A stretch of 64,000 bases of DNA from Bacteroidales bacterium. Lineage in GTDB: Bacteria > Bacteroidota > Bacteroidia > Bacteroidales > UBA932. The stretch spans positions 6,949-70,948 of the forward strand of contig JAEETP010000002.1 of the NCBI GenBank assembly GCA_016290415.1, read 5' to 3'. Of the stretch, positions 1-64,000 are shown piece by piece. The notes beneath the pieces are model-generated. The model worked only from the letters and a program-made list of their open reading frames with translations, ran no database searches and was not told the origin of the DNA. How positions within the stretch are numbered: position 1 is the stretch's first letter; every line of letters starts with the position of its first letter. The position numbers and the translations under genes were made by a program.

Positions 1-1
1 G

Positions 2-310
2 ACCCGCTCTGCAGCAGAAGAGCAGCAGAACAAACTTATGCAGCGCCAGCAGAATCTGCAGAACGACGCAGCCAAGAAGGATGCCGAGATCCAGGAAGAG
101 CAGGCCGTGCTCAACAACCAGGTTTACTTTGCAGTGAAAGAGTTCATTGAGCGTTACAACGCAGAGCATCAGTACTCCCTGATCCTCACCACCAGCGGCG
201 TGACCAACACCGTGCTCAATGTCAACCCCGGTCTGGACATCACCTCCGACGTGCTCAAGGGCCTCAACGAGGAATACATCAAGAACCGCAACAACACTCC
301 CGAAGAGTAG
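2..310 (+). CDS. OmpH/Skp-family periplasmic chaperone, C-terminal part (5' end upstream of window)
   Basis: The frame is open from the window edge to TAG at 308-310. A Q/E/K-rich coiled-coil stretch is followed by YSLILTTSG...VLNVNPGLDITSDVLKGLN, a pattern I associate with Bacteroidetes OmpH C-termini. Confidence 0.5.
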   Translation, partial: TRSAAEEQQNKLMQRQQNLQNDAAKKDAEIQEEQAVLNNQVYFAVKEFIERYNAEHQYSLILTTSGVTNTVLNVNPGLDITSDVLKGLNEEYIKNRNNTPEE

Positions 311-331
311 CAGAATAATATCTTTTATACG

Positions 332-1285
332 ATGAGTGCAGTTACACATACCGAATTCGACTTCAGAGGCCAGAGCGGCAAGTATGTCGGCAAGGTGCGC
401 GATGTGTACACTATAGCCGACAAATATCTGGTGATGGTCGCCACCGACCGCATCAGCGCCTTTGACGTGATCCTGCCCGAGGGCATTCCCTACAAAGGCC
501 AGGTGCTGAACCAGATAGCATCGTCTTTCCTGGATCTGACAGAGGACATCGTTCCCAACTGGAAGATAGCCTCCCCCGACCCTATGGTCACGGTGGGCTA
601 CAAGTGCGAAGGACTCCCCGTGGAGATGATTGTAAGGCGCTGCCTCACCGGCAGTTCGTGGCGCAGCTACAAGGCCGGTGCAAGGGAAATCTGCGGCGTG
701 AAAATCCCCGACGGGATGCGCGAGCACCAGCGTTTTGAAACCCCCATCATCACCCCCACCACAAAGGCGGAGATAGGCGCTCACGACGAGGACATCAGCA
801 AAGAAGAGATAATTGCCCGCGGAATAATGAGCCGCGAAGACTACGAGAAGCTGGAAGATATCACCCTGAAGCTTTTCCTGCGCGGCGAAGAGATTGCCGC
901 AAGGCACAATCTGATGCTGGTGGACACCAAATATGAATTCGGATTCCTTAACGGCGAGTTGTGCCTGATGGACGAGATCCACACGCCCGATTCTTCCCGC
1001 TATTTCTATGCCGACACCTATCAGGAGCTGTTCGACAAGGGACTTCCCCAGAAGCAGCTCTCAAAGGAGTTTGTGCGCGAATGGCTTATGGAAAACGGCT
1101 TCTGCGGCAAGGATGGCCAGAAGGTGCCCGAGATGGACGCCGCACGCGTGAACGCCATCAGCGACCGCTATGTGGAGCTGTACGAAAAGATAACTGGCAA
1201 AGAGTTTGTAAAAGAGCCTTACGACAACATTTACGAGCGCATTGAGTGCAACGTAAAGAATATGCTTGCAAGACTCGAATTCTAA
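332..1285 (+). CDS. purC: phosphoribosylaminoimidazole-succinocarboxamide synthase (SAICAR synthetase)
   Basis: 317 aa. Carries GKVRDVY...DRISAFDV and LVDTKYEFG motifs typical of long-form PurC. Confidence 0.9.
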
Positions 1286-1296
1286 CCGATACGTTT

Positions 1297-3003
1297 ATGA
1301 AAAAAATCTGTGCCGCAATAGCTCTGACATTCGCGCTGCTGGCCGTTTCACCCGCAGCCGAGGCTCAGAAATTCATCCCTGCAGCGGTGGAAATTTCCAA
1401 AAGCGTTGCAGAGATTGACGGTCGCTCTTTCTACGTCCACACCGTGGAGGCAAGGCAGACCCTGTATTCTATATGTAAGGCATACGGTGCAGATTTGGAG
1501 GAGGTAAAGGAGATAAATGCCGGCAGGCTCACCGGAGGGCTCAAAGCGGGTTCACTGCTGCTGATTCCGGTGGCAGAAAAGAAGGCAGAAGAGGTTCCCG
1601 CCCCTGAAGTCAAAGAGACCCCTTCTCCCGCAACCGAAAGCAAGGTGTCCGACAGCAATGCCGAAGCACAGCCCACCGGCAAGTATGTCCTACACCGCGT
1701 AAAATGGTACGACTCCCTGCTGATGCTGGCCCTCAAGTATAAGGTGTCGCAGGAAGATATCGTAGCAGCGAACAACCTTGACTCCAAGACTCTGGTCGTG
1801 GGGCAGGTGCTCAGGATTCCCCTTGGCGGCGAAACGGACGCCGAAGTGGACGACAACACTATGATAGAGGTGCCTGAAGACGAGTTGTTTGAAGAGGAGA
1901 AAGAGAGTGAGAGCGAGTCTTCCGTCTCTATTGTAGACCCGGAAGACCCCGAACAGGACTGGAACTGGAAGCCGGTGTTCGTGCCTTTCGGCGGCACTGC
2001 CAACATCGCCCTGATCATCCCCATTGGAAGCCAGTTGCCCTCTCCGTCCGCCAACTTCCTGGACTTTTATGCCGGAGTGCTTACAGCCATAGACCAGCAG
2101 CGCAAAGACGGCACCAACATCAACCTGAAGGTGATTGATATGACCGACTTTGACAGCGCCGAGCAGCTTATGAAAGAGTCCAAACTGGACGATTTTGACT
2201 TCCTGATCGGCAACTTCTCTATGGAGAATGTGGAGGTTCCGGCCCACTGGTGCGACACCCGCCATATACCGCTCATTTCGCCGCTGGACCAGAAAGTGGA
2301 GGCCGCCACCTACAACCACCGCTATTTGATCAACGCCCCGGTCTCTCCCTCCACCCAGACTATGAGGATGGCCGAGTCCATAGGCTACCGTCCCGGCAAG
2401 GACAATGTGATAGTCCTGTGCGAGAAGGGCGACATCCAGAGCAAATTCTATTCTGACATTATTGCCAGCCTTGACTCCCTGGAAATCCCCTACACCGTGG
2501 TGCAGGCCGCTCTGGGCCGTGGAGAAAGCGTTCAGACCGCGCTGATACCCGGCAGGCGCAACCACGTGATAATCACCAGCGAGCGTGAGTCCTCCGCAGC
2601 CGATGCGCTGCGCAGCGTGGGCAATCTGGCAAAGAACGACGCTTACGACATCAGCGGCTACGCCAGCCACAAGATCCGCAAGTTCGAATCTATAGACGCC
2701 GATATGTACCAGCGTGCCAACACCCATTTTGTGATGGGGCACTATGTGGACTATGAAGACGAAGACGTCCGCGAGTTTGTGAACGCCTTCAGGGATACCT
2801 ACAACGCCGAGCCCGGCAACTTCGCATTCCAGGGCTATGACATTGGTATGTACTTCATTTCTGCGTTGAAACGCTACGGCAACGATATGATCAACCGCCT
2901 GAGCCTCTATCCTTCTGACGGGCTGCAGCTCAATTTCAAGTTTGACCGCCGCACCCCCACCGGAGGCGTGTTCAACGAGGGTACAAAGAACCTTCTGTAC
3001 TAA
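1297..3003 (+). CDS. LysM domain-containing periplasmic-binding-like protein with signal peptide
   Basis: I start at the internal ATG (MKKICAAIALTFALLAVSPAAEA signal peptide). There are two LysM-like segments (YVHTVEARQTLYSICKAYGADLEEVKEIN and YVLHRVKWYDSLLMLALKYKVSQEDIVAANNL). The C-terminal half resembles type-1 periplasmic binding proteins. Confidence 0.7.
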   Translation: MKKICAAIALTFALLAVSPAAEAQKFIPAAVEISKSVAEIDGRSFYVHTVEARQTLYSICKAYGADLEEVKEINAGRLTGGLKAGSLLLIPVAEKKAEEVPAPEVKETPSPATESKVSDSNAEAQPTGKYVLHRVKWYDSLLMLALKYKVSQEDIVAANNLDSKTLVVGQVLRIPLGGETDAEVDDNTMIEVPEDELFEEEKESESESSVSIVDPEDPEQDWNWKPVFVPFGGTANIALIIPIGSQLPSPSANFLDFYAGVLTAIDQQRKDGTNINLKVIDMTDFDSAEQLMKESKLDDFDFLIGNFSMENVEVPAHWCDTRHIPLISPLDQKVEAATYNHRYLINAPVSPSTQTMRMAESIGYRPGKDNVIVLCEKGDIQSKFYSDIIASLDSLEIPYTVVQAALGRGESVQTALIPGRRNHVIITSERESSAADALRSVGNLAKNDAYDISGYASHKIRKFESIDADMYQRANTHFVMGHYVDYEDEDVREFVNAFRDTYNAEPGNFAFQGYDIGMYFISALKRYGNDMINRLSLYPSDGLQLNFKFDRRTPTGGVFNEGTKNLLY

Positions 3004-3009
3004 TCTTTA

Positions 3010-4800
3010 TTATTTGATATAATCTGCCAGCCAGGCGCGTTCGGCGTCTGTGAGGTGGCTTTGCAGTGCATCATAGACACGCTTGTTATAGGCTTCCAGC
3101 CAGGCACGCTCTGCATCAGTGAGCAGGCTGAAATCCACCGCACGGCGGTCTATCGGCACCAGGGTAAGCGTCTCGAAACGATAGAAAGTGTTGTAGTCGC
3201 TCTTGGCGAAGGGAGACACCAATACCACGTTTTCTGTGCGGATGCCGTACTGCCCGTCTACATACACAGCCGGCTCGTCTGACATAATCATTCCTTCCTG
3301 CAGCGCGATGGGGCTGTATTCCATCCTGATCTGCGGGGATTCGTGCACGCACAGCCACTGCCCTATTCCGTGGGAAGTGCCGTGGAAGTACATCTTGCCG
3401 GTGCGGTACATAGGGCCGCGGGCAAGGATGTCCAGCTGGCAGCCGCGGGTGCCGGCCGGGAAAATAGCCTCGGCAAGGGCTATCATACCCTTCAAAACCA
3501 GCGTAAAGTCCTCTTTCTGAGCCGCCGTGGGCTCTTTTTCGCCCAGGAAGACGGTGCGGGTGGTGTCGGTGGTGCCGTAGGGATAGTGACTGCCGAGGTC
3601 CATCAGCAAAAAGCCGCCGCCTGCCACTCTGGCGCTGGAGGCCTCGTCGGTCACACTGTAGTGTGCGCTGGCTGCGTTGGCGTTCCAGGCCACTATCGGC
3701 TCAAAGCTCTCGCCCAGATAGTGGGCGCTGCCGCTCTTTATCTCAAGCAGCTTTTGGGTGATATTGTATTCGTTAAGGGAGCCGCTGCCATAATTGTCAT
3801 AAATGTATTTGAGCAGCCTGACCCAGCAGACACCGTCCTGCAAAAAGGCCTGCCGGAAGCCCTGCGCCTGAACCGGATTCTTGCAGGCGCGCAGCATAGC
3901 CACAGTCCCGCCCACCGTGGGGTCGGGCATCACGGCTTTGCCGCGGGAAAAGATTTTGTATTTGTTTATGGAGCAGCAGTTGTTGCTCACAATGCGTACC
4001 GCCTCTGCCGGGACGGCCTCCAGGGCGGCGTCTATCTCGCCGTAAGAGAGCACCTCAACCCCTTGGGAAGCCAGATAATCAGAAGCCTCCCCGGTAAGAC
4101 ACTCTTTGCGGCAGAACAGCTTTATGCCCTTGTTGTCCAGCAGACAATAAGAGAGCGTCACGGCGTTGTATTCTATGTCGCCGCCACGGATGTTCAGCAG
4201 CCACATAATCTCGTCGCAGGCACTCAAAAACAGGCAGAAAGGACCTTCTATGCCCAGATTTGAGACAACGTCCCTATACTTGTCGGAAACGCTGCGTCCT
4301 GCATATTCCTCTTTGTGCAGCAATATGGGGCTGTCGCCCAGCGAAGGACGGCCCGGCCAGAGGCTGTCAAACGGGTCGGAAAAGGTCTCCAGTGGCATCG
4401 GCGCCAACTCTTTGCAGAAGGCAAAGTAGTCGTCGTAGCTGAAAAGGTCGCCGTCTACACCCACCTTGTACTGCTCCGGAGCTATGCCGGAAGCCTTGCG
4501 GCAGGATTCAATCCACTGCGGGATGGAGGGCGTGCCGGGCATCTTGATCTTCATAAGCTCTATGCCCCTGCCCTTTATCTGGCGCTCCGCCTGCAGGAAA
4601 TATCTGGAATCGGTCCAGAGGGCCGCTTCTGTGAGAGTCACCACCAGGGTACCGGCGCTGCCGTCAAAGCCGCTGAGATATTCCCTTACCTTGAACCTTG
4701 CGGGCACATATTCGTCAAAGTGACAATCATTACTGGGAATGATTGTCACTTGAAAGCCCCTGGATGCCATCCAGGCGCGCAAAGAGGTCATCGGCTCCAT
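3010..4800 (-). CDS. pepP: Xaa-Pro aminopeptidase, M24B family
   Basis: Creatinase/prolidase-like N-terminal domains plus an M24 core (HGTSHGIG, SDEPAVY, GIRTEN). The start was moved to the ATG at 4798-4800, which overlaps the nagB stop by 1 nt. The longer track ORF would run antisense-free into nagB with an R/H-rich junk extension. Confidence 0.8.
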   Translation of the reverse strand: MEPMTSLRAWMASRGFQVTIIPSNDCHFDEYVPARFKVREYLSGFDGSAGTLVVTLTEAALWTDSRYFLQAERQIKGRGIELMKIKMPGTPSIPQWIESCRKASGIAPEQYKVGVDGDLFSYDDYFAFCKELAPMPLETFSDPFDSLWPGRPSLGDSPILLHKEEYAGRSVSDKYRDVVSNLGIEGPFCLFLSACDEIMWLLNIRGGDIEYNAVTLSYCLLDNKGIKLFCRKECLTGEASDYLASQGVEVLSYGEIDAALEAVPAEAVRIVSNNCCSINKYKIFSRGKAVMPDPTVGGTVAMLRACKNPVQAQGFRQAFLQDGVCWVRLLKYIYDNYGSGSLNEYNITQKLLEIKSGSAHYLGESFEPIVAWNANAASAHYSVTDEASSARVAGGGFLLMDLGSHYPYGTTDTTRTVFLGEKEPTAAQKEDFTLVLKGMIALAEAIFPAGTRGCQLDILARGPMYRTGKMYFHGTSHGIGQWLCVHESPQIRMEYSPIALQEGMIMSDEPAVYVDGQYGIRTENVVLVSPFAKSDYNTFYRFETLTLVPIDRRAVDFSLLTDAERAWLEAYNKRVYDALQSHLTDAERAWLADYIK

Positions 4801-5609
4801 TAAGCCAGATTTGCGGGATCCAGATTGTCGCGCTCGATGTCCTTGTAGTAGTTCACGGTGCCGACGCGGAGCTCTACGGTGGCTGCGTCGTCGCAAACTA
4901 TGATTCCGTGAGGATGAAGCTGCAGGATGGAGATGGTCCACATATGGTTGATGGACTCTTCCACTGCGTGGCGAAGGGCGCGGGCCTTGTTGTGGCCGTT
5001 GACCAGAATCAGCACTTCGTCTGCATCCATAACTGTGCCTACACCAACTGTGAGGGCCTTCTGAGGCACCTTGGTGGTGTCATAGCCAAAGAAACGGGAG
5101 TTGGCGATGATGGTGTCGGTGGTAAGGTCTTTTACGCGGGTGCGGGAGTTCAGTGAAGAACCGGGCTCGTTGAATGCGATGTGGCCGTCGGGGCCGATAC
5201 CGCCCATAAACAGGTTGATTCCGCCGTAAGATTTGATTTTCTCTTCGTACTTGTTGCACTCTGCCACCAGGTCGGGAGCGTTGCCGTCAAGAATGTTCAC
5301 GTTCTCTTCGGGAATGTCGATGTGGCTGAAGAAGTTGCTCCACATAAATGTGTAGTAGCTCTCGTCGTGGTCCTTGGGAAGGCCCACATATTCGTCCATA
5401 TTGAACGTAACCACATTCTGAAAAGAAACCTTACCCACGGAGCAGAGGTGAATGAGTTCTTTGTAGGTACCCAGAGGGGTGGAACCGGTAGGAAGACCCA
5501 GCACGAAAGGTCTCTCTTTCGTGGGGGCGAACTTGTTTATGGCGTTTGCGATGTAATTAGCCGCCCACTGCGACATTTTGCCATAAGAATCTTCGATGAT
5601 CAGTCTCAT
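4800..5609 (-). CDS. nagB: glucosamine-6-phosphate deaminase
   Basis: 269 aa. MRLIIED..., LGLPTGSTP and [15 protein letters not shown] are hallmark NagB motifs. Confidence 0.9.
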
Positions 5610-5629
5610 AGTGTATTTGTTTTTAAAAT

Positions 5630-7234
5630 TTAGTTTGCCTCGTTTAAAAGTACCTGCGCGGCCGCCATTGCCTCTGCCGTAACGCTGCTGCCGCTTATCA
5701 TCCGGGCTATCTCGCCGACCCTCTCCTGCCCCTCCACGGGACGGATGCGGGATACTGCGCCTTCCGGGTTGTATTCTTTGTATACCAGATAATGGGCATC
5801 GCCCTTGGCCGCAACCTGCGGCAGATGGGTGATAGCTATCACCTGTATATCCTTGCTTATCTCCACTATCTTGCGCCCCATCTTGTCGGCCAGGCTGCCG
5901 CTGGTGCCGGTGTCAATCTCGTCGAAGATAACGGTGGGCAGCGCCTTGTGCCGGGCCAGGAGCGATTTTATGCAAAGCATTATGCGTGAGAGCTCTCCGC
6001 CGGACGCGTTCTGGGACAGGTCAGCAGCACGGCCGGACGCTGTGGAAGAGAACAGGAACACCGCATTCTCCGCCCCGTGGGCGGTGCGGTGCTTCTCCGG
6101 AACACATTCCACGCGGAACTGTGCCTGGGGTATCTCCAGCTCGCGGATGGCCTGCTGCAGATAGCTGGACAGCGGCTCCAGGGCCGCCATTCGCTTTGCG
6201 GTTAGCTGCGCAGCAAGGTCGGCGCAGATTCCGTCGGCCTTTGCCAGATCCTTTTCCAGAGTTGCCTCCTGCCCGGCCAGGTCGTCGGCCGACTGCAGCT
6301 GGCGGGCGTACTCATCACGCTTTTCAATCAGCTCCTCTACGCTGGCGGCATCGTTGCGGTGCATCAGGTCGTAGAGCTGCGCAATGCGGCTTTCTACCTG
6401 CTGCAGCGCCTGGGGCGAGGCGTCTATCTTCTCCTGGGAAGAATCCAGGGTATCGGAGATGTCCTTGATTTCTATCCTGCAAGACTCAATTCGGCCGGCA
6501 AGCTCTTCTGCCGCCGGGTAGCAGCCGGCTATCTTTTGCAGCGAGCGGCCCGCATCACGCAGTACCTGCTCCACAGACTGTTCGCCCATAGAGAGCGCCC
6601 CGGATGCCTGCACCAGAGTGTCCTTGATCTGCTCTGCGTTGGCCAGGGTTTTCTGCTTTTCCTCTATCTCTTCCAGTTCACCGCTCTTTAGGGCTGCCTC
6701 GCAAAGCTGCCCGTAGCGGAAGGTGATATAATCCCGCTCGCGGCTTGCCTGCTCTTTGAGAGCCCGGAGGTCTTTGAGGGATGCGTTCAGCGCAGTCCAA
6801 TTCTCAAAGGCCCGCCTGTAGTCCGCCAGCAGGGATTCGTTGCCGGCAAAACTGTCTACCACAGAGAGCCTGAAGGCATCGCTGCCCAGCAGCGCCTGGC
6901 TGTTCTGGGAGTGGATGTCGATCTGCTTTGACACCAGCTCGCGGAGAGCCTCCAGAGTGGCGGGTTCATCGTCTATGAAAGCCCTTGAACGCAACTGCGG
7001 CGTCACCACCCTGCGCACGATGTGGTCATCGAACTGGGCCTCCACAATGCAGTTACGGCTTTCATCGCCCTGCGCCGCCGGGTCAAACCTGCCGCCAAGC
7101 AGCAGTGACAGCGCTCCCAGCAATATTGACTTGCCGGCTCCGCTGTCACCCGTAATAATGACAAGATGCTCCGGAATATTTATATCCAGAACATCTATCA
7201 ATGCGTAGTTGCTGATGTAAAGCCGCTGAAGCAT
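5630..7234 (-). CDS. recN: DNA repair protein RecN
   Basis: N-terminal Walker A ([16 protein letters not shown]), a long coiled coil, and a C-terminal SMC signature/Walker B ([11 protein letters not shown]...VIFDEIDTG). Confidence 0.9.
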
Positions 7235-7241
7235 CTATCGA

Positions 7242-7553
7242 CTACTCTGCCTTGCGATAGAAAATCTTGCCTTCGCGGAATTCTTCTGTTGCTACCAGCG
7301 TGGGCTTGGGCAGCTTCTCGTAATACTGGGAAATCTCTATCTGCTCGTGGTTCTCGCTGATTTCCTCAAGGGTGTCGGTGTAAGAAGAGAACTCTTCCAG
7401 ACGGTGGCTGAGCTCCTGCTTGATATCGGCGCTGATCTGATTTGCGCGCTTTGCGATAATCATCACAGACTCATAAATGTTGCCGGTGGGAGCTGCGAGC
7501 TCAGAAAGATCCCTTGTTACAGTGTTGTTGGTAATGTTCTTGTTGATTTCCAT
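7242..7553 (-). CDS. rpoZ: DNA-directed RNA polymerase subunit omega (Rpb6-like)
   Basis: 103 aa. Has an IYESVMIIAKRANQI core. The bamD-rpoZ-recN neighbourhood is typical of Bacteroidales. Confidence 0.65.
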   Translation of the reverse strand: MEINKNITNNTVTRDLSELAAPTGNIYESVMIIAKRANQISADIKQELSHRLEEFSSYTDTLEEISENHEQIEISQYYEKLPKPTLVATEEFREGKIFYRKAE

Positions 7554-7566
7554 ATATCTTGAATTA

Positions 7567-8370
7567 TTAATTTTCTTTCTTGATGATTTTGTTGACCCTC
7601 TTGTAGATGCCGTCCAGCTCTGCCTTGTATTTGCTCTGCGGGAACTCGCTCACAAAGTTGAAATAGTCGTCTATGAAGGTCATATAGCGCTCACGCTGCT
7701 TCTCGGGAACGCTGTTCAAGGCATATTTGTATCCCGCCATAGCGGTGTAGTAGAGAATATCCTCGCGGTACTGGTTGTCGGCGTCCTCTTTGAGGACATT
7801 TTTCAGCGCATAGTGGGCAGAGAGATAGTTCTCCATATGGTAGTAGAGCTTGGCGCCCTCGAAGGCCTTCTTGTCCAGACGCTCTTCCAGGTCGTCTTTC
7901 ATCACTTTGCAGAACTTGGCATAGTCGGTGCCGGGATTCTCTATGATGTACTTGTTTATGTAACTCAGAGCCACCATAGTGGGCTTCTGGTCAAGCTCGT
8001 AGCGGTAGGTAGAGCGATAGAGGCAGTCTATCATATAGAACTCCGCCTCTTTGGCAAACGGGCTCTGGGGGAATATCTGGATAAACTCGCCAAAGTTGCT
8101 CTGGGCGGTGGCAAAATCCTTAAGGTGATAGTTGCTCATACCCCAGTAGAAGCGCACGGTGTCCTCCTGGGGAGTTCCCTGGGCGTTCATAGCCACGTTT
8201 TCGAACAGTTGCGCAGCCTTGGTATATTTGCCCTCTTCGTAGAGTTTGAGGGCGGTACGGTACTTCTCGCCATAGTTATGGCTTTCCAGCAGCTTTTCGA
8301 ATTTTGAAGAGCAGCCGGCAGCCAGAGCCACAGCAACCAGCAGAACGAATATCAGGACTTTTTGCTTCAT
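7567..8370 (-). CDS. bamD: outer membrane protein assembly factor BamD (TPR lipoprotein)
   Basis: Start taken at MKQKVLIFVLLVAVALAAGCSS (lipobox). TPR-like repeats (YEEGKYTKAAQLFE, HLKDFATAQSNFGEFIQIFPQSPFAKEAEF). The start overlaps the trxB stop. Confidence 0.75.
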   Translation of the reverse strand: MKQKVLIFVLLVAVALAAGCSSKFEKLLESHNYGEKYRTALKLYEEGKYTKAAQLFENVAMNAQGTPQEDTVRFYWGMSNYHLKDFATAQSNFGEFIQIFPQSPFAKEAEFYMIDCLYRSTYRYELDQKPTMVALSYINKYIIENPGTDYAKFCKVMKDDLEERLDKKAFEGAKLYYHMENYLSAHYALKNVLKEDADNQYREDILYYTAMAGYKYALNSVPEKQRERYMTFIDDYFNFVSEFPQSKYKAELDGIYKRVNKIIKKEN

Positions 8371-9290
8371 ATTTCCTTCAAATACTTTTCGGCATCCATA
8401 GCCGCCTTGCAACCGCTTCCGGCAGCCACAACCGCCTGACGGTAGCGCGGGTCACAGACATCGCCGGCGGCGAACACGCCGGGACAGCTGGTGGCGCTGG
8501 TGCCGTCTTTCACAACGATATACCCTGCCGCGTCGGTCTCTACCCACTGCCTGAAGACATCGCTGTTGGGGTGATGGCCAATCGCCAGGAAGAATCCGTC
8601 GATTTTTATATCAAATATCTCGCCGCTCTTTTTCACCAGACGGGCGCCGGTGACGCCGCTTTCATCGCCCAGGACCTCCTGAGTCTGGCTTTCCCACAGA
8701 ATCTCGATATTCTCAGTTTCACGCACCTTCTGCTGCATTGCCTCGGTGGCGCGCAGCACGTCGCGGCGGACAATCATATAGACCTTGCGGCAAAGGCCGG
8801 CCAGATAGGTGGCCTCTTCGCAGGCGGTATCGCCGCCGCCCACCACGGCCACGTCTTTCTTGCGGTAGAAGAAGCCGTCGCAGGTGGCGCAGGCAGAAAC
8901 GCCCATACCGCGGAACTTGCGCTCGCTCTCCAGCCCCAGATATTTTGCAGAAGCGCCGGTGGCTATGATCACTGCGTCGGCCTCTATCTGCTGATTCTCG
9001 TCTATGGTGAGCACGAGGGGCCTGGCGCTGAAGTCTACATTAGTGACAGAGCCAAAGCGGATGTCACAGCCAAAACGCTGCGCCTGGGCGCGGAAAGATG
9101 CCATCATATGGTTTGCATCCACACCATCGGGGAAACCGGGATAGTTCTCGATTTCTGTGGTGGTGGTAAGCTGGCCGCCCGGCTGAAGGCCCTCGTACAG
9201 GACGGGTGCCAGACCCGCTCTGCCGGCATAAATCGCAGCCGTGTAACCCGCAGGGCCGCTGCCAATTATCAGACATTTTACTCTTTCCAT
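8367..9290 (-). CDS. trxB: thioredoxin-disulfide reductase
   Basis: GSGPAGYTAA FAD motif, redox-active CATCDG, and a GGGDTA NADPH motif. Confidence 0.9.
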   Translation of the reverse strand: MERVKCLIIGSGPAGYTAAIYAGRAGLAPVLYEGLQPGGQLTTTTEIENYPGFPDGVDANHMMASFRAQAQRFGCDIRFGSVTNVDFSARPLVLTIDENQQIEADAVIIATGASAKYLGLESERKFRGMGVSACATCDGFFYRKKDVAVVGGGDTACEEATYLAGLCRKVYMIVRRDVLRATEAMQQKVRETENIEILWESQTQEVLGDESGVTGARLVKKSGEIFDIKIDGFFLAIGHHPNSDVFRQWVETDAAGYIVVKDGTSATSCPGVFAAGDVCDPRYRQAVVAAGSGCKAAMDAEKYLKEI

Positions 9291-9386
9291 CGTGTGCGCG
9301 CAATATTATAAGTGCGCAAAGGTAGCAATTTTTCTTCAATGAACATTATTTTTGCACTTTGGTTGAGTTTTTTGTATATTTAAAGG

Positions 9387-11408
9387 ATGTCTCAGGAGAA
9401 CCGACGATACGTAGAGGTGATAGTGCCGCTGAAATTCTGCGGCGGAATCACTTATTACTATGTCCCTGAGGATATTACCGAACCCGTTGAGACGGGCAGC
9501 TGGGTTGTGGTGACCCTGGTTGGCAGGCGCTATCTGGCGGTGGTTCGCCGCGCTGGCTGTCCCCTGCCCGAAGCTCTGTCAGAAAGCAAGATTCTCCCGA
9601 TAGAAAAAATCGCCAGCCTGAAGCCGCTGCCGCCCGTCCAAATAGAGCTCTGGCAGATGATTGCCGACTACTATCTCTGCAGCCTCGGAGAGGTTTTCAA
9701 GAGCGCCTACCCCGCCGCGTTTTTCCATCAGAGCGAGAAAAAACGCACTGTGAACCGGCCGGTGAAGGCCGCCGTGGCCAAGGAAGAGAAAGCCCTCTCG
9801 CAAGAGCAGCAGAAGGCGTTGGAAACCATTCTGGAGCACTACCGCAAAGGCAAAAAGACCGTTCTGCTCTGGGGTGCGACCTCCTCCGGCAAAACCGAAA
9901 TCTACATAAAACTGGCCCGGCAATATCTGGTCCAGGGACGCAGCGTGCTCTATCTGGTGCCCGAGATAGCGATGTCCCGCCAGCTGGAGCAGCGTCTTAC
10001 CGACGCCCTTGGCGACAAAGTGCTGGTTTTCCACTCCAGACAAACCGTCCCTGCCCGCAAGAAAGTCTTTGACAAGCTGATTTCCGGACAGGGCAACTAT
10101 CTGGTGCTGGGAACCCGCAGCGCGCTGTTCCTGCCCATAGTGAACCTGGGGTTCATAATTGTGGACGAAGAGCACGACAGCTCTTACAAGCAGACCGACC
10201 CGGCACCCCGCTACAACGGCCGCGACGCCGCGCTGATGATGGCCTCGAAGCTGGGCGTGCGCACCCTGCTGGGCAGCGCCACACCCTCTATGGAATCGCT
10301 CTACAATGTCTCGGAAGGCAAATACGGCCTGGCGGAGCTGCGCACCAAATATTTCGGCGCCGGCGACGCTCCGGTCAAGCTGATAGATATGGGCAAGGTG
10401 TATGCTATGCACAACGCCCGTGGCTCTTTCTCAATGCAGCTGATAAACCTGATCTCAGAGCAACTCAAGAATCACCGGCAGGTGATGGTATTCCGCTCCA
10501 GGCGCTCTTACAGCTCTTTTTTGCAATGCGACTCCTGCGGCGAAACCCTGCGCTGCCCCCAGTGCAACGTGAGCCTGACCTACCACAAATTCAACGACAC
10601 CGTCAGCTGTCACTACTGCGGCTGGAAGGCCAGGTTTGACCCCTTGTGTCACCACTGCGGCAAGGGGACCTACACCGCCAAGGGGGCAGGCACAGAAAGG
10701 CTGGCAGAAGAGCTGCAGGAAATATTTCCCGATGCCCGCATAGCCCGTTTTGACGCCGAAACCGCCGCCACCCTCACTGCAGAGAAATCAATCCTGAACG
10801 ACTTTGCAGCCGGCAATACCGACATACTTGTGGGCACCCAGATGATAACCAAGGGCTTCGACTTTGAAAACCTATCGCTGGTGGCCGTGATCAGTGCCGA
10901 CTCGATACTCTCCCTGCAGGATTTCCGGGCCGACGAAAAGGCGCTGCAGTTGCTCACCCAACTTCGCGGCCGCGTCTCCCGCCGCGAAGGCACCGGCCAG
11001 ATGGTGATCCAGGCCTTTGACACCTCCCACCCCGTGCTGGCCGCGCTGGCATCGGAAGACAAACTCCACGCCTTCACAGATGACCTGCTGGCCCAGCGCC
11101 AATTGTTCGGCTTCCCGCCCTATGTCAGGATGATTCAGCTGACGCTGAAAGATACCGACCAGGCAAGGCTGCGGCTCACCTGCAGTCTGGTGGCAAGAAG
11201 GCTTGGCAGCGCCGGCCTGAAGGATTATTCTGAGGCCATCACCCCGGCGGTGGACCGCGTGGCGGGAAAATACATCCGCATCATCTGGATCAAGATTCCC
11301 CGCACAGCCAGCGCCCAAAGGCAGAAATCAAAAATTGAGGAGGCCGTGGCACAAGTGCTCACAGCCTCCCCATCTTCCGATATCACTATCGATGTAGATC
11401 CGCTCTAA
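9387..11408 (+). CDS. priA: primosomal replication restart helicase PriA
   Basis: Walker A GATSSGKTE, DEEHD box, and a Cys-rich zinc region (CDSCG...CPQC...CHYCG...CHHCG). Confidence 0.85.
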   Translation: MSQENRRYVEVIVPLKFCGGITYYYVPEDITEPVETGSWVVVTLVGRRYLAVVRRAGCPLPEALSESKILPIEKIASLKPLPPVQIELWQMIADYYLCSLGEVFKSAYPAAFFHQSEKKRTVNRPVKAAVAKEEKALSQEQQKALETILEHYRKGKKTVLLWGATSSGKTEIYIKLARQYLVQGRSVLYLVPEIAMSRQLEQRLTDALGDKVLVFHSRQTVPARKKVFDKLISGQGNYLVLGTRSALFLPIVNLGFIIVDEEHDSSYKQTDPAPRYNGRDAALMMASKLGVRTLLGSATPSMESLYNVSEGKYGLAELRTKYFGAGDAPVKLIDMGKVYAMHNARGSFSMQLINLISEQLKNHRQVMVFRSRRSYSSFLQCDSCGETLRCPQCNVSLTYHKFNDTVSCHYCGWKARFDPLCHHCGKGTYTAKGAGTERLAEELQEIFPDARIARFDAETAATLTAEKSILNDFAAGNTDILVGTQMITKGFDFENLSLVAVISADSILSLQDFRADEKALQLLTQLRGRVSRREGTGQMVIQAFDTSHPVLAALASEDKLHAFTDDLLAQRQLFGFPPYVRMIQLTLKDTDQARLRLTCSLVARRLGSAGLKDYSEAITPAVDRVAGKYIRIIWIKIPRTASAQRQKSKIEEAVAQVLTASPSSDITIDVDPL

Positions 11409-12682
11409 AGCGACAGCAAATATTCCTTGAGGTCGTCGGCGCTGGCGTCCATCATTTTGTAGACGCGCTCTGAATCCATCCTGAGCCGGAGGGCGGTGGG
11501 GATTTCGGGCCAGTGGCCGGTGGCTGCCTCTATCACCTCTCCAAACTTGGCCGGGCTGGCGGTAGAAAGCCAGTATCCGTCTATATCATAGTGCTTTGCA
11601 GCGAGGTAACCGATAGCGCTGTGAGGATCGCTGATATAGCCGTATTTATCTTCTATCTCCCTGATGGCTGCCAGAATCTCTTGGTCAGAAGCGGAGAAAC
11701 CCACCACTTCGCGGCGAAGGGCGCCGATGCTGCCGTAGAGCCACATCATACGCTCATAGTTGCTGGGAGCGCCAACGTCCATTGCGTTGGCCACTGTGCG
11801 GACCGAGGCGCGGGGAAGATAATCGCCGGTGATGAGGAACTCCGGCACCACGTCGTTGGCGTTGGACGCCGCCACAAAGCGCCTTACCGGCATACCCATA
11901 CGGGCCGCCAGCATACCTGCGGTGATGTTGCCGTAGTTGCCGCTGGGCACAACCACGTCGGGAGCGCCGCAATGGGTCTGGCTCCAGATTGCATAAGCCC
12001 AGAAATAGTAGAAGCTCTGCGGAATCCAGCGCAGCAGATTTATGGAATTGGCACTGGTGATGCGCTTGCGGCCGCGAAGGTCGGTGTCGGAAAACATCGT
12101 CTTCACCAGGCGCTGGCAGTCATCAAAATTGCCGCGTACGCGCAGCGGGTGAATGTTGCCGCCCAGGGTGGTCATCTGAGCCTCCTGCAGCGGAGAGACC
12201 TTACCGTCGGGATAGAGAATCACCACGTCCACGCCGGGTACGTTGTAGAAACCGCCTGCCACCGCACTGCCGGTGTCGCCGCTGGTGGCGGTGAGTATAG
12301 TGAGGCCGTCGGTGGTATTGAGTTTGCCGGTCATCTGCCCCATAAACCTCGCGCCGAAATCCTTGAAGGCGAAGGTGGGGCCGTGGAAAAGCTCCAGTGC
12401 AGATTTTCGGGAATCGAACTTGTGGAAACGGATGTCAAAGTCGTAGGCCTTGCGCACTACCTCGTCTATCACATCTGCGGGGACATCGTCAAAGATGACA
12501 CCTGCAAGATAGCCCGCCATATCGGCGTAAGAGCGTCCTGCGAGTTCCTTTACCCGCTCCAGGTCAACCTTGGGGATGCGCTCCGGGACAAAGAGACCGC
12601 CGTCGGGCGCCAGCCCCAGAAAGGCGGCCTGATCCAACGGGAAAAGCTTTTTGGATGTATCCCTTGTGCTGTAGAACTTCAT
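11405..12682 (-). CDS. thrC: threonine synthase
   Basis: 425 aa. PLP-lysine region HGPTFAFKDFG and TSGDTGSA motif. The start overlaps the thrB stop by 1 nt. Confidence 0.85.
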   Translation of the reverse strand: MKFYSTRDTSKKLFPLDQAAFLGLAPDGGLFVPERIPKVDLERVKELAGRSYADMAGYLAGVIFDDVPADVIDEVVRKAYDFDIRFHKFDSRKSALELFHGPTFAFKDFGARFMGQMTGKLNTTDGLTILTATSGDTGSAVAGGFYNVPGVDVVILYPDGKVSPLQEAQMTTLGGNIHPLRVRGNFDDCQRLVKTMFSDTDLRGRKRITSANSINLLRWIPQSFYYFWAYAIWSQTHCGAPDVVVPSGNYGNITAGMLAARMGMPVRRFVAASNANDVVPEFLITGDYLPRASVRTVANAMDVGAPSNYERMMWLYGSIGALRREVVGFSASDQEILAAIREIEDKYGYISDPHSAIGYLAAKHYDIDGYWLSTASPAKFGEVIEAATGHWPEIPTALRLRMDSERVYKMMDASADDLKEYLLSL

Positions 12683-13626
12683 CAGCCTGCGAAGTTATAG
12701 TCCACCAGGGTGCGTGCACCGCGGTTGGAAATCTTGGAAACATAGATATTGGACTCTATGTTGTATTGCAAGAAGTGGGCTTTCATAACCTCTCCCGCCC
12801 TGTCGGCCAGAGTCATACTCTCGCAGAGGGCAAACACAGAAGGACCCGCGCCGGAGATGTTCATTGCCAGCGCACCTACCTCCAGCACCTTCTTGCGGAG
12901 CTCGTCAAACCCGGGAATGAAATGCTTTCGGTAGGGCTCCACCACCACATCCTGCATAGAGCGGCCTATCAGGGCCACATCGCCCTCTGCCAGGCCGGCC
13001 ACCAGACCCGCCACATTGCCCCACTGCTTGACAGCCATACGCAAAGGGATGTCTTTGGGAAGCACTTCGCGGGCCTCGCGGGTAGAGACCATAATCGCGG
13101 GATGGGCCACTGCACAGCAGAAACGGCCGGGAACCGGCAGGCGCACCACGTCCAGCGGGTCGTATCCGCGAAGCAGCACCACGCCGCCCAGGATTGACGG
13201 ACCCACGTTGTCGGCGTGAGGTGTGCCGCCGCTGATCAGTTTCTCCCCTTCCATTGCAAATTCCACCAGCTTCTCATCGGGATAAGGATGGTCCAGAAGC
13301 TCGTTGAGGGCATATACCGCCGCGGCAGAAGAGGCCGCGCTGCTGCCGATGCCGCTGCCGGGGGCAATCTTATGCTCTACGGTGACGGTGATGGACATAG
13401 GCACCCCGTACTCCTTCATAAAGGCACGCACGGCGGGCGTAATCACATTCTGCTCTATGTCTTCGGGCAGTTTCTGCTTGCTGTTGTTGATTATGGTGAG
13501 GCTGTCACCTTCGCCGATTTCCACAGAAAGGACATCGCCTACGGCGTCCAGCGTCATACCCATTATATCGAAGCCGCAGCCCATATTGGCAACGGTTGCA
13601 GGAGCGAATACTCTGATCTTTCTCAT
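12682..13626 (-). CDS. thrB: homoserine kinase (GHMP family)
   Basis: GHMP motif PGSGIGSSAASSAAA and N-terminal VFAPATVANMGCGFD. The start at the ATG 13624-13626 is preferred; the upstream ATG at 13662 is possible. Confidence 0.8.
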   Translation of the reverse strand: MRKIRVFAPATVANMGCGFDIMGMTLDAVGDVLSVEIGEGDSLTIINNSKQKLPEDIEQNVITPAVRAFMKEYGVPMSITVTVEHKIAPGSGIGSSAASSAAAVYALNELLDHPYPDEKLVEFAMEGEKLISGGTPHADNVGPSILGGVVLLRGYDPLDVVRLPVPGRFCCAVAHPAIMVSTREAREVLPKDIPLRMAVKQWGNVAGLVAGLAEGDVALIGRSMQDVVVEPYRKHFIPGFDELRKKVLEVGALAMNISGAGPSVFALCESMTLADRAGEVMKAHFLQYNIESNIYVSKISNRGARTLVDYNFAG

Positions 13627-13686
13627 AGGGGCAAAAGTAGATTTATTTTTCTTCAAATTCAAGAATATCTATACTTTTGCGCTGTT

Positions 13687-14547
13687 ATGAAGAAAAACAC
13701 CGCCATATTGCTTATCCACTGCCCCGACGTGCCGGGCATCATTGCAGAGATTTCAAACTTCATCACTGTAAATAAGGGTAATATCATATATCTGGACCAG
13801 TACGTAGACCACGCCAACAACGCCTTCTTTATGAGGGTCGAGTGGGACATTACCTCTTTCCTGATTCCCAAAGAGCGCATAGGCGAATATTTCGGCACCC
13901 TGTACGGACAGAAATACGATATGCAGTTCCGGCTCTACTTTGCAGAGCAGAAGCCCCGTATGGCCATCTTCGTGAGCAAGATGTCCCACTGCCTGTACGA
14001 TATGCTGGCCCGCTGGAGCGCCGACGAATGGAACGTGGATATACCGTTGATTGTCAGCAACCACGAAGATTTGCGGCCGGTGGCGGAAAAGTTTGGCATC
14101 GCCTACCACGTGTTCAACATCACACCGGAAAACAAGGCGGCCCAGGAGGCGGCCGAGCTGGATTTGCTCAGGAAGAACAATGTGACCTTCATAGTGCTTG
14201 CCCGCTATATGCAGGTCATAAGCGACGAATTCATAAAGGCTTATCCAGACCGGATCATCAATATCCACCACTCCTTCCTGCCCGCATTCGTGGGCGCCAA
14301 GCCCTATCACCAGGCGTTTGACCGCGGCGTGAAAATAATAGGGGCGACCAGCCACTATGTCACAAGCGAACTGGACGCCGGTCCTATCATTGAGCAGGAT
14401 GTCGCACGCATCACCCACAAGGATTCGGTGGAATCCATAATCAGCAAGGGCAAGGATCTGGAAAAGATCGTGCTCTCCCGCGCTGTCTTGAAGCACATAG
14501 ACCGCAAGGTTATGGTCTACAAGAACAAGACGGTGGTATTTGAGTAA
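13687..14547 (+). CDS. purU: formyltetrahydrofolate deformylase
   Basis: The ATG at 13687 gives an ACT-like N-terminus (ILLIHCPDVPGIIAEISNFI) plus a formyltransferase core (NIHHSFLPAFVGAKPY, GATSHYV). The 5' part of the track ORF is antisense to thrB. Confidence 0.85.
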   Translation: MKKNTAILLIHCPDVPGIIAEISNFITVNKGNIIYLDQYVDHANNAFFMRVEWDITSFLIPKERIGEYFGTLYGQKYDMQFRLYFAEQKPRMAIFVSKMSHCLYDMLARWSADEWNVDIPLIVSNHEDLRPVAEKFGIAYHVFNITPENKAAQEAAELDLLRKNNVTFIVLARYMQVISDEFIKAYPDRIINIHHSFLPAFVGAKPYHQAFDRGVKIIGATSHYVTSELDAGPIIEQDVARITHKDSVESIISKGKDLEKIVLSRAVLKHIDRKVMVYKNKTVVFE

Positions 14548-14550
14548 TCC

Positions 14551-16917
14551 CTAGAGTTTTATCTTGACCTCAAGAGGCTGTGCGGTGTCGGGATGACCTG
14601 CGCAGAAGGTCACCGTCTTGCGCTCTTTGTCCCACACGAAATCTTTAATGCGGCGGCCGTCGGCCTTGATGCGGCGGGGCTTGCGCGCCAGGGTCATCTT
14701 GACCTCGTATGTGCGGCTGGTGTGCATTCCCTCATACGAGCCTTCTACCGGATCAACTGCCAGAGTGAGCTTGCGCCCCTTCTTCTCGTAGCTGAAACGG
14801 GTGCGGGCAATGGCTCCGTTTTCGTGTTCGTAGGTGGTGCCATCATCTTCCCAGAAGGTGTACTCGCCCCTGTCGGCCGGCCAGACATTCAATACAATGG
14901 TGTCCAGCGGCTTCTCGCAGGCGTGATTTGCCACGTGCTGGAACGGAATTATAGCGCCGTCCTTTACGAACACGGGGCCGCCGTACTGCGAGTGGTCAAA
15001 CTCGGCCGGGAACGATTCGCCTTTGCTCTCCCTTTTCTCGTTGGTCCAGAAGTCATACCAGGTGCCTTCGGGCAGATATACGGTGTCGCTGAAGACGGTG
15101 ACCAGAAGGCCCTCGCCGTACATATAGGCATTGGCCATATCGTCGCAATTGCGGTCATCAGGGAAAGCCATAGGCATAGGCATCATCACCGGAGTGCCGT
15201 CTACAGTGCCCTTTAGCGCGGCGCTGTAGGTATAAGGAACCATACGGTTGCGCAGCTGCAGATAGTTGCGGTATACCTGCTGCTCGTCCAGAGGCTGATA
15301 CCAGGGCTCCTTGAAGCTATACCAGCTGTTTATCTGCATCCAGGGGAGGAATATGCCCATATGGAGGCCGTCGGTGCTGGCGCCAACGTCGCAGCTGGTG
15401 TTGTTGTAGCCGCTCAGCTGCAGGTTCAGCTGGTCGTAGAGCACCTGCACCCCGCCGCCGCTGTCGCCCGTGGTGGCTGCGGTGTAGTGCTGCGTTCCGG
15501 CAAAGCCACCGCAGTAGTGGTGGAACGAACGGGTGGCGCGGAAGTCACGGTTCATTGCCAGGAACTGCTTGGGCAGCAGCACCTGGTTCACCTCGTGCAT
15601 TTCGGCGTCGGTATAGCCGTTATAGTATTTCCGGTTGGGGTGACGGTCCACTGTCTGGCCGGGGTCAAGCTTGAAGCCGTCCACGCCGTTGCCAAGGAAC
15701 TTTTTCAGATGGTCGAACCAGTTCTCCTGGCCCGAAAGCTTTCCGCCGTTTTCCCTGGCCAGCCGGTCCTCTTCCATAACCGAGAGGTCGGTGTCGATAT
15801 TCAGCCAGAGGCAGATCTTGTAGCCCAGCGCGTGCATACGGGAAATGAAGCTGCCGCCGTGCTCGCCGTTCACTGTTTCGTTTGAATACCAGTAAGGCTG
15901 GCCAGGGAACTTCTTGTAGTCCCATTTCTTTTTGGTGGTCCAGTCGTAGTAGGTCTCCATCCACTGCGGCTCAACCCACATCATATCCATAGGATAGCCC
16001 TGCTCTATGAACTTGACCGCCTCGTTCATAAACACAAAGGCGTCGCTGTTCAGGTGGGGGCCAAAGCAGCATCCGTAGGCCCAGCGGGGCAGCAGGTAGT
16101 TATTACCGGCAATGTCGTGGTAGCGCTGCAGCAGGGTCAGCATATCCCCGCCCGCCATCAGATAGAAATCGGCTCCCTTCACCGAATTGAAGGCCAGCAG
16201 ATTGTCCGGCTCGCTAACGCCGCAGTCCATAAAGCTGATGTTGGTGGTATTGTTCAGGATGGCCCAGCCGCCGGTGTTCATTATGAACGGATTCACATTT
16301 TCCGTATTGGCATATGTGGTGAAGATGCGAAGCACCTCGCCGCGGTGCTGCAGGTGCTTGCGGCTGGTGCTGCCGCCGCCGTAGAGCCGCTCGCCCTCTT
16401 CAAGGGAAAGCCTTATGGCGCTGGTCTTGCTCTTGTCGGTGATATCCACACCCATATCGGTGTTCTGCTCCCAGTGGTCGCTGCCAATGATATTGACGTG
16501 CTCGTTCAGATAGCGGAACTGCTGATTGTAGCTGTCGGCATACACGCCCATCCGCGGGGCCTTGCTGTCGAGGTATTCGATGGACTTGATCAGGACATTG
16601 CCCTCGGCATCGGCCAGCGAGGCCACTCCGGTGGCATTATTCACCGAAAGGGCATACTTTGCCGTTTTAATGATCACCTTCCCGGCGTCGCCTTCCATCT
16701 TGGCCCCGACATCATCCCAACTGTCGCGGAAGATGCCGTAGCGGATCATTATCGACTCCGGAAACAATCCATTTTCTGAAACTTGAATCCTGAAAATGTC
16801 ATCCCGGCAAGCCTGGACGCGCATTGTAGCTCCGGTGGCGAGCTGAATGTCAAACGATTGTGCAAAGGCCTGCGCCGCCGCCAGCAGCGCTGCCGCGATA
16901 AGAGCTATCTTTTTCAT
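14551..16917 (-). CDS. exported clan GH-D glycoside hydrolase, GH31-like
   Basis: Signal peptide MKKIALIAAALLAAAQAFA. 788 aa. TIM-barrel region with ICLWLNIDTD and GVDGFKLDPGQ, resembling GH31 catalytic segments. The family assignment is tentative. Confidence 0.6.
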   Translation of the reverse strand: MKKIALIAAALLAAAQAFAQSFDIQLATGATMRVQACRDDIFRIQVSENGLFPESIMIRYGIFRDSWDDVGAKMEGDAGKVIIKTAKYALSVNNATGVASLADAEGNVLIKSIEYLDSKAPRMGVYADSYNQQFRYLNEHVNIIGSDHWEQNTDMGVDITDKSKTSAIRLSLEEGERLYGGGSTSRKHLQHRGEVLRIFTTYANTENVNPFIMNTGGWAILNNTTNISFMDCGVSEPDNLLAFNSVKGADFYLMAGGDMLTLLQRYHDIAGNNYLLPRWAYGCCFGPHLNSDAFVFMNEAVKFIEQGYPMDMMWVEPQWMETYYDWTTKKKWDYKKFPGQPYWYSNETVNGEHGGSFISRMHALGYKICLWLNIDTDLSVMEEDRLARENGGKLSGQENWFDHLKKFLGNGVDGFKLDPGQTVDRHPNRKYYNGYTDAEMHEVNQVLLPKQFLAMNRDFRATRSFHHYCGGFAGTQHYTAATTGDSGGGVQVLYDQLNLQLSGYNNTSCDVGASTDGLHMGIFLPWMQINSWYSFKEPWYQPLDEQQVYRNYLQLRNRMVPYTYSAALKGTVDGTPVMMPMPMAFPDDRNCDDMANAYMYGEGLLVTVFSDTVYLPEGTWYDFWTNEKRESKGESFPAEFDHSQYGGPVFVKDGAIIPFQHVANHACEKPLDTIVLNVWPADRGEYTFWEDDGTTYEHENGAIARTRFSYEKKGRKLTLAVDPVEGSYEGMHTSRTYEVKMTLARKPRRIKADGRRIKDFVWDKERKTVTFCAGHPDTAQPLEVKIKL

Positions 16918-16927
16918 AGTTATGGTT

Positions 16928-17371
16928 TTATGCGAGGAGTTTGCGAACCAGTGCGCTGATCACTTTGCCGTCTGCCTGGCCTGCCAGGGCTTTGGTAGCG
17001 GTGCCCATCACCTTGCCCATATCGGCCATAGAGGTGGCTCCCACCTGGGCAATAATTCCCTTCAGGGCCTCTTCTATCTCAGCCTCGGAGAGTTGCTTGG
17101 GGAGATACCGCTCCATCACGGCCACCTCTGCAAGCTCGTTGTCTGCCAGTTCGGGACGATTCTGCTGGGAATAGATTTCGGCGCTTTCTTTGCGCTGCTT
17201 TACCAGCTTCTGAATTATCTTCACTATTTCGGCGTCATCCACCGGCTTGCCGTTTTCGGCAGTTTTGGCCAGCAGAATAGCGGCCTTGATGGCGCGCACC
17301 GATGCCAGCGCCACACTGTCCTTGGCCAGCATAGCGGCCTTTATGTCCTGTTGAATTATATCTTCCAGCAT
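16928..17371 (-). CDS. GatB/YqeY domain-containing protein
   Basis: 147 aa. MLEDIIQQDIKAAMLAKD...RKESAEIY...AELAVMERYLP is the standard YqeY pattern. Confidence 0.8.
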   Translation of the reverse strand: MLEDIIQQDIKAAMLAKDSVALASVRAIKAAILLAKTAENGKPVDDAEIVKIIQKLVKQRKESAEIYSQQNRPELADNELAEVAVMERYLPKQLSEAEIEEALKGIIAQVGATSMADMGKVMGTATKALAGQADGKVISALVRKLLA

Positions 17372-17414
17372 AAGATTATGGTTTAATTGTCTTGTAAAGA
17401 TAGTGATTATTCCG

Positions 17415-18056
17415 CTAAATGGGCAGCAGCACGAATACCAGCAAATCCCAGAGGGCGTGGCTGATAATCAGGGCCGGCAGTGCCTTGGGGCAAATGCGGT
17501 AGATGAAGCCCCACACCAGGCCCGCCACCAGCGCCGCCATAATCAGCATAAAATTGAACGACCAGATGTGCACCAGGGCATAAATGGCCGCGGTGGCAAT
17601 GAAGGCACAGTCGGCGGCCCGTTTGCCGGCAAACAGCTTTGTGAAGGTCTTCTGCACATAGCCGCGCCAGAAAAACTCCTCCGCCGGGCCAATCAGCACC
17701 AGCAGCAGAAGCCCTATGAGCCACACCGGCAGTCCGGTTTTCATAGAATACACGGCGTCAACCTCCGGACGGGCAAAGGCAAACAGCCACTGGGAGGCCT
17801 TGTCCCCTATCCAGAATATGCCCCACAGCGCAAAGGCGATGGCCACACCGGCCACGATTTGCAGAAGGGGTCGTTCTATCCGGATTTTTCTTTCGTCCTT
17901 GGGGGTGAAAGACACCGCCAGGGTAGTGAGAATCACTGCAGAGCAGCACATCACCAGCCAGAAATTGGGCCGTCCGGCGGTCCAGGGGCTGAACATATAG
18001 AACCACAGCAGGGCTGCAGCCAGTATCGCGACTAAAAGATTGCGGCGGGTTTTCAT
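17415..18056 (-). CDS. CPBP family intramembrane glutamic endopeptidase
   Basis: Multi-pass membrane protein with EEFFWRGY (EExxxR) and later H-containing motifs (YALVH, SHALWD). Confidence 0.75.
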   Translation of the reverse strand: MKTRRNLLVAILAAALLWFYMFSPWTAGRPNFWLVMCCSAVILTTLAVSFTPKDERKIRIERPLLQIVAGVAIAFALWGIFWIGDKASQWLFAFARPEVDAVYSMKTGLPVWLIGLLLLVLIGPAEEFFWRGYVQKTFTKLFAGKRAADCAFIATAAIYALVHIWSFNFMLIMAALVAGLVWGFIYRICPKALPALIISHALWDLLVFVLLPI

Positions 18057-18976
18057 ATAAGACCGGCGATAATCAGGCCCACGGAAAGCAGCAGCGAGAA
18101 CACCATCTGCAGTTTGGCGGAACCCTGGTCCAGGCCGGCCATCGCCTCCAGTCCGTTCTGCTTATATGTAGCCGCCTTTTTCAGATTCTTGAATGCGGGC
18201 ACTGCGGCCAGCAGGCAAAGCAGCGCCAGCGGGTGCATAAGTCCGGCAATCACATAGGCAATTATGCAGACAAACGGCAGCACCATATATGTGCAGTAGA
18301 GCATAGCCGATGCCTTGAGACCGATGAGCATACCAAAGGTTTTGATGCCGGCCTCGCGGTCGCTGTTGGTGTCGTAGGTATTGTTGGCGTGAAGCACAGA
18401 AACGGTGATAATTCCCACGGGAACAGCCAGTATCAGGGCATCGGGACGGAAGGTCCCGGTGAGAGCATAGGCTGCACCCAGCACGGTGAGTACGCCAAAA
18501 ATGATAAAGATGTCAAGGTCGCCTAGGGCGTGATACTTCAGGAAGGAATAAAGCATTGTGAGCAGCACTGCCGCTCCGCCAATAATCAGCAGGCCGGTGC
18601 CGCTGAGCAGGGTCACGGCTATGCCGGCGGCGATGCCAAGGATAAAGAGTATTATGCTGAACCTCAGGTACTCTTTGGGCTCAAACTTTTTGAAAACAAG
18701 ATTGGGCACGGCAAATGCCTTCTCGTTGTCCACACCTGTCTTGTAGTCAAAATAGTCGCTGAGCACATTGCCGGCAGCGTGAAGCAGCATCACGCCCAGC
18801 AGCGAGAGTATCAGCACCAGATAGGGCTTGAACTCACAGGGAATCTCTCCGCGGCTGAAGAGCCATGCGAAAGTAACTATTACGGGCATTGTGGAAACGG
18901 GGAAAGACCAGTATCTGGTCACGGCTAACCATTCTTTAAAACTGTGTTTCATAAACATTTGTTTTAAGCTTTGCAA
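18053..18976 (-). CDS. UbiA-family prenyltransferase, MenA-like
   Basis: Polytopic membrane protein with an NVLSDYFDYKTGVD (NxxxDxxxD) motif. It overlaps the downstream CPBP gene by 4 nt. The MenA assignment is not certain. Confidence 0.7.
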   Translation of the reverse strand: MQSLKQMFMKHSFKEWLAVTRYWSFPVSTMPVIVTFAWLFSRGEIPCEFKPYLVLILSLLGVMLLHAAGNVLSDYFDYKTGVDNEKAFAVPNLVFKKFEPKEYLRFSIILFILGIAAGIAVTLLSGTGLLIIGGAAVLLTMLYSFLKYHALGDLDIFIIFGVLTVLGAAYALTGTFRPDALILAVPVGIITVSVLHANNTYDTNSDREAGIKTFGMLIGLKASAMLYCTYMVLPFVCIIAYVIAGLMHPLALLCLLAAVPAFKNLKKAATYKQNGLEAMAGLDQGSAKLQMVFSLLLSVGLIIAGLI

Positions 18977-18998
18977 AATTAGTTATCTTTGTGTCATT

Positions 18999-19775
18999 AT
19001 GGCAAGATTTTCACTCAAAGATAAGCCGCTGCTGCGCAATTTTATCTGGGGCATCGTGTTTGTGATTGCCCTTGTGTTGCTGCTGCAGCTATTTCTGGCG
19101 CTGTTTACCCGCCACAACAAAGAGCTCACGGTGCCCGACTTCACGGCACTGGATATGACCACCGTACACAAGGTGGCCCGCAACCTGAACCTTCGCGTGG
19201 AGGTGGCCGACAGCGTGTTTGTGAAACATCTGCCTCTGGGCGTGGTATTCTCCCAGAACCCGGTGGCCGGCAGCCGCGTGAAAAAGAACCGCCGCATCTT
19301 CATCACCATTAACTCCACCGTGCCTCGTATGGTGTCGGTGCCTTCTGTAATAGGCTATTCATTGCGGCAGGCGCAGGCAGAACTGGCTGCCAGCGGCCTT
19401 GGTGTGGGCAAGCTGACATACGTGAGCGATATCGCCACCAACAATGTGCTGCGGCAGCAATACAAGGGCAAGGACATCCCCAGCGGCCGCAAGCTGGAAA
19501 CCGAAAGCAAAATTGACCTGGTGCTGGGCCTCAACGAAGAGGACAACACCACCAGCGTGCCCAACGTGAAGGGTTTCACCGGCAGCGTCGCCGCCTCCAA
19601 CATCATAGAGAACTCTTTGAATGTAGGCAAGATGCGCTATGACGACAGCGTGAAAAATTACGCCGACAGTCTGCACGCCGTGGTCTACAGCCAGTCCCCC
19701 GCCGGCGGCACCCCCGCAGGTATGGGACGCAGCGTGGACATCTACCTGACCGTTAATCCCGATAAGATAAAATAG
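18999..19775 (+). CDS. PASTA domain-containing membrane-anchored protein
   Basis: The ATG at 18999 gives an N-terminal TM helix and three PASTA-like repeats (VPDFTALDM..., VSVPSVIGYSLRQAQAEL..., TSVPNVKGFTGSVAA...). The upstream part of the track ORF is antisense to the prenyltransferase gene. Confidence 0.7.
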   Translation: MARFSLKDKPLLRNFIWGIVFVIALVLLLQLFLALFTRHNKELTVPDFTALDMTTVHKVARNLNLRVEVADSVFVKHLPLGVVFSQNPVAGSRVKKNRRIFITINSTVPRMVSVPSVIGYSLRQAQAELAASGLGVGKLTYVSDIATNNVLRQQYKGKDIPSGRKLETESKIDLVLGLNEEDNTTSVPNVKGFTGSVAASNIIENSLNVGKMRYDDSVKNYADSLHAVVYSQSPAGGTPAGMGRSVDIYLTVNPDKIK

Positions 19776-20855
19776 ATGGCCGAAGACCTTCTGGACGAAG
19801 AGCTTGAGCAGAGCGAAAGTGACGAGCAACTGTTCGAGCACTACCGGTTTGTGGTGGACAAGGGGCAGAGTCCCTTGCGCATAGACCGCTACATCGTCAG
19901 CAAGATGGAGCAGACCTCGCGCCACCGTATCCAGCTGGCGCTGGAAGCGCAGTACGTGCGGGTTGGCGGCCGCCCGGTCAAGGCCAACTACAAGGTCAAG
20001 CCAGACGACGTCATCACCATAATGCTCCCCTTCCAGCGGCGGGGCTTTGAGGTTCATCCGGAGCCTATTCCGCTGGACATCGTGTACGAAGACGACGACC
20101 TTCTGATAGTGAACAAACCCGCTGGGCTGGTGGTACACCCCGGCTTCGGCCATTTCTCGGGCACCCTGGTCAACGCGCTGGCCTATCACCTGGGCATAAG
20201 CCAGGACGCAGACGCCCCCGACGAGCGGATGGGCGTGCTGGTACACCGCATAGACAAGGACACCTCCGGGCTGCTGGTGGTGGCCAAGAACGAGATTTCG
20301 CAAATGAAACTGGCGGGGCAGTTTTTCGAGCACACCATCAAGCGCACCTACTGGGCCCTGGTATGGGGCAATGTGGCCGACGACGCCGGCACCATAGAGG
20401 GCAACATTGGCCGCGACCCCAACGACCGTATGCGGTTCAAGGTGTTCGAAGACGGCAGCCAGGGCAAGACCGCCATCACCCACTACCGGGTTCTGGAGCG
20501 CTTTGGCTACACCACTCTGGTGGAATGCAATCTGGAAACGGGCCGCACACATCAGATTCGAGTCCATATGAACTATATCGGGCACCCGCTTTTCAATGAC
20601 GACCGCTACGGCGGCGACAGGGTGCTCAAGGGGCCCATCTACGCCAAGTACAAACAGTTCATAGACAACTGCTTCCAGATTATGCCGCGCCAGGCGCTGC
20701 ATGCCAAGACGCTGGGATTCATCCATCCCTCCACTCACAAGGAGATCTTCTTTGACAGCGAAATTCCCGCCGACTTCAGCGCCCTGCTGGCCAAATGGCG
20801 CAGCTACGCCACCGGCCGGGACATCGTCCGGACGGTCCTGGAAGAAGAGGAATAG
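19776..20855 (+). CDS. rluD: RluA-family 23S rRNA pseudouridine synthase (RluD-like)
   Basis: S4-like N-terminus, catalytic HRIDKDTSGLLVVAKN, and C-terminal GRTHQIRVH. Confidence 0.85.
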   Translation: MAEDLLDEELEQSESDEQLFEHYRFVVDKGQSPLRIDRYIVSKMEQTSRHRIQLALEAQYVRVGGRPVKANYKVKPDDVITIMLPFQRRGFEVHPEPIPLDIVYEDDDLLIVNKPAGLVVHPGFGHFSGTLVNALAYHLGISQDADAPDERMGVLVHRIDKDTSGLLVVAKNEISQMKLAGQFFEHTIKRTYWALVWGNVADDAGTIEGNIGRDPNDRMRFKVFEDGSQGKTAITHYRVLERFGYTTLVECNLETGRTHQIRVHMNYIGHPLFNDDRYGGDRVLKGPIYAKYKQFIDNCFQIMPRQALHAKTLGFIHPSTHKEIFFDSEIPADFSALLAKWRSYATGRDIVRTVLEEEE

Positions 20856-20857
20856 GT

Positions 20858-21457
20858 TTAGATGTCGCGGCGGACTGGCTCAAAGAGTCGTCTGTAAGAA
20901 TCGGCTTTCCGGCTCAGTGGAAGTGGATATGCACGGGATGTGGAAGGCATACGCCAAAAGCGGATGGCGCGTTCCCCGGAACCATTATCAAAGCTGACAT
21001 CTACATAGCCTCCGACCGGAGGGATATCGCAAATCAATTGTTGCGCGGCCAGGAGCGATGCTTTCTGGCCGGTGGTCACAACTGACGTGCAGGTCGGAAT
21101 CCGTCTAAGCAACTCCTTCAGGTCGGTTGGAGTCACCACCTCCAGAAAGGCGTCGGAGGCATTGTCTTTAAGACGTCGCACCTCGCAGGCGGTGTCGTAG
21201 AAAGCGAGTCCCAGCCGGGCGCAGAACGTCCGAATGGCTTCTTCATCAAACCGCTTTTCTTTCAGATTGCAGAAATGGTCTTTGTCCGCAAAATGAATCA
21301 GCCCCATTATCCGCCAGAAGTCATTTATCCAGTTGGGATAGTAAAATGGCATGTTCCAGCGATGTTCCGGCGGCGGGAAACTGCCCAGGAACAGCATTCG
21401 CGCACCGGCAGGCAAAAACGGCTCGAAGGGATGTTTTTCTACGATACTCATCGGCAA
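20858..21457 (-). CDS. uracil-DNA glycosylase superfamily protein, family-6-like (DNA-deoxyinosine glycosylase type)
   Basis: 199 aa. MLFLGSFPP motif near the N-terminus and MPSTSRAY near the C-terminus, as in UDG-fold family 6 enzymes. Confidence 0.65.
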   Translation of the reverse strand: MPMSIVEKHPFEPFLPAGARMLFLGSFPPPEHRWNMPFYYPNWINDFWRIMGLIHFADKDHFCNLKEKRFDEEAIRTFCARLGLAFYDTACEVRRLKDNASDAFLEVVTPTDLKELLRRIPTCTSVVTTGQKASLLAAQQLICDIPPVGGYVDVSFDNGSGERAIRFWRMPSTSRAYPLPLSRKADSYRRLFEPVRRDI

Positions 21458-22261
21458 TTACTCGTGATAATCACTCTCTTTCCATTCAAACTTAACAGTC
21501 TCTGGCACGAGATATCGGCCTATCTTATAGTCGATGTCGGCTTTGTGCGCCTGACTGAGCTGATAGCGGCGCGGTATCCGGAACATCTTCCCGTCTTTGA
21601 TGAAACGGGCACCTGTCTGATGGAAGCGAAAGGCGATATCCTTTGCCACGCACTGCTCTCGAAGGGAGAGTATCCAGTTGTAGTCGCATGGCCGGGCGTC
21701 AACCCCGGACTCTCCTCCTACCGATACCTCGTCTATTGTCTCATCGAGGTATGGAGTCAGATCAAGGGCCGTGAGAAGCGGCGAAGCGATTATGCTTTTA
21801 TGCTTTATCGGCAGGGAACGGAATATGGGCAGGCGATAATCCGCCATCTCCTGATTTTCCACCGTGCATCCCACGATGACATTGTCGTAACCGTCGCCCC
21901 AGTTTTCGGGCACACAATCCAGAAAGCGGTCTATGCGCTTGGTAAAAAAGAAGAACCAGAGGTCGCTGCGAAGTTTCATCATCTGCCAGCATTCCGGCCG
22001 CCAAGCGTCAGCATCCTTCAGCAGGAAATCAGAGGTGAAACAGGTGAATACGATTTTACCACTCTCTATTTTCCACGACTTGTCGCGCTTGCGCCTGACG
22101 GGCAGATAGAAGTTGCCGGTCTTGCGGCACTCGCTGCTCGAGATCTCGCTGCCGTACATCTCGTCCTGACGGTAGACATAGCAATACTTGCAACCGGGGC
22201 TTATCTTGGTGCAACCGTGCCACGGATTCCAGTCTGCATATACTTCCCAGTGCTCTGACAT
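21458..22261 (-). CDS. DUF5131 / phage Gp37-Gp68 family protein
   Basis: N-terminal WNPWHGCTKISPGCKYCY three-Cys motif characteristic of the Gp37/Gp68 family. Its stop abuts the start of the UDG-like gene. Confidence 0.75.
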   Translation of the reverse strand: MSEHWEVYADWNPWHGCTKISPGCKYCYVYRQDEMYGSEISSSECRKTGNFYLPVRRKRDKSWKIESGKIVFTCFTSDFLLKDADAWRPECWQMMKLRSDLWFFFFTKRIDRFLDCVPENWGDGYDNVIVGCTVENQEMADYRLPIFRSLPIKHKSIIASPLLTALDLTPYLDETIDEVSVGGESGVDARPCDYNWILSLREQCVAKDIAFRFHQTGARFIKDGKMFRIPRRYQLSQAHKADIDYKIGRYLVPETVKFEWKESDYHE

Positions 22262-22329
22262 ATTTGAGAAACAAATATAACCCCTCGCTGCTATTTATGC
22301 AAAGGTTTGCGGGATTCTCCACGGTGGAG

Positions 22330-22337
22330 TATATTTG
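22330..22337 (+). promoter_or_regulatory. candidate Bacteroidetes -7 promoter box (TATATTTG)
   Basis: Matches the TAnnTTTG consensus, 21 nt upstream of the ATG at 22359. Confidence 0.4.
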
Positions 22338-22358
22338 TGAAGGAAACAATTTAACGAT

Positions 22359-22628
22359 ATGGAAATGAAATTTTGTCAGAGCTGCGGAATGCCGCTCACA
22401 GAAGAGATGCTGGGCACAAACGCCGACGGCAGCAAGAACGAAGATTATTGCATCTACTGCTACAAGGACGGCGCCTTCACCAAAGACTGCACGATGGACG
22501 AAATGATTGAATTCTGCGCGCAGTTTGTGGACGAGGTAAACAAGAATATGCCCAAACCGATGACCAAGGAAGAATACAAGCAGATGATGCAGCAGTTCTT
22601 CCCCACGTTGAAGCGATGGAAATCATGA
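22359..22628 (+). CDS. zinc-ribbon domain protein
   Basis: 89 aa. FCQSCGMPL...DYCIYCY gives two CxxC pairs. Confidence 0.6.
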   Translation: MEMKFCQSCGMPLTEEMLGTNADGSKNEDYCIYCYKDGAFTKDCTMDEMIEFCAQFVDEVNKNMPKPMTKEEYKQMMQQFFPTLKRWKS

Positions 22629-22921
22629 ATGATATGTTTGAAGTAACCAAAATATACGACACGGCCGACGGCGGCATCCGCAAGGCCTCCTTCCTGACCT
22701 GCGGCATTGTATGCTCGCAGCAGATAGACATTGAACTTGACGGCGACATCATCCGCAAGGTGCAATATACCGGCGGCTGCCACGGCAACACGCAGGGCGT
22801 CTCCATCCTTTGCGAAGGGATGAGAAAAGAGGATGTGATTGCCCGCCTGGAGGGCATTGACTGCAAGGGGCGCGGCACCAGCTGTCCCGACCAGCTTGCC
22901 AGGGCGCTGAAGATGCTTTAG
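22625..22921 (+). CDS. TSCPD domain protein (TIGR03905-like)
   Basis: About 98 aa. Contains GGCHGNTQG and GTSCPDQLA motifs. Its ATG overlaps the upstream stop (ATGA). Confidence 0.7.
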   Translation: MNDMFEVTKIYDTADGGIRKASFLTCGIVCSQQIDIELDGDIIRKVQYTGGCHGNTQGVSILCEGMRKEDVIARLEGIDCKGRGTSCPDQLARALKML

Positions 22922-22926
22922 TGGGT

Positions 22927-23667
22927 ATGAATATCCTCCTTGAAAAGATGTTTGCCAAAGCCGACCCTTCCCAGGTGGCCGGCCTTTCCCGCTTTTTCAA
23001 GACGGGGCCGGGCCAGTATGGCGAAGGCGACAGGTTTCTGGGAATCAAAGTGCCTGTGACCCGGGGAGTGGTAAAGGAATGCTGGCGTGAAGTCGGCATC
23101 AACCAGCTGGAAGAATGCATCGCCAGCGAATATCACGAGGTGCGGCTGGCGGCGCTGCTGGCACTTGTGGAGATCTTCCGCCACGCGAAAAAACGGCCGC
23201 TGATATCTCAGGATGAGTGCGTCCGGTTCTATCTCTCCCATACCGACCGCATCAACAACTGGGACCTGGTGGATCTCTCTTGCTATCCGCTTCTGGGCGA
23301 GTGGCTGCTGGACAAGGACCGTTCGCTGCTCTACGATCTGGCCCGCAGCGGCCACACCATCTGGGAGCAGCGCATCGGCATAGTGAGCACTATGACCTTT
23401 ATCCGCCACGGCCAGATTGCCGACACCTTTGCCATTGCCGATATACTGCTGCACCACCCGCACGACCTTATTCACAAAGCGGTGGGATGGCTGCTTCGGG
23501 AGGCGGGAAAGAAGGACAAGGCTGCCCTCACGGCATATCTGAAAGAAGAAATTGACGGCACACCCCGCTACCTGAAGATGCCCCGCACTATGATGCGCTA
23601 CGCGATAGAGAAGTTCCCTGAAGCGGAACGGCAGAGCTACCTTAACAGACAGAACGTCAGCGCTTGA
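22927..23667 (+). CDS. DNA alkylation repair protein (AlkD-like HEAT-repeat glycosylase family)
   Basis: FFKTGPGQYGEGDRFLGIKVP...NNWDLVD...W.QR... is the pattern of the DNA_alkylation family. I chose the ATG at 22927 rather than the GTG at 22921. Confidence 0.7.
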   Translation: MNILLEKMFAKADPSQVAGLSRFFKTGPGQYGEGDRFLGIKVPVTRGVVKECWREVGINQLEECIASEYHEVRLAALLALVEIFRHAKKRPLISQDECVRFYLSHTDRINNWDLVDLSCYPLLGEWLLDKDRSLLYDLARSGHTIWEQRIGIVSTMTFIRHGQIADTFAIADILLHHPHDLIHKAVGWLLREAGKKDKAALTAYLKEEIDGTPRYLKMPRTMMRYAIEKFPEAERQSYLNRQNVSA

Positions 23668-24223
23668 CCACACGGTCGGCGTGGGCAGCCACGAAGTTTT
23701 TCCAGTTGGTTGAGGCCTTGGTGTCGCTCATCGGGTTGGTGAGCTGGTAGAAGTGGCACATTGCGATGGCGATGGCGTCGCTGGCATCCAGATATTTAAT
23801 GTCCAGCTTGACGTCCATAGTGCGCTCCAGTATCTCCTTGACCTGCTCTTTGCTGGCCGCGCCTTTGCCGGTGATGGCCATTTTGACCTTTCTGGGCGCG
23901 TATTCGAAGATGGGGATATCCCTCTGCAGAGCGGCGGCTATGGCGGCACCCTGCGCCCGGCCCAGCTTGAGCATCACCTGCGGATTCTTGCCGTAGAACG
24001 GCGCCTCGATGGCCAGGTCGTCGGGCTTATACTGGTCGTAGAGCGACCCCACCTCTATAAAGATGCGGCGGAGTTTCTCGAAATGATCTTTCTCTTTGCG
24101 CAGGTCAATGATGCCCAGGTCCACGAAATGGACTTTCTTGCCATCAACAAGAATGACCCCGTAGCCCATAATCTGGGTACCGGGGTCTATTCCCATTATG
24201 ACTCTCTGACCTGACTTGTGCAT
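23657..24223 (-). CDS. ruvC: crossover junction endodeoxyribonuclease RuvC
   Basis: IMGIDPGT catalytic Asp, EAPFYGKNPQ, and DASDAIAIAMCH motifs. Confidence 0.85.
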   Translation of the reverse strand: MHKSGQRVIMGIDPGTQIMGYGVILVDGKKVHFVDLGIIDLRKEKDHFEKLRRIFIEVGSLYDQYKPDDLAIEAPFYGKNPQVMLKLGRAQGAAIAAALQRDIPIFEYAPRKVKMAITGKGAASKEQVKEILERTMDVKLDIKYLDASDAIAIAMCHFYQLTNPMSDTKASTNWKNFVAAHADRVVKR

Positions 24224-25495
24224 TTAGTCTATGATGTCGAAGCCTGTCCACTTGCGCAGAACCTCGGGCACCTTGATGCCCTCTGCGGTCTGATTGTTTT
24301 CGAGCAGCGCGGCCACTATTCTGGGAAGAGCCAGTGAGCTGCCATTCAAGGTGTGAGCCAGCTGAATCTTGCCGTTCTCGTCTTTATAGCGGAGTTTCAG
24401 GCGGTTTGCCTGATAGGACTCGAAGTTGCTCACCGAACTGACCTCCAGCCAGCGCTTCTGAGCGGCGCTGAACACCTCGAAGTCATAGGTTATGGCACTT
24501 GTAAAACTCATATCGCCGCCACACAGGCGCACGATGCGGAACGGAAGGCCAAGGCTGGCCACCAGTTTCTCTACGTGGGCCACCATACCGTCCAGGGCCT
24601 CATAGGACTTCTCGGGCAGGCTCAGCTGCACGATTTCTACCTTGTCGAACTGATGCAGACGGTTCAGGCCGCGGACATCCTTGCCATAGGAGCCGGCCTC
24701 GCGGCGGAAGCAGGGAGTGTAGGCGGTCATCTTCACGGGGAAGTCTTTCTGACCAAGAATCACATCGCGGTAGATGTTGGTCACGGGCACCTCTGCGGTG
24801 GGCACCAGATAGAAATTGTCCACGGTGGCGTGGTACATCTGGCCCTCCTTGTCGGGGAGCTGGCCGGTACCGAAACCGGAGGCCTCATTTACCATTACGG
24901 GCGGCTCCACCTCCAGATAGCCGGCGGCGCTGTTGAACTCCAGGAAATAGTTGATGAGTGCGCGCTGCAGCTTGGCACCCTTGCCCTTATAAACGGGGAA
25001 TCCGGCGCCGGTGAGCTTCACGCCCAGATCGAAGTCTATGATGTCATATTTGGCGGCAAGCTCCCAGTGCGGCAGGGCATCCTCTCCCAGCTCGGGAATC
25101 TGACCCTCCATCTTCACGATTACGTTGTCGTCGGCATTCTTGCCTTCGGGCACCTGGGCGCAAGGGAGGTTGGGCAGCAGCACCAGCAGGTCGTTCTGCT
25201 GTTTCTCTGCCTGGGCCATCTTCTCTTCCAGAGACTTGGACTGCTCTTTGAGGGCTGCCACAGAGGCCTTTGCTGCCTCGGCCGCCTCGCGGTTGCCGGC
25301 TTTCATCAGGGCACCGATTTCAGCTGCCTTGGCCTTCTGCTGCTGCAGCAGGGCGTCCATCTCGCTCTGGGCGGCGCGGCGCTGCTGGTCGCACTCCAGA
25401 ATCTTGGCAACAATCTCTTTGGCGTCAAAATTCTTGACAGCCAGCCGTTCTACAACAAAATCGGGGTTTTCCCTGAGAAGTTTGAGTGTAAGCAT
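24224..25495 (-). CDS. serS: serine--tRNA ligase
   Basis: 423 aa. N-terminal coiled-coil arm and class II motifs (TPCFRREAGS, GSSLALPR). Confidence 0.9.
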   Translation of the reverse strand: MLTLKLLRENPDFVVERLAVKNFDAKEIVAKILECDQQRRAAQSEMDALLQQQKAKAAEIGALMKAGNREAAEAAKASVAALKEQSKSLEEKMAQAEKQQNDLLVLLPNLPCAQVPEGKNADDNVIVKMEGQIPELGEDALPHWELAAKYDIIDFDLGVKLTGAGFPVYKGKGAKLQRALINYFLEFNSAAGYLEVEPPVMVNEASGFGTGQLPDKEGQMYHATVDNFYLVPTAEVPVTNIYRDVILGQKDFPVKMTAYTPCFRREAGSYGKDVRGLNRLHQFDKVEIVQLSLPEKSYEALDGMVAHVEKLVASLGLPFRIVRLCGGDMSFTSAITYDFEVFSAAQKRWLEVSSVSNFESYQANRLKLRYKDENGKIQLAHTLNGSSLALPRIVAALLENNQTAEGIKVPEVLRKWTGFDIID

Positions 25496-25529
25496 TATAT
25501 CAGTTTTTAATCATTCACTTTTAGGACAG

Positions 25530-25537
25530 CAAATATA
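25530..25537 (-). promoter_or_regulatory. candidate -7 promoter box for serS (TATATTTG on minus strand)
   Basis: The reverse complement of caaatata matches TAnnTTTG, about 35 nt upstream of the serS ATG. Confidence 0.4.
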
Positions 25538-25597
25538 GCAAATTATCCGTTTAGGCGACGATGTTTTATGAAACGACAACTACACGGTGCTGATGGC

Positions 25598-25850
25598 CGC
25601 TCGGGGCAGATGCCTCCGATTACCAAGTGTCTCGGGCAAAAATCTGCCCGCCGACACTTGTAATCTCCGGACAATATCTGCCCCAGCGCTCCCTCCTCCC
25701 CGGTCCCGCCAAAGCGCCTACGCGTTTAATAATGAGATAGCAGCCCCCGGCGAAATCGCCACCGGCAACCTTCCTAAAGTCCTCGGCGCCTCCACCGCCG
25801 CCAGGACGGCTCGCGTATACGAATGAACCCGGCGCTTTGGCAGGACGAGA
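25598..25850 (-). repeat. structured repeat, copy A (full length, about 255 nt)
   Basis: Colinear with the reverse complement of 28261-28516. Shared blocks are gcagatgcctccg, cgggcaaaaatctgccc and accttcctaaagtcctc. The internal stems covary between copies. The strand is inferred from wobble compatibility. Confidence 0.7.
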
Positions 25851-25871
25851 CAAACATCGCCCGCTTTTTCA

Positions 25872-25879
25872 TATCTTTG
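25872..25879 (+). promoter_or_regulatory. candidate -7 promoter box (TATCTTTG) for the ADP-ribosylglycohydrolase gene
   Basis: TAnnTTTG match 22 nt upstream of the ATG at 25902. Confidence 0.45.
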
Positions 25880-25901
25880 CATTAGACACGCCACTGCTAA
25901 T

Positions 25902-27107
25902 ATGGATAGAATAAACGATACCACTTTGGACCGCACCCTCGGATGTATGATCGGCGGTGCCGTAGGCGATGCGCTCGGATATGCTGTCGAGTTTAGTTCT
26001 TGGCGTGAGATTCAGGGTCAGTATGGATCCAACGGCATAAGAGCGTTTCAGTTGGATCGTCGTGGACTTGCGCAGATTTCTGATGATACCCAGATGGCGT
26101 TGTTCACTGCAAATGGGATCCTGTTTGCAATGACAAGAGGCTATACTTATGGCCTTATGGCGCGCATCGATCATTATTGTGAAAATACTTATAGAGATTG
26201 GCTTCACACTCAAGATTGGACCTGTAGGAAAGAGAAGGATTACGGTATTTCCTGGCTGATGGATGTGCCAGAGTTGTATTCACGTCGCGCACCAGGCAAC
26301 ACCTGCTTGAATGCATTACGTGCTATGGATAATGGGAAACCGCTGGAGAATGACAGCTGTGGTTGCGGGGGCGTTATGAGAACTGCGCCCATAGCGCTGT
26401 TTTCGTACATCCATAACTATCTTTCTGATTTCGAAGACAGTCTTCTCGCCTGTGATGATTGTGCTGCCGGTGCGGCGAAGATTACCCATAAGCATCCGCT
26501 CGGTTTTATGCCGTCAGCAGTGCTTAATCATATCCTTATGCGTATTATGGATGGTGCTTGTGAAGCACCTGACGGATTGGTCAGCGTTGTGAGTGAGAGC
26601 CTGTCGGCACTGCCCAATATCAAATCTGAAGATAATTCTGGAAGGACATACGGGATACTCTTCCCAAAACACGTCAAGCAGTTGCAGGACATCGTGGAGC
26701 AAGCCATTAGTCTTGCTGGTACCGACTCGCCAGATCCTGTTGCGATTGAGTCTATCGGCGGAGGTTGGACTGGCCACGAGGCTCTTGCTATCGCCATATA
26801 TAGCGCAGTCAAGCATAGTGACTCGTTTGAGGATGCCATCATAAGCGCTGTCAATCACTCAGGTGACAGTGATTCCACCGGTGCGGTTTGCGGCAACATT
26901 ATGGGTTGCCTTCTGGGGCGGAAGTCAATTCCTCAGAAGTTTATCGAGCATCTTGAGTTAAGGGAGGTCATTGAAGAGATTTCCCACGACCTTTGGACCG
27001 GGTGCATTATTGACGACCATAATCACTATGATAGTGCCGAGCAACGCAAATGGTTCCTAAAGTATGAGGCTCATAGATGGAAAGAGCCTGAGCCCTCAAA
27101 GAATTAA
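25902..27107 (+). CDS. ADP-ribosylglycohydrolase family protein
   Basis: 401 aa. GGAVGDALGYAVEF, SDDTQMALF and HSGDSDSTGAVCGNIMG are the metal-binding motifs of the ARH/DraG fold. Confidence 0.85.
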   Translation: MDRINDTTLDRTLGCMIGGAVGDALGYAVEFSSWREIQGQYGSNGIRAFQLDRRGLAQISDDTQMALFTANGILFAMTRGYTYGLMARIDHYCENTYRDWLHTQDWTCRKEKDYGISWLMDVPELYSRRAPGNTCLNALRAMDNGKPLENDSCGCGGVMRTAPIALFSYIHNYLSDFEDSLLACDDCAAGAAKITHKHPLGFMPSAVLNHILMRIMDGACEAPDGLVSVVSESLSALPNIKSEDNSGRTYGILFPKHVKQLQDIVEQAISLAGTDSPDPVAIESIGGGWTGHEALAIAIYSAVKHSDSFEDAIISAVNHSGDSDSTGAVCGNIMGCLLGRKSIPQKFIEHLELREVIEEISHDLWTGCIIDDHNHYDSAEQRKWFLKYEAHRWKEPEPSKN

Positions 27108-27113
27108 TCAGTT

Positions 27114-27425
27114 ATGGAAAACGAAGACCTGATAAAATACTGCCGCTACTACAAAGGCGAAGAGCAAAATCCGTTTGATAAAGTTGACCAGGACAAGGCG
27201 ATGTTGTGGTTCTACGAGATGTGCTTTGTAAAGCACGGCCAACGATACGACTATAACGACCTTCTCTCGGAGTATGCTGTAGTTGGTCTTACGTCATTTG
27301 CGAAGGACGATGGTGTACCCATAGAATTGAAAGCGTTACTGTTCAACAGGTATTCTAAGACTGCTTATTCAATGATGGATGCCGCTGAGCCTTTCAAAGA
27401 GTTTTATCTGAAGTATTACGGATAA
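27114..27425 (+). CDS. hypothetical small protein (103 aa)
   Basis: Lies 6 nt after the ARH gene with the same AT-richer composition. I recognise no family. Confidence 0.55.
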   Translation: MENEDLIKYCRYYKGEEQNPFDKVDQDKAMLWFYEMCFVKHGQRYDYNDLLSEYAVVGLTSFAKDDGVPIELKALLFNRYSKTAYSMMDAAEPFKEFYLKYYG

Positions 27426-28206
27426 TCGACTTCACCCATTCTAGCACTTTATCGTTGGCCTCAAAAACGAACTCCTGCCCTCTCCCAGCAGAATAAAACC
27501 CATCTTCTTTCCACGCTGTACGATTGTAAGAGATAGGGATCTCACGGAAGAAGGGCGGCAGATTCCACACCCTTCGCTTGCATCCAGACTTGGTTAGGAC
27601 CCTATTCGGTGAATAACACAGACAAGCATAACCAGGAAGGTTCGTATCAAGAGAAAGTATCTCCGTCGGAAGAAACAATGCATTCTTTCCATTCGTCCAA
27701 CGGAAATCAGCTGCGTGTGGATGTATCAACAGCTCTGAAGGAATATCTTTCTTATCTCTAATGATAGAGCCTATTTGCAGATACCCATAAACAATATGGA
27801 GGTCAGGCGCATTTGGCACATATCTAAGTCTGCCATTATGGAATTCTGTTTGACGATACCAGCCGAAGAACAGGAACAAATCTCCAACACCCACTCCTTG
27901 CTTATCCAAATGCGAAAGAGAAGCCCCTACTTGGCCAAATGCGGGTTTCCATTTTACCCGGTGAATGACGCCCTTTCTAATATCCGGATCCAGATGGCAC
28001 GTAGATGAAGCCAGTAATTGCGTCCTTGGCGAAAGCTCACGAATAATCTCATTATATGACATCCCTCCGTATGATAAATCTCCATACTGAACGCTATCCT
28101 TCGATGATGGAATCGGCAAGGACAATAACGTCCCGTCAGGGAGAATAGGACTAGGCATTCCCCCGGCAGCACTGTCAAAACCTTTACGGCTGAATATCAC
28201 TTTCAT
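27394..28206 (-). CDS. hypothetical protein, possibly Nmad3-type (nucleotide-modification-associated) family
   Basis: 270 aa. The N-terminus MKVIFSRKGFDSAAGGMPSPILPDGTLLSLPIP matches a widespread conserved-hypothetical pattern that I recall being named Nmad3. This is unverified. Confidence 0.55.
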   Translation of the reverse strand: MKVIFSRKGFDSAAGGMPSPILPDGTLLSLPIPSSKDSVQYGDLSYGGMSYNEIIRELSPRTQLLASSTCHLDPDIRKGVIHRVKWKPAFGQVGASLSHLDKQGVGVGDLFLFFGWYRQTEFHNGRLRYVPNAPDLHIVYGYLQIGSIIRDKKDIPSELLIHPHAADFRWTNGKNALFLPTEILSLDTNLPGYACLCYSPNRVLTKSGCKRRVWNLPPFFREIPISYNRTAWKEDGFYSAGRGQEFVFEANDKVLEWVKSIIRNTSDKTL

Positions 28207-28228
28207 CGAAACAGGGTATCAATATTTA

Positions 28229-28236
28229 CAAAGGTA
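28229..28236 (-). promoter_or_regulatory. candidate -7 promoter box (TACCTTTG on minus strand)
   Basis: TAnnTTTG match 22 nt upstream of the ATG at 28204-28206. Confidence 0.4.
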
Positions 28237-28260
28237 ACAAAAACCCGCTTCAAGACACCA

Positions 28261-28516
28261 TCGTCCCACCAAACCGCCTCGCCCCCACTTCGACACGGGC
28301 CGTCCTATGGGCCGCGGAGGCGCAGAGGACTTTAGGAAGGTCGCCGGGGGTGATGTCGCCAAGGGGTGCTATCTACTTTTAAACGGGTATGGCGGTTTGG
28401 TGGGACAGGGGTGGAGAGAGCGACGGGGCAGATAGAGTCCGGAGCTTGAATTCTTTCAGGGGCAGATTTTTGCCCGGAAAGAATTGCAAGCGGAGGCATC
28501 TGCCACGAGCGGATGT
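28261..28516 (+). repeat. structured repeat, copy B (full length, inverted relative to copy A)
   Basis: See copy A. Perfect long-range stem 28265-28278 / 28391-28404. Hairpin 28444-28457 / 28477-28491. Confidence 0.7.
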
Positions 28517-28586
28517 CGTTATTTTGGAGTCACAAGAAATGTGGTTATATTTGCCTTGTCTAAGGATAAAGCAAGTGCGCTACATA

Positions 28587-28625
28587 AAACAGAATACCAG
28601 CCCTAACTGGTTTTCTGTTTTTTTA
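28587..28625 (+). terminator. intrinsic terminator-like hairpin plus T-run downstream of repeat copy B
   Basis: aaacagaataccag / ctggttttctgttt forms a 14-bp stem with one mismatch and loop ccctaa, followed by a T-run. No plus-strand CDS lies upstream. Confidence 0.55.
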
Positions 28626-28668
28626 TTAATCGCACTTCACATATAACGATTGATGACTGAAGCGAGAG

Positions 28669-29157
28669 ATGATAGATTCTTCTGAATTATTTGTTCTGTA
28701 CAGACAGTATGAAAGTGGCGGCAAGATTTGGTTAATGTTGGGGCTTTCGAGCACTGATTCTGATTACGATGACATTTTGAAAATAGCAGAGTGCTTGGCT
28801 ATAGAGGGGCACGAGGTCAAGATTCTTCGTGCAGTTCACTATAAAGATCCGCTCTATAACCTGATATTTGGGGAATTGGAGGATACTCGCTACTATCGAA
28901 AATGTCCGGACCTATGGGTAGACGGCTATTATGTCGAATATGAATCATACTCCACACCTCTTCCAAGGAACGCTTTCCGTAATATGCTGCATAACGGACT
29001 GGCGCAATCTGACTGTATCATCATACGCCATTGCAACTTAACAGATGGCTATATGATACGCACACTACGCGGTCACATTCATAATGGGGTCGCTGTGTCT
29101 AAGGTATGGATATTCAACGGAGAGAATCTTCGACTGTTATATAAAACTGAAGGCTGA
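28669..29157 (+). CDS. hypothetical protein (162 aa)
   Basis: AT-richer ORF with no overlapping alternative. KCPDLWVDGYYVEYES is faintly reminiscent of PD-(D/E)xK nuclease cores but lacks the canonical Lys. No family assigned. Confidence 0.5.
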   Translation: MIDSSELFVLYRQYESGGKIWLMLGLSSTDSDYDDILKIAECLAIEGHEVKILRAVHYKDPLYNLIFGELEDTRYYRKCPDLWVDGYYVEYESYSTPLPRNAFRNMLHNGLAQSDCIIIRHCNLTDGYMIRTLRGHIHNGVAVSKVWIFNGENLRLLYKTEG

Positions 29158-29255
29158 CGAGAAACTCGCCAGCCCAGTATGCAGCGAATCCGTAGAATCG
29201 CTACTGCAAATGTACGACTATTATCGGATTATCAAAACTTTTTTTAACCGCCACC

Positions 29256-29309
29256 GGCAGACTATTGCCCGGGAAGAATTGCAAGCGGAGGCATCTGCCC
29301 CAAGCGGAT
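29256..29309 (+). repeat. structured repeat, copy C (truncated, 3'-terminal 54 nt, direct with copy B)
   Basis: ggcagactattgcccgggaagaattgcaagcggaggcatctgccccaagcggat matches 28461-28514 position for position, with about six differences by my hand count. Confidence 0.65.
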
Positions 29310-29314
29310 TATAA

Positions 29315-29347
29315 CAAAAAAAATGGACGGCAATAATTGCCATCCAT
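29315..29347 (-). terminator. intrinsic terminator of rplU-rpmA
   Basis: Hairpin atggacggcaa / ttgccatccat. The single C:A mismatch becomes G:U on the minus strand. The A8 run at 29315-22 gives a U-run on the minus strand, 25 nt after the rpmA stop. Confidence 0.65.
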
Positions 29348-29372
29348 CTACTGTAAGGGTTAGACCCTGTCT

Positions 29373-29642
29373 TTACGCCTCAGCGCCCTTGGCGGGAACT
29401 ATAGAGACATAAGACTTGTTTTCACGGGTCTTCTTGAATGCCACTGTACCATCGACCAACGCATAAAGAGTATGGTCCCTGCCCATTCCGACGTTTTCGC
29501 CGGGATTGTGTACAGTGCCTCTCTGACGCACCAGGATGTTGCCAGCCTTGGCAACCTGACCGCCAAACAATTTAACGCCCAAGCGTTTGCTTTCCGATTC
29601 ACGGCCGTTCTTGGAACTACCGACACCTTTTTTGTGAGCCAT
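29373..29642 (-). CDS. rpmA: 50S ribosomal protein L27
   Basis: [24 protein letters not shown] is the canonical L27 N-terminus. Confidence 0.95.
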
Positions 29643-29653
29643 AATCTTTAGTT

Positions 29654-29962
29654 TTAAGCGATTTCGTCAATTTGGATTTTGGTAAGATACTGACGGTGAC
29701 CGTTTTTCTTAGTCATACCTTTGCGGCGGATCTTGTGGAAAACGATAACCTTGTCAGCTTTGCAATGCTCCATAACGGTAGCTTTGACAGTAGCACCGGC
29801 TACATAGGGTGAGCCGACCTGGACAGAACCTTCATTGTCAACGAGAAGCACCTTGTCAAAATTTACGGAAGAATCCACGTCTGCTGCCAGACGGTTCACG
29901 AAAATCTTGCTGCCCTTCTCAACCTTGAACTGCTGTCCTGCAATATCAACGATTGCGTACAT
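29654..29962 (-). CDS. rplU: 50S ribosomal protein L21
   Basis: [17 protein letters not shown]...[11 protein letters not shown] is the canonical L21 pattern. Confidence 0.95.
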
Positions 29963-30102
29963 AAAATAATTTTTAAAAATTATTAGCCGTAAGCGGATAT
30001 TTCAATTTAAATACCTCTTTGTCAATGGCTTATCGACTGTCTATAACCCTTTTGGGGAGTGCAAAGATACTAATATTATTTGAATTGCAAAATAATTGTA
30101 TT

Positions 30103-30110
30103 TACATTTG
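30103..30110 (+). promoter_or_regulatory. candidate -7 promoter box (TACATTTG)
   Basis: TAnnTTTG match 25 nt upstream of the ATG at 30136. Confidence 0.4.
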
Positions 30111-30135
30111 TAACACTCCTGTTATTTGGAATGGT

Positions 30136-31191
30136 ATGGTATCTTACTTCGACAGTCAGCACCCCGCACACCGGGACAAATTGATATTCCGTCCGGAAGA
30201 GACATCCCGCCTGGCGGAACAGATAAAAGAGAAATCATTCACCACGCTCTATTCTGCGCCCGGTTTCGGCAAGAGCATACTGGTAAACAAGGCTCTGGGA
30301 CAGCTTAAGGACGAGGGCTATCCCACCACTGTAGTAACTCTGGATCTGTTCAACGTGACCAGCGCCCAGGCTCTGGCCGGCCTCTATGTCAAACTTTTCA
30401 AAAAATATATCGACGACTATAACAAAGACGCCCTGCTGCCCATCAGAATCGACCTGGACAACGTCAGTCTCTCGATAGCCGTCAATCTGCCCAATCTGCT
30501 CTCAAGCGTCACCGACATCAACTTCGTGGTCTGGTTCAAAGAATTCCAGAACATACTGCAGATGGAAGAGGGCGAGAAGATACTGAAGCTGATGGAAAAG
30601 GAGGTGGCCAGCCACAAGGACGTGGCCTACATCGTTACGGGAGAGCAGCTAAACAAGATGAAGGATATCTTCGAAAAGAAGAAATTTTTCTACAAGATAA
30701 ACTGCAACATTCCCCTGGGGCCGCTGCCCAAGAGCGACTGCATAACCTACCTGCGCAACGGCTTCCTGCTCTCGGGCAAAGACCTGGAGATGGAGACCGC
30801 CGACGCCATTTACAAGACCGCGGGCGGCTATCCCAAGGTCATCAACCGACTGGCGGCGATGTGCGACTCCCAGGCTCTGGGATACATCAACAAGAGGATT
30901 CTTCGCGGTGCCGTGGAGAGTTACTACAACGACAACGAATCGGCCTACAGATACACCGTCGGCAACCTGACCGCCAATCAGGTCAACTTTTTGAAAGCGG
31001 TGTGCGACGGGGCCCAGAAATTCAGCTCGGCCGAGGTTCTGAAGAAATACCGGCTGAACAGCAGCGCCAATGTTTTCCGCCTGAAAGAGGCGCTGTCCAA
31101 AAAAGAAATTGTGACATTCGATGCCGACGACCGGGCTTCCATTATTGACCCGATGTTTGAGCATTGGCTTAAAGAGAGATATTTCAAATGA
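30136..31191 (+). CDS. ATPase_2/DUF234-like AAA-type ATP-binding protein with atypical Walker motifs
   Basis: Start taken at MVSYFDSQ. The P-loop-like segment is SAPGFGKS. The Walker-B position reads VVWFKEFQ where this family usually has DEFQ. The C-terminal half is winged-helix-like. The upstream part of the track ORF is AT-rich leader. Confidence 0.6.
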   Translation: MVSYFDSQHPAHRDKLIFRPEETSRLAEQIKEKSFTTLYSAPGFGKSILVNKALGQLKDEGYPTTVVTLDLFNVTSAQALAGLYVKLFKKYIDDYNKDALLPIRIDLDNVSLSIAVNLPNLLSSVTDINFVVWFKEFQNILQMEEGEKILKLMEKEVASHKDVAYIVTGEQLNKMKDIFEKKKFFYKINCNIPLGPLPKSDCITYLRNGFLLSGKDLEMETADAIYKTAGGYPKVINRLAAMCDSQALGYINKRILRGAVESYYNDNESAYRYTVGNLTANQVNFLKAVCDGAQKFSSAEVLKKYRLNSSANVFRLKEALSKKEIVTFDADDRASIIDPMFEHWLKERYFK

Positions 31192-31880
31192 AAAAACTGG
31201 TGGTACTGACCGGCGCCGGTGTGAGCGCCGAGAGCGGAATAAGCACTTTCAGGGACAGCAACGGCCTCTGGGAGAATTATAACGTGGCCGACGTGGCCAC
31301 CATAGAGGGCTGGTGGCGCAACCGCGCCCTGGTGCTGGAATTCTACAACCAGCGCCGCGCCGAACTGGCCGACAAGAAGCCCAACGAGGCCCACAAACTG
31401 ATTGCTGCCCTGGAAAAGGATTTTGACGTGACGGTGGTCACCCAGAATATTGACAACCTGCACGAGCAGGGCGGCAGCACCAAAATCATCCATCTTCACG
31501 GCGAATCCACCAAAGTGCGCCCGGAGGACTGCGAGCAGGACTGCAAGACCATAGACGTGGGTTACAAGCCGGTAAACCTGGGCGATACCGACAGCCGCGG
31601 CGTGCAGCTGAGACCCAACATCGTGTGGTTCGGCGAGGCGGTGCCCAAGTTTGACGCAGCCGCCAGAATCGCCTCCCAGGCAGACATTATGCTTATTGTG
31701 GGCACCTCGCTGCAGGTATACCCCGCCGCCGGGCTGGTGCAATATGCCCCTGCCGGCATCCCCATCTATCTGATTGACCCCAAGCCCATCCACCTGAATA
31801 TGAAAGGCTTCACTCAGATAGAAGACGTGGCCACCAAGGGAATGGAGCGCTTTATGGAAATTGCCAAAACACTGAAATAA
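31188..31880 (+). CDS. cobB: SIR2-family NAD-dependent protein deacylase (short, Zn-Cys-less form)
   Basis: GAGVSAESGISTFR, TQNIDNLHE, catalytic HLHG, and VGTSLQVYPAA. Its ATG overlaps the ATPase stop (ATGA). Confidence 0.85.
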   Translation: MKKLVVLTGAGVSAESGISTFRDSNGLWENYNVADVATIEGWWRNRALVLEFYNQRRAELADKKPNEAHKLIAALEKDFDVTVVTQNIDNLHEQGGSTKIIHLHGESTKVRPEDCEQDCKTIDVGYKPVNLGDTDSRGVQLRPNIVWFGEAVPKFDAAARIASQADIMLIVGTSLQVYPAAGLVQYAPAGIPIYLIDPKPIHLNMKGFTQIEDVATKGMERFMEIAKTLK

Positions 31881-31895
31881 TCAAACTAAAACGAT

Positions 31896-33299
31896 ATGTC
31901 AGAGAAAATCTACAAACTGTTGAATGACAACGCGTGGGCGCGTTGGGGGGCATTGGTGTTGATTGCCTCTATGATGTTTTTTGCCTATATGTTCGTGGAC
32001 GTGATGTCCCCGCTCAAGAGCATGATCGAGGCCGAGAGGGGCTGGAGCAGCTCTGTGTTCGGCACTTACGCCGCCAGCGAATTCATACTGAATGTATGCG
32101 GCTTCCTGATTCTTGCCGGCATCATCCTGGACAAGATGGGTGTGCGCCACACCGGCGTGCTGTCGGCATCGCTTATGGTTGTGGGTGCCTGCATCAAATA
32201 TATCGGCATCAGCGACTGGTTCCAGACCACCTCTTTCTGCAACTGGCTGAACAGCTGGTGGACCGCACTCCCCGGCAGCGCCAAGATGGCTTCGCTTGGA
32301 TTTATGATATTCGGATGCGGCTGCGAGATGGCCGGCACCACTGTTTCCAAGGCCATCGCCAAATGGTTCAAGGGCAAGGAGATGTCGCTTGCAATGGGCA
32401 TCGAGATGGCCATCGCCCGCCTGGGCGTGTTTGCGGTGATGTGGATTTCTCCGCTCATCTACAACAAGTTCGGCACAGTTGTGGCCCCGCTCGCTTTCTG
32501 CGCAGCCCTGCTGTTCATAGGACTCATCTTCTTCATTGTCTTTACCGTGATGGACCGCAAGCTGGACAGCCAGCTGGTTGCCGCCGGCCTGATGGCATCC
32601 GAGAAGAGTCCCGAAGACGAATTCCACGTAAGCGACCTCAAACAGATATTCTCCAGCAAGATGTTCTGGATCGTGGCCCTGATGTGCGTGCTCTACTACA
32701 GCGCCATCTTCCCCTTCCAGCGTTACGCTCCCAACTATCTTGAAAGCACCCTTGGCATAGACGCCGGAACCGCCGCACACCTGTTCAGCTTCTTCCCCAT
32801 CCTGGCGATGGTACTGACCCCGTTCCTGGGCGGTTTCATCTCTTTCAAGGGCAAGGCGGCAAGTATGCTGCTGATAGGCTCGCTGATTATGGTGGCCTGC
32901 CACCTGAGCTTTGCCCTGCTGCTGCCGGCATTCCCCAGCAAGTGGCTGGCAATCACGCTGATATTGATTCTTGGCGTAAGTTTCTCTCTGGTGCCCGCCG
33001 CCCTCTGGCCTTCGGTGCCCAAGATCATAGACGAGAAAGTGCTTGGAAGCGCCTACTGCCTCATTTTCTGGGTTCAGAACATCGGCCTCTGCCTGGTGCC
33101 CCTGCTCATAGGCGTGGTGCTGGACAAGACCGGCGGATATCTGGCACCTATGCTGATATTCAGTTCGTTCGGAGTTTTGGCATTTATTTTTACCTTTATG
33201 CTGAAATTGGAAGACCGCAAGAAAGGCTATGGCCTGGAATTGCCCGAGGTGAAGAAAGATATTGTTGAACAAGAAGAAGCAAGTCATGAAACTGTTTAA
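31896..33299 (+). CDS. MFS transporter
   Basis: 467 aa with about 12 predicted hydrophobic helices and an MFS-like loop after TM2. Substrate unknown. Confidence 0.8.
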   Translation: MSEKIYKLLNDNAWARWGALVLIASMMFFAYMFVDVMSPLKSMIEAERGWSSSVFGTYAASEFILNVCGFLILAGIILDKMGVRHTGVLSASLMVVGACIKYIGISDWFQTTSFCNWLNSWWTALPGSAKMASLGFMIFGCGCEMAGTTVSKAIAKWFKGKEMSLAMGIEMAIARLGVFAVMWISPLIYNKFGTVVAPLAFCAALLFIGLIFFIVFTVMDRKLDSQLVAAGLMASEKSPEDEFHVSDLKQIFSSKMFWIVALMCVLYYSAIFPFQRYAPNYLESTLGIDAGTAAHLFSFFPILAMVLTPFLGGFISFKGKAASMLLIGSLIMVACHLSFALLLPAFPSKWLAITLILILGVSFSLVPAALWPSVPKIIDEKVLGSAYCLIFWVQNIGLCLVPLLIGVVLDKTGGYLAPMLIFSSFGVLAFIFTFMLKLEDRKKGYGLELPEVKKDIVEQEEASHETV

Positions 33300-34215
33300 C
33301 ACCATACTGCCCATGGCGCTTGCCGTCCTGCTTGCCGCAGGCTGCAACGGCGTGAATACCGGGCAGTTCAAGCAGCCCAAAGAGACTGCAAAGATTATCC
33401 ATACCACCAGTTTCCACCCGTCTGAAGCCAACCCGCTCGAGTGCGGCGAGCCTTTTGACGGAAACAATCTGTACCCCAACAAAGACGAGTATCTGGACAG
33501 CTACGGCAACCCGCTGCTGGAGACCTGGTATCATCCGGGCGGCGAGACTTTTATCTACGCCCGCTACTACTACTCCAACCACACTTTCGGACAGCTGGAG
33601 AAAGTGGTTCAGTATCAGCCGCCCATGAAACCCAAGGTGGCCAAGTTCACCCGCGACAAGAACGGCGCCGTTATAGGAATCTCCGAAACCATTATCCTTC
33701 CCGACAAATTCTTCGAGAAGAAAGAGGTGGACCGCACCTCCACCTTCAAGGAGACCACCGTGACTGACACCAAATCTGTAGAGAGCACCTCTACCCCGCT
33801 GGAGAACAACCAGCTTCAGGTTGACTACAAATCGACCCGCACCGATTCCGTGGTGGAGCTGGGCACCAAGGTCTACGACCAGAACACCGGCGCCCTCACT
33901 GAACACTCTGGCATTGAATATGATAAGACAGAGGTTAAGCGCGCTTTCGGAAAGAGATACGAATATACCCCCGAAGGCAAGGTTAAAAGACTTGTGAACA
34001 CCGACGCCACCGGCACCGGCTTCTACACCTGGGAGTATGACGACCACGGCAACTGGGTTGCATACAAATACTGGAAAGAGCCCGACGACGGCAACACTTA
34101 TACGCAGGACAAAGTGTATACATACAACGAAAACGGCGACTGGACCAAGTGCATCACCACCACCAACGGCGAGGTGGAAGCCATTGTGACCAGAACCATA
34201 GAGTATTTGAAATAA
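33286..34215 (+). CDS. lipoprotein of unknown function with YD/RHS-like short repeats
   Basis: MKLFNTILPMALAVLLAAGCNG lipobox. Repeated Y.Y(D/N)..GN(W/P) segments (YTWEYDDHGNWVAYKYW, YTYNENGDWTKC). Confidence 0.6.
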   Translation: MKLFNTILPMALAVLLAAGCNGVNTGQFKQPKETAKIIHTTSFHPSEANPLECGEPFDGNNLYPNKDEYLDSYGNPLLETWYHPGGETFIYARYYYSNHTFGQLEKVVQYQPPMKPKVAKFTRDKNGAVIGISETIILPDKFFEKKEVDRTSTFKETTVTDTKSVESTSTPLENNQLQVDYKSTRTDSVVELGTKVYDQNTGALTEHSGIEYDKTEVKRAFGKRYEYTPEGKVKRLVNTDATGTGFYTWEYDDHGNWVAYKYWKEPDDGNTYTQDKVYTYNENGDWTKCITTTNGEVEAIVTRTIEYLK

Positions 34216-34244
34216 TTATCACGAAACTATTAACATTCTATCCA

Positions 34245-34754
34245 ATGAAAAAGATCTTATCTGCTTTCGCTGCCCTCACCCTGGCAGTTATGACCATCAC
34301 CTCCTGCGGTATGCTTGGCAATTCCGCAGCCAATGCCAATACCTCTACCAGCGGCAGCACTACCGGTAATCTGCTCACCGCCCTGCTGGCTCAGTATCTC
34401 AAGGATGGCAAGTTGGACACTTCCAACCTCACCAACCTGATTAACCTGGCCAGCCTGGCTTCCAGCATCCAGAGCCTCAAGGGTAAACTGGGCAACAACT
34501 CTGCCCTCTCTGACTTCGCTGCAGGCCTGGTAAAGGGTTCCAACAACCAGATCAGCAACACCAACAGCTCCACTATCACCAATATTCTGGCCCAGCTGGC
34601 AAACAACATTGACCTTTCGTCACTTGCCTCGCTGCTGACCCGTGCCGGAGACGTGACAGAGGCAGAAGCTGCCCAGATCGCCAAGACAGAGGCTGTTACC
34701 TCTTCTGCAAGCGCTCTGGACAATGTCTTCAAGCTTATGAGCATTGCCAAGTAA
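34245..34754 (+). CDS. small low-complexity lipoprotein
   Basis: The ATG at 34245 gives MKKILSAFAALTLAVMTITSCG (lipobox). The sequence is S/N/L/A-rich and looks helical. Its stop overlaps the next start (TAATG). Confidence 0.55.
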   Translation: MKKILSAFAALTLAVMTITSCGMLGNSAANANTSTSGSTTGNLLTALLAQYLKDGKLDTSNLTNLINLASLASSIQSLKGKLGNNSALSDFAAGLVKGSNNQISNTNSSTITNILAQLANNIDLSSLASLLTRAGDVTEAEAAQIAKTEAVTSSASALDNVFKLMSIAK

Positions 34755-36385
34755 TGGACAAAAGGCTATATCTTGCAATCAAGGGCGCAATCATTTGCGC
34801 CCTTGTTGCTAGTTGCACCGGCCGCCGCGCCGTGCCAGAGTTTGACTACGAAGCTCTTAACGCACAGGCTGCAGCGGAATATCTGCAGCCCGTCCATCCG
34901 GGCATCAGGGGCGAAGTCCCTTTCTGGAATGCCTATTCCTTCAAATTCATTTATGCTCCGGCGTTTGATTTTAACGACGTAGAGGGCGCTACCGACTATC
35001 TGTACACCATAACCGCCGGCGACAAGGCGTTTTCTTTCAATGCCGACTCTCCCAGGCAGGCCCTGTCGCCCGTCTGGAACGAGATTCCGGTGGGCGATGC
35101 CACGCTTTGTGTACAGGCATTGGACAAGGACGGCAACCCGGTGGGCGAGCCCCAGAGCCGCTCTTTCGAGCGGGACAATGCGTTCCACGGCCCTTACGAC
35201 CCCGCCCCCAGGGGCTACCGAGAAGCGGCCATAAAGGCTGCGGAGTTCATCCACCGCAGCGCCGTGGTGCAGGGATGGAAAAAGGACACCCTTCCCGATT
35301 TGCGCTACAATCTCAACTGCTACCCCAACAAAATCTGGGGCGGCACCATCAGGATAGAATGTTTTCTTGCAGGCCAGAAGCCTGCATACCGCGAAGAAGC
35401 GCTCTCAGTGGCCCGTACGGCCGCAGACCAGCTGATTGCCCAATCGCAGGGCACCGACGGCCCCCTGCCCTACTTCCCTCCGACCTACTACGGCCGCGAA
35501 GGCGATACCCTGATATGGTACATCCAGCGGGTGATTGACCGCAACCGCGACTACACGATGTTTGCCGACGCCGTGATGGCAGCCGACGCGCTGCTGGACC
35601 TGTACGATGTCACCGGCGAAGAAAAGTACTTTGACCACGCCCTGCACATAGCACAGACATACCGCGACCTCCAGGCAGAAGACGGTTCCTGGCCCGTCAA
35701 GGTCAACAAAAACACAGGCGAACCCATCACCGACGCCCGCTGTATGCCCACCTCCATCCTGCAACTGGCCCAGCGCCTGCACGATAAATATAAGGTCAAG
35801 GGGTTTGAGAAGATGATTGCCGAAACAGAAGACTGGCTCTGGAAAAACACCATCGCCAATTTCAACTTCAACGGACAGTTCGAAGACGTGAATGTGGCAG
35901 ACAAGGCGGCCTACCAGAACCTGACCAACTGCATTGCGGTGGACTGCATAGATTACCTGCTGCACAAGCCACATCCGTCCAAAAAAGAGAAAGCCGCCTG
36001 CGTGGAGATGGCCCGCTTTGCAGAGGACCAGTTCACCCGGTGGCATTCGCCGCTGGACGAAGATGCCAGGGGCGATGCCGGCGACGCCTTTTCCACTCCG
36101 TTCGTCTATGAGCAGTACTCCTTCCAGTGCCCCATAGACGCCAGCACCGTGGGCGTGGCAAACGCCCTGATGAATATCTACGAAGCAACCGGCGACGCAC
36201 TTGCGCTGGCCAAGGCCAAGGCGCTGGTAGACAGCATCGTAAAGCTGCAGGACCCCGAAACCGGCTGTATCCCCACCTCACTGAATATGGGCACCGACGT
36301 GGACATCACCGAGCACTGGGTCAACTGCACCTTCAGCAGCATAGAAAAGCTTATGCGTCTGGACAGAATATTGAATTCAAAATAA
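34754..36385 (+). CDS. lipoprotein of unknown function, paralogue 1 (probable alpha/alpha-toroid fold)
   Basis: Lipobox ALVASCTG. 543 aa. Colinear with the next gene (YLQPVHPGIRG.VPFWN.YSFKF.YAPAFDF, LDLYDVT, QAEDG.WP.KVN, FNFNGQFEDVNV, MARFAEDQFT). Confidence 0.65.
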   Translation: MDKRLYLAIKGAIICALVASCTGRRAVPEFDYEALNAQAAAEYLQPVHPGIRGEVPFWNAYSFKFIYAPAFDFNDVEGATDYLYTITAGDKAFSFNADSPRQALSPVWNEIPVGDATLCVQALDKDGNPVGEPQSRSFERDNAFHGPYDPAPRGYREAAIKAAEFIHRSAVVQGWKKDTLPDLRYNLNCYPNKIWGGTIRIECFLAGQKPAYREEALSVARTAADQLIAQSQGTDGPLPYFPPTYYGREGDTLIWYIQRVIDRNRDYTMFADAVMAADALLDLYDVTGEEKYFDHALHIAQTYRDLQAEDGSWPVKVNKNTGEPITDARCMPTSILQLAQRLHDKYKVKGFEKMIAETEDWLWKNTIANFNFNGQFEDVNVADKAAYQNLTNCIAVDCIDYLLHKPHPSKKEKAACVEMARFAEDQFTRWHSPLDEDARGDAGDAFSTPFVYEQYSFQCPIDASTVGVANALMNIYEATGDALALAKAKALVDSIVKLQDPETGCIPTSLNMGTDVDITEHWVNCTFSSIEKLMRLDRILNSK

Positions 36386-36396
36386 CCTGAAATACT

Positions 36397-38004
36397 ATGA
36401 AAAAGTCTCTCTTACTTTTATCCGCCATCGCTATGATGTGCATCGCAGGCTGCAAGCCACAGAGCAAAGGGCTGCCGTTTCTGGACTACGACGAGTTGAA
36501 TACCCGCACAGCGGAGGAATACCTGCAGCCGGTGCATCCGGGCATCCGCGGCCAGGTCCCTTTCTGGAACAAATATTCCTTCAAGTTCACCTATGCCCCG
36601 GCGTTTGATTTTGACGATGTGGATAATGCCGCAGCCTATATTTTCACGGCTACCGGCGGTGACACCACCCTGTTCTTTACCAGCGACACGCCGCGCGCCG
36701 CGCTGACGCCCATCTGGAAAGAACTGCCGTTCGGCAAGATAAACCTCAGCGTGCAGGCCATAGATGCCGACCGCGATAATGTGGGAGAGCCGCAGACAAG
36801 AGAGTTCACAAAAGACTATCCGTTCATAGGCCCTTACCCGTCGGTTTCGGACGACTATGTAGGGACAGCCGTTAAGGCGGCTGAGTATATCCACAACAGC
36901 CCCATAGGCCAGCTTTGGCTGGCAAGCGCCGAGCCCAATCTGGGATATCGATTCAACTGCTACGCCTGCAAAATCTGGAGCGCAATAGTGCAATGCGAAT
37001 GCTTTCTGGCTACCCGCAACAAAGATCTCAAAGACGATGCACTCACCATTGCCCGCAACGCTGCAGCGGCGCTTATGAAATATGCCCGTCCCGAAGGGGA
37101 ACCTCTGGCATACTTCCCACCCACCTACTTCCACGGCGAAGAGGGACAGGGCATCGCAGGTGTTCTGGACCGCAACAAAGAGACCACAATGTTCGTAGAG
37201 GCGGTATGCGCCGCCAAGGCCCTGCTGGACTTGTATGACGTCACAAAAGACAAGCAGTATCTGGATTTTGCCTGCCATATTGCCGAAACCTACCGCAGCC
37301 TGCAGGCAGAAGACGGTTTCTGGCCAATGAAGGTCAACTATTACACCGGCGAACCCACCATTCCCGCCCCCTGTATGCCCACCACCATACTGCAGCTTGC
37401 CCAGCGGCTCAATGATCAGTACAAGGTCAAGGGATTTGACGATATGGTGGCCAAGTCCGAAGCCTGGCTTTGGGAAAACACCATTGCTACATTCAACTTC
37501 AACGGGCAGTTTGAAGATGTGAATGTCGAGGGACACGCCCCGTTCCAGGATCTGACCAACTGTGTCGCAGTAGATTGCATAGACTATCTGCTGGCCAAAC
37601 CCAAGCCCAGCCAGAAGGAGATTGACGCCTGCTTTGAGATGGCCCGCTTTGCAGAGGACCAGTTCACCTGCTGGAATTCACCGCTGGACGTTGCCCGCGG
37701 AGAAGAGAGTGTCCAGGACATTCTCCCCTTCGTATACGAGCAGTTCGATTTTCAGGTGCCGGTGGACCACAGCACCGCCGGCGTGGCTATGGCTTGGATG
37801 AGGGTATATCAGCACACGGGCGACCGACTGGCGCTGGCAAAGGCCAAGACATTGGTGGACAGCCTTGTAAAAGTACAGCAGGACAACGGCCGCATCCCCA
37901 CGGTGATGTACAACGACAATCCGGAAGACTACAACGACATCTGGGCAAACTGCACCTGGCAGAGCATTACTGCCCTGATGCGGTTCGCAGATTTGGCTAA
38001 ATAG
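36397..38004 (+). CDS. lipoprotein of unknown function, paralogue 2
   Basis: Lipobox CIAGCKP. 535 aa. Shares long identical motif blocks with 34754-36385. Confidence 0.65.
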   Translation: MKKSLLLLSAIAMMCIAGCKPQSKGLPFLDYDELNTRTAEEYLQPVHPGIRGQVPFWNKYSFKFTYAPAFDFDDVDNAAAYIFTATGGDTTLFFTSDTPRAALTPIWKELPFGKINLSVQAIDADRDNVGEPQTREFTKDYPFIGPYPSVSDDYVGTAVKAAEYIHNSPIGQLWLASAEPNLGYRFNCYACKIWSAIVQCECFLATRNKDLKDDALTIARNAAAALMKYARPEGEPLAYFPPTYFHGEEGQGIAGVLDRNKETTMFVEAVCAAKALLDLYDVTKDKQYLDFACHIAETYRSLQAEDGFWPMKVNYYTGEPTIPAPCMPTTILQLAQRLNDQYKVKGFDDMVAKSEAWLWENTIATFNFNGQFEDVNVEGHAPFQDLTNCVAVDCIDYLLAKPKPSQKEIDACFEMARFAEDQFTCWNSPLDVARGEESVQDILPFVYEQFDFQVPVDHSTAGVAMAWMRVYQHTGDRLALAKAKTLVDSLVKVQQDNGRIPTVMYNDNPEDYNDIWANCTWQSITALMRFADLAK

Positions 38005-38010
38005 AAAGTC

Positions 38011-38940
38011 CTACCAGAAATAGATGCTCTTGCCGCTGGGCTGGAACCAATAGATCCAAGCCTCGTAGAACTCCAGGTCGTTGAACGGGCCTACCGTGTC
38101 TGTCTCCTCGTCGTGGAAGCAGTAATAGTAGTGCAGTCCGGTCCAATACCTGTCGGCTGAATAGAAATGCTGGGTGGGCATTATGCTGCCGGCGTTTACA
38201 AGCTGCTTGGTGATAACATTCCAGTCGCTGCGAATAATGGCGCCGGCTGTCCTCATAGTCGCCAGGCAGCTGGCACGGGAGGCGACATCGTGTCCTGTGC
38301 TTCCCTGACTCATTTCGCTGTCGTGCCAGCGCCTGCTGTCCAGGCGGATGGCCATACCTGCCGCACCGCTGTCAAAGTTGTACTCGCGCAGCACCACAAA
38401 CTTGCCAGAACCGCAGCCGTGGTCGCTGATGTTCACAATTGCGCCGTAGTAATAATTATCTTCCAGGTCCTCTTTTACATCGGGGTCTACAACCCTCAGA
38501 AAATCTGCCCTGGGAGTCGCGTATTTGACTGTTCTGACAAGGTCGCAAGCCGCAGGCAGCGAGAGTGTAGCCAGTGTGGCTCCAGAGCTTTTGTCAAACA
38601 CGGCATCGCCCTGCGAGGCTCCCTGGCCGTCGGTCAGGTGCCAAATTATGCTGCTGCCGCTGCGCTCTACCTGCGCATCGGGACTGATTATCGATTCGAA
38701 CAGCTCCCGGGCCTCTTCATACGACTCCACCGGAATAGTGATTTCCTTGTCTGCGGTAAACTGGCCCATAATCGGATTGACACTGCCGCTGACACGGTCC
38801 TGGCTCACAAGACCGCCCACCAGGAACTCGGCATCGTTGTAAGACGCGGGTTCCTTGATTTCTCTTTTTTCGCAGGCGAAAAGCAACAGCGCGCAAAGCG
38901 CCAAAGAGGCAACTCTTATATATCGGGTTCTATTTTGCAT
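38011..38940 (-). CDS. lipoprotein of unknown function (309 aa)
   Basis: Lipobox LLLFACEK. Overlaps the upstream 689-aa gene by 11 nt. No family recognised. Confidence 0.6.
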   Translation of the reverse strand: MQNRTRYIRVASLALCALLLFACEKREIKEPASYNDAEFLVGGLVSQDRVSGSVNPIMGQFTADKEITIPVESYEEARELFESIISPDAQVERSGSSIIWHLTDGQGASQGDAVFDKSSGATLATLSLPAACDLVRTVKYATPRADFLRVVDPDVKEDLEDNYYYGAIVNISDHGCGSGKFVVLREYNFDSGAAGMAIRLDSRRWHDSEMSQGSTGHDVASRASCLATMRTAGAIIRSDWNVITKQLVNAGSIMPTQHFYSADRYWTGLHYYYCFHDEETDTVGPFNDLEFYEAWIYWFQPSGKSIYFW

Positions 38941-40999
38941 TGTCCACTAATTGTTTGATTTTGGCAAGATCTTCCTGAATATGGAGATATTCGACATTGT
39001 CGGTGGGCAGGTTGATGCACCTGTCACGGATCTCTAAATATATCTTTTCCAGGTCTTTGACGGAGATAAACTCTATCTTGGGGAGGAATTTGAGAGAATG
39101 GAACTGAACCACTTCCTCTCCCTTCTCGATACCCGTGAGCGAAAGCACCGCCGTAACTATAAAGTCCGGCAGATCGGTGTTGAACAGCAGGCGGTCGGCT
39201 GAATTCACAGGCAGGTATACTTCGGGATCGGCCACCATCATCACGTCGTCCACCTCGTCGGCGGTTGCATCTTTCTTGCAGTAGAAGGCCGATGATCCGT
39301 ACAGGCGGCGGTGTATCTTCTCGCCTATCTGCTGCTGGCTGAGGCGGTGGGCAAGGATGTCCTTGTCATCATCGCTTATGAAAGTCTGGAATATCTCGTC
39401 GCCGTGGTATTTCTTTATGACCTTGAACCCTACGCCTTCGTCATCTGACTGGTAGGCCGACTTGTCGGTGATTTCGGGGTTGGTGTACTCCAGGCCGATT
39501 GCCTTGCGGAAGCCGTTGGTATAACCGGGAGCCGCTGCGTTCAAAACGCCGTATGAAACCCTAACTGACATTTTGCCCAGAATATTGGCCGGCACGGCGT
39601 TGGGATTGACGCGCACACGCCCTATGGAACTGGGATCCAGGAACGAAATGAGCCTGAGGCCAAGGTTGTCGGGATCTATGGTAAGCTGGTAGGCGTCGCG
39701 TCCCTCGCTCTTTACCTTCTCCACGGACGAGAATTTGGGCTTGTCGCCCCAGAATGCGTCCTTCACCACATAAATCACAGGGTGATTGGCAATGTTCCAG
39801 ACACCCTCGCCCAGGCAGGTAGGTTCGCCTGCGGGTGTCTTTTTCTTGAAGAACGATGCCACATTCAGTTCAGGGCTGGGAACCACAGTGGTCCTCTCGC
39901 CGCCAATCGTACCCACGGTCTCTATGGTAGCATCCAGCGTCAGGTTGATTTTGCCGTTTATATCACCCAGTTTGTCAGGGTCTTGCAGACCATTCACGAA
40001 AGAAGCCTCCGAAGTCTTTGCTATAGCGCCTATGCCCACGCCTATCAGGGCCGTTATACCAGCACCCGCCAGCCCGCCCGGGGAAAAAAGTTCCGAAAGG
40101 AATGTGCAGTTGGTCAGCAGCGAGCCGCCAAAACCGCCAATGGCACCGCATAGACGGCCTGCAGTGGTGGTACCTGAACCCTTGAGTGATTTTAGATTGA
40201 TATTGCCCGATAAAGTACCGTCCAGGGTTCCGTGCATCAGAGAAGTGAGAATCACGTTGTCCTGGTTGAACACATTCATTCCGGGGCGCATTATACTGCG
40301 GTCAGAAGAGAAAAAGTCGTGGGGGCGCATAGCCGACATATCTATGTCGTATGCCCACCAGCCTACGGCCGGAATCACCTTGCCGTCGTCTGTGCAGGAA
40401 GATGTGAAAGCAGTGGTCTTGAACACGGCGTCGTTGCCGCCCAGCGCGTTTTTATAAGTGTCGGTAACCGACTCGGAATATGGTATCGCAAACTGGTATA
40501 TCACGTGCTCCAGCAAATCCTTGCTCAGCCCCATAACCCACATATGGTCGTTGGCGTCGGAGGCGGGAACCATCTTCTCTGTAAGATAGAAGAACACGCG
40601 CAGGATGCCTGTGTAGCGGTTGTATAGGCCAAAGTAATGCTCTCCGGGCTTCTGGTCTATGCCCGTCAGGTTAAACACCAGCCGCCAGTCCTCGCTGTCA
40701 AGCTCTGCCATATTGCGGGCAGCGTACTGAGGCAACCACTGCTGGGGGCCTTCTTCCCAAGCCCAGGGCAGAGGCACTTCTATGGTCTTGACCACCGGCT
40801 TGTCATTCTCTTTGTAGTAGTCGGTAACCAGGGTTATTGTGCTCTGAGAAGCCCAATCCTGTTCGAAGTCGGCGTTACGGGATGCAAACTGCCCTTTGTA
40901 TCCCACCATTGAATCTTCGTCTATTTTATCTTTGGTGCAGCCGGTAAAAGCCGCAGCTATAATAGCCAGCACGCAGCCGGCAAAAGCTATTCTTCTCAT
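38930..40999 (-). CDS. large lipoprotein of unknown function with an internal glycine-zipper hydrophobic hairpin
   Basis: Lipobox AAFTGCTKD. 689 aa. Residues about 281-328 read GRLCGAIGGFGGSLLTNCTFLSELFSPGGLAGAGITALIGVGIGAIAK. Confidence 0.65.
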   Translation of the reverse strand: MRRIAFAGCVLAIIAAAFTGCTKDKIDEDSMVGYKGQFASRNADFEQDWASQSTITLVTDYYKENDKPVVKTIEVPLPWAWEEGPQQWLPQYAARNMAELDSEDWRLVFNLTGIDQKPGEHYFGLYNRYTGILRVFFYLTEKMVPASDANDHMWVMGLSKDLLEHVIYQFAIPYSESVTDTYKNALGGNDAVFKTTAFTSSCTDDGKVIPAVGWWAYDIDMSAMRPHDFFSSDRSIMRPGMNVFNQDNVILTSLMHGTLDGTLSGNINLKSLKGSGTTTAGRLCGAIGGFGGSLLTNCTFLSELFSPGGLAGAGITALIGVGIGAIAKTSEASFVNGLQDPDKLGDINGKINLTLDATIETVGTIGGERTTVVPSPELNVASFFKKKTPAGEPTCLGEGVWNIANHPVIYVVKDAFWGDKPKFSSVEKVKSEGRDAYQLTIDPDNLGLRLISFLDPSSIGRVRVNPNAVPANILGKMSVRVSYGVLNAAAPGYTNGFRKAIGLEYTNPEITDKSAYQSDDEGVGFKVIKKYHGDEIFQTFISDDDKDILAHRLSQQQIGEKIHRRLYGSSAFYCKKDATADEVDDVMMVADPEVYLPVNSADRLLFNTDLPDFIVTAVLSLTGIEKGEEVVQFHSLKFLPKIEFISVKDLEKIYLEIRDRCINLPTDNVEYLHIQEDLAKIKQLVDNAK

Positions 41000-41017
41000 A
41001 ATAGGGCAAATATATAC

Positions 41018-41056
41018 AAAAAGTCCCGAAACCGCCGTGGTTCCGGGACTTTTTTG
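41018..41056 (-). terminator. bidirectional-looking intrinsic terminator after the GH109-like gene
   Basis: aagtcccgaaac...gttccgggactt hairpin flanked by an A-run on the left and a T-run on the right. It sits 15 nt beyond the stop at 41071. Confidence 0.6.
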
Positions 41057-41070
41057 CGTTCAGCAAGGCG

Positions 41071-42474
41071 CTATTCTGCCGTTGCGAATGTAAGTCCGTC
41101 GGTCTTGTCCCACTCACCGCGGGTGAAGTCGGGCATCACCACTGGCATCGAGCCGTGGTTGATGGAGACCTCGGTGAGTTCTACCAACGCGCTCCACTCA
41201 GCAGCGTCATAAACGTCCTGATCCAGAGGAAGTCCATAGTGCAGGCAGTAGAACAGACGGTAGTCCATAATGAAGTCCATTCCGCCGTGGCCGCCCACTT
41301 TGCGGGCAACCTCTTCCAACTCGGAGATAATGGGATGCTTGTATGCCTCCATTATTGCATCGCGCTCTGCCTCGCCCATATACTGCTCGGCATCCAGATC
41401 GTCATAGGCAACCTCACCCAGATTTTCTGTGCCCAGTGCCAGACCCTCGTTGGGGTATTTGTTGGCAAAGCCCTTGGTGCCAACCACCTGATACATACGG
41501 CTGTAGGGTCGCGGAGTCACCACGTCGTGCTCTACCAGAATGGTCTTGCCCTTGCGGGTGCGGATGGTAGTGGTGGTGTGGTCGCCGTTGGCATACTCAA
41601 ACTTGCCCTCGCCATAGCGCTTGTCGGCAATGGCCTGGCCGGAAAATGCATCGCTGTCCATAGCCACCAGCACATCCATCTTGTCGCCGCGGTGGATATT
41701 CAAATCCTGGCAGATGGGGCCGATGCCGTGGGTGGGATACACGTCGCCGTGGTGGGCGCGGTTGTAGATCATACGCCAGTCACCCTGGTAGTTGTCCCAG
41801 TAGGGATCCAGGTTGTGGCAGTAAGAACCCTCCACGTGCACGATCTCGCCAAAGAGACCCTTCTGAATCATATTCAGGCAGTTGAGCTCAAAGAAGTCGT
41901 AGCAGCAGTTCTCGAGCATCATACAGTGCTTGCGGGTGCGCTCTGAGGTGTTCACCAGATCCCAGCACTCTTTGATGCTGGTGGCTGCGGGAACCTCAAT
42001 GGCAACGTGCTTGCCGTGCTCCATAGCATAAACTGCGATGGGAGTGTGCAGCTGCCAGGGAACTGCCAGATACACAAGGTCCACATCTTCCAGCTCGCAG
42101 AGTTGTTTGTAGCCCTCTTCGCCGCTGAACTCGTGAATTGCGCGGGGTGCGCCCAGGTCTTCGAGCACCTTCTGGGCCCTTTCAACCCTGTCGGGATACA
42201 GGTCGCAGAGAGCCACCACGGTGGCAAACTCCTGGTAGGGCATACGCCAGATGGCGCCGGTACCGCGGTCTCCGAGACCGACGACACCTACCCTCACATT
42301 CTCTATGGGCTCTGCCGCAAAGCCCAGCATACTCTGCTGGTCGGCGGGACGCTCGGGAGTGTTGTAGACAATCTGATTGTTTTTAATTGTGTAGCCGTAA
42401 GGATCGGCCTTCTGGCAGGAAACGGCCAGAGAAACCAATGCAACGATGGCCAACAGTGTTTTGATTCTTTTCAT
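41071..42474 (-). CDS. Gfo/Idh/MocA-type NAD-dependent glycosidase, GH109-like (alpha-N-acetylgalactosaminidase family)
   Basis: Lipobox LAVSCQK, a Rossmann motif VRVGVVGLGDRG, and about 467 aa. The architecture is typical of Bacteroidetes GH109 proteins. Confidence 0.7.
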   Translation of the reverse strand: MKRIKTLLAIVALVSLAVSCQKADPYGYTIKNNQIVYNTPERPADQQSMLGFAAEPIENVRVGVVGLGDRGTGAIWRMPYQEFATVVALCDLYPDRVERAQKVLEDLGAPRAIHEFSGEEGYKQLCELEDVDLVYLAVPWQLHTPIAVYAMEHGKHVAIEVPAATSIKECWDLVNTSERTRKHCMMLENCCYDFFELNCLNMIQKGLFGEIVHVEGSYCHNLDPYWDNYQGDWRMIYNRAHHGDVYPTHGIGPICQDLNIHRGDKMDVLVAMDSDAFSGQAIADKRYGEGKFEYANGDHTTTTIRTRKGKTILVEHDVVTPRPYSRMYQVVGTKGFANKYPNEGLALGTENLGEVAYDDLDAEQYMGEAERDAIMEAYKHPIISELEEVARKVGGHGGMDFIMDYRLFYCLHYGLPLDQDVYDAAEWSALVELTEVSINHGSMPVVMPDFTRGEWDKTDGLTFATAE

Positions 42475-42486
42475 ATTGTATTAAGA

Positions 42487-43734
42487 TTATTCCAACATCA
42501 TACTACGGAAGTCGTCAATGTCTTGCTGTGAGACTTTGGCTGTATTGAGCAGATATTTCTCTACGCCGTCGGCAAAAGTGCCGCCAGCTCCGGCACGGCT
42601 CCAGAAGAGCGGAACCACATCGCTATAGACCCATTCCATACGGGTATTCTTGAAAATTGGCTCGGGGTTGCTCTTCTTTTCAGAAGAAGAAACGCTATAG
42701 CCGACGGGGGCAAAATAAGTCACCTCGTAGGCCTTGCCTATATCGCCTTCCCTGACACCCAGCAGACCCAGCAGCAGGATATCCAGCGTACCTGTGCGGT
42801 CGCGGCCCAGGGAGCAATGGAAGAACACAGGTTTGCCAGCCCTGAGGCTGTTCACTATAAACTCAAAGCATTCTTTGGTCTTTGCTGCATCTTTCACAAG
42901 CATTGACTTGCCGCCCTGCTCAATGACGGGTGCACAGTGGTCCAGACCGTCTACCGCAGGAGAATTCATAACGTCAGACTTGCCACGGAGGTCCAACTGG
43001 GCGCCAATCCCTTCTATAAGGACCTCTTTCTGGCCCTCTTCGTTCAGCATTACCTCCCAGGGATCATTCATACGGCCGCCGCGGTACAATTTGCGGTACT
43101 TGACAGTTTTGCCGTCGATGGTCTTCCAGCCGCCGAGGTCGCGGACATTGCGCACACCGCCGCCGTCACCCTGGAAATGAACCTGATGGAGAAGGCCGGT
43201 AGTGGAGAAACTGCCCTCTTTGATTGTTTTTCCCTTGGCCGAACTTACCTTGAATGTATACTGGTCGTTGGGAACCAGATTGGAAATATTGATAAAGCAC
43301 TGTCCTTCAGGAACCGGGATATCAGCCTTCCAGGAAAGCTTATCTTCAAGATGCAGCGTCAGGGCACCTTCTTTCAATGCCGCCTGATTCCAGCGGAGGC
43401 TGTAGGACAGGGGAATGTCGGAGTCCGGCTCCTTGGTCCAACTGAAAGCCACGCCGGAGGGATCTTCCTGACCCTGCTCGTTATAGAGCTTGCCGTTGAA
43501 ACCGCCGTAATAATCAAGCACTTTTGTAAAAGAATAGTCTTTATCGGGATAGTTTACCTCAGAAAGGAACTTCTGAACGTTGGGATTGGTCACCTGCACC
43601 ACATCCCCGTTTTTCACTTCAGGGGCGGCACCTTCGTATGAGGTCTGATCGTCGGGTTCATAATCTACCTTACCGCTGCAGAACATCAGCAGCGGAAGAA
43701 CTAAAAGCAACGCCAATAGTTTATTCGTTTTCAT
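42487..43734 (-). CDS. exported tyrosine-phosphatase-fold protein (CX5R, Y_phosphatase3-like) with an N-terminal beta-sandwich domain
   Basis: Signal/lipobox LLMFCSG and active-site loop FHCSLGRDRTG. Confidence 0.7.
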   Translation of the reverse strand: MKTNKLLALLLVLPLLMFCSGKVDYEPDDQTSYEGAAPEVKNGDVVQVTNPNVQKFLSEVNYPDKDYSFTKVLDYYGGFNGKLYNEQGQEDPSGVAFSWTKEPDSDIPLSYSLRWNQAALKEGALTLHLEDKLSWKADIPVPEGQCFINISNLVPNDQYTFKVSSAKGKTIKEGSFSTTGLLHQVHFQGDGGGVRNVRDLGGWKTIDGKTVKYRKLYRGGRMNDPWEVMLNEEGQKEVLIEGIGAQLDLRGKSDVMNSPAVDGLDHCAPVIEQGGKSMLVKDAAKTKECFEFIVNSLRAGKPVFFHCSLGRDRTGTLDILLLGLLGVREGDIGKAYEVTYFAPVGYSVSSSEKKSNPEPIFKNTRMEWVYSDVVPLFWSRAGAGGTFADGVEKYLLNTAKVSQQDIDDFRSMMLE

Positions 43735-43742
43735 AGGCCTGT

Positions 43743-45560
43743 TTATTTGACTTCGATAAGATAATTCCCTTCAAAGATAGGATTAATTATTGGATCGGGA
43801 CCCTCAACCTCGTAGGTTTTAAGATCGTCCGATGCATATTCGGTTACTTTATATTTGCGGGGCCCGAGGCCGCGGAGGGTGATGGGCTCGCCATTCCACT
43901 TAGGAGCATAGAATGCATAATACATTGCACCGTCCTTCTCAATTACGTGAGCCTCGGGTTTATCAAAACCATAATCATAAAGGTTCAGGTAATTGCCCTT
44001 GGAAAGCATCTTCTCGCTATAGATAGGCACCCACTTGCGCAGCAGAGCCTCCTTTTCTTCTGTCAGAAGGCTGCCGCCCGACTCCTTGGCGTCCGGGTTG
44101 GCCTTGGGCCAGGTGAATTTGGTGCCGATGACGCCGCCCACGCCCACTTGCGAAGGGAAATCCAGGCCGCCGTCGCTAAGCTCCACGTGGTCTGCATAAT
44201 AGGCCAGGTCGGGGCACATAGCAGCATAAGCCCTGCGTTTCATACGGATCTGGGCGCTGGAGGTAGGGTCGGAAGCAACCGACTGGTTGATGTAGGGCAG
44301 ATAGAAAAAGTTCACAGCGCAGCCGCAGGGACAGAGCTGCACCACTGCGCCCGGCTTGTCGGCCTCGGCACGTTCTGCCACGCCCTTCACAAACTCCGGG
44401 TAACGCTCGCACGCCTCTTCTGGATATGCGATGTCGCTGGTGGGATTATAGTCTGGCGCACACAGATTCAAATACTGGCCGTCCAGTTTGAAGCCGTCAA
44501 AGCCCCAGTCTACCAGAAAGCGGTCCACCAGGTTCAGGGTATAATCCATCGTGCCCTTGTTTATGGGAGAGAGATACCAGCTGTCCCACCAACTGATGTC
44601 CTCGTGGGTACCGTCTTTCTGCACCAGAAGCAGCTCGGGATGATTCTTGGCGAGGCTGCTTTCGGGATCGGCGCACATCGGCGCCCACCACAGCTTGGCC
44701 ATCAGACCCGCCTCGTGTATCGCGTCGGTCATACGGCGCATACCGTCGGGACCGATGCGGTCGTTGGTCTCCCAGTCGCCTTCGCAAATCTGGTAGCCAT
44801 CATCCACGTCGACCCATTTGAAACCCAGCTCCACAACCTTGGGCAAAGTGCCTATAACCTCGTCTACGGTGAATGTACGCTCGTAGCCCCAGGCGCACCA
44901 AACGGGTTCGTAGGCTGCATCGGGAGACTTGGGCATTTCAAAGCCGAAAGTCTTTTGCATATACTGCGAGAACTCCCGCAGCGGATTGAAAAAGTCTCCG
45001 CTGGAGGTCAGTATAAACTGATTGCAGGCCTTGAGCGTATCGCCTGGCTGCAGCACCACCGGCTCTTCAAAATCCTGGCGGATGCACGCCTCGGCGCGGT
45101 TGCCGCGGCGCTTTACCGGCATTGATACCAGGCGGATCACCGGCTCTGCAAGACCCACGCTGATATTGGCCTCGGGTGTCCACAGGCAGACCATAGGGAT
45201 ACCTCCGCCATAGTCGGAACCGTTCATTCCCAAGAAGTTGCGCTGGTAGAAACCGCTCTCCACCGGCATAGCCCAGTCCAGCCGGTCACCGGTAGAAGTG
45301 GGCTGGAAAGACCATATCTCCTTGCCGGAAACCTCTATCCTGGAGGTTTCCATAGCATCTATGGTGACAGGCTTTCCGCTTTCGTTTACAAAAGCCACAG
45401 TGCGGACGGTCATTCCAGCAAAACCCGCAGGGCACTCCGAGGTAGAGATAACGCTGATGCCGGGCACAACTTTTTTGCCCGACAGCAAGCAGTCGGAAGG
45501 TTTGGGGGCACAACCGGCCAGAAGCAGCAACGCAGCCGCTATGACTGATATCTTTTTCAT
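43743..45560 (-). CDS. clan GH-D alpha-galactosidase / alpha-N-acetylgalactosaminidase-like lipoprotein (GH27/GH36-like)
   Basis: Start taken at MKKISVIAAALLLLAGCAPK. Contains FKWVDVDDGYQ and FDGFKLDGQ motifs. Confidence 0.6.
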   Translation of the reverse strand: MKKISVIAAALLLLAGCAPKPSDCLLSGKKVVPGISVISTSECPAGFAGMTVRTVAFVNESGKPVTIDAMETSRIEVSGKEIWSFQPTSTGDRLDWAMPVESGFYQRNFLGMNGSDYGGGIPMVCLWTPEANISVGLAEPVIRLVSMPVKRRGNRAEACIRQDFEEPVVLQPGDTLKACNQFILTSSGDFFNPLREFSQYMQKTFGFEMPKSPDAAYEPVWCAWGYERTFTVDEVIGTLPKVVELGFKWVDVDDGYQICEGDWETNDRIGPDGMRRMTDAIHEAGLMAKLWWAPMCADPESSLAKNHPELLLVQKDGTHEDISWWDSWYLSPINKGTMDYTLNLVDRFLVDWGFDGFKLDGQYLNLCAPDYNPTSDIAYPEEACERYPEFVKGVAERAEADKPGAVVQLCPCGCAVNFFYLPYINQSVASDPTSSAQIRMKRRAYAAMCPDLAYYADHVELSDGGLDFPSQVGVGGVIGTKFTWPKANPDAKESGGSLLTEEKEALLRKWVPIYSEKMLSKGNYLNLYDYGFDKPEAHVIEKDGAMYYAFYAPKWNGEPITLRGLGPRKYKVTEYASDDLKTYEVEGPDPIINPIFEGNYLIEVK

Positions 45561-45561
45561 A

Positions 45562-46515
45562 TTAGAGATTGATTTCTTGTCCAAAACGCTCCCGGCAAAC
45601 CTTGCGCACAGCTTCCAGCGAGGCAAAGGCCCCGGTACCTCCGGCGGCGGTGGTATTCACGGCGCCGGTCAGGTTGCCGGTGCGCTGGCACTCCTCAAGC
45701 GGCAGCCCTTTGACAAAGGCGCTCACAAAACCCGAGTTGCAGCTGTCGCCGGCGCCAATTGCATCCACAACATCTTTATTGAGGAATGCCGGAAGCTGGG
45801 TGCGGCTGCCGTCTTTCTTTATAAGTATGGAACCTTTGCTGCCGCACTTGAGCATCATTGCACAGCCAAGATACGGCTCAACTTCTGCAATCGCGCTTTC
45901 CAGGTCTTTCTTGCCGGTGAGCTCCTGCAGCTCCTTTTCGTTGGGCATAAACACGGTGATCTTGGGGAGAAGCTTCTTATAGTCAAAAGCCCACTTCTCT
46001 ATCGGATCCCACTGGGTATCAAGCGAAACAGTGACACCCTTGGCGGCCGCCAGGTCCAGAATCTTTTCCAGATCACGCAGCACGCCGCTCTGCATAAATA
46101 TAGAACTCAGATGAATATGTTTCGTCTGGTCGAAAACCGAAAGGTCCATATCATCCAGCCCCATCACATCCATGGCACCCTGATATGTCAGCACCGCACG
46201 GTCCTCTCCATAACTCATACAAATCGAGGCTCCGGTGGGAGTATCTCCCTCTACAAGGAAACTGGTGTCAACGCCGCGCGCTTCAAGGGAAGTGCGCACC
46301 AGAGAGCCAAAAGAGTCGCGCCCTATCATACCCACAAAGCACACCTTGCTGCCCAGCGATGCTGCATTGGCGGCAAAAATTGCGGTGGAACTACCCAGGG
46401 TCACAATCATATCCTGAGCAAATTTCTCCTTGCCGATTTCGGGTTCCGATTCAATCCTGTTTAGGATAATGTCCACGTTGAGCTCGCCAATGGCGGCAAT
46501 GTCATACTTTTTCAT
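45562..46515 (-). CDS. PfkB-family carbohydrate kinase (candidate tagatose-6-phosphate or amino-sugar kinase)
   Basis: Ribokinase-like fold with a C-terminal DAIGAGDSCNSGF anion-hole motif. Confidence 0.8.
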   Translation of the reverse strand: MKKYDIAAIGELNVDIILNRIESEPEIGKEKFAQDMIVTLGSSTAIFAANAASLGSKVCFVGMIGRDSFGSLVRTSLEARGVDTSFLVEGDTPTGASICMSYGEDRAVLTYQGAMDVMGLDDMDLSVFDQTKHIHLSSIFMQSGVLRDLEKILDLAAAKGVTVSLDTQWDPIEKWAFDYKKLLPKITVFMPNEKELQELTGKKDLESAIAEVEPYLGCAMMLKCGSKGSILIKKDGSRTQLPAFLNKDVVDAIGAGDSCNSGFVSAFVKGLPLEECQRTGNLTGAVNTTAAGGTGAFASLEAVRKVCRERFGQEINL

Positions 46516-46572
46516 TGGGTTTCGATTTTTCTCTACGGTACAAATATAATCTTTTTTTCGAAAGAATTGCGA

Positions 46573-46584
46573 TTTCGCTTTGTT
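46573..46584 (+). promoter_or_regulatory. candidate DeoR/AgaR operator half (TTTCGCTTTGTT)
   Basis: The exact 12-mer recurs in inverted orientation at 47426-47437. It is embedded in a cluster of TTTCG/CGAAA motifs. Confidence 0.4.
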
Positions 46585-46601
46585 TCATATCGAAATATTA
46601 C

Positions 46602-46609
46602 TATATTTG
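46602..46609 (+). promoter_or_regulatory. candidate -7 promoter box (TATATTTG) of the DeoR regulator gene
   Basis: TAnnTTTG match 17 nt upstream of the ATG at 46627. It is followed by AACCGAAACA (46615-46624). Confidence 0.45.
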
Positions 46610-46626
46610 CATAAAACCGAAACACT

Positions 46627-47418
46627 ATGAAAATCTACGATACCGCCCAGGGCCGCAGGTCGGCTATTCTTCAGAAACTTCGCGAGGACTCTTCAGTGAC
46701 CGTTTCCCAGCTTAAGGAGATCTTCGGCGTCTCCGAAGTCACCATCCGCAAGGACCTCAGGATCCTTCAGGACCGCAAGCTTCTGATACGTGTCCACGGC
46801 GGGGCACTTAAAGAAAGCAGCACCAACCAGAAAGAGCCGGACGAGCACAACTTCAGCTTCAAGCAGATGGTTAATTCCCGCGAGAAGCAGGCTATTGGCC
46901 GGGCTGCCGCCGCACATATCAAAGACGGCGACACAATACTTATCGACTCCGGCACTACCACCCTGGAAGTGGTTCGCAATCTGCATAACTTCAACGATTT
47001 AACCATAGTCACCACCTCGGTGAACGCAATGATGGAAGCGGTAAAATACCGCCGATTCAAGGTGATGATGCTGGGCGGACTGCTGCGGGAAACCAGTCTT
47101 TCTGTGGTGGGGCCGCTGGCAGAATCCAACCTCAAGCTTTTCTATTGCGACAAGCTTTTCCTGGGCGTGGACAGTTTCAGCGTGGAGTCGGGTCTTTCCA
47201 CTCCCAACGTAGAGGAAGCCAGCACCAACCAGGTGATGATTTCCCGCGCCTCCGAGGTAATTGCAGTGTTCGATTCCAGCAAGGTGGGCAAGCGCGCGCT
47301 GGCATTCATCGCCTCGGTTGACAAACTTAACACCATCATCACCGACAGCGGATTCCCCACCAATATGCGCAACCAGCTCAAGTCTATGAATGTTAACGTA
47401 GAGACCGTTGACCTGTAA
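46627..47418 (+). CDS. DeoR/GlpR-family transcriptional regulator (AgaR-like)
   Basis: HTH VSQLKEIFGVSEVTIRKDLRIL plus a DeoR C-terminal sugar-phosphate sensor domain. Confidence 0.8.
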   Translation: MKIYDTAQGRRSAILQKLREDSSVTVSQLKEIFGVSEVTIRKDLRILQDRKLLIRVHGGALKESSTNQKEPDEHNFSFKQMVNSREKQAIGRAAAAHIKDGDTILIDSGTTTLEVVRNLHNFNDLTIVTTSVNAMMEAVKYRRFKVMMLGGLLRETSLSVVGPLAESNLKLFYCDKLFLGVDSFSVESGLSTPNVEEASTNQVMISRASEVIAVFDSSKVGKRALAFIASVDKLNTIITDSGFPTNMRNQLKSMNVNVETVDL

Positions 47419-47425
47419 AACCCGC

Positions 47426-47437
47426 AACAAAGCGAAA
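47426..47437 (-). promoter_or_regulatory. candidate DeoR/AgaR operator half (TTTCGCTTTGTT on minus strand)
   Basis: Inverted exact copy of 46573-46584. Neighbouring CGAAAC motifs lie at 47443-47448 and within 47464-47473. Confidence 0.4.
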
Positions 47438-47488
47438 CCAATCGAAACGTTTTCTGCAGAATCAACCGAAACAATATGCATTTTTTTG

Positions 47489-47496
47489 TAATTTTG
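47489..47496 (+). promoter_or_regulatory. candidate -7 promoter box (TAATTTTG) of agaS
   Basis: TAnnTTTG match 20 nt upstream of the ATG at 47517. Confidence 0.45.
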
Positions 47497-47516
47497 TTCG
47501 GATAAAAACCACAAAG

Positions 47517-48626
47517 ATGACACAGGATTTATACACGTACAAAGAGATCAAACAACAGCCAGAAGTGTGGCTAAAGGCTTGTGACATAATACTTAAGCAC
47601 AAGCAGGAGATCAAAGCATTCGTAGATAGGTATGTTTCGGAAGGTTTCGAAATTATTATGACCGGAGCCGGTACTTCCGCATATATAGGTGACGCACTGG
47701 AACCCGCACTGTTCGACACACCGTTCAGGGGTGCCCGTGCCATAGCCACCACCGATATCCTCACAGCACCCGAATTCTATTTCAACAAAGACAGCAAGGT
47801 GCTGCTGATTTCATTTGCCCGCAGCGGCAACAGCCCCGAAAGCATCGGTGCAGTAAAGGCTGTTGAAGCCACCGCCGGCCGCATTGCTCACATTTTCATC
47901 ACCTGCAATGCAGAGGGCCAGCTGGCTCTGCGCAAGGGCGACAATATCCTGTGCGTGCTGCTGCCCCCCGAGACCAACGACCTCTCCCTGGCAATGACCA
48001 GCAGCTACTCCACAATGCTTCTCTCCTGCTCTATGATTGCCAACATAGACCGCCTGGAAGAGCATAAGAAATATATCGAGACCTTGTCAAGCTGCGTCAA
48101 GGCCGCAATGGAAAAATACGAAAGCGAGATAGAGCAGCTCACACGCCGCGACTTCAAGCGCGCCATCTTCCTGGGCAGCGGCCCTCTCCAGGGCGTTGCA
48201 GAGGAATCCCGCCTCAAACTGCAGGAGCTCACCGACGGCGCCGTTATGTGCGCCTTTGACTCGTTCCTGGGTTTCCGCCACGGCCCCAAGGCTCTGGTGA
48301 ATCCCGAATCCCTGCTGGTGTACCTGATATCTCCTATGGAAAAGATCCGCCGCTACGAGTTGGATCTTATCAGGCAGATTCAGGCAAACAACACTGTAAC
48401 CGCCAGCGTGGTGGTATGCCTCCAGAATCCCGGCGTACCTGCCGACCTGTGCGTAGAGCTCGGATTCAAAGACGATATGCCCGCCTGCTACGGCTGCGTG
48501 GCATACGTATTCACCGCCCAGATGCTTGGAATGTTCAAATCCATCAATTCGGGCCTTTGCCCCGACACACCTTCTGTATCGGGCAACATCTCACGCGTTG
48601 TGGAAGGTGTAACACTATATATATAA
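47517..48626 (+). CDS. agaS: SIS-domain galactosamine-6-phosphate deaminase/isomerase (AgaS family)
   Basis: IIMTGAGTSAYIGD and LISFARSGNSPES closely parallel E. coli AgaS as I recall it. Two SIS domains. Confidence 0.8.
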   Translation: MTQDLYTYKEIKQQPEVWLKACDIILKHKQEIKAFVDRYVSEGFEIIMTGAGTSAYIGDALEPALFDTPFRGARAIATTDILTAPEFYFNKDSKVLLISFARSGNSPESIGAVKAVEATAGRIAHIFITCNAEGQLALRKGDNILCVLLPPETNDLSLAMTSSYSTMLLSCSMIANIDRLEEHKKYIETLSSCVKAAMEKYESEIEQLTRRDFKRAIFLGSGPLQGVAEESRLKLQELTDGAVMCAFDSFLGFRHGPKALVNPESLLVYLISPMEKIRRYELDLIRQIQANNTVTASVVVCLQNPGVPADLCVELGFKDDMPACYGCVAYVFTAQMLGMFKSINSGLCPDTPSVSGNISRVVEGVTLYI

Positions 48627-48630
48627 TAAT

Positions 48631-49857
48631 ATGCGCAAGACAGAGAAACTGCTTCAGAGAATCGACCAGCTCCAGAAAGAGACCGGCATCCCCCGCACCA
48701 TTTTCGCGGCCTGCCCCAACTCCCCCACTGTGATCCGCGCCAGCCTAAGGGCTGCAAAGCGCAACAACGCCCCCATTTATTTCGCAGCTACCCTCAACCA
48801 GATTGACTGCGACGGAGGCTATACCGGAATGACACAGGAGGCGTTTGTGCGCACGGTCCGATTTGAGACGGAGCGCGTGAACTTTACCGGTCCCGTGATT
48901 GTGGCCATCGACCACGGCGGACCCTGGCTCAAGGATAAGCAGCGCACAGAGAAATGGAGCACCGAAGACGCTATGAACGGCGTCAAGAAGTCGTTCGAGG
49001 CTGCCGTACTGGCTGGCTACGACCTGATTCACGTGGACCCCACCGTGGACATCAATGTCCCCAAGGGTCAGACCATAGACATCCACCTGGTGGCAAAGCG
49101 CACCGTGGAGCTGATTGCGCACGTAGAGAAGTTCCGCAAGGAGAAGGGCATCGCCCCCATATCCTATGAGGTGGGCACAGAAGAGGTCCACGGCGGGCTT
49201 GCAGACGAAACCACTTTTGATACTTTCATACACGATTTGAAATTAGGATTGGTTGGTGCAGGACTGCCCGACGTCTGGCCGTGTTTCATAGTCGGAAAGG
49301 TTGGTACCGACTTGGACACCACCATCTTCGATGGCGAAGTGGCCCGTCGTCTTACGGCTAAAGTCCGTCCTCTGGGAAGCTACATCAAAGGTCATTATAC
49401 CGATGATGTAGCCAACCCCGAGGAGTACCCTCTCTGCGGTATGGGCGCCGCCAATGTGGGTCCAGAGTTCACTATGGGCGAATACAGGGCCCTGTGCGAG
49501 CTGGAAGAGTTAGAGAAAAAGCTTGAAGCAGAAGGCAAGGTCGCTGTGCTTTCCAATATGCGCGACACTCTCATTGCCGAGGTACACGATTCCCATCGCT
49601 GGGAGAAATGGCTCCACGAAGACGAGTTGGGCAAGGACCTCACGGAACTTACCCCTGACCGTCAGGATTGGATCGTGGCAACCTGCTGCCGCTACATCTG
49701 GCAGCAGCCCCGCACCCTGGCCGCCCGCGGATTCCTTTATGACAATCTGGGCCGCCTTGGCATTGATGCAGAAGAAATTGTCCTGGGCCGCATAGAGCGC
49801 GATATGGACAAGTATTTCCGCGCTTTCAACCTTATCGGTCTCAATGACCTGTTATGA
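48631..49857 (+). CDS. GatZ/KbaZ-family tagatose-bisphosphate aldolase subunit-like protein
   Basis: ATLNQIDCDGGYTGMT, AIDHGGPW and YEVGTEEVHGG parallel the E. coli GatZ motifs SNQVNQFGGYTGMT, GGDHLGP and YVIGTEVPVPGG. Confidence 0.8.
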   Translation: MRKTEKLLQRIDQLQKETGIPRTIFAACPNSPTVIRASLRAAKRNNAPIYFAATLNQIDCDGGYTGMTQEAFVRTVRFETERVNFTGPVIVAIDHGGPWLKDKQRTEKWSTEDAMNGVKKSFEAAVLAGYDLIHVDPTVDINVPKGQTIDIHLVAKRTVELIAHVEKFRKEKGIAPISYEVGTEEVHGGLADETTFDTFIHDLKLGLVGAGLPDVWPCFIVGKVGTDLDTTIFDGEVARRLTAKVRPLGSYIKGHYTDDVANPEEYPLCGMGAANVGPEFTMGEYRALCELEELEKKLEAEGKVAVLSNMRDTLIAEVHDSHRWEKWLHEDELGKDLTELTPDRQDWIVATCCRYIWQQPRTLAARGFLYDNLGRLGIDAEEIVLGRIERDMDKYFRAFNLIGLNDLL

Positions 49858-49895
49858 TTAGACGATTTATTCATTTATATAATAATAACTGTCAG

Positions 49896-52800
49896 ATGAA
49901 ACTTAAATCCATCCGTATTATGACGATTGCGCTGGCGCTGCTGGCCATTTCGTCACAGATGTTCGCTCAGACGCATCAGGTTAGCGGAAAGGTGCTGGAT
50001 GCAACCACCGGAGAACCTGTAATAGGCGCCGGAGTTGTTGCTTCCAACGGTGGCGGTACAGTTACGGACTATGACGGAAACTATGTCATAACCGTATCTC
50101 CTTCCGCAGTGCTGACCTTCTCCAGCATCGGCTACAAGTCCGTAAGCGAGCAGGTAGGCGACCGTGCCCGAATCGATGTCAACCTGCACCCCGACAATCT
50201 GCTTCTGGACGAAGTGGTCGTGCTGGGTTACACTTCTCAGAAGAAGGCCGAGCTGTCCAGTTCGGTGGTTTCTATGAGCGGTGAGAAACTCCGTGACGTT
50301 TCTACACCCGATGTCGGCAATATGCTGCAGGGCAAGGTTGCCGGCGTTGTGGCAATGAACGGTTCCGGACGTCCCGGCGAGCAGGCCGATATCCGCATCC
50401 GCGGTACCGGTTCCATCACAGCCGGCGCAGGCCCTCTGTACGTAGTCGACGGTATTGCCGGCGGCAGTTTCAACCCTAACGATATCGAGACCATTACAGT
50501 CTTGAAAGATGCCTCTGCCACAGCACTTTACGGTGCTGCAGCTTCCGGCGGTGTGATTGTGGTCACCACCAAGAGCGGCTCGCAGGACAAAACCTCTGTG
50601 GAATTCAAGGCCAGCGGCGGTGTAAAACGCGCCCTTTACGGCCGTTTCCACCCGATGAACTCCGCTCAGCTATACGAGTTCACCCGCTCTATGGTAGATC
50701 CCGCCACTTTTGCCGGCACCTATCCCGAGTCGCTCCTTACCCAGGACTTCGACTGGCTGGGCAACTGCTTCAGGACCGGTGTCGTTCAGGACTACTACGC
50801 ATCCGTTTCGGGCAAGTCCGGCAAGGTCAATTACTTTGTGAGCGCCGACCACTACAACGAGTTGGGAACAGCCATAAACACCTATTACCGCAAGACTTCT
50901 GCCCGTATGAACCTGTCGGCTCCCATCACCGACCGCCTGACAATGACCATGCGACTGAGCTACGCCAAGTCACGTGACCGTTCCGAGCAGTCCTACCGCC
51001 TGGTAGAGCAGTCTTACTACACAATGCCCTGGGATATCCCCTACGAGATGGTTGACGGTGCATACACCAAAAATTACGTCTTCAACGGCGGCAGTATCCG
51101 CCCTGACAACGGTGAGATCTGGTGGACACAGAACCCCGCAAACATCCTGTTTGAAGAGCAGTACAACTATGGCAAGGGCTGGGGTGACGGACTCACCGGA
51201 GACTTGCAGTTGGTATGGAACGTAACCGACTGGCTGACCCTCGTCACTATGAACCGCTATGACACCTCCAACTCCTTCTGGGAGGAATATGTGGATCCCC
51301 GCACTCTGGAGGGCGGCAACACAGGCGGCAGCCTCACGAACACCGAATCCGAGAGCAATGGCTGGGGCACCACCAATCTGGCAAAACTCCACAAGACTTT
51401 TGGCAGCCACGACCTTAACGGTACCCTCGGCTGGGAATACGGCGAAGGCTATGCCCGTAGCCTTGGCGCCTCCGGCACAAACATAATGCAGGGCAAACGC
51501 GCTCTCAACAACATTGATATCCCCGGCGTTCCCGAAGGTTACGACTATATGACCCGAGCCTGGGCTGCTCTTGCACAGGCGCAGTATTCATATCTTGGCA
51601 AGTACATTGTCACAGCATCTGTACGCTATGACGAAAGTTCCAAGTTCGGCCCCAAGAACCGCGGCGGTTTCTTCCCCGGCGCTTCCGCAGCCTGGATCAT
51701 CTCCCGCGAGAGCTTCCTGGAGAATAACCCTACCATCTCTTTCCTGAAACTGCGCGCAGGTTATGGTAAGACCGGTAACGACAATATCCCCAACTTCCAG
51801 TATCAGGAGACCTACTCTCCCAGCGAGAGCGGCGACGGCGCCTACACTCTGGACCGTATGGCCAACCCCTACCTTGGTTGGGAAGAGGCCCTGATGGCCA
51901 GCTTAGGTATCGACGCCACCTTCAAGGACAACTGGAACATTACCCTGGACCTCTATCATACAATCAACAGCAAGATTCTCCTCCAGTCCCCGAAACCGCC
52001 GTCCACAGGTTTCTACGCCGTGATGGACAATGTCGGCAAGGTACGCAATATGGGTGTCGAGCTGGCAATTGACGGATCCATTATCCGCAACAGGAACTTC
52101 GCCTGGACCGTCGGTTTCAATATGGGCTTCAACCAGAACCGTGTGCTGGAGCTCCCCGAGCATCAGGACATTATCCTGAAACGCGGCGACGTGAACCAGA
52201 TCCTCAGAGAGGGCCATGATGTATACTCCTGGTATATGCCCAAGTGGGCCGGCATCGACCCTCAGACCGGTAACCCCAGATGGTTCAAGAACTTTGACGA
52301 GAACGGCAAGGAAATCATTACCGGCAATCCCGACGATGACTATGTGGGCAAGTGGGATACCGCAGCCAGCACCATCGTAGGTTCCGCATCCCCCTGGTTC
52401 AGCGGCGGTCTCAATACAGCCATCCACTGGAAAGGCTTCACCCTGAGCGCCAACGGCAACTTCGTGGTGGGCAACACCATCTACAACAGAACCCGCGAGA
52501 GTATGGACCACGACGGCGCATACACCGGTATGAACCTGATGTCCCACAACAACGGCCTCGGCTGGGTACGCTGGATGGAAGGTGACCCCGAAGGCACCAA
52601 TGCATTCGCCACCCACCCCAAACCGGTCAGCGGCCGCAAGGACGGCGCCGAGAAGACCTCTTCCCGCTTCCTTGAAAACGGCAGCTTCTTCCGCCTGAGA
52701 AACGTTACGCTGGCATACAACCTGCCGCAAACCTTCCTGCAGAAGATCAAGATGACCGATGCACGTGTCTATGTATCAGCCGACAATCTTTGGACTCTCA

Positions 52801-52925
52801 CCCGCTTCTCCGGTATGGACCCGGAGGTTCGCCTGGACGGTGACACCTATCACCACGCAGGTATGTACACGCAGAACTATCCCATCCCGATGACAGCCGT
52901 ATTCGGTATCGACATCACATTCTAA
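49896..52925 (+). CDS. susC: SusC/RagA-family TonB-dependent outer-membrane transporter
   Basis: Start at MKLKSIRIMTIALALLAISSQMFAQ. Carboxypeptidase-regulatory-like N-domain, VVVLGYTSQKK plug region, and a C-terminal beta-barrel ending in F. Confidence 0.9.
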   Translation: MKLKSIRIMTIALALLAISSQMFAQTHQVSGKVLDATTGEPVIGAGVVASNGGGTVTDYDGNYVITVSPSAVLTFSSIGYKSVSEQVGDRARIDVNLHPDNLLLDEVVVLGYTSQKKAELSSSVVSMSGEKLRDVSTPDVGNMLQGKVAGVVAMNGSGRPGEQADIRIRGTGSITAGAGPLYVVDGIAGGSFNPNDIETITVLKDASATALYGAAASGGVIVVTTKSGSQDKTSVEFKASGGVKRALYGRFHPMNSAQLYEFTRSMVDPATFAGTYPESLLTQDFDWLGNCFRTGVVQDYYASVSGKSGKVNYFVSADHYNELGTAINTYYRKTSARMNLSAPITDRLTMTMRLSYAKSRDRSEQSYRLVEQSYYTMPWDIPYEMVDGAYTKNYVFNGGSIRPDNGEIWWTQNPANILFEEQYNYGKGWGDGLTGDLQLVWNVTDWLTLVTMNRYDTSNSFWEEYVDPRTLEGGNTGGSLTNTESESNGWGTTNLAKLHKTFGSHDLNGTLGWEYGEGYARSLGASGTNIMQGKRALNNIDIPGVPEGYDYMTRAWAALAQAQYSYLGKYIVTASVRYDESSKFGPKNRGGFFPGASAAWIISRESFLENNPTISFLKLRAGYGKTGNDNIPNFQYQETYSPSESGDGAYTLDRMANPYLGWEEALMASLGIDATFKDNWNITLDLYHTINSKILLQSPKPPSTGFYAVMDNVGKVRNMGVELAIDGSIIRNRNFAWTVGFNMGFNQNRVLELPEHQDIILKRGDVNQILREGHDVYSWYMPKWAGIDPQTGNPRWFKNFDENGKEIITGNPDDDYVGKWDTAASTIVGSASPWFSGGLNTAIHWKGFTLSANGNFVVGNTIYNRTRESMDHDGAYTGMNLMSHNNGLGWVRWMEGDPEGTNAFATHPKPVSGRKDGAEKTSSRFLENGSFFRLRNVTLAYNLPQTFLQKIKMTDARVYVSADNLWTLTRFSGMDPEVRLDGDTYHHAGMYTQNYPIPMTAVFGIDITF

Positions 52926-52937
52926 CATAGATACACT

Positions 52938-54914
52938 ATGAAAAAGATATTTATACTTGCATTTGCAGCACTGGCACTGGTATCCTGCAATATGGATCTT
53001 TACCGTTCCGACGCTCTCACCGCAGAGGAACTCGCAAAGAATCCCGATGCCCCTCTGCTCACCACGAACGGTATCTACACCCTTTTCCAGGACAGGATTG
53101 CCTATAAGGGACAGGACGGCGGAGAAAGCGGCAACTACTATATCCGCCACATTTTCCAGATGAACGAACTCCGTGGAGACAACGTGACTGTATCGGGTAT
53201 CACCGAAGACCCGTTCATCAATCCCTACCGCTACACCGACGACAATACCGCCAAGAATATCTACTATACCTGGTGGATGGCATACAAGATTATCGATACG
53301 GCAAACGGTAATATCATCATTCTCAATAACTCAGAAGAGTCCGACCTGAACAGCCACCTTATGGGTGAGAACCTGTTCTTCCGCGCCTTCTGCCACTTCC
53401 AGATGGTGAATCTGTTCGCTATGCCGTACAAATATTCCGCCGATGCATCCCATCCCGGAGTTCCCATCCGTCTGGAGGATTCTGACAAGACCATCACCAC
53501 CCGCGCCACCGTATATGATGTCTACGACCAGATTGTAAAAGACCTCAAAAAGGCCAAAGAGTGTATGGCCAAAGACAAGGAGGGCACTCCTGTCAGAGGC
53601 GGCGACAAGGGTTATGTCTCCTGGCAAGCAGCGGCAGCCCTGCTCTCGCGCGTATACCTCACTATGGGTGAAGACCAGCTGTGTATAGACGAGTGCAACG
53701 AGCTTCTGGCAACTGCTCCCGCCTCACTTGCCGGCTATGACTACGCCGACTACCCCTCACACACTTTCGATCACCCCGAAACTATCTGGTGCATCCATCT
53801 GAAAGACACCCACGAGTGGGCCCAGGATCACGGCGAGGCCTCTATCGCCTCTATGTACATCAAAGCTCCTCTGGATGGCGGCAAGACCATCGGCTGGGGC
53901 GAGCACTACTGGAGTGAGAACCTGATTGACCTTTTCCGCCGCTATCCCCAGGACAAACGCTTCAAGGCATACTTCCGTATGATTGATCCCCGCCCTGCAA
54001 AGGAAGGCAACGACAAGGCCCAGAAGACATACGAGGAGATGCAGACAGCTATGAACGGCACCCTCTCTGTAGTTTATCCTGTGCCTGGCGGCTCCGGCGA
54101 CTACTGCACCGGCGCGGTTGCCATTGCGGCTAAAGCAGACGCATCCGGCAACGTAAAATTCCAGTCTCAGGGAGAGAAGATCGGAGAGGAAGAATATCCC
54201 GCAGGCAGCGGCAAGATGGTTCCCGTATTCAAATACTACGACCACGTGGCTAAGCGTCAGATTCTTCACGATGGACGCGACACCATCTATTTCGTAGAGA
54301 ATTCCGACCCCAACTTCCCCGGCAAGGAGATTGACGGCGTGAAACGTGTATGGGTGCGTCCCGGCCCCAACCACGCCACCCCCGGCAAGAAGACCGACCC
54401 CGAAACCGGTGAGAGATATGCCGAAAGGCAGTCTGATGCCGACGCCCGCTACAGGGCTGCAATCGGCCGTACCGACAACGGCGGCTTCTATATGCGCTAC
54501 TACAACACCAAATTCTGCGGCCAGGGCGGCAATCCTATGCTGACCTCACCCGTATTCCTCCGTTGGGGAGAAGTGGTGCTTAACCGTGCCGAGGCCTATG
54601 CCCACAAGGGCGACAACGGCAAGGCTCTGGAAGACGTGAACACTATCCGCCGCCGTGCCGGCATTCCCGAAATGAACAATTATTCGGCATTCGGATACAA
54701 AGATGTTCTGGAGGTCGTACTTGACGAGCGCCGTATGGAACTTTGCTTCGAAGGCCACCGCTATTTCGATATGCTCCGCAACCAACTCCCTCTGGACCGT
54801 CGTTATGTCGGCTACCATACTTGGGAAGTTATCCAGCCCACAGACCTCAGGATAGCAATGCTTATCTCTCAGGATGAGATCAACTCGGCCGGCATAGAGC
54901 AGAATCCAAGATAA
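52938..54914 (+). CDS. susD: SusD/RagB-family nutrient-binding outer-membrane lipoprotein
   Basis: Lipobox LALVSCNM, TPR-like helices, the C-terminal RRAGIPE...ERRMELCFEGHRYFDMLR signature, and a position directly after SusC. Confidence 0.85.
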   Translation: MKKIFILAFAALALVSCNMDLYRSDALTAEELAKNPDAPLLTTNGIYTLFQDRIAYKGQDGGESGNYYIRHIFQMNELRGDNVTVSGITEDPFINPYRYTDDNTAKNIYYTWWMAYKIIDTANGNIIILNNSEESDLNSHLMGENLFFRAFCHFQMVNLFAMPYKYSADASHPGVPIRLEDSDKTITTRATVYDVYDQIVKDLKKAKECMAKDKEGTPVRGGDKGYVSWQAAAALLSRVYLTMGEDQLCIDECNELLATAPASLAGYDYADYPSHTFDHPETIWCIHLKDTHEWAQDHGEASIASMYIKAPLDGGKTIGWGEHYWSENLIDLFRRYPQDKRFKAYFRMIDPRPAKEGNDKAQKTYEEMQTAMNGTLSVVYPVPGGSGDYCTGAVAIAAKADASGNVKFQSQGEKIGEEEYPAGSGKMVPVFKYYDHVAKRQILHDGRDTIYFVENSDPNFPGKEIDGVKRVWVRPGPNHATPGKKTDPETGERYAERQSDADARYRAAIGRTDNGGFYMRYYNTKFCGQGGNPMLTSPVFLRWGEVVLNRAEAYAHKGDNGKALEDVNTIRRRAGIPEMNNYSAFGYKDVLEVVLDERRMELCFEGHRYFDMLRNQLPLDRRYVGYHTWEVIQPTDLRIAMLISQDEINSAGIEQNPR

Positions 54915-54962
54915 TTCCAGTTAATTTATAAACCTATTTACTAACCTATTAATCAGATCATT

Positions 54963-55952
54963 ATGAAGAAAGTTCTAACACTTCTGGCAATCTTTGCCAT
55001 GGTTGGTCTCGTTTCCTGCAACAAGGAGCCCGCTCAGGCCACCATTACCGCTAGTGACGTGACAGTTGAAGAGGGCAGCACTGTAAAAATCAATGCTTCC
55101 ACCAACTCCTCTGCAACCCTCACCTACGCTTCGGACAACACTGCTGTTGCTACAGTAGCTGCCGACGGCACTGTGACTGGCGTAAAGGCCGGTTCTGCCA
55201 ACATCAGCATCAAGGTAGCTGCCGTTAAGGATGCTTACACCGCAGCTGAAAAGAGCATTAAGGTTACCGTTACTGCAAAGGCAGGCCCCGGCCCCGGCCC
55301 CGGCCCTTCTGGCGCTGCCATCGTAATCGACGGTGACTTTGCTGACTGGGCTGCTCTGCCCTCAAATTCTTACACCAAGACTTATGGTGACGAAGAAGCT
55401 ACCCACCCTGCACTCACTCACTGCAAGGTTTACGCAGATCCCGACTTCATTTATGTATACTTTGAGTGGGATACCGATGCCATCGAGGCTGTACCCGGGG
55501 TTGAGCACGTACCTTTCCACTGCTACATCAACACCGATGGCGACGCTTCCACAGGTGGCTATAGTGATGAGTTCGCAGAAGCATGCACAGATATCCTGCT
55601 TGAGGGTTGGATTTATGGCGGCGGTGAAGAAGGCGGCGAACTTGGTTCCTATGACCCCGCTGTCTGCAGTTGGACCGGCGCAGACGGTGAAAGCGGCTGG
55701 AGCTGGAGCGACCCGCCACTCATTGGCGACGGCAGCGGTGTCGGTGAAGGTGCCGGCGTCGAAGGCAAGTATGAATTCAAGATTGACCGCTCTATGCTCA
55801 AGGACGTAGGTTATCCCGTTGCAGATGTCTTCGGAATCGGCTTTGACATCCAGCAGAACTGGGACTCTGTAGGTATTCTGCCCAGCACTGCACCCGACGA
55901 GAGCAACGCTACAGGATATCTGCCTCTGCTGGTAGTGACTACTCAGAAATAA
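54963..55952 (+). CDS. surface lipoprotein with a Big_2 Ig-like domain plus a CBM-like C-terminal domain
   Basis: Lipobox GLVSCNK, a Big_2 segment (ITASDVTVEEGSTVKI...GTVTGVKAGSANISIKV), a GPGPGPGP linker, and an IDGDFADW-type beta-sandwich. Confidence 0.7.
   Translation: MKKVLTLLAIFAMVGLVSCNKEPAQATITASDVTVEEGSTVKINASTNSSATLTYASDNTAVATVAADGTVTGVKAGSANISIKVAAVKDAYTAAEKSIKVTVTAKAGPGPGPGPSGAAIVIDGDFADWAALPSNSYTKTYGDEEATHPALTHCKVYADPDFIYVYFEWDTDAIEAVPGVEHVPFHCYINTDGDASTGGYSDEFAEACTDILLEGWIYGGGEEGGELGSYDPAVCSWTGADGESGWSWSDPPLIGDGSGVGEGAGVEGKYEFKIDRSMLKDVGYPVADVFGIGFDIQQNWDSVGILPSTAPDESNATGYLPLLVVTTQK
55284..55306 (+). repeat. (GGCCCC)n hexanucleotide microsatellite encoding a Gly-Pro linker
   Basis: ggccccggccccggccccggccc lies within the CDS at 54963-55952. 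Confidence 0.8.
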
Positions 55953-56000
55953 CATTTTTATCAATACTAACCATAGGCAGAGCCCGTTTTGGACCTGCCT

Positions 56001-57413
56001 ATGGTTTTTCAAAAAAAAATAGCCGTGAAACATTTCAGCAGAATTGTCCTTATAGCTGCCATCCCGGCCTTGATGGCTGCTAACTGCAACAAGAATCCCG
56101 ACCCCGTGGAACCTCAAGAGAAGTTGGAAACAGTCACTTACACCGCTTCCGAAGAGAATTTCCCGAATCCTGAACGCGGTTTCTACCAGGCGTCCGAGAC
56201 CCACTCTGCCACCGGGCAGGGCATTGCCGATGCCGTAATAAAGGCTTCACGCAAGCAAGGCCGCTCCTTGTATCTGCTGGAATTCTACCTCACGGACTAT
56301 GTAGAAACTGATATCTCTGAAGAGTATCTTCAGACCATACGTAAAAAATTCCAGTCGCTCCGCGACGGCGGAATGAAGTGCATCCTTCGTTTCGCCTATT
56401 CCAATGGCTTCGATGCCAAAGACAAACCTTGGGATGCAACGACCCAGCAGGTACACAGACATCTGGAGCAGGTGACTCCCCTCTTACGGGAGTTCTACGA
56501 TGTGATATTCGTGGTTCAGGCCGGCTTTATAGGCAGCTGGGGCGAATGGTATTATACCGATCATTTCGGCGCCACTTCAGACCGGAAAGCCCTGGTAGAT
56601 GCACTTCTGGCCGCCATACCGGAAAGCCGCCAGATAGAGCTCCGCACCCCGGGCTATAAGATGAGGCTTTACGGGCTCTCCCTGGAAGACACCATAACCC
56701 ACGCAGAAGCTCACCTTCCCACCGCCAAGGCACGCATTGGCGGGCACAACGACTGCTACCTGTCCAGTGCCAACGACGTGGGCACATTTGTCGGTGTCAA
56801 AGATCGCCAGTACTGGGAAGCCGAGACCAAATATACCATAATGGGCGGAGAGTCCTGCGAACTGGCAGAGTTCTGCCACTGCGATGGGACAGAAAAATAC
56901 AAAGGCGCCCTGAAAGACCTTGCAGCACAGCATTTCACCTACCTCAACCTCGGCTATCACCCCAGCGTGCTCAAGCGCTGGAGAACAGAGGGTTGCATGG
57001 AAGAAATCCAGAAGCGGCTGGGCTACCGGCTCGTTCTGGAAGAAGGACAGTTCTCAGAGGCTCCCCGCTCGGGCGAAGCGTTCAAGATTGTCCTTAAAAT
57101 ACGCAACGACGGCTTCGCCTCCGTCATGAACCCCCGCGATGCAGAGTTTGTGCTGACAGACAAGGACGGCAGCATTGCGGCTAGTTACAAGATAGATTCC
57201 GACCCGCGCTTTTGGATGCCGGGCGAAACAAGCACCATAGAACAGACTATAGACCTGCCTTCAGGGCTTACGGGGCAGTACACCCTGTCGCTTAACCTCC
57301 CCGACCCCTGCGAGACTCTGCATAACAACCCTTTGTTCTCTATCCGCCTGGCCAACGAAAACACCTGGCAGGAAGAGACCGGCTTCAATACAATTTACAC
57401 CTTTAGCCTTTAG
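56001..57413 (+). CDS. DUF4874/DUF4832-like putative glycoside hydrolase, paralogue 1
   Basis: ATG at 56001 (the track uses TTG at 55989). Lipobox MAANCNK. Contains NPERGFY, VVQAGFIGSWGEWYYTDHF, GGHNDCYL and MGGESC motifs. The family name is from memory. Confidence 0.65.
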   Translation: MVFQKKIAVKHFSRIVLIAAIPALMAANCNKNPDPVEPQEKLETVTYTASEENFPNPERGFYQASETHSATGQGIADAVIKASRKQGRSLYLLEFYLTDYVETDISEEYLQTIRKKFQSLRDGGMKCILRFAYSNGFDAKDKPWDATTQQVHRHLEQVTPLLREFYDVIFVVQAGFIGSWGEWYYTDHFGATSDRKALVDALLAAIPESRQIELRTPGYKMRLYGLSLEDTITHAEAHLPTAKARIGGHNDCYLSSANDVGTFVGVKDRQYWEAETKYTIMGGESCELAEFCHCDGTEKYKGALKDLAAQHFTYLNLGYHPSVLKRWRTEGCMEEIQKRLGYRLVLEEGQFSEAPRSGEAFKIVLKIRNDGFASVMNPRDAEFVLTDKDGSIAASYKIDSDPRFWMPGETSTIEQTIDLPSGLTGQYTLSLNLPDPCETLHNNPLFSIRLANENTWQEETGFNTIYTFSL

Positions 57414-57422
57414 CTTCTGCAT

Positions 57423-58847
57423 ATGAAAGCGCTCCGTTTCCTTGCGATTGTTTTATCTGCAATGCTCTGGGCCGCTTGCGGCGACGCTACCGGGCCGGAT
57501 GGCGATCCGGACGGTCAAGAGCAGGAGCAGCCTGAACAACCGGAGCAACCTGAGCAGCCGGAGCAGCCGGAGGTGACTGCTACCATCACTAACGTGTTTA
57601 ATGAGGCCACCAAACCCGTGGTAAACCCAGAAAGGGGATTCTACGGCGGTGCGGTGGATATATTCAAGGCTTCCGGAGCCATCTCTGCCAGTAAAGCCAG
57701 GGCCCTCCGAGAAGAGGGAATCACCCTGATGTACATCGGCTTCTACCTTAACAGTTTTATGAAAGGGGACATTTCGCAGGCCTATCTGGATATGGTCCAG
57801 AAGTCAATGGACGCCCTGCGGGAAGCCGGCATAAAATGCGTTCTTCGCTTTGCATATCAGAACTCCGAAGGCAACAAGCCCTGGGACCCTGCTGTAGATG
57901 TGGTTCTGCGCCACGTAGAGCAGTTGAAACCCCTCTTACAGAAAAACGCAGACGTAATATTCGTGCTCCAGGCCGGCTTTGTGGGCGTCTGGGGCGAGTG
58001 GTATTACACCGACAACTTCAACTTCCAGCCCTCTTCCAACAAGGATTATGAGCCTCGACGTCGCCTGACCGAGGCGCTGCTGGACGCGCTGCCCGCAAGC
58101 CGTCAGATTGCCCTTCGCACCCCCCAGTTCAAGATGCGGATGTACAATCTCTCACTAAAGGACACCCTGTCGGCCCAAACAGCTCACAACGGAAGTGCCC
58201 TGTCCCGCCTTTGCGGGCACAACGACTGTTTCGGAGCATCGGCAGACGACTACGGCACCTTTGACAACGAAGATGACGACCGTGAATTCTGGAAGGTAGA
58301 AACCCGCTATATGATTATGGGCGGCGAGACCTGCGGTGTGAGTCAATACTGCACCTGCGCCGCCAGTCTAAAGGATATGGAAGACTACCACTGGACCTAC
58401 CTCAACAGCGGTTACAACGGCTCCGTGCTGGACCGATGGAAAAAATCGGGGTGTATGGACGAAATCACCAACCGTCTTGGATACCGTCTGGTTCTTAAAG
58501 ATGCAACCCTGTCCAGTGTATTCGAGGCGGGTAAACCCGCACACCTTTTAATCAATCTGGAAAACGCAGGCTTCGCGGCCCCGATGAATCCCAGAAATGC
58601 CGAGATAATCTTTGTCTCAGACAACGGCGACACAGCCCGGTTCCCCCTCGGTTCGGACCCCCGCGCTTGGCAGAGGGGCCATCACTCTGTTGAAACCGAC
58701 TTCATTCTGCCGTCGGCAAAGGGCAGCATATACCTCGCCCTTGAAGACCCGATGCTTGCCGGCCGGCCGGAATACAGCATAGCCCTCGCCAACGAGAATG
58801 TCTTTGATGCGGCGACAGGCTGGAACAAATTGTTTGAAATCCAATAA
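57423..58847 (+). CDS. DUF4874/DUF4832-like putative glycoside hydrolase, paralogue 2
   Basis: Lipobox LWAACGD and an (EQP)n linker. Contains NPERGFY, VLQAGFVGVWGEWYYTDNF, CGHNDCF and MGGETC, colinear with the previous gene. Confidence 0.65.
   Translation: MKALRFLAIVLSAMLWAACGDATGPDGDPDGQEQEQPEQPEQPEQPEQPEVTATITNVFNEATKPVVNPERGFYGGAVDIFKASGAISASKARALREEGITLMYIGFYLNSFMKGDISQAYLDMVQKSMDALREAGIKCVLRFAYQNSEGNKPWDPAVDVVLRHVEQLKPLLQKNADVIFVLQAGFVGVWGEWYYTDNFNFQPSSNKDYEPRRRLTEALLDALPASRQIALRTPQFKMRMYNLSLKDTLSAQTAHNGSALSRLCGHNDCFGASADDYGTFDNEDDDREFWKVETRYMIMGGETCGVSQYCTCAASLKDMEDYHWTYLNSGYNGSVLDRWKKSGCMDEITNRLGYRLVLKDATLSSVFEAGKPAHLLINLENAGFAAPMNPRNAEIIFVSDNGDTARFPLGSDPRAWQRGHHSVETDFILPSAKGSIYLALEDPMLAGRPEYSIALANENVFDAATGWNKLFEIQ
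57519..57573 (+). repeat. imperfect 9-nt tandem repeat encoding the EQEQPEQPEQPEQPEQPE linker
   Basis: gagcag/gagcaa/gaacaa + ccg/cct units repeat about five times after the lipobox. Confidence 0.75.
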
Positions 58848-58867
58848 CCATCAATATCATCAGTACA

Positions 58868-59842
58868 ATGAAAAAAGTATTAGCATTCCTGTCAATTATC
58901 GCTATGATGGGTCTCGTTTCCTGCAAGAAGGAACCCGTTGCCGCAACCATCACCGCTAATGACGTTACTGTAGAAGAAGGCGCAACTGCAAAAATCTCTG
59001 CCAGCACCAATTCCACAGCATCCATTACCTACGCTTCTGCCGATGCATCCATCGCGGTTGTATCAGCTACCGGCGATGTTACCGGAATAAAGGCCGGCAC
59101 CACCACCGTTACCCTTAAGGTTGCTGCTGTAGAAGGATTCTCCGCCGCAGAAAAGACCATCAATGTAACCGTAACAGCCAAGGAAGTCGTTCCTCCGACA
59201 CCTTCCGGAAGTGCCATCAAAATAGACGGTGACTTCGCAGACTGGGGTGCGCTGGAAACCGGCACCTTCACCAAGAGTGTGAGCGATCCCGACGCTCCCT
59301 GGGATGCAGTGAAAGAAGTCCGCTGCTACGCAGATGCAGACTTTGTATTCTACTACATCAAATACGATGCAGAGTCTCTTGAAGAACTTCTATCCAATGC
59401 TAATGAGACTCTCCCCATCCGTCTTAATTTCAACACTGACGGAGAGTTTGAGTCCGGCTATACGAGCTATTTCCTGGAACACTATGACTTGATTATCGAA
59501 GGTTCACTGGCTTCCGCCGGCCAATTTGCTCCTTATGTTGAAGGAGAGTTCAACCAACGTATAGGCAGTTGGGTAAAACTTGCCGACGCGGGCGTCGGGT
59601 TGGTTACCGGGTTAGGTTCGGGCAATGAGTATGAGATTCAAGTAGATCGCGCTCTGTTTAACCAATTTGCCAATGCCAGCACGATTCCCATGCCTATGGG
59701 CGACGAATTCCAGACTAGTGTCCGTTTCTATACCGACGGTGGCGGCAAATGGGAAGAACTTTCCAATATCCCCAACTCCTCTATTGACGAAGAGGCAGGC
59801 AACGGCTACGGCTACCTTATGAGAATCAAGACAAACAAGTAG
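58868..59842 (+). CDS. surface lipoprotein with a Big_2 Ig-like domain plus a CBM-like domain (paralogue of 54963-55952)
   Basis: MKKVLAFLSIIAMMGLVSCKKEP, then the same Big_2 module and an IDGDFADW domain. Confidence 0.7.
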   Translation: MKKVLAFLSIIAMMGLVSCKKEPVAATITANDVTVEEGATAKISASTNSTASITYASADASIAVVSATGDVTGIKAGTTTVTLKVAAVEGFSAAEKTINVTVTAKEVVPPTPSGSAIKIDGDFADWGALETGTFTKSVSDPDAPWDAVKEVRCYADADFVFYYIKYDAESLEELLSNANETLPIRLNFNTDGEFESGYTSYFLEHYDLIIEGSLASAGQFAPYVEGEFNQRIGSWVKLADAGVGLVTGLGSGNEYEIQVDRALFNQFANASTIPMPMGDEFQTSVRFYTDGGGKWEELSNIPNSSIDEEAGNGYGYLMRIKTNK

Positions 59843-59851
59843 TATATACTT

Positions 59852-60550
59852 ATGCGATATGCCGTGAAGATACTTTTGTGCCTGGCACTCCTTTCGGGAT
59901 GCCGGGCACAGGGTGTTCGCGGTTATTGGGATCAATTCCCTCTTTTGGAAGATGACATCCGCCTTTCGGAGGACCGTTTTGCAGACTTTGCAGAATTGGC
60001 GGTAAAAGCCCCCGAGGCAGATGCGATTGCAGCCATTGATGTCCTTTTTGACAGGCTCAAAAAGGACTCTGTGGCATATTATGTATATTCCGACTGGATT
60101 GACGCAGCGTTCTACAGCCTGTATTCTCCCTGCCGGAATGCCACGCTTTATAACAAAGCAGTGGAAAGAATTGTTACCGACGCGGTGCTCCAGACCGATG
60201 AATGCGAACCATTCCTCAAGAGAAGGGAGTGGATTGGCTATAACCGGCTCGGAGACAAGGCCGTGGTTCCCGGCCGCTCTTCCATTACCGAGCGCACCCT
60301 GGTGCTTGTGCTTGATTTGAGCTGCCCGTCGTGCCGGCAGGTACTTGATATACTTGCCTCCGACCCCGAGTGGGCCGATGTTCACCGCCTGGCCGTATGC
60401 TTTGGCCATGGTTCCCTCCCCTCCGGTTCCGGTTGGGAGTTCTTGTCTGACAATAATGCAGCGGCTGTCTTTGACCCGCAACTCACACCGATATACTTTG
60501 TGGTAGCCGCCGACGGTACCGTCGAAAAAGGCTACACACTTGCCCTTTAA
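59852..60550 (+). CDS. lipoprotein with a DUF5106-like N-domain and a thioredoxin-like CPSC motif
   Basis: Lipobox LALLSGCRA and VLVLDLSCPSCRQV (CxxC in a thioredoxin-like context). Confidence 0.5.
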   Translation: MRYAVKILLCLALLSGCRAQGVRGYWDQFPLLEDDIRLSEDRFADFAELAVKAPEADAIAAIDVLFDRLKKDSVAYYVYSDWIDAAFYSLYSPCRNATLYNKAVERIVTDAVLQTDECEPFLKRREWIGYNRLGDKAVVPGRSSITERTLVLVLDLSCPSCRQVLDILASDPEWADVHRLAVCFGHGSLPSGSGWEFLSDNNAAAVFDPQLTPIYFVVAADGTVEKGYTLAL

Positions 60551-60559
60551 TTTTTTACG

Positions 60560-62431
60560 ATGAAAAAATCTATCCTTTCCGTAATGGCCATTGTGGCCTT
60601 TGTATCCCTGTCTTGCGGAGAAACTCCGCAAGAGGTAACTCCGGCAACCATCTCTGCGTCTGACATTACCGTAGCAGAGGGTAAGACCGCACAGATTAGT
60701 GCAGTCTCAAACTCCTCCGCCACCATCACTTACACCATTGCCGACGCCTCCGTAGCTACAGTCTCCGAAACGGGTGAAGTGACGGGTATCAAGGCCGGCA
60801 GCACCACTGCCACCATTAAGCAAGATGCAGTAGCCAATTTGTTCTCCGCCGCAGAAACTACCATAAACGTGACGGTGACTGCCGATGTCCCGGTGGATGA
60901 CGGAAAACCGGTGCCGGGAGTGTACACTTTTACTGTTTCCCCGCTCAAAGGGCAGTGGGAAGTTGGTGACAAGATTCTGGTTCAGGGCGGATATGGCCCG
61001 GCAGCCCAGGTAATTACATTGACCGCCAGCCAGATATCCAGCGATGGAAAGACTGCCAGCGCAGAACTCGGAGGCGATCTTTTCAAATATCTCACAGAGC
61101 CTGACCCCCTGTATGCCGTATGGCCGGCGGATGCCGCAAAACAGGAGGACGGGGTCACCGGGCAGGTCATCAATTATGCAGTGAGCAACGTTATGCTCAC
61201 GCAAGCTTATCTGGTAGATAACAATTTCTCGTTCATAGACATTTCTTCATTCCTTTCCTTTACCGTATCAGGAAATTATGACCGCTTTATCATTGCGGGA
61301 ACCCAACGCCCCGGCCTGCGTTACAAGAGTTACAAGAACGAGTATTCAACCAATAAGAAGACTCCCGCAAAACCCAAGGATGACGGATGGCCGTTCCGTG
61401 AAGAGCAACTTGGCTCCGACGGAAGTCTCACCACACTCTGGTTCCCGGGCGGCATAAGTTTCAACGGGGGCTTCACCCTCTATTTCGCCAAGGGCGATGA
61501 GTGGACAGCCACGTATACATATACAGAAGATGCCATCCTCAAACCCGGCAAATTCCTTGAGCTGGGCGATATCACATCCTTACTTCAGCCTTACAGCGGC
61601 GGCAAACCCCATATGCCGGAAGTAACCAACTACACTTCATATTCCGTCAAAGTCAACGAGTTGTCCGGCCTGTGCATAGACAGTAACGGAGAGTTCCTCT
61701 GGTGCGTAGGAGACGGTAGCGAAATTGCAAAAATCTCCGTAACGGGAGAAGTTATTGGCAAAACCGGCATCTACACTTATGACGCCGGTTCCGAAAAAGC
61801 TTATACCGTTGATTCAGAAGGCATGTCTTTCAATTACGACACCGGTGACATCATAATCAGCGGTGAGCCCAATGTGGTTTGCGGCATTCCTGCAGATGAT
61901 CTGGATGAGATATTCTCCTGGTCTTTTTATGCCAAATATGTTGGCAACAAGGCTGTCAACGGCACCGTAAATGGGTATAACGGTGTAACGTCCCTTTTCA
62001 AAATCGCCGATGCCGCCAATTTTGGCAATTCAGGCGCAGAGGGATGCACATATTATAAGGACGGGCTCGTATATATCGGAACGCAGTCAGGTTCATACCT
62101 CTATCTCTGCAATCTGGAGACGGGAGAGGTTATTTGGCGAAAGAGTCTCAAGGAGAAGTTCCCAGCCTTTAAAGAAATCGCAGGTCTGTGTTATGATCCG
62201 ATTACCGACTGGTTGTGGGTTACCGATTCCGAAGCCCACAAGTTCTTTGCCCTTAGCGGAGATGCCGAACAATTGTTTGGCTCATATACCATGAAGACAA
62301 TGTCAAACGAGGAATCAATTTGCGTAGACCATAAGAACAATTGCGTATGGATAGGCGACGACTATGGTTCCACGTCTTACATATACAAATACGAGATGTC
62401 AGGTCTGGACGATTTCATTATCACTGAATAA
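60560..62431 (+). CDS. lipoprotein with a Big_2 domain plus an SdiA-regulated/YjiK-type beta-propeller
   Basis: Lipobox VSLSCGE and the same Big_2 module. The C-terminal repeats (ELSGLCIDSNGEFLWCVGD, EGMSFNYDTGD, EGCTYYKDGLVYIG, EIAGLCYDPITDWLWVTD, EESICVDHKNNCVWIGDD) resemble the SdiA-regulated propeller family. Confidence 0.6.
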   Translation: MKKSILSVMAIVAFVSLSCGETPQEVTPATISASDITVAEGKTAQISAVSNSSATITYTIADASVATVSETGEVTGIKAGSTTATIKQDAVANLFSAAETTINVTVTADVPVDDGKPVPGVYTFTVSPLKGQWEVGDKILVQGGYGPAAQVITLTASQISSDGKTASAELGGDLFKYLTEPDPLYAVWPADAAKQEDGVTGQVINYAVSNVMLTQAYLVDNNFSFIDISSFLSFTVSGNYDRFIIAGTQRPGLRYKSYKNEYSTNKKTPAKPKDDGWPFREEQLGSDGSLTTLWFPGGISFNGGFTLYFAKGDEWTATYTYTEDAILKPGKFLELGDITSLLQPYSGGKPHMPEVTNYTSYSVKVNELSGLCIDSNGEFLWCVGDGSEIAKISVTGEVIGKTGIYTYDAGSEKAYTVDSEGMSFNYDTGDIIISGEPNVVCGIPADDLDEIFSWSFYAKYVGNKAVNGTVNGYNGVTSLFKIADAANFGNSGAEGCTYYKDGLVYIGTQSGSYLYLCNLETGEVIWRKSLKEKFPAFKEIAGLCYDPITDWLWVTDSEAHKFFALSGDAEQLFGSYTMKTMSNEESICVDHKNNCVWIGDDYGSTSYIYKYEMSGLDDFIITE

Positions 62432-62440
62432 CCATATAAT

Positions 62441-64000
62441 ATGAAAAAATTATTTACAATCATCCTTCTGGGTCTGATTGCGACAACCGCCCTTGCGCAG
62501 AACACCGTAACAGGTTCTGTAAAAGACGCCGCCACGGGTGAACCCCTGATTGGCGTAGGTGTGCTTGTCTCTACCGGCGGCGGTGCCGTTACCGACCTGG
62601 ACGGAAACTTCACCGTAAAGGCCGGGGGTGATGCCACCCTCACCTTCAACCTCCTCGGCTATTCCGACGTTGTGGAGGCTGTAGGCGGCCGCAACAAGAT
62701 CGAAGTCTTCATGAAAGAAGATGTCCACTTTCTGGACGAGGTCGTAGTGATGGGTTACACTACCCAGAAAAAGAACGAACTCTCCAGTTCCGTCGTATCG
62801 CTGCACAGCGAAGAACTCCTGGACAATTCCACTCCCGACCTGGGCAATATGATCCAGGGCAAGGCTGCCGGCGTCGTGGTAATGAACGCCAGCGGTATGC
62901 CGGGCGAATCCGCTCAGATCCGTATCCGCGGTACAGGTTCCATTTCGGCCAGCGCCGACCCGCTCTATGTAGTGGACGGCATCGCCGGCGGTACTTTCAA
63001 TCCAAATGACGTAGAGACAGTCACCATCCTCAAGGATGCATCTGCCACAGCCCTCTACGGTGCTTCCGCAGCGGGCGGCGTCATCGTGATCACCACCAAG
63101 AGCGCAAAGGACCGCGGCCGCACCGATGTCAACTTCAAGGCCAGTGCAGGTATCAAGCAGTCCCTCTCCGGCCGTTACCACCCTATGGACAGCAAAGAAC
63201 TCTACGAAACCCAGCGCATGATGATGAGCGAGAAGAACTTTGCCTCCCAACGCCCCGAAAGCCTGCTGGATCAGGACTACGACTGGTATGGCAACATATT
63301 CAAGAAAGGTATCGTGCAGGACTATTATGTATCTGCGGCAGGTATGGCGGGACGAATGAGCTACTTTGCAAGCATCGACCATTACGACGAAGAAGGTTCT
63401 ATGATTGGCACGGCATACGACCGCAATTCGGCCCGTCTGAACCTCTCCGCCCCTATCGGCGAGCAGGTTACCATGAATGTGCGTCTGGGTTACAACCGCA
63501 GCCACAGCACTTCGTATACCGACTGGAAGGATATCGCAACTGCCTACAACGGAATGCCATGGGACAACCCGTTCGACGCCGAAGGCAAGCCGCTGGCCAT
63601 AGGTATGAATGAAGGAGAAGGCGTAACATGGTACGGAAAGGAGCAGTACAATCCATTCCACTCCGTACTTTACAACAGCAGCCAGAGCTGGGGAGAAGAC
63701 ATCGTGGCCGATGTCCAACTGGTATGGAACATCACCGATTGGCTCACTTTCACCAGCAACAACCGACTGGGTTCATCCAACTGGAACAGCAGGACATATC
63801 TGGACAGCCGTACCAACACAGAGGTCAAGAACAAAGGTAAGATATCTCAGGATTCAGGCCGCGGATGGAGCGTAGGTCTCACAGAACTGCTCAAGTTCCA
63901 CAAGAATTTTGACGCTCACGCCCTCAGCAGCATCGTCGGCTATGAGGTTGGATGGGGATATACTGAAGGCATGGGTGCCGGCGGCGTTGACATGCCTACC
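62441..64000 (+). CDS. susC: second SusC/RagA-family TonB-dependent transporter (3' end beyond window)
   Basis: My own translation gives MKKLFTIILLGLIATTALAQNTVTGSVKDAATGEPLIGVGV...VVVMGYTTQKKNELSSSV...IRIRGTGSI...LYVVDGI, colinear with 49896-52925. The frame stays open to the window end, which is why it is missing from the ORF track. Confidence 0.85.
   Translation, partial: MKKLFTIILLGLIATTALAQNTVTGSVKDAATGEPLIGVGVLVSTGGGAVTDLDGNFTVKAGGDATLTFNLLGYSDVVEAVGGRNKIEVFMKEDVHFLDEVVVMGYTTQKKNELSSSVVSLHSEELLDNSTPDLGNMIQGKAAGVVVMNASGMPGESAQIRIRGTGSISASADPLYVVDGIAGGTFNPNDVETVTILKDASATALYGASAAGGVIVITTKSAKDRGRTDVNFKASAGIKQSLSGRYHPMDSKELYETQRMMMSEKNFASQRPESLLDQDYDWYGNIFKKGIVQDYYVSAAGMAGRMSYFASIDHYDEEGSMIGTAYDRNSARLNLSAPIGEQVTMNVRLGYNRSHSTSYTDWKDIATAYNGMPWDNPFDAEGKPLAIGMNEGEGVTWYGKEQYNPFHSVLYNSSQSWGEDIVADVQLVWNITDWLTFTSNNRLGSSNWNSRTYLDSRTNTEVKNKGKISQDSGRGWSVGLTELLKFHKNFDAHALSSIVGYEVGWGYTEGMGAGGVDMPT

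Follow-up and report, generated by a model that had tools for sequence, protein, structure and literature searches.

Gut Bacteroidales carry recombinase-associated acquired interbacterial defence loci (rAID-1), described as integron-like arrays in which repetitive sequences separate the genes and a XerD-family recombinase is present (10.1101/471110; PMC12247911). These loci are defined by the adjacent position of that recombinase and by co-oriented short genes of <41% G+C encoding T6SS immunity proteins (10.1101/471110; PMC12247911).

The window, the whole stretch of 64,000 nucleotides analysed here, comes from a rumen bacterium of this order. It contains an element of ~260 bases, non-coding and with a conserved two-part fold, located at the joints of a 3.8-kb imported gene block (Table 1); related copies mark comparable joints in other rumen Bacteroidales. 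The element most likely serves the movement of imported gene blocks. More specifically, we tentatively read it, with a probability of roughly 0.4, as a cis-acting site of a mobile cassette system, used as a folded single strand, that has an attC-like architecture and lies outside the attC family.

Table 1. Positions of the element copies, their domains, the cargo genes and the transcription signals in the window.
Feature	Position	Strand	Remarks
Inserted block (island)	25538-29313		copies A, B, C and four cargo genes; absent in conspecific strains
Copy A, complete element	25597-25852	-	inverted relative to B and C; tail faces outward, to serS
A 21-nt tail, GGAGGCATCTGCCCCGAGCGG	25597-25617	-	similarity to all other copies ends there
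A 5' domain	25703-25846	-	multi-branch, closed by long-range stem P1; repeat search, folds
-7 box TATCTTTG	25872-25879	+	divergent ADP-ribosylglycohydrolase operon; within extended repeat, 29 nt from A P1
ADP-ribosylglycohydrolase, 401 aa	25902-27107	+	cargo; Pfam PF03747, E=1e-60
103-aa protein (phrog_19606)	27114-27425	+	cargo; no Pfam match; conserved glycohydrolase partner
Nmad3-domain protein, 270 aa	27394-28206	-	cargo; Pfam PF18754, E=8e-65
-7 box TACCTTTG	28229-28236	-	divergent Nmad3 gene; 30 nt from B P1
Copy B, complete element	28258-28512	+	repeat search, BLAST, nhmmer, fold
B 5' domain	28263-28406	+	closed by P1; repeat search, folds
B 21-nt tail, GGAGGCATCTGCCACGAGCGG	28492-28512	+	
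-7 box TATATTTG	28546-28553	+	downstream of B; probable promoter of 162-aa gene
Hairpin followed by T run	28586-28621	+	after the TATATTTG box; outside the repeat family
162-aa protein	28669-29157	+	cargo between B and C; like C-terminal part of phrog_19194
Copy C, degenerate 3' domain	29202-29309	+	repeat search; nhmmer match 29202-29317

BLAST aligned A and B with 79% identity over 223 nt (E=5e-46), and the full aligned length gave 74% over 259 nt, a similarity far beyond chance and in line with the inverted repeat of about three-quarters identity from which the original prediction started. The repeat reaches ~35 nt past the 5' stem, taking in the -7 boxes of the divergent genes. Copy C is well kept only in its 3' half (29256-29309), comprising the apical hairpin, the 3' arm and the tail (29287-29307); this half is 91% identical to the last 54 nt of B, with a weak nhmmer extension to 29202. 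BLAST and profile searches of the window found no copy besides these three.

The 5' domain is a multi-branch structure of ~150 nt with a closing stem of 14-16 bp. Its helices are short and rich in G.U pairs, which suits RNA above DNA and so counts against the cassette-site reading. The closing stem, P1, was recovered as an inverted repeat in both copies, of 16 nt (94%) in A and of 23 nt (87%) in B, with 112 nt between the arms in each. In the 3' domain, a hairpin of ~100 nt, GGGGCAGAT and ATCTGCCCC pair as the outer stem; an internal loop follows, then a variable inner stem carrying a single bulged base, and the tip, GGGCAGATTTTTGCCC, is invariant. The tail, the last 21 nt of the element, is half of the outer stem. 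The pairings proposed originally are all found in the sequence, namely the long-range stems (25705-25718/25831-25844 in A; 28265-28278/28391-28404 in B, extendable to 28256-28278/28391-28413), the hairpin arms (25618-25631/25653-25665 in A; 28444-28457/28477-28491 in B) and the outer stem of A (25603-25611/25676-25684). The single bulge reported at equivalent places in A and B, in the 3' arm, occupies the same position in all three arm sequences of the family.

Between A and B, nine pairs have changed on both sides and are all still paired, as expected from the proposed compensatory changes, four single changes stay paired via G.U and one change breaks a pair. In a 13-copy alignment pairing holds in 96.2% of pair cells, and double changes occur at 17 of 54 pairs, compared with 8.8 +/- 1.6 in shuffled alignments (0/500 equalled the observed count) and with 2-6 pairs in slid controls. 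Both strands out-fold shuffled sequences (z = -6 to -7), which is expected of any palindrome, hence the strand call rests on half-compensated pairs counted over more copies: ~63 G.U cells versus ~2 A.C cells across the 13 copies, indicating that only the G-rich strand folds. This is the strand that had been proposed, minus at A and plus at B. Model R1 scored the sense strand at 105-121 bits and the antisense strand at 21-31 bits, the 3' domain of A (25595-25695) reaching 109 bits and that of B (28414-28514) 112.8 bits versus 25 bits on the opposite strand. All six frames of B hold stops and single-base indels separate the copies, so that, judged by sequence, the element is non-coding; together with the covariation this bears out the proposal of selection on a fold and not on a protein. 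Nothing in Rfam (Rfam 15) matched at the gathering score or at E<=10, and the element thus appears to belong to no described family, as had been suspected.

Strains with an identical RpmA (L047, L050-L053) have rpmA, 110 nt and serS, and the element is absent, demonstrating that the island is an insertion. Homology to L047, L050 and L051 ends at 29314 and restarts at 25537 (BLAST); the flanks of the island-less strains are 96-98% identical, and G+C is 43-50% in the island and 57-61% outside it. The tail of C lies 4-6 nt from the island junction with the rpmA terminator. Two features of the insertion count against the cassette-site reading. Towards serS, the A tail stands 59 nt (25538-25596) short of the junction, and the empty site of the sister strains contains neither tail nor element, so the first insertion there used no resident site.

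The search for copies elsewhere that accompanied the original prediction as a proposal yielded ~16 further distinct copies in rumen Bacteroidales MAGs and metagenomes (14 metagenome loci; a protein search with element translations, for copies miscalled as genes, gave 8 matches), and no relatives on PLSDB plasmids. At every locus examined the cargo alongside is defence, toxin-antitoxin or phage-like: HsdM, HicAB, ORF6N (3 loci), GmrSD, Mrr, Dam, a DndB-like protein, Schlafen, a Dcm/McrBC-like/Vsr/helicase set, YhcG, WYL, LPD3 (2 loci) and the ADP-ribosylglycohydrolase with the 103-aa protein (2 loci). The copies are usually co-oriented (four tails in L036, two in L027, B and C in the window), and an array in L034 holds two complete copies and a 5' fragment in the same orientation. 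Copy A, by contrast, is inverted, and so is a copy in L039 that lies at the distal end of the island there. A simple integron-like array does not predict such inversion, which counts against the cassette-site reading, as do three 'long-type' copies, whose inner stem is broken, in one genome. No recombinase, transposase or reverse transcriptase gene lies beside any of the ~12 independent loci checked for neighbour genes, nor among the window flanking genes tested or listed. The same loci contain no tnpA, tnpB or iscB, and the suggested linkage to PATE or TnpB/IscB finds no support there.

The best-conserved part of the element is the 3' tail (GGAGGCATCTGCnCnGAGCGG). The similarity of all copies ends right after GAGCGG, and the 5' edge (TGnCYY-GTCC) is fairly sharp. 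The tail also coincides with breakpoints: the flanks of L043 and L044 are 98.9% identical and divergence begins at the tail's 5' edge, as it does between L036 and L032. An alternative module of 100-140 nt always lies directly 5' of the tail, and L032, L036, L038 and L040 have the tail without the rest of the element; slippage deletions and recent duplications, with homologous recombination thereafter, can explain some of these tail-only copies. The block that L034 has in addition to L039 shows no tails at its bounds, which counts against the cassette-site reading.

The main rival, possible but in our judgement doubtful, is a new structured ncRNA of ~260 nt made from the G-rich strand and carried passively with cassettes, frequently forming the 3' untranslated region or an intergenic part of their transcripts, that might, for instance, shield or insulate imported transcription units or bind a lineage-specific protein, as has been proposed for other orphan ornate RNAs of mobile DNA. 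The multi-branched covarying fold with its many conserved G.U pairs fits such an RNA, as do loops, an internal loop and a bulge conserved above the inner stem, the absence of a mobility enzyme nearby, and four copies (L019, L027a, L033, L043) that start <=30 nt from, or overlap, a co-oriented upstream stop codon. Candidate promoter sequences can also be found, a TATGTTTG-like box ~30 nt upstream of P1 in the L032/L038 subfamily and GATGTTTG adjoining P1 in copy A. Across the copies, however, neither a promoter relative to P1 nor a terminator beyond the tail occupies a constant position, and in five copies or more (window B, L020, L034a, L039, L041) the sole upstream gene is divergently transcribed, making a transcript by read-through impossible there; both facts count against a free-standing RNA gene. 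The predicted transcript of 370 nt (28261-28625) found no support: a promoter-like -7 box intervenes between B and the hairpin that was to terminate it, and this hairpin has no counterpart after the other copies. The boxes were read with TAnnTTTG, the established Bacteroidetes-type -7 consensus of Bacteroides promoters. An RNA also leaves unaccounted for a tail found apart from any fold and coinciding with breakpoints and island junctions, a 3' half of C still at 91% despite decay of its pairing partner, and the persistence of copies that have lost a domain or whose stem is broken; a relative in Rfam is absent. That the element is itself mobile, as a MITE/PATE-like non-autonomous unit served by a transposase in trans and accumulating in defence islands only through tolerance of insertions there, is unlikely. 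It is a discrete unit with defined edges, one genome can carry it more than once (L020 and L027 belong to one MAG), assemblies frequently break there (L021, L033, L038, L039), and its strand-specific hairpin resembles IS200/IS605 ends. Yet no two loci differ solely by the element, copies within a genome are old, as the divergence of A and B attests, and not a recent burst, copy number is apparently low, and TnpA, TnpB and IscB genes are absent at all loci. A classical MITE was rejected, as the 260-nt unit lacks terminal inverted repeats and shows no target duplication.

Two further explanations carry less weight. It is quite improbable that the element is a functionless repeat, a portable homology for cassette-swapping recombination whose palindromes are kept by gene conversion. 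The copies are indeed mosaics of reassorted modules, with three types each of 5' domain, arm and tail, and the array variants V1-V3 of L032/L036/L040 are interconvertible by direct-repeat recombination, but gene conversion of palindromes lacks the strand bias seen in the G.U and A.C counts, structure is retained at identities down to 74%, and the bulge position and loop sequences are conserved. We give very little credence to a single-strand promoter or priming site (Frpo, ssi or single-strand origin-like), left from a conjugative leading region and bound by RNA polymerase only as single-stranded DNA. Its size and strand-specific fold would suit, the invariant tip holds GATTTTTG, which resembles the Bacteroidetes -7 box, and several copies adjoin small genes of the type found in mobile-element establishment regions (LPD3, ORF6N, orphan Dam, HicAB). 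However, transfer genes are absent, the islands span just 1-10 kb with housekeeping genes on either side, A and B lie on opposite strands, and ordinary -7 boxes already stand between tail and co-oriented downstream genes; moreover, the folded strand is the sense strand of those genes and therefore cannot be their template.

The cassette-site reading is favored by a one-strand fold under selection, the mobile-DNA context with defence-type neighbours, the tail as joint, the co-oriented arrays, the conserved bulge position, the lack of signals of a free-standing RNA gene and the precedent of rAID-1. Small mobile cassettes and islands in one group of rumen Bacteroidales would then share the element as their conserved non-coding part, acting in cis at the DNA level with its G-rich strand folded as a single strand, and its tail marks the point where imported DNA meets resident DNA. 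A recombinase of the tyrosine/Xer or HUH type, its gene lying at another place in the genome, may recognise the folded 3' hairpin and cut or exchange strands at the tail, such that genes and an element copy are gained, lost or swapped, and arrays may then be reshuffled by homologous recombination between copies. The conserved one-strand fold, the presence or absence of the island among strains, the joints and breakpoints at the tail and the co-oriented arrays are observed; from them we infer the strand exchange at the tail, the DNA nature of the single strand and the existence of the enzyme.

Among known systems, HEARO, ROOL and GOLLD share with the element an ornate covarying fold, the lack of a fixed protein partner, several nearby copies and a mobile context, and ROOL likewise comes from rumen samples; they differ in having no sequence or structure match to it (Rfam 15), and the element is smaller, has no promoter or terminator signals and persists as fragments and as the tail alone. 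REP/BIME, ERIC and pneumococcal BOX/RUP repeats are also non-coding and intergenic, often just 3' of stop codons, and form lineage-restricted modular mosaics with stable hairpins. These are simple palindromes of 20-150 nt in tens to hundreds of copies genome-wide, whereas the element is 260 nt long, multi-branch, low in copy, confined to imported blocks and ended by a 21-nt motif. IS200/IS605 ends, PATE and TnpB/IscB omega RNAs similarly place a strand-specific hairpin beside a sharp end, with internal-terminal pairing and a scaffold-like size of 150-300 nt ending at the boundary, but their genes are missing from the ~12 loci and Rfam HEARO and IS605-orfB models do not match. IS200/IS605 elements have both ends on one strand, whereas the islands here end in inverted copies, and no conserved target tetranucleotide was established for the element.

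rAID-1 loci occur in the same order and are likewise arrays of acquired protective genes with repetitive spacers and a G+C contrast. Compared by description and not by motif sequence, they differ from the present loci, which have no adjacent recombinase, genes of mixed orientation, 43-50% G+C and anti-phage, toxin-antitoxin or phage-like cargo. The alternatives offered originally (ncRNA, attC-like site, MITE/PATE) are narrowed without being settled: MITE/PATE has lost ground, and the attC-like option has gained by context and lost on membership. Membership of the attC family was rejected, as the element has no RYYYAAC/GTTRRRY boxes, IntI or another integrase was not found, a 150-nt multi-branch domain is added and one copy is inverted. 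The pattern of conservation is opposite, with an invariant tip and a variable inner stem, and the cassettes have their own promoters, sometimes several genes, and either orientation. In common with integron attC sites, including those of CALINs and the homogeneous attC repeats of chromosomal integrons (for example the Vibrio cholerae repeats), the 3' domain is a site-sized hairpin (~100 nt) formed by one strand only, with a conserved outer stem, an unpaired centre, an inner stem with a conserved bulge, and compensatory changes. Both sit among gene cassettes in co-oriented arrays, which in CALINs also lack a nearby integrase, with defence, toxin-antitoxin or unknown cargo and the junction at the site's 3' end. 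The behaviour at cassette joints, the co-oriented arrays and the conserved bulge strengthen the attC-like reading.

The ~260-nt repeat that lies between serS and rpmA, in a block of low G+C, is genuine: it is a lineage-restricted structured element that had not been described before. The inverted pair A and B, with all the arms and stems listed for it in the original prediction, was verified by reading positions 25300-28900. A repeat search split the inverted pair into two segments, one of 187 nt (74% identity) and one of 53 nt (81%), and recovered two long-range stems, with 112 nt between the arms in each. BLAST of A against the window gave 79% identity over 223 nt (E=5e-46), and full-length alignment of A with B gave 74% over 259 nt. 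The third copy, C, matches the final 54 nt of B at 91% (29256-29309), and nhmmer extends it weakly to 29202. Searches of the 64-kb window by BLAST, nhmmer and covariance model detected no copies beyond these three.

Coordinates and makeup of the element, its modules and its flanking genes (positions are those of the window unless a contig is named; L numbers denote contigs from other genomes or metagenomes)
Feature	Position or length	Strand	Description
Copy A	25597-25852	minus	
Copy B	28258-28512	plus	
Copy C	29202-29309	plus	degenerate 3' domain
5' domain	~150 nt		closed by P1, GTCCnGCCAAAGCGCC paired with GGCGCTTTGGCnGGAC
3' domain	~100 nt		outer stem GGGGCAGAT with ATCTGCCCC, internal loop, inner stem, tip
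Tail	last 21 nt		GGAGGCATCTGC(A/C)C(C/A)(G/A)AGCGG
Long-type module	L020 3275-3368; L027 6320-6408, 7340-7435; L044 6935-7064; L039 1-105	minus in L039	
Upstream module	L032 4205-4330, 6235-6360; L038 3790-3910	opposite to element	
serS	24224-25495	minus	flank of element block
rpmA-rplU	29373-29962	minus	other flank of element block
Glycohydrolase-p103 module	25902-27425; L038 1891-3714; L068 1033-2553		

The interior of the 5' domain falls into three subfamily types that have little in common beyond a GTCC/GGAC hairpin and the motif UUAGGAAGG. In the 3' domain, two positions of the outer stem covary. The 13-14-bp inner stem exists in three versions that differ in sequence and are fully compensated throughout; a single base bulges from the 3' arm, in each version at the equivalent position. 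The tip of this hairpin, GGGCAGATTTTTGCCC, is invariant and contains GATTTTTG, which by its sequence is a candidate -7 box. The tail is the best-conserved stretch, and similarity among all copies ends right after its GAGCGG. Upstream of P1 the A/B repeat continues for ~35 nt, taking in the -7 boxes of the divergent genes; the left flank of the element is only loosely conserved.

In long-type copies a module of 100-140 nt, rich in G+C and itself forming several hairpins, is always placed immediately 5' of the tail. It lies exactly between GAAAG and the tail and substitutes for the 3' arm of the hairpin; in L039 it follows directly after the 5' domain and substitutes for the whole hairpin. The module is possibly a nested insertion or else another kind of 3' domain. 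Another module, of ~100 nt, was noticed upstream of three copies, with a TACCTTTG -7 box directed away from the element, an intrinsic terminator, and two hairpins that show compensatory changes between copies; it is a candidate small RNA gene. Its only Rfam match, to Parabacteroides-1 (E=1.3-4; 14.9 bits, where the gathering score is 93.4), lies outside the element, on the opposite strand of this upstream module, and was treated as chance.

Selection on a fold had been proposed from the sequence of the window, with the element read on the minus strand at A and on the plus strand at B. Comparison of the two copies showed nine pairs that are double-changed yet still paired, four single changes kept as G.U and one broken pair. 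RNAalifold analysis of an alignment of 13 short-type copies predicted 54 pairs, 17 of them with compensatory changes (17/54), and 96.2% of the cells at these pairs are paired across the 13 copies. Against the 17 double-change pairs, column shuffling gave 8.8 +/- 1.6, with 0 of 500 shuffles attaining that number, and sliding of the partners gave 2-6. The alignment holds ~63 G.U cells versus only ~2 unpaired A.C cells, indicating that the structure is formed by the G-rich strand alone, which is the plus strand for B and C and the minus strand for A. The covariance model of the 3' domain, R1, scored 105-121 bits on this strand and 21-31 bits on the opposite one. The compensatory pairs across 13 copies and the one-strand G.U bias support selection on a fold, and the bias agrees with the strands first assigned. 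Since all six frames of B contain stops and single-base indels separate the copies, the element is non-coding and a protein-coding reading is excluded.

The family was collected by one exact-pattern scan each of genome and metagenome collections. The further copies anticipated in the original prediction were recovered as related elements in rumen Bacteroidales MAGs (from goat, sheep and water buffalo rumen) and in rumen metagenomes, leaving ~16 distinct complete copies and several fragments after de-duplication of assemblies. Contigs end in or adjoining an element copy at the starts of L021, L033 and L039 and at the ends of L038 and L054; breakage at copies is the usual sign of a multi-copy repeat, and the copy number per genome is therefore probably underestimated. 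Over 261 kb of sequence R1 found no diverged structural relatives, three pattern scans of viral contigs returned chance 16-mers only, and the element was unmatched by plasmid and phage BLAST. A protein-database search with translations of the element, aimed at copies miscalled as genes, gave eight matches, all on contigs of <=2 kb and so uninformative on context. Literature searches for the conserved strings and for Bacteroidales defence-island repeats gave nothing relevant. Compared with REP, BIME and ERIC repeats, which are short palindromes present genome-wide in high copy, the element differs in unit size and complexity; within the 64-kb window a single island carries copies, and few loci were found in large collections.

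To compare filled and empty forms of the locus we used contigs encoding an identical RpmA protein, among which both forms occur. In five strains, with flanks 93-98% identical, rpmA and serS are separated by 110 nt that contain neither element nor tail, and relative to this empty site the insertion comprises 25538-29313. Its rpmA-side junction lies 4-6 nt past the tail of C, and the serS-side junction lies 59 nt from the tail of A. The element accounts for a strain-level difference in gene content, a 3.8-kb block between the two genes. The order within the block is A, ADP-ribosylglycohydrolase and p103 (a 103-aa protein; both genes plus), Nmad3 (minus), B, a gene for a 162-aa protein (plus) and C, and the cargo has a G+C content of 43-50%. 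The 3' ends of the p103 and Nmad3 genes overlap by 32 nt (27394-27425), so that two units, each with an element copy and a divergent promoter at its head, meet tail to tail. No recombinase or transposase was found in the tested parts of the window or in gene lists for 14.5-39.6 kb. A second strain-variable spot was observed at ~21440-22615, where DUF5131 and Zn_ribbon_2 genes are missing in contig L047 and are replaced in L050 and L051 by a methyltransferase-like gene and an acetyltransferase; neither element nor tail is present at this spot.

Searches of the cargo proteins against PADLOC, NCBIfam and PDB found no known defence system. The glycohydrolase and p103 genes make up a conserved module of two genes, which can be arranged in either order and is 57-61% identical in amino acids to its counterpart in L038, where the pair again adjoins an element copy. 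The p103 family has >150 homologues, lacks a Pfam domain and matches phrog_19606; the module may be a toxin-antitoxin-like or (anti-)defence pair. Close p103 homologues (83-84% amino acid identity) in other bacteria lie in McrBC/NERD islands without the element, indicating that the element is lineage-restricted and is not bound to one cassette. On the unrelated contig L070, which has no element copy, a group II intron-type reverse transcriptase (RVT_1 and GIIM; 4630-5910) lies by fragmented glycohydrolase genes and a p103 homologue. The 162-aa protein (28669-29157) is unmatched in Pfam, NCBIfam, PADLOC and PDB and aligns to the C-terminal third of phrog_19194, a phage family of 438 positions (E=4e-23); it looks like one domain of a larger phage protein standing alone. 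Upstream of its gene, at 28546-28625, a TATATTTG box is followed ~35 nt on by a strong hairpin and a T run, 45 nt before the start of the gene; this stretch may give rise to a very short transcript or serve as an attenuator-like leader.

At every other locus the neighbours are likewise imported-type genes, namely type I methylase, HicAB, ORF6N, GmrSD, Mrr, Dam, DndB-like, Schlafen-type, a Dcm/McrBC-like/LlaJI/Vsr/giant-helicase set, YhcG, WYL and HTH regulators, LPD3, KAP NTPase, and QueC-like with TatD. Of the neighbours that the original prediction proposed to look for beside other copies, variable cargo was found, and a recombinase, TnpB or IscB gene was not found at the loci examined. Some co-oriented genes recur directly downstream of a copy: LPD3 at two loci (40% amino acid identity), ORF6N at three and HicAB at two. 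Copies often border core genes (serS, rpmA, secA, a rhamnose transporter and a dehydrogenase), and L034 and L039 both cover this rpmA locus in a relative (84% identity), where the cargo is different. Copies are co-oriented within a locus except for window copy A and the far copy of L039, which is inverted like A and carries the alternative 3' module.

The tail also occurs by itself (L032, L036, L038 and L040), and two fragments, window C and L032 3634-3690, retain only the 3' half. L043 and L044, whose flanks are 98.9% identical, share the tail and all beyond it and diverge immediately 5' of it, where one has a short hairpin arm and the other a 140-nt module; the same kind of difference immediately 5' of the tail distinguishes L036 from L032 (99.9% identical). 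Plain deletions were found as well. In L044 the 5' domain is deleted between CTGCC repeats, and in L059 (~3720-3790, equivalent to window 28443-28507) a 65-nt deletion between short GAGC repeats takes out B's hairpin along with most of the tail, reflecting either an unstable palindrome or an assembly artefact. Some array variants can be derived from each other by recombination between direct repeats. Together with the deletions, this indicates that part of the pattern is ordinary repeat instability.

Several known identities were examined and rejected. No Rfam 15 family matched the window at the gathering threshold; relaxing the cutoff to E<=1 to 10, for 5 kb and for single copies, gave chance-level matches only. 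ARAGORN detected no tRNA or tmRNA in the window and the empty site lacks the element, excluding a tRNA or tmRNA as the integration site. The repetition of the 3' end of B by C prompted the idea of a resident RNA gene as integrase target, rebuilt by the island; the empty site without element excludes it. A retron or DRT ncRNA was rejected since no RVT domain adjoins any copy and P1 closes only the 5' domain; a DGR TR/VR pair since A and B differ by all 12 substitution types and no reverse transcriptase was found; and the group II intron reading was likewise rejected. An inverton was rejected: the 112-nt segment has the same orientation in 16/16 complete copies and contains no TAnnTTTG box, and strand-biased G.U is not expected of double-stranded sites. 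For Frpo, transfer genes and plasmid relatives were not found and A and B lie on opposite strands.

The three natures considered in the original prediction, a structured ncRNA, an attC-like site and a MITE/PATE-like element, have been narrowed, and the choice among them is not closed. We rank first, with a probability of about 0.4, a cis-acting site that would work as a folded single strand of DNA, because it covers both the strand-specific selected fold and the behaviour of the element as a joint of mobile blocks. Its enzyme would be encoded elsewhere in the genome. Against this reading, the enzyme was not found among the examined neighbours, a resident tail is missing from the empty site, one of the copies is inverted, and the 5' domain, with short G.U-rich helices, is more RNA-like. 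A free-standing structured RNA gene is possible, if rather doubtful: it covers the fold but not the joint behaviour, neither a promoter at a fixed distance from P1 nor a terminator after the tail is present, and for five or more copies the only gene upstream is transcribed divergently.

We consider it improbable that the element is self-mobile in the manner of a MITE or PATE. A MITE with terminal inverted repeats was rejected, as the 5' end (TGnCYYGTCC...) is unrelated to the 3' end (...CCGAGCGG), and no target-site duplication lies beside any copy. An IS200/IS605 PATE or a TnpB/IscB omega RNA was rejected too, since Pfam detected tnpA, tnpB and iscB in no locus; the Rfam HEARO and IS605-orfB models were unmatched. 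The tails of A and C are inverted, and we speculated on a transposon that ends in them as terminal inverted repeats, with a 5-bp ATTAT duplication; against it, the tail of A lies 59 nt from the junction and the presumed degenerate outer tail (~25546-25566) was undetected at <=5 mismatches. A passive homology repeat is still harder to credit given the 63-to-2 strand bias, and a remnant of a single-strand promoter or origin is the least probable of these readings. Beyond the folded DNA site itself, we tentatively propose, as a rather unlikely extension, a new integron-like cassette system of rumen Bacteroidales that builds defence islands through a 260-nt two-domain site: this would fold on one strand, pair its 21-nt terminal joint with a 'guide' inside the site (GGGGCAGAT), and be served by a recombinase encoded elsewhere. 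If true, folded-strand cassette recombination would have been invented a second time, independently.

Outside integron-bearing Proteobacteria, the assembly of defence islands is an open question. The 21-nt tail and the covariance model provide a concrete searchable sequence mark, which in a group of uncultured rumen bacteria is found where defence, toxin-antitoxin and phage-like genes join one another. Should the element prove to be a recombination site, the mark would lead to a new recombinase-site pair acting on folded DNA and offer a route to cataloguing mobile defence cassettes in Bacteroidales; if it is an RNA, it would represent a new ornate RNA class linked to defence islands.

The hallmark of attC sites is an R'' box, RYYYAAC, and an R' box, GTTRRRY, which form the base of one hairpin, 57-141 nt long. 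These boxes are missing from the element, whose hairpin base consists of GGGGCAGAT with ATCTGCCCC, followed by GAGCGG; GTTRRRY is absent at or after the tail in every copy, and the element differs further in its 260-nt length and second domain. No intI or tyrosine recombinase was found among the tested neighbours or in the gene lists of L046-L063. On co-oriented sites alternating with cassettes, a feature of attC arrays, the evidence goes both ways: L036, L027, L034 and window B with C show it, while window A and the far L039 copy are inverted, and the cassettes carry promoters of their own, with genes in mixed orientation. In rAID-1 arrays, a XerD-family tyrosine recombinase is followed by at least two co-oriented genes of <41% G+C, and the arrays have a conserved intergenic motif (10.1101/471110). 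The present element departs from rAID-1 as described, in that no recombinase was found, the cargo has 43-50% G+C and gene orientation is mixed. Functionally, the element comes closest to the attC/CALIN arrays of integrons and to the rAID-1 arrays found in gut Bacteroidales; its size, domain structure and cargo set it apart from both, as does the lack of a recombinase next to it. With attC it shares a fixed extrahelical base on the 3' arm, folding on one strand (G.U to A.C ~63 versus ~2), and an architecture in which an unpaired centre separates the outer from the inner stem, the inner stem has the bulged base and the joint is at the 3' end.

Follow-up and report, generated by a model that had tools for sequence, protein, structure and literature searches.

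Analysis of the 64-kb stretch of DNA under study (the window), which derives from an uncultured ruminant-gut Bacteroidales species, showed that a discrete islet of 3.78 kb lies between serS and rpmA. The islet is carried by most strains of the species and missing from some, and we consider it probable that it is an acquired orphan-immunity islet directed against phage MuF toxins and built of three separately promoted conflict-gene units.

The four genes of the islet were placed by an earlier, sequence-only reading between serS (24224-25495, minus strand) and rpmA (29373-29642, minus strand), and their open reading frames were confirmed at those positions. Comparison with an empty-site allele (L298), which encodes an identical SerS protein and carries rpmA 110 nt upstream, gave BLAST breakpoints at window positions 29314 and 25537. 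The structured repeats by which the island had been delimited are real, but the true insert, as defined by the empty-site allele, spans 25538-29313 (3,776 bp) and replaces 8 nt of that allele; no target-site duplication was found at the insert. The island sits between the intrinsic terminator of rpmA (29315-29348, minus strand; a hairpin plus T8, read from the sequence and also present in the empty allele) and the TAtaTTTG promoter box of serS (25530-25537, minus strand), both directly outside the insert. A single contig in run X4 fuses position 25486 to position 29314, i.e. the flanks are joined.

None of 80 related species loci carried the island at the serS site; rpmA adjoined serS in about 30 of them, in each case without the four genes. 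Since both the empty allele with its identical SerS and these roughly 30 species lack the genes, the island is an insertion. In sheep, cattle and goat gut metagenomes it was found intact and in single copy. These results support horizontal acquisition, as had been proposed, with presence/absence polymorphism within the species. The proposal that no mobility gene is present also agreed with a limited test, in which tblastn with four Bacteroidales integrases detected no tyrosine recombinase in the 64-kb window.

The base composition was likewise as first described. The interval originally read as the island has a GC content of 46.6% against 54.0% for the window and is its lowest-GC stretch; only 1.7% of same-size windows were equally low, and every one of them overlapped the island region. 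GC at third codon positions was 42-54% in the four island genes and 66-76% in serS, ruvC, alkD, SIR2 and MFS, while rpmA and rplU were also lowish (52-56%).

The first gene (25902-27107, plus strand) encodes a long-type ARH-fold ADP-ribosylhydrolase of 401 aa that matched PF03747 at E=1e-60. It is preceded by a TAtcTTTG promoter box (25872-25879, plus strand) 22 nt before the ATG. Alignment with DraG revealed the motifs GDALG..E30-F, S60-D61-D62-T63 and D322-x-D324-S-T326, so that the catalytic Glu and the metal-binding motifs, whose presence the sequence-only reading had left to be checked, are retained. The scores were far below the NCBIfam equivalog cut-offs for DraG and Tri1; the comparison with Tri1 that had been drawn therefore stands as a functional likeness and not as family membership. 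By eye, E30 occupies the position of the catalytic E15 of BAH within a shared G-D-x-x-G-x-x-x-E-F motif. BLASTP against BAH (257 aa) aligned the C-terminal metal motif alone, and from its sequence the window hydrolase is not a BAH orthologue and belongs to a different subfamily from the phage enzyme.

Six nucleotides downstream lies the gene for p103 (27114-27425, plus strand), a small protein of the Bsi family which matched phrog_19606 at E=4e-19. BAH and Bsi are two experimentally validated immunity proteins against Bxa, a phage MuF-fused ADP-ribosyltransferase toxin whose active site is plugged by the small protein Bsi (Alexei et al., J Biol Chem 2024, PMC11699363). The family-invariant N78-R79 of p103 corresponds to N85-R86 of Bsi, the Asn-Arg that contacts the Bxa active site (PMC11699363). 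p103 shares 40% identity with the orthologue of Bsi in phage Versailles and retains 6 of the 11 Bsi interface residues, but the essential Bsi residue E92 (PMC11699363) has no counterpart in it; its target toxin therefore probably differs from Bxa, and neutralisation of Bxa itself cannot be assumed. Neither p103 nor the two proteins encoded further downstream turned out to be orphans as first described, with homologues in about 154 clusters for p103, more than 200 for p162 and more than 7,700 for the Nmad3 family. Some close relatives of p103 adjoin McrBC or stand behind an HTH gene with no hydrolase, and the family may consequently do more than ADP-ribosyltransferase (ART) immunity.

Among 80 phage contigs with a p103 homologue an ARH gene was nearby in 71, and in 61 it lay directly upstream on the same strand. 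A convergent, Bxa-like neighbour of about 860 aa was present in about 75 of the 80. Over its whole length this neighbour aligned with the 'Bxa ADP-ribosyl transferase' PHROG, its N-terminal part being a head-morphogenesis region, and in 26 of 26 diverse representatives its C-terminus was ADPrib_exo_Tox. In phage Versailles the Bxa-like protein matched all 16 published Bxa residues, the ARH has the E15 of BAH, and p107 matched 9 of the 11 published Bsi interface residues at a single offset, a value to be compared with the best of 20,000 shuffles, 7 residues, reached once. In PDB entry 8za7, chain A, a relative of the window ARH, is paired with chain B, which among solved structures is nearest to the phage ART profile. 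The immunity reading also gains from L090/L091, a close relative of the block in which the Bsi-like gene is accompanied not by an ARH but by a bacterial PARG, a non-homologous eraser of ADP-ribose.

By analogy with BAH and Bsi, the window ARH is predicted to be an enzymatic immunity protein, functionally equivalent to BAH, and p103 a structural immunity protein that blocks an ART active site. The suggestion that the hydrolase acts as an immunity or antitoxin protein against an ADP-ribosyltransferase is thereby strongly supported by its Bsi-homologous partner and by the BAH-then-Bsi gene order. Its partner, previously left without a name, can be assigned at class level only, to the MuF-fused Bxa-like ARTs of Bacteroidales phages. 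ARH and p103 would thus form the first unit, an orphan module with two layers of immunity to Bxa-type toxins, in which an ADP-ribosyltransferase domain is joined to MuF, the protein that serves head morphogenesis in Bacteroidales phages (PMC11699363): p103 would bind the toxin and occlude its active site through the invariant Asn-Arg, and where modification had nevertheless occurred, ARH would remove the N-linked (arginine-type) ADP-ribose from the proteins by hydrolysis. With the exception of p162, the 64 kb yielded no ART, MuF or Bxa-like sequence, and a Bxa-like prophage elsewhere in the genome could make the pair non-orphan. Since no toxin gene accompanies the pair, the likely benefit would be the shielding of a non-producer from outside toxin, in phage particles or from lysing lysogens; delivery of MuF toxins into other bacteria is not established in the literature consulted.

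The second unit is a solo Nmad3 gene (27394-28206, minus strand), from a family typical of defence islands. The gene is convergent with p103, overlaps it by 32 nt and has its own TAccTTTG box (28229-28236, minus strand), again 22 nt before the ATG, so that both boxes first noted, for ARH and for this gene, were confirmed. The 270-aa protein, suspected earlier to be Nmad3-like, aligned with PF18754 along its entire length (E=8e-65) and has the invariant residues of the family. Its AlphaFold2 model (pLDDT 91) gave weak PUA-like (EVE/ASCH) fold matches and no significant structural neighbour. The usual Nmad2 partner is absent at this locus.

That ARH, p103 and Nmad3 work as one system, a module for the ADP-ribose-linked modification of nucleotides or nucleic acids or for defence, in which Nmad3 acts on or senses an ADP-ribosylated substrate, the hydrolase reverses the modification and p103 regulates, seems to us unlikely. 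It would be consistent with the convergent overlapping Nmad3/p103 pair retained in two lineages (74-79% identity), with the adjacency each time of an ADP-ribose eraser (ARH here, PARG in the same neighbourhood of L090/L091), with the inverted copies of the structured repeat that enclose the three genes, with the occurrence of Nmad3 in defence islands elsewhere, and with the PUA-like matches, which hint at recognition of modified nucleic acid. Across 107 Nmad3 loci, however, p103 occurred in 3 and an ARH-like gene in about 1, none of the 80 phage p103 loci contained Nmad3, and the recurrent partner of Nmad3 is Nmad2 (50 of 106 loci). The two lineages that share the Nmad3/p103 pair are near enough for common ancestry to account for it, and the BAH-Bsi precedent fully accounts for the order of ARH and p103. 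The earlier idea of a nucleotide-modification module of ARH and Nmad3 thus found little support.

The third unit is p162 (28669-29157, plus strand), a nuclease domain that stands alone here but occurs in phages as a further cargo at the C-terminus of MuF. The C-terminal part of Phage_Mu_F proteins aligned with p162 at 34% identity (E=4e-28), the YYRKCPD..E.E motif being conserved, and p162 also matched the C-terminus of phrog_19194 (E=4e-23). The match to Pfam CdiA_C was below the cut-off (E=0.012), and homologues of p162 have precomputed PF18451 matches. The only confident structural match of the AlphaFold2 model (pLDDT 87) was the CdiA-CT of B. pseudomallei (4g6v_A; Foldseek probability 0.99, E=0.02, TM 0.49-0.58). 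p162 resembles a toxin-like nuclease domain, putatively CdiA-CT-like and of the PD-(D/E)XK type, as judged from sub-threshold Pfam and Foldseek scores. No immunity gene was found beside it, and as a solitary gene it is highly conserved (65-77% identity) across numerous unrelated chromosomal settings. Its upstream region (28546-28628, plus strand) carries a TAtaTTTG box (28546-28553) at a distance of 115 nt from the ATG and, between the two, a hairpin with a T-run (28586-28628). The 3' tail of the unit (29158-29214), which contains a minus-strand TAcaTTTG box (29207-29214), is 83-95% identical among unrelated loci, exceeds the coding sequence in conservation and shows excess depth in metagenomes.

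A structured repeat of about 255 nt, confined to the island within the window, separates and brackets the units, and inverted copies of the repeat's outer hairpin (52 nt) frame the island. The predicted structure has 61 pairs, 11 of them with compensatory changes. Copy 1 (25597-25860, plus strand) lies 5' of ARH in gene orientation and consists of a type 1 outer hairpin (part A, 25597-25649) and an inner domain, which contains a long-range stem of 16 bp; about 200 nt of this inner part (approximately 25654-25856, ambiguous by a 3-nt ACA repeat) are missing in some strains. Copy 2 (28255-28512, minus strand), with a type 2 outer hairpin, lies 5' of Nmad3 in gene orientation and is inverted relative to copy 1. 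The repeats described earlier were thus confirmed, including a partial third copy (29256-29309, minus strand) of a type 2 part A only, which ends 4 nt from the island end at 29313 and lies in the opposite orientation to copy 1 but in the same orientation as copy 2, to which it is 91% identical. In L090 and L091 the hairpin type changes inside the repeat element, beyond which the flanks diverge. Circumstantially, from four copies of two types, the repeat is probably a recombination joint for cassette assembly or movement, and an enzyme encoded elsewhere would move the cassettes.

Such a joint, together with the skewed GC, the repetitive structured intergenic elements and the individual promoters, which are reported hallmarks of rAID-1, would also suit a small rAID-1-like or integron-like array in which all genes confer immunity against T6SS or CDI toxins and were captured by a site-specific recombinase encoded elsewhere. 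ARH-type immunity against a T6SS ART has an established precedent in Tre1/Tri1. We regard this reading as rather improbable, because a XerD-type recombinase was neither adjacent nor detectable in the 64 kb with the four integrase queries, p162 resembles a toxin domain and not an immunity protein, Nmad3 is not among the known immunity families, p103 is linked by sequence to an immunity protein against a phage MuF toxin and not to T6SS immunity, and ARH lies far below the Tri1 cut-off. The acquired interbacterial defence cluster invoked by the sequence-only reading is consequently not rAID-1 as defined.

A decayed Bxa-type prophage, of which the islet would be the last remnant after deletion of the toxin and structural genes, is very unlikely. 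Elsewhere, ARH-Bsi-like pairs and domains like p162 are carried by phages, but the boundaries are clean relative to the empty allele, no phage structural, integrase or att remnants were found, the ARH subfamily differs from phage BAH, Nmad3 is rare in phages (15 viral contigs, no isolated phage), and intact genes with promoters of their own persist across the sheep, cattle and goat samples. A housekeeping role, with ARH acting on O-acetyl-ADP-ribose, which ARH3-type enzymes hydrolyse, or on regulatory ADP-ribosylation tied to the CobB-like SIR2 sirtuin encoded 4 kb from the islet (31188-31880) and the other genes as passengers, can scarcely be entertained, since the sirtuin is core and syntenic in relatives without ARH, ARH is accessory, compositionally foreign and polymorphic, and a Bsi-family gene is coupled to it.

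As a probable orphan-immunity islet, the locus suggests that even phage-free bacteria require a defence against an ADP-ribosylating toxin packed into the heads of Bacteroides phages. The closest known system is Bxa-BAH-Bsi of a Bacteroides stercoris prophage (PMC11699363), with which it shares an ARH-fold hydrolase followed by a Bsi-family protein of about 105 aa, the catalytic Glu and metal-binding motifs, the invariant Asn-Arg and a host of the order Bacteroidales. In contrast, the window pair has no Bxa/MuF toxin and no prophage and is located on the chromosome, in an islet of 3.8 kb flanked by housekeeping genes, and its hydrolase is of a long subfamily distant from BAH. Like the AID and rAID-1 clusters of Bacteroidales, the islet holds horizontally acquired orphan immunity genes with no cognate toxin, skewed GC and repetitive intergenic sequences. 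By definition, a XerD-family recombinase adjoins a rAID-1 cluster, whose array can comprise as many as 31 genes for immunity to T6SS and other interbacterial toxins (Ross et al., bioRxiv 10.1101/471110), whereas the islet has four genes, no recombinase that we could find and one toxin-like gene, and its identifiable immunity pair would be aimed at a phage-borne toxin class.

p162 is homologous to the Phage_Mu_F C-terminal domain, as in MuF polymorphic toxins, and structurally similar to CdiA-CT nucleases of the Bp1026b/EC869 type; unlike these toxins it has no delivery region and no adjacent immunity gene, and it carries a hyper-conserved 3' tail. The Nmad3 domain is full-length with its invariant residues kept, as in Nmad2-Nmad3 operons (PF18753/PF18754, often with a WYL regulator), yet it has neither Nmad2 nor a WYL regulator and is convergent with a Bsi-family gene. 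As in pairs of the Tre1/Tri1, DraT/DraG and DarT/DarG type, an ART would be neutralised by enzymatic removal of its modification, although the window ARH lies far below the Tri1 and DraG equivalog cut-offs. It is neither NADAR nor macrodomain, and its predicted substrate is protein N-linked ADP-ribose and not DNA. Orphan ART erasers are known in phages (AdfN NADAR, PMC11825919; ARH-like DarG3, PMC13069673); where those are phage-borne and directed against bacterial toxins, the window orphan is bacterial and would be aimed at a phage toxin.

Analysis of the interval between serS (24224-25495, minus strand) and rpmA (29373-29642, minus strand) located four open reading frames at exactly the positions assigned to them in the sequence-only reading. 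These are ARH, encoding a 401-aa protein of the ADP-ribosylhydrolase fold (25902-27107, plus strand; Pfam ADP_ribosyl_GH PF03747, E=1e-60), p103, encoding a 103-aa protein and starting 6 nt 3' of ARH (27114-27425, plus strand), Nmad3, encoding a 270-aa protein (27394-28206, minus strand), convergent with p103 and overlapping it by 32 nt, and p162, a stand-alone open reading frame of 162 aa (28669-29157, plus strand). The island is AT-richer, as had been estimated by hand: the GC content is 46.6% in the interval and 54.0% in the window, the 3.5-kb stretch with the lowest GC in the 64 kb falls within the interval, and the shift extends to all four genes, whose GC3 is 42-54% as compared with 66-76% in the non-ribosomal flanking genes. 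ARH and Nmad3 were each confirmed to have a TAnnTTTG box of their own, in both cases 22 nt 5' of the start codon. The description of the remaining three products as orphan proteins, on the contrary, had to be abandoned, the homologues of Nmad3 forming more than 7,700 clusters, those of p103 about 154 and those of p162 more than 200.

The TAnnTTTG motif occurs 35 times in the window versus 23±4.4 expected from shuffled sequences, none of 100 shuffles reaching 35, and the boxes are often arranged as divergent intergenic pairs, consistent with promoters of the Bacteroidetes type. Low-depth contigs from ruminant metatranscriptomes cover ARH and Nmad3 and are compatible, if weakly so, with expression of both genes. 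A search of PADLOC-DB 2.0 returned no component HMM match for the four island proteins or for the neighbouring ATPase. The latter, a 390-aa AAA_22-like protein, is encoded beside rplU together with a CobB-like SIR2 gene (30019-31880, 4-nt overlap); this pair is found in synteny in many related species, where the ATPase is only 26-50% identical, and is thus core rather than a defence pair.

A scan with SerS, restricted to one genome per species, returned 80 loci, mostly from named Bacteroidales and a few from other orders, the top match being a goat-rumen MAG at 92% identity. The gene order rplU-rpmA-serS(-ruvC) was found in about 30 of them, often with the SIR2 and ATPase genes upstream and with a gap of about 15-870 nt between rpmA and serS, and none of the 80 carried any of the four island genes at the serS site. 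Every contig encoding the identical Nmad3 protein carries the four-gene block at the same place, while the empty-site allele L298 encodes an identical 423-aa SerS, with just 110 nt separating it from the upstream rpmA and no island in between. Alignment of L298 with the window placed the breakpoints at 29314 and 25537, so that the insert comprises 25538-29313 (3,776 bp) and takes the place of 8 nt in the empty allele; it lies between the terminator T-run of rpmA and the TAtaTTTG box of serS. A junction joining 25486 to 29314 was also present in one contig of a public run. Gut metagenomes of sheep, cattle and goats cover the island without a break and at the depth of its flanks, which indicates that the filled allele is common and the empty allele rarer. 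Comparison of the serS-rpmA interval among relatives, from the 80-locus survey to L298, therefore identifies the island as inserted and polymorphic, in line with the acquisition that had been proposed for it.

A clean target-site duplication is lacking at the island ends, where an imperfect TATAAT/TATATT pair is all that is seen, and the absence of tRNA and tmRNA genes leaves no integration site of the tRNA type. The earlier observation that no mobility gene is present agrees with a tblastn search of the 64 kb with four Bacteroidales integrases, which gave no tyrosine recombinase match at E<0.1. A dedicated mobile-element hotspot between rpmA and serS was unsupported, the site in other species being empty or occupied by ordinary unrelated genes; it is a variable junction. 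Genes assigned there by motif encode a YkuD-like lipoprotein in the closest relative (L010:868-1410) and, in other lineages, a SOD-like (L021:4796-5467) and an esterase-like protein (L064:8766-9818). Left of ruvC, a group of AlkD-like DNA_alkylation, TSCPD, Zn_ribbon_2 and DUF5131 genes (21458-23667) has no counterpart in the approximately 9 kb downstream of ruvC in L010, and this region may be variable too.

The p103 protein has no Pfam family but matches phrog_19606 (E=4e-19), to which p107 of the isolated Bacteroides phage Versailles also belongs (E=2e-58). Among 80 phage contigs carrying a p103 homologue, an ARH gene was nearby in 71 and directly upstream on the same strand in 61, and a convergent gene of about 860 aa adjoining the portal gene was present in approximately 75. 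The C-terminal 270 residues of this protein matched ADPrib_exo_Tox in all of 26 diverse representatives (best E=3e-25), and it matched the PHROG family 'Bxa ADP-ribosyl transferase' end to end, with a head-morphogenesis region at its N-terminus. The same arrangement of ARH, p103 homologue and Bxa-like gene was found in phage Versailles. Bxa, a MuF-fused ADP-ribosyltransferase (ART) from a prophage of Bacteroides stercoris, is toxic to bacteria and is neutralised by two adjacent immunity proteins: BAH, an ARH1-like hydrolase with the catalytic residue E15, and Bsi, a small protein that binds the Bxa active site. In Bsi, K89 and E92 are essential, and R86 contacts Bxa E818 in the published model (PMC11699363). 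That paper prints no sequences, and its numbered interface residues served as an identity test. The 869-aa protein of Versailles matched 16 of the 16 listed Bxa residues, its ARH carries E15, and its p103 homologue agreed with Bsi at 9 of the 11 published interface positions under a single offset of 3 residues; the best of 20,000 shuffles scored 7, a value reached once. Taken together, these matches identify the p103 family as the Bsi family.

The window p103 is about 40% identical to the Versailles Bsi orthologue and keeps six of the 11 interface positions (D27, E53, N78, R79, K82 and Y85); N78-R79, invariant across the family, corresponds to Bsi N85-R86, while an equivalent of Bsi E92 is lacking. 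The window ARH belongs to a long subfamily distantly related to BAH and is not its orthologue. It retains the catalytic glutamate E30, within the same GDxxGxxxEF motif that holds BAH E15, together with DraG-type metal-binding motifs, so that the presence of catalytic residues, on which the enzymatic reading depended, is borne out. Assignment of ARH as a DraG equivalog (89.7 bits against an NCBIfam cut-off of 337) or as a Tri1 equivalog (73.9 bits against 490) was rejected. A single-sequence scan of viral contigs with the long ARH found nothing.

Apart from p162, no ART or MuF match was found in the 64-kb window, where the island is flanked by serS and rpmA, and the ARH/p103 pair is orphan at least at this scale; a Bxa-type prophage could be present elsewhere in the genome. 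In L090 and L091, two loci carrying the closest relative of the Nmad3/p103 block, a bacterial PARG gene lies beside the Bsi-like gene and there is no ARH. Three unrelated ADP-ribose erasers thus occur as partners of Bsi-family genes, namely short ARH, long ARH and PARG, which argues for functional coupling. Members without a hydrolase also occur: in L105-L108 (7001-7306 in L105) a very abundant form, its protein cluster being represented by 255 contigs, lies on an integrase-bearing element behind an HTH_3 gene to which it is translationally coupled, and in L102-L103 a gene 83% identical to p103 is convergent with McrBC. Lmo0066, chain B of PDB entry 8za7, is the nearest relative of the phage Bxa-type ART profile with a solved structure, and chain A, Lmo0067, is a relative of the window ARH. 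The entry is apparently a Listeria ART-ARH complex and is consistent with such pairs forming complexes; a search of the open literature found no paper on Lmo0066/Lmo0067.

Homologues of p162 at 65-77% identity are all free-standing and lie in unrelated housekeeping contexts. The match of p162 to Pfam CdiA_C PF18451 is below threshold (16.2 bits against a gathering cut-off of 26.6, E=0.012), and several homologues carry precomputed PF18451 hits. An AlphaFold2 model (pLDDT 87) gave a single high-probability Foldseek match, the CdiA-CT of B. pseudomallei (4g6v_A; probability 0.99, E=0.02, TM 0.49/0.58). These lines, each below formal significance, converge on a likely PD-(D/E)XK toxin-type nuclease fold. 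In phage contigs a p162-like domain forms the C-terminal approximately 155 residues of Phage_Mu_F proteins (34% identity, E=4e-28), with which p162 has the motif YYRKCPD…E.E in common; the gene sits directly after a Mu-type portal gene, and MuF is the scaffold that also carries the ART domain of Bxa. An alignment-based scan identified such domains in 10 viral contigs, while a single-sequence scan of viral contigs and tblastn against isolated phages found nothing, as did profile searches of p103 and p162 against PDB sequences. The window p162 has no N-terminal delivery region, and no open reading frame with family support adjoins it as an immunity gene.

The conserved p162 unit extends from the ATG to about 55 nt beyond the stop codon. 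Its tail (29158-29214) is 83-95% identical beside p162 homologues in unrelated genomes, exceeding the conservation of the coding sequence; in gut metagenomes its depth is 3-10x in excess and its flanks come in several alternatives. The tail also carries a minus-strand TAcaTTTG box (29207-29214), from which an RNA antisense to the 3' end of p162 could start, and this would fit control of a toxin-like nuclease by an RNA antitoxin. The presumed 5' leader of p162 includes a 15-bp hairpin with a T-run behind it (28586-28628), placed after a TAtaTTTG box at 28546 and before the start codon, that resembles a terminator or attenuator.

The tentative assignment of the 270-aa protein as Nmad3-like was confirmed, PF18754 being matched over positions 1-246 of 247 with 219 bits against a cut-off of 27 (E=8e-65). 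H71, D73, R83, Q92 and E245 are invariant in the family and H162 and H164 nearly so, which suggests an enzyme. The AlphaFold2 model (pLDDT 91) gave nothing significant with Foldseek against PDB and BFVD; the weak top matches, PUA-like EVE/ASCH barrels, are thematically consistent and are kept only as a lead. A profile search against PDB sequences, tblastn against isolated phages and a literature search for relevant papers likewise yielded nothing for Nmad3, and the 'NMAD' defence system validated in DefensePredictor is based on Nmad2 and not on Nmad3. Among loci with usable context Nmad2 is directly upstream of Nmad3 in 50 of 106; other recurrent neighbours are WYL regulators, an HD/NT5C protein, an RNase T-like exonuclease and DUF4268, and further copies adjoin Type I R-M, GmrSD or WYL genes. 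The sequence-only reading had also considered a nucleotide-modification module of ARH and Nmad3. The usual partner of Nmad3 is Nmad2, and among 107 Nmad3 loci ARH is a neighbour in about one and p103 in three, so that the module was not supported. A role for Nmad3 in the island is suggested only by its gene company.

A structured repeat of about 255 nt is present in two long copies, each in the orientation of the gene it precedes and followed by the promoter box of that gene: copy 1 (25597-25860, plus strand) lies 5' of ARH and copy 2 (28255-28512, minus strand) 5' of Nmad3. A 52-nt fragment consisting of part A, the outer hairpin of the repeat, is found at 29256-29309 (minus strand), 4 nt from the rpmA-proximal end at 29313. 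The two outermost copies of part A are inverted, one being 4 nt and the other 59 nt from its end of the island. The repeat occurs nowhere else in the 64 kb, and among the fetched loci only in L090 and L091, upstream of the LPD3 gene that borders the related Nmad3-Bsi-PARG-LPD3 block. RNAalifold on four long copies predicted 61 pairs, 11 with compensatory double changes, eight of these being in one 13-bp stem of two sequence types, and only two types underlie the counts. Up to the repeat, L090 and L091 share 99% identity; they carry different outer-hairpin types within it and are entirely divergent thereafter, which argues that the repeat acts as a recombination joint.

The related block (L090:1-5700, L091:975-6660), from another Bacteroidales genome, encodes in this order a 667-aa protein with a weak radical-SAM match, Nmad3 (74% identical to that of the window), a Bsi-like p105 (79% identical, convergent with Nmad3), PARG and a free-standing LPD3 protein, and is followed by the repeat. 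Some strains (L005, L006, L008) are missing about 200 nt from the inner part of copy 1 (approximately 25654-25856), with a 3-nt ACA microhomology at the junction; the segment was either inserted independently or lost by a microhomology deletion. In strain L004 the middle copy is shorter too, by about 65 nt. Rfam gave nothing at the gathering threshold in the whole window and, at E≤1 in the island, only an implausible lncRNA fragment. A 19-nt core of the terminal hairpin found in nine viral contigs was treated as chance, there being no extended similarity and no island genes.

These data are best explained by an acquired, strain-variable islet of three separately promoted conflict cassettes, whose interpretable core would be an orphan module providing two layers of immunity to Bxa-type MuF ART toxins. 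The immunity-cassette reading put forward from the sequence was thus largely right and can now be tied to the experimentally characterised Bxa/BAH/Bsi system: the part that stands is a predicted ADP-ribosylation-immunity cassette in which the order ARH-p103 copies BAH-Bsi. Two proteins that had no name before can also be given a likely family, p103 being Bsi-like and p162 a nuclease domain of the MuF-cargo kind, and the structured repeat marks cassette joints in at least two genomes.

Bxa is known as a phage-encoded factor that aids gut colonisation by Bacteroides through modification of host-cell proteins. Killing of bacteria by Bxa was demonstrated in the 2024 study (PMC11699363), which left open whether bacteria other than the producer are ever affected. 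A strain-variable orphan BAH/Bsi-like pair with no toxin in the surrounding 64 kb, kept intact across gut samples from sheep, cattle and goats, is what one would expect if non-producers meet such toxins in nature. The islet offers natural evidence on whether phage MuF toxins act on bacteria, and its filled and empty alleles a natural comparison for protection against MuF-ART phages or lysates.

It is conceivable, though we regard it as doubtful, that the islet exemplifies an undescribed cassette system of ruminant-gut Bacteroidales in which the structured repeat moves counter-measures against phage effectors and an antisense RNA checks p162. The approximately 255-nt element, with an outer hairpin of exchangeable type and a domain with a 16-bp stem, would behave like an integron attC or the end of a non-autonomous transposon, assembling and moving individually promoted counter-measures against capsid-delivered phage effectors such as MuF toxins and polyvalent-protein domains, and RNA from the minus-strand box in the 3' tail of p162 would restrain that gene. 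If this were true, bacteria would keep mobile immunity islets against phage effectors, which would testify directly, from a natural setting, to an action of Bxa and similar MuF toxins on bacteria.

Compared with known systems, the window Nmad3 differs from the Nmad2-Nmad3 operon in being solo, the repeat element and not Nmad2 lying directly upstream. The island resembles the Bxa/BAH/Bsi locus in having a Bsi-family protein with an ARH-fold hydrolase bearing a catalytic glutamate encoded immediately upstream, and differs from it in lacking an adjacent MuF-ART toxin or prophage head-morphogenesis region. The recombinase-associated acquired interbacterial defence cluster rAID-1 is marked by an adjacent XerD-family tyrosine recombinase, repetitive intergenic sequences and skewed GC (bioRxiv 10.1101/471110). 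With the four integrase queries no adjacent XerD-family recombinase was found at the island, which moreover has a phage-borne class of toxins as its predicted target and includes a toxin-like nuclease and a solo Nmad3. As to immunity-gene cargo, ARH and p103 fit, while Nmad3 does not belong to a known immunity family and p162 resembles a toxin. On the other hand, the island shares with rAID-1 the repetitive intergenic sequences and the skewed GC, and in general it recalls the clusters of orphan immunity genes that Bacteroidales acquire.
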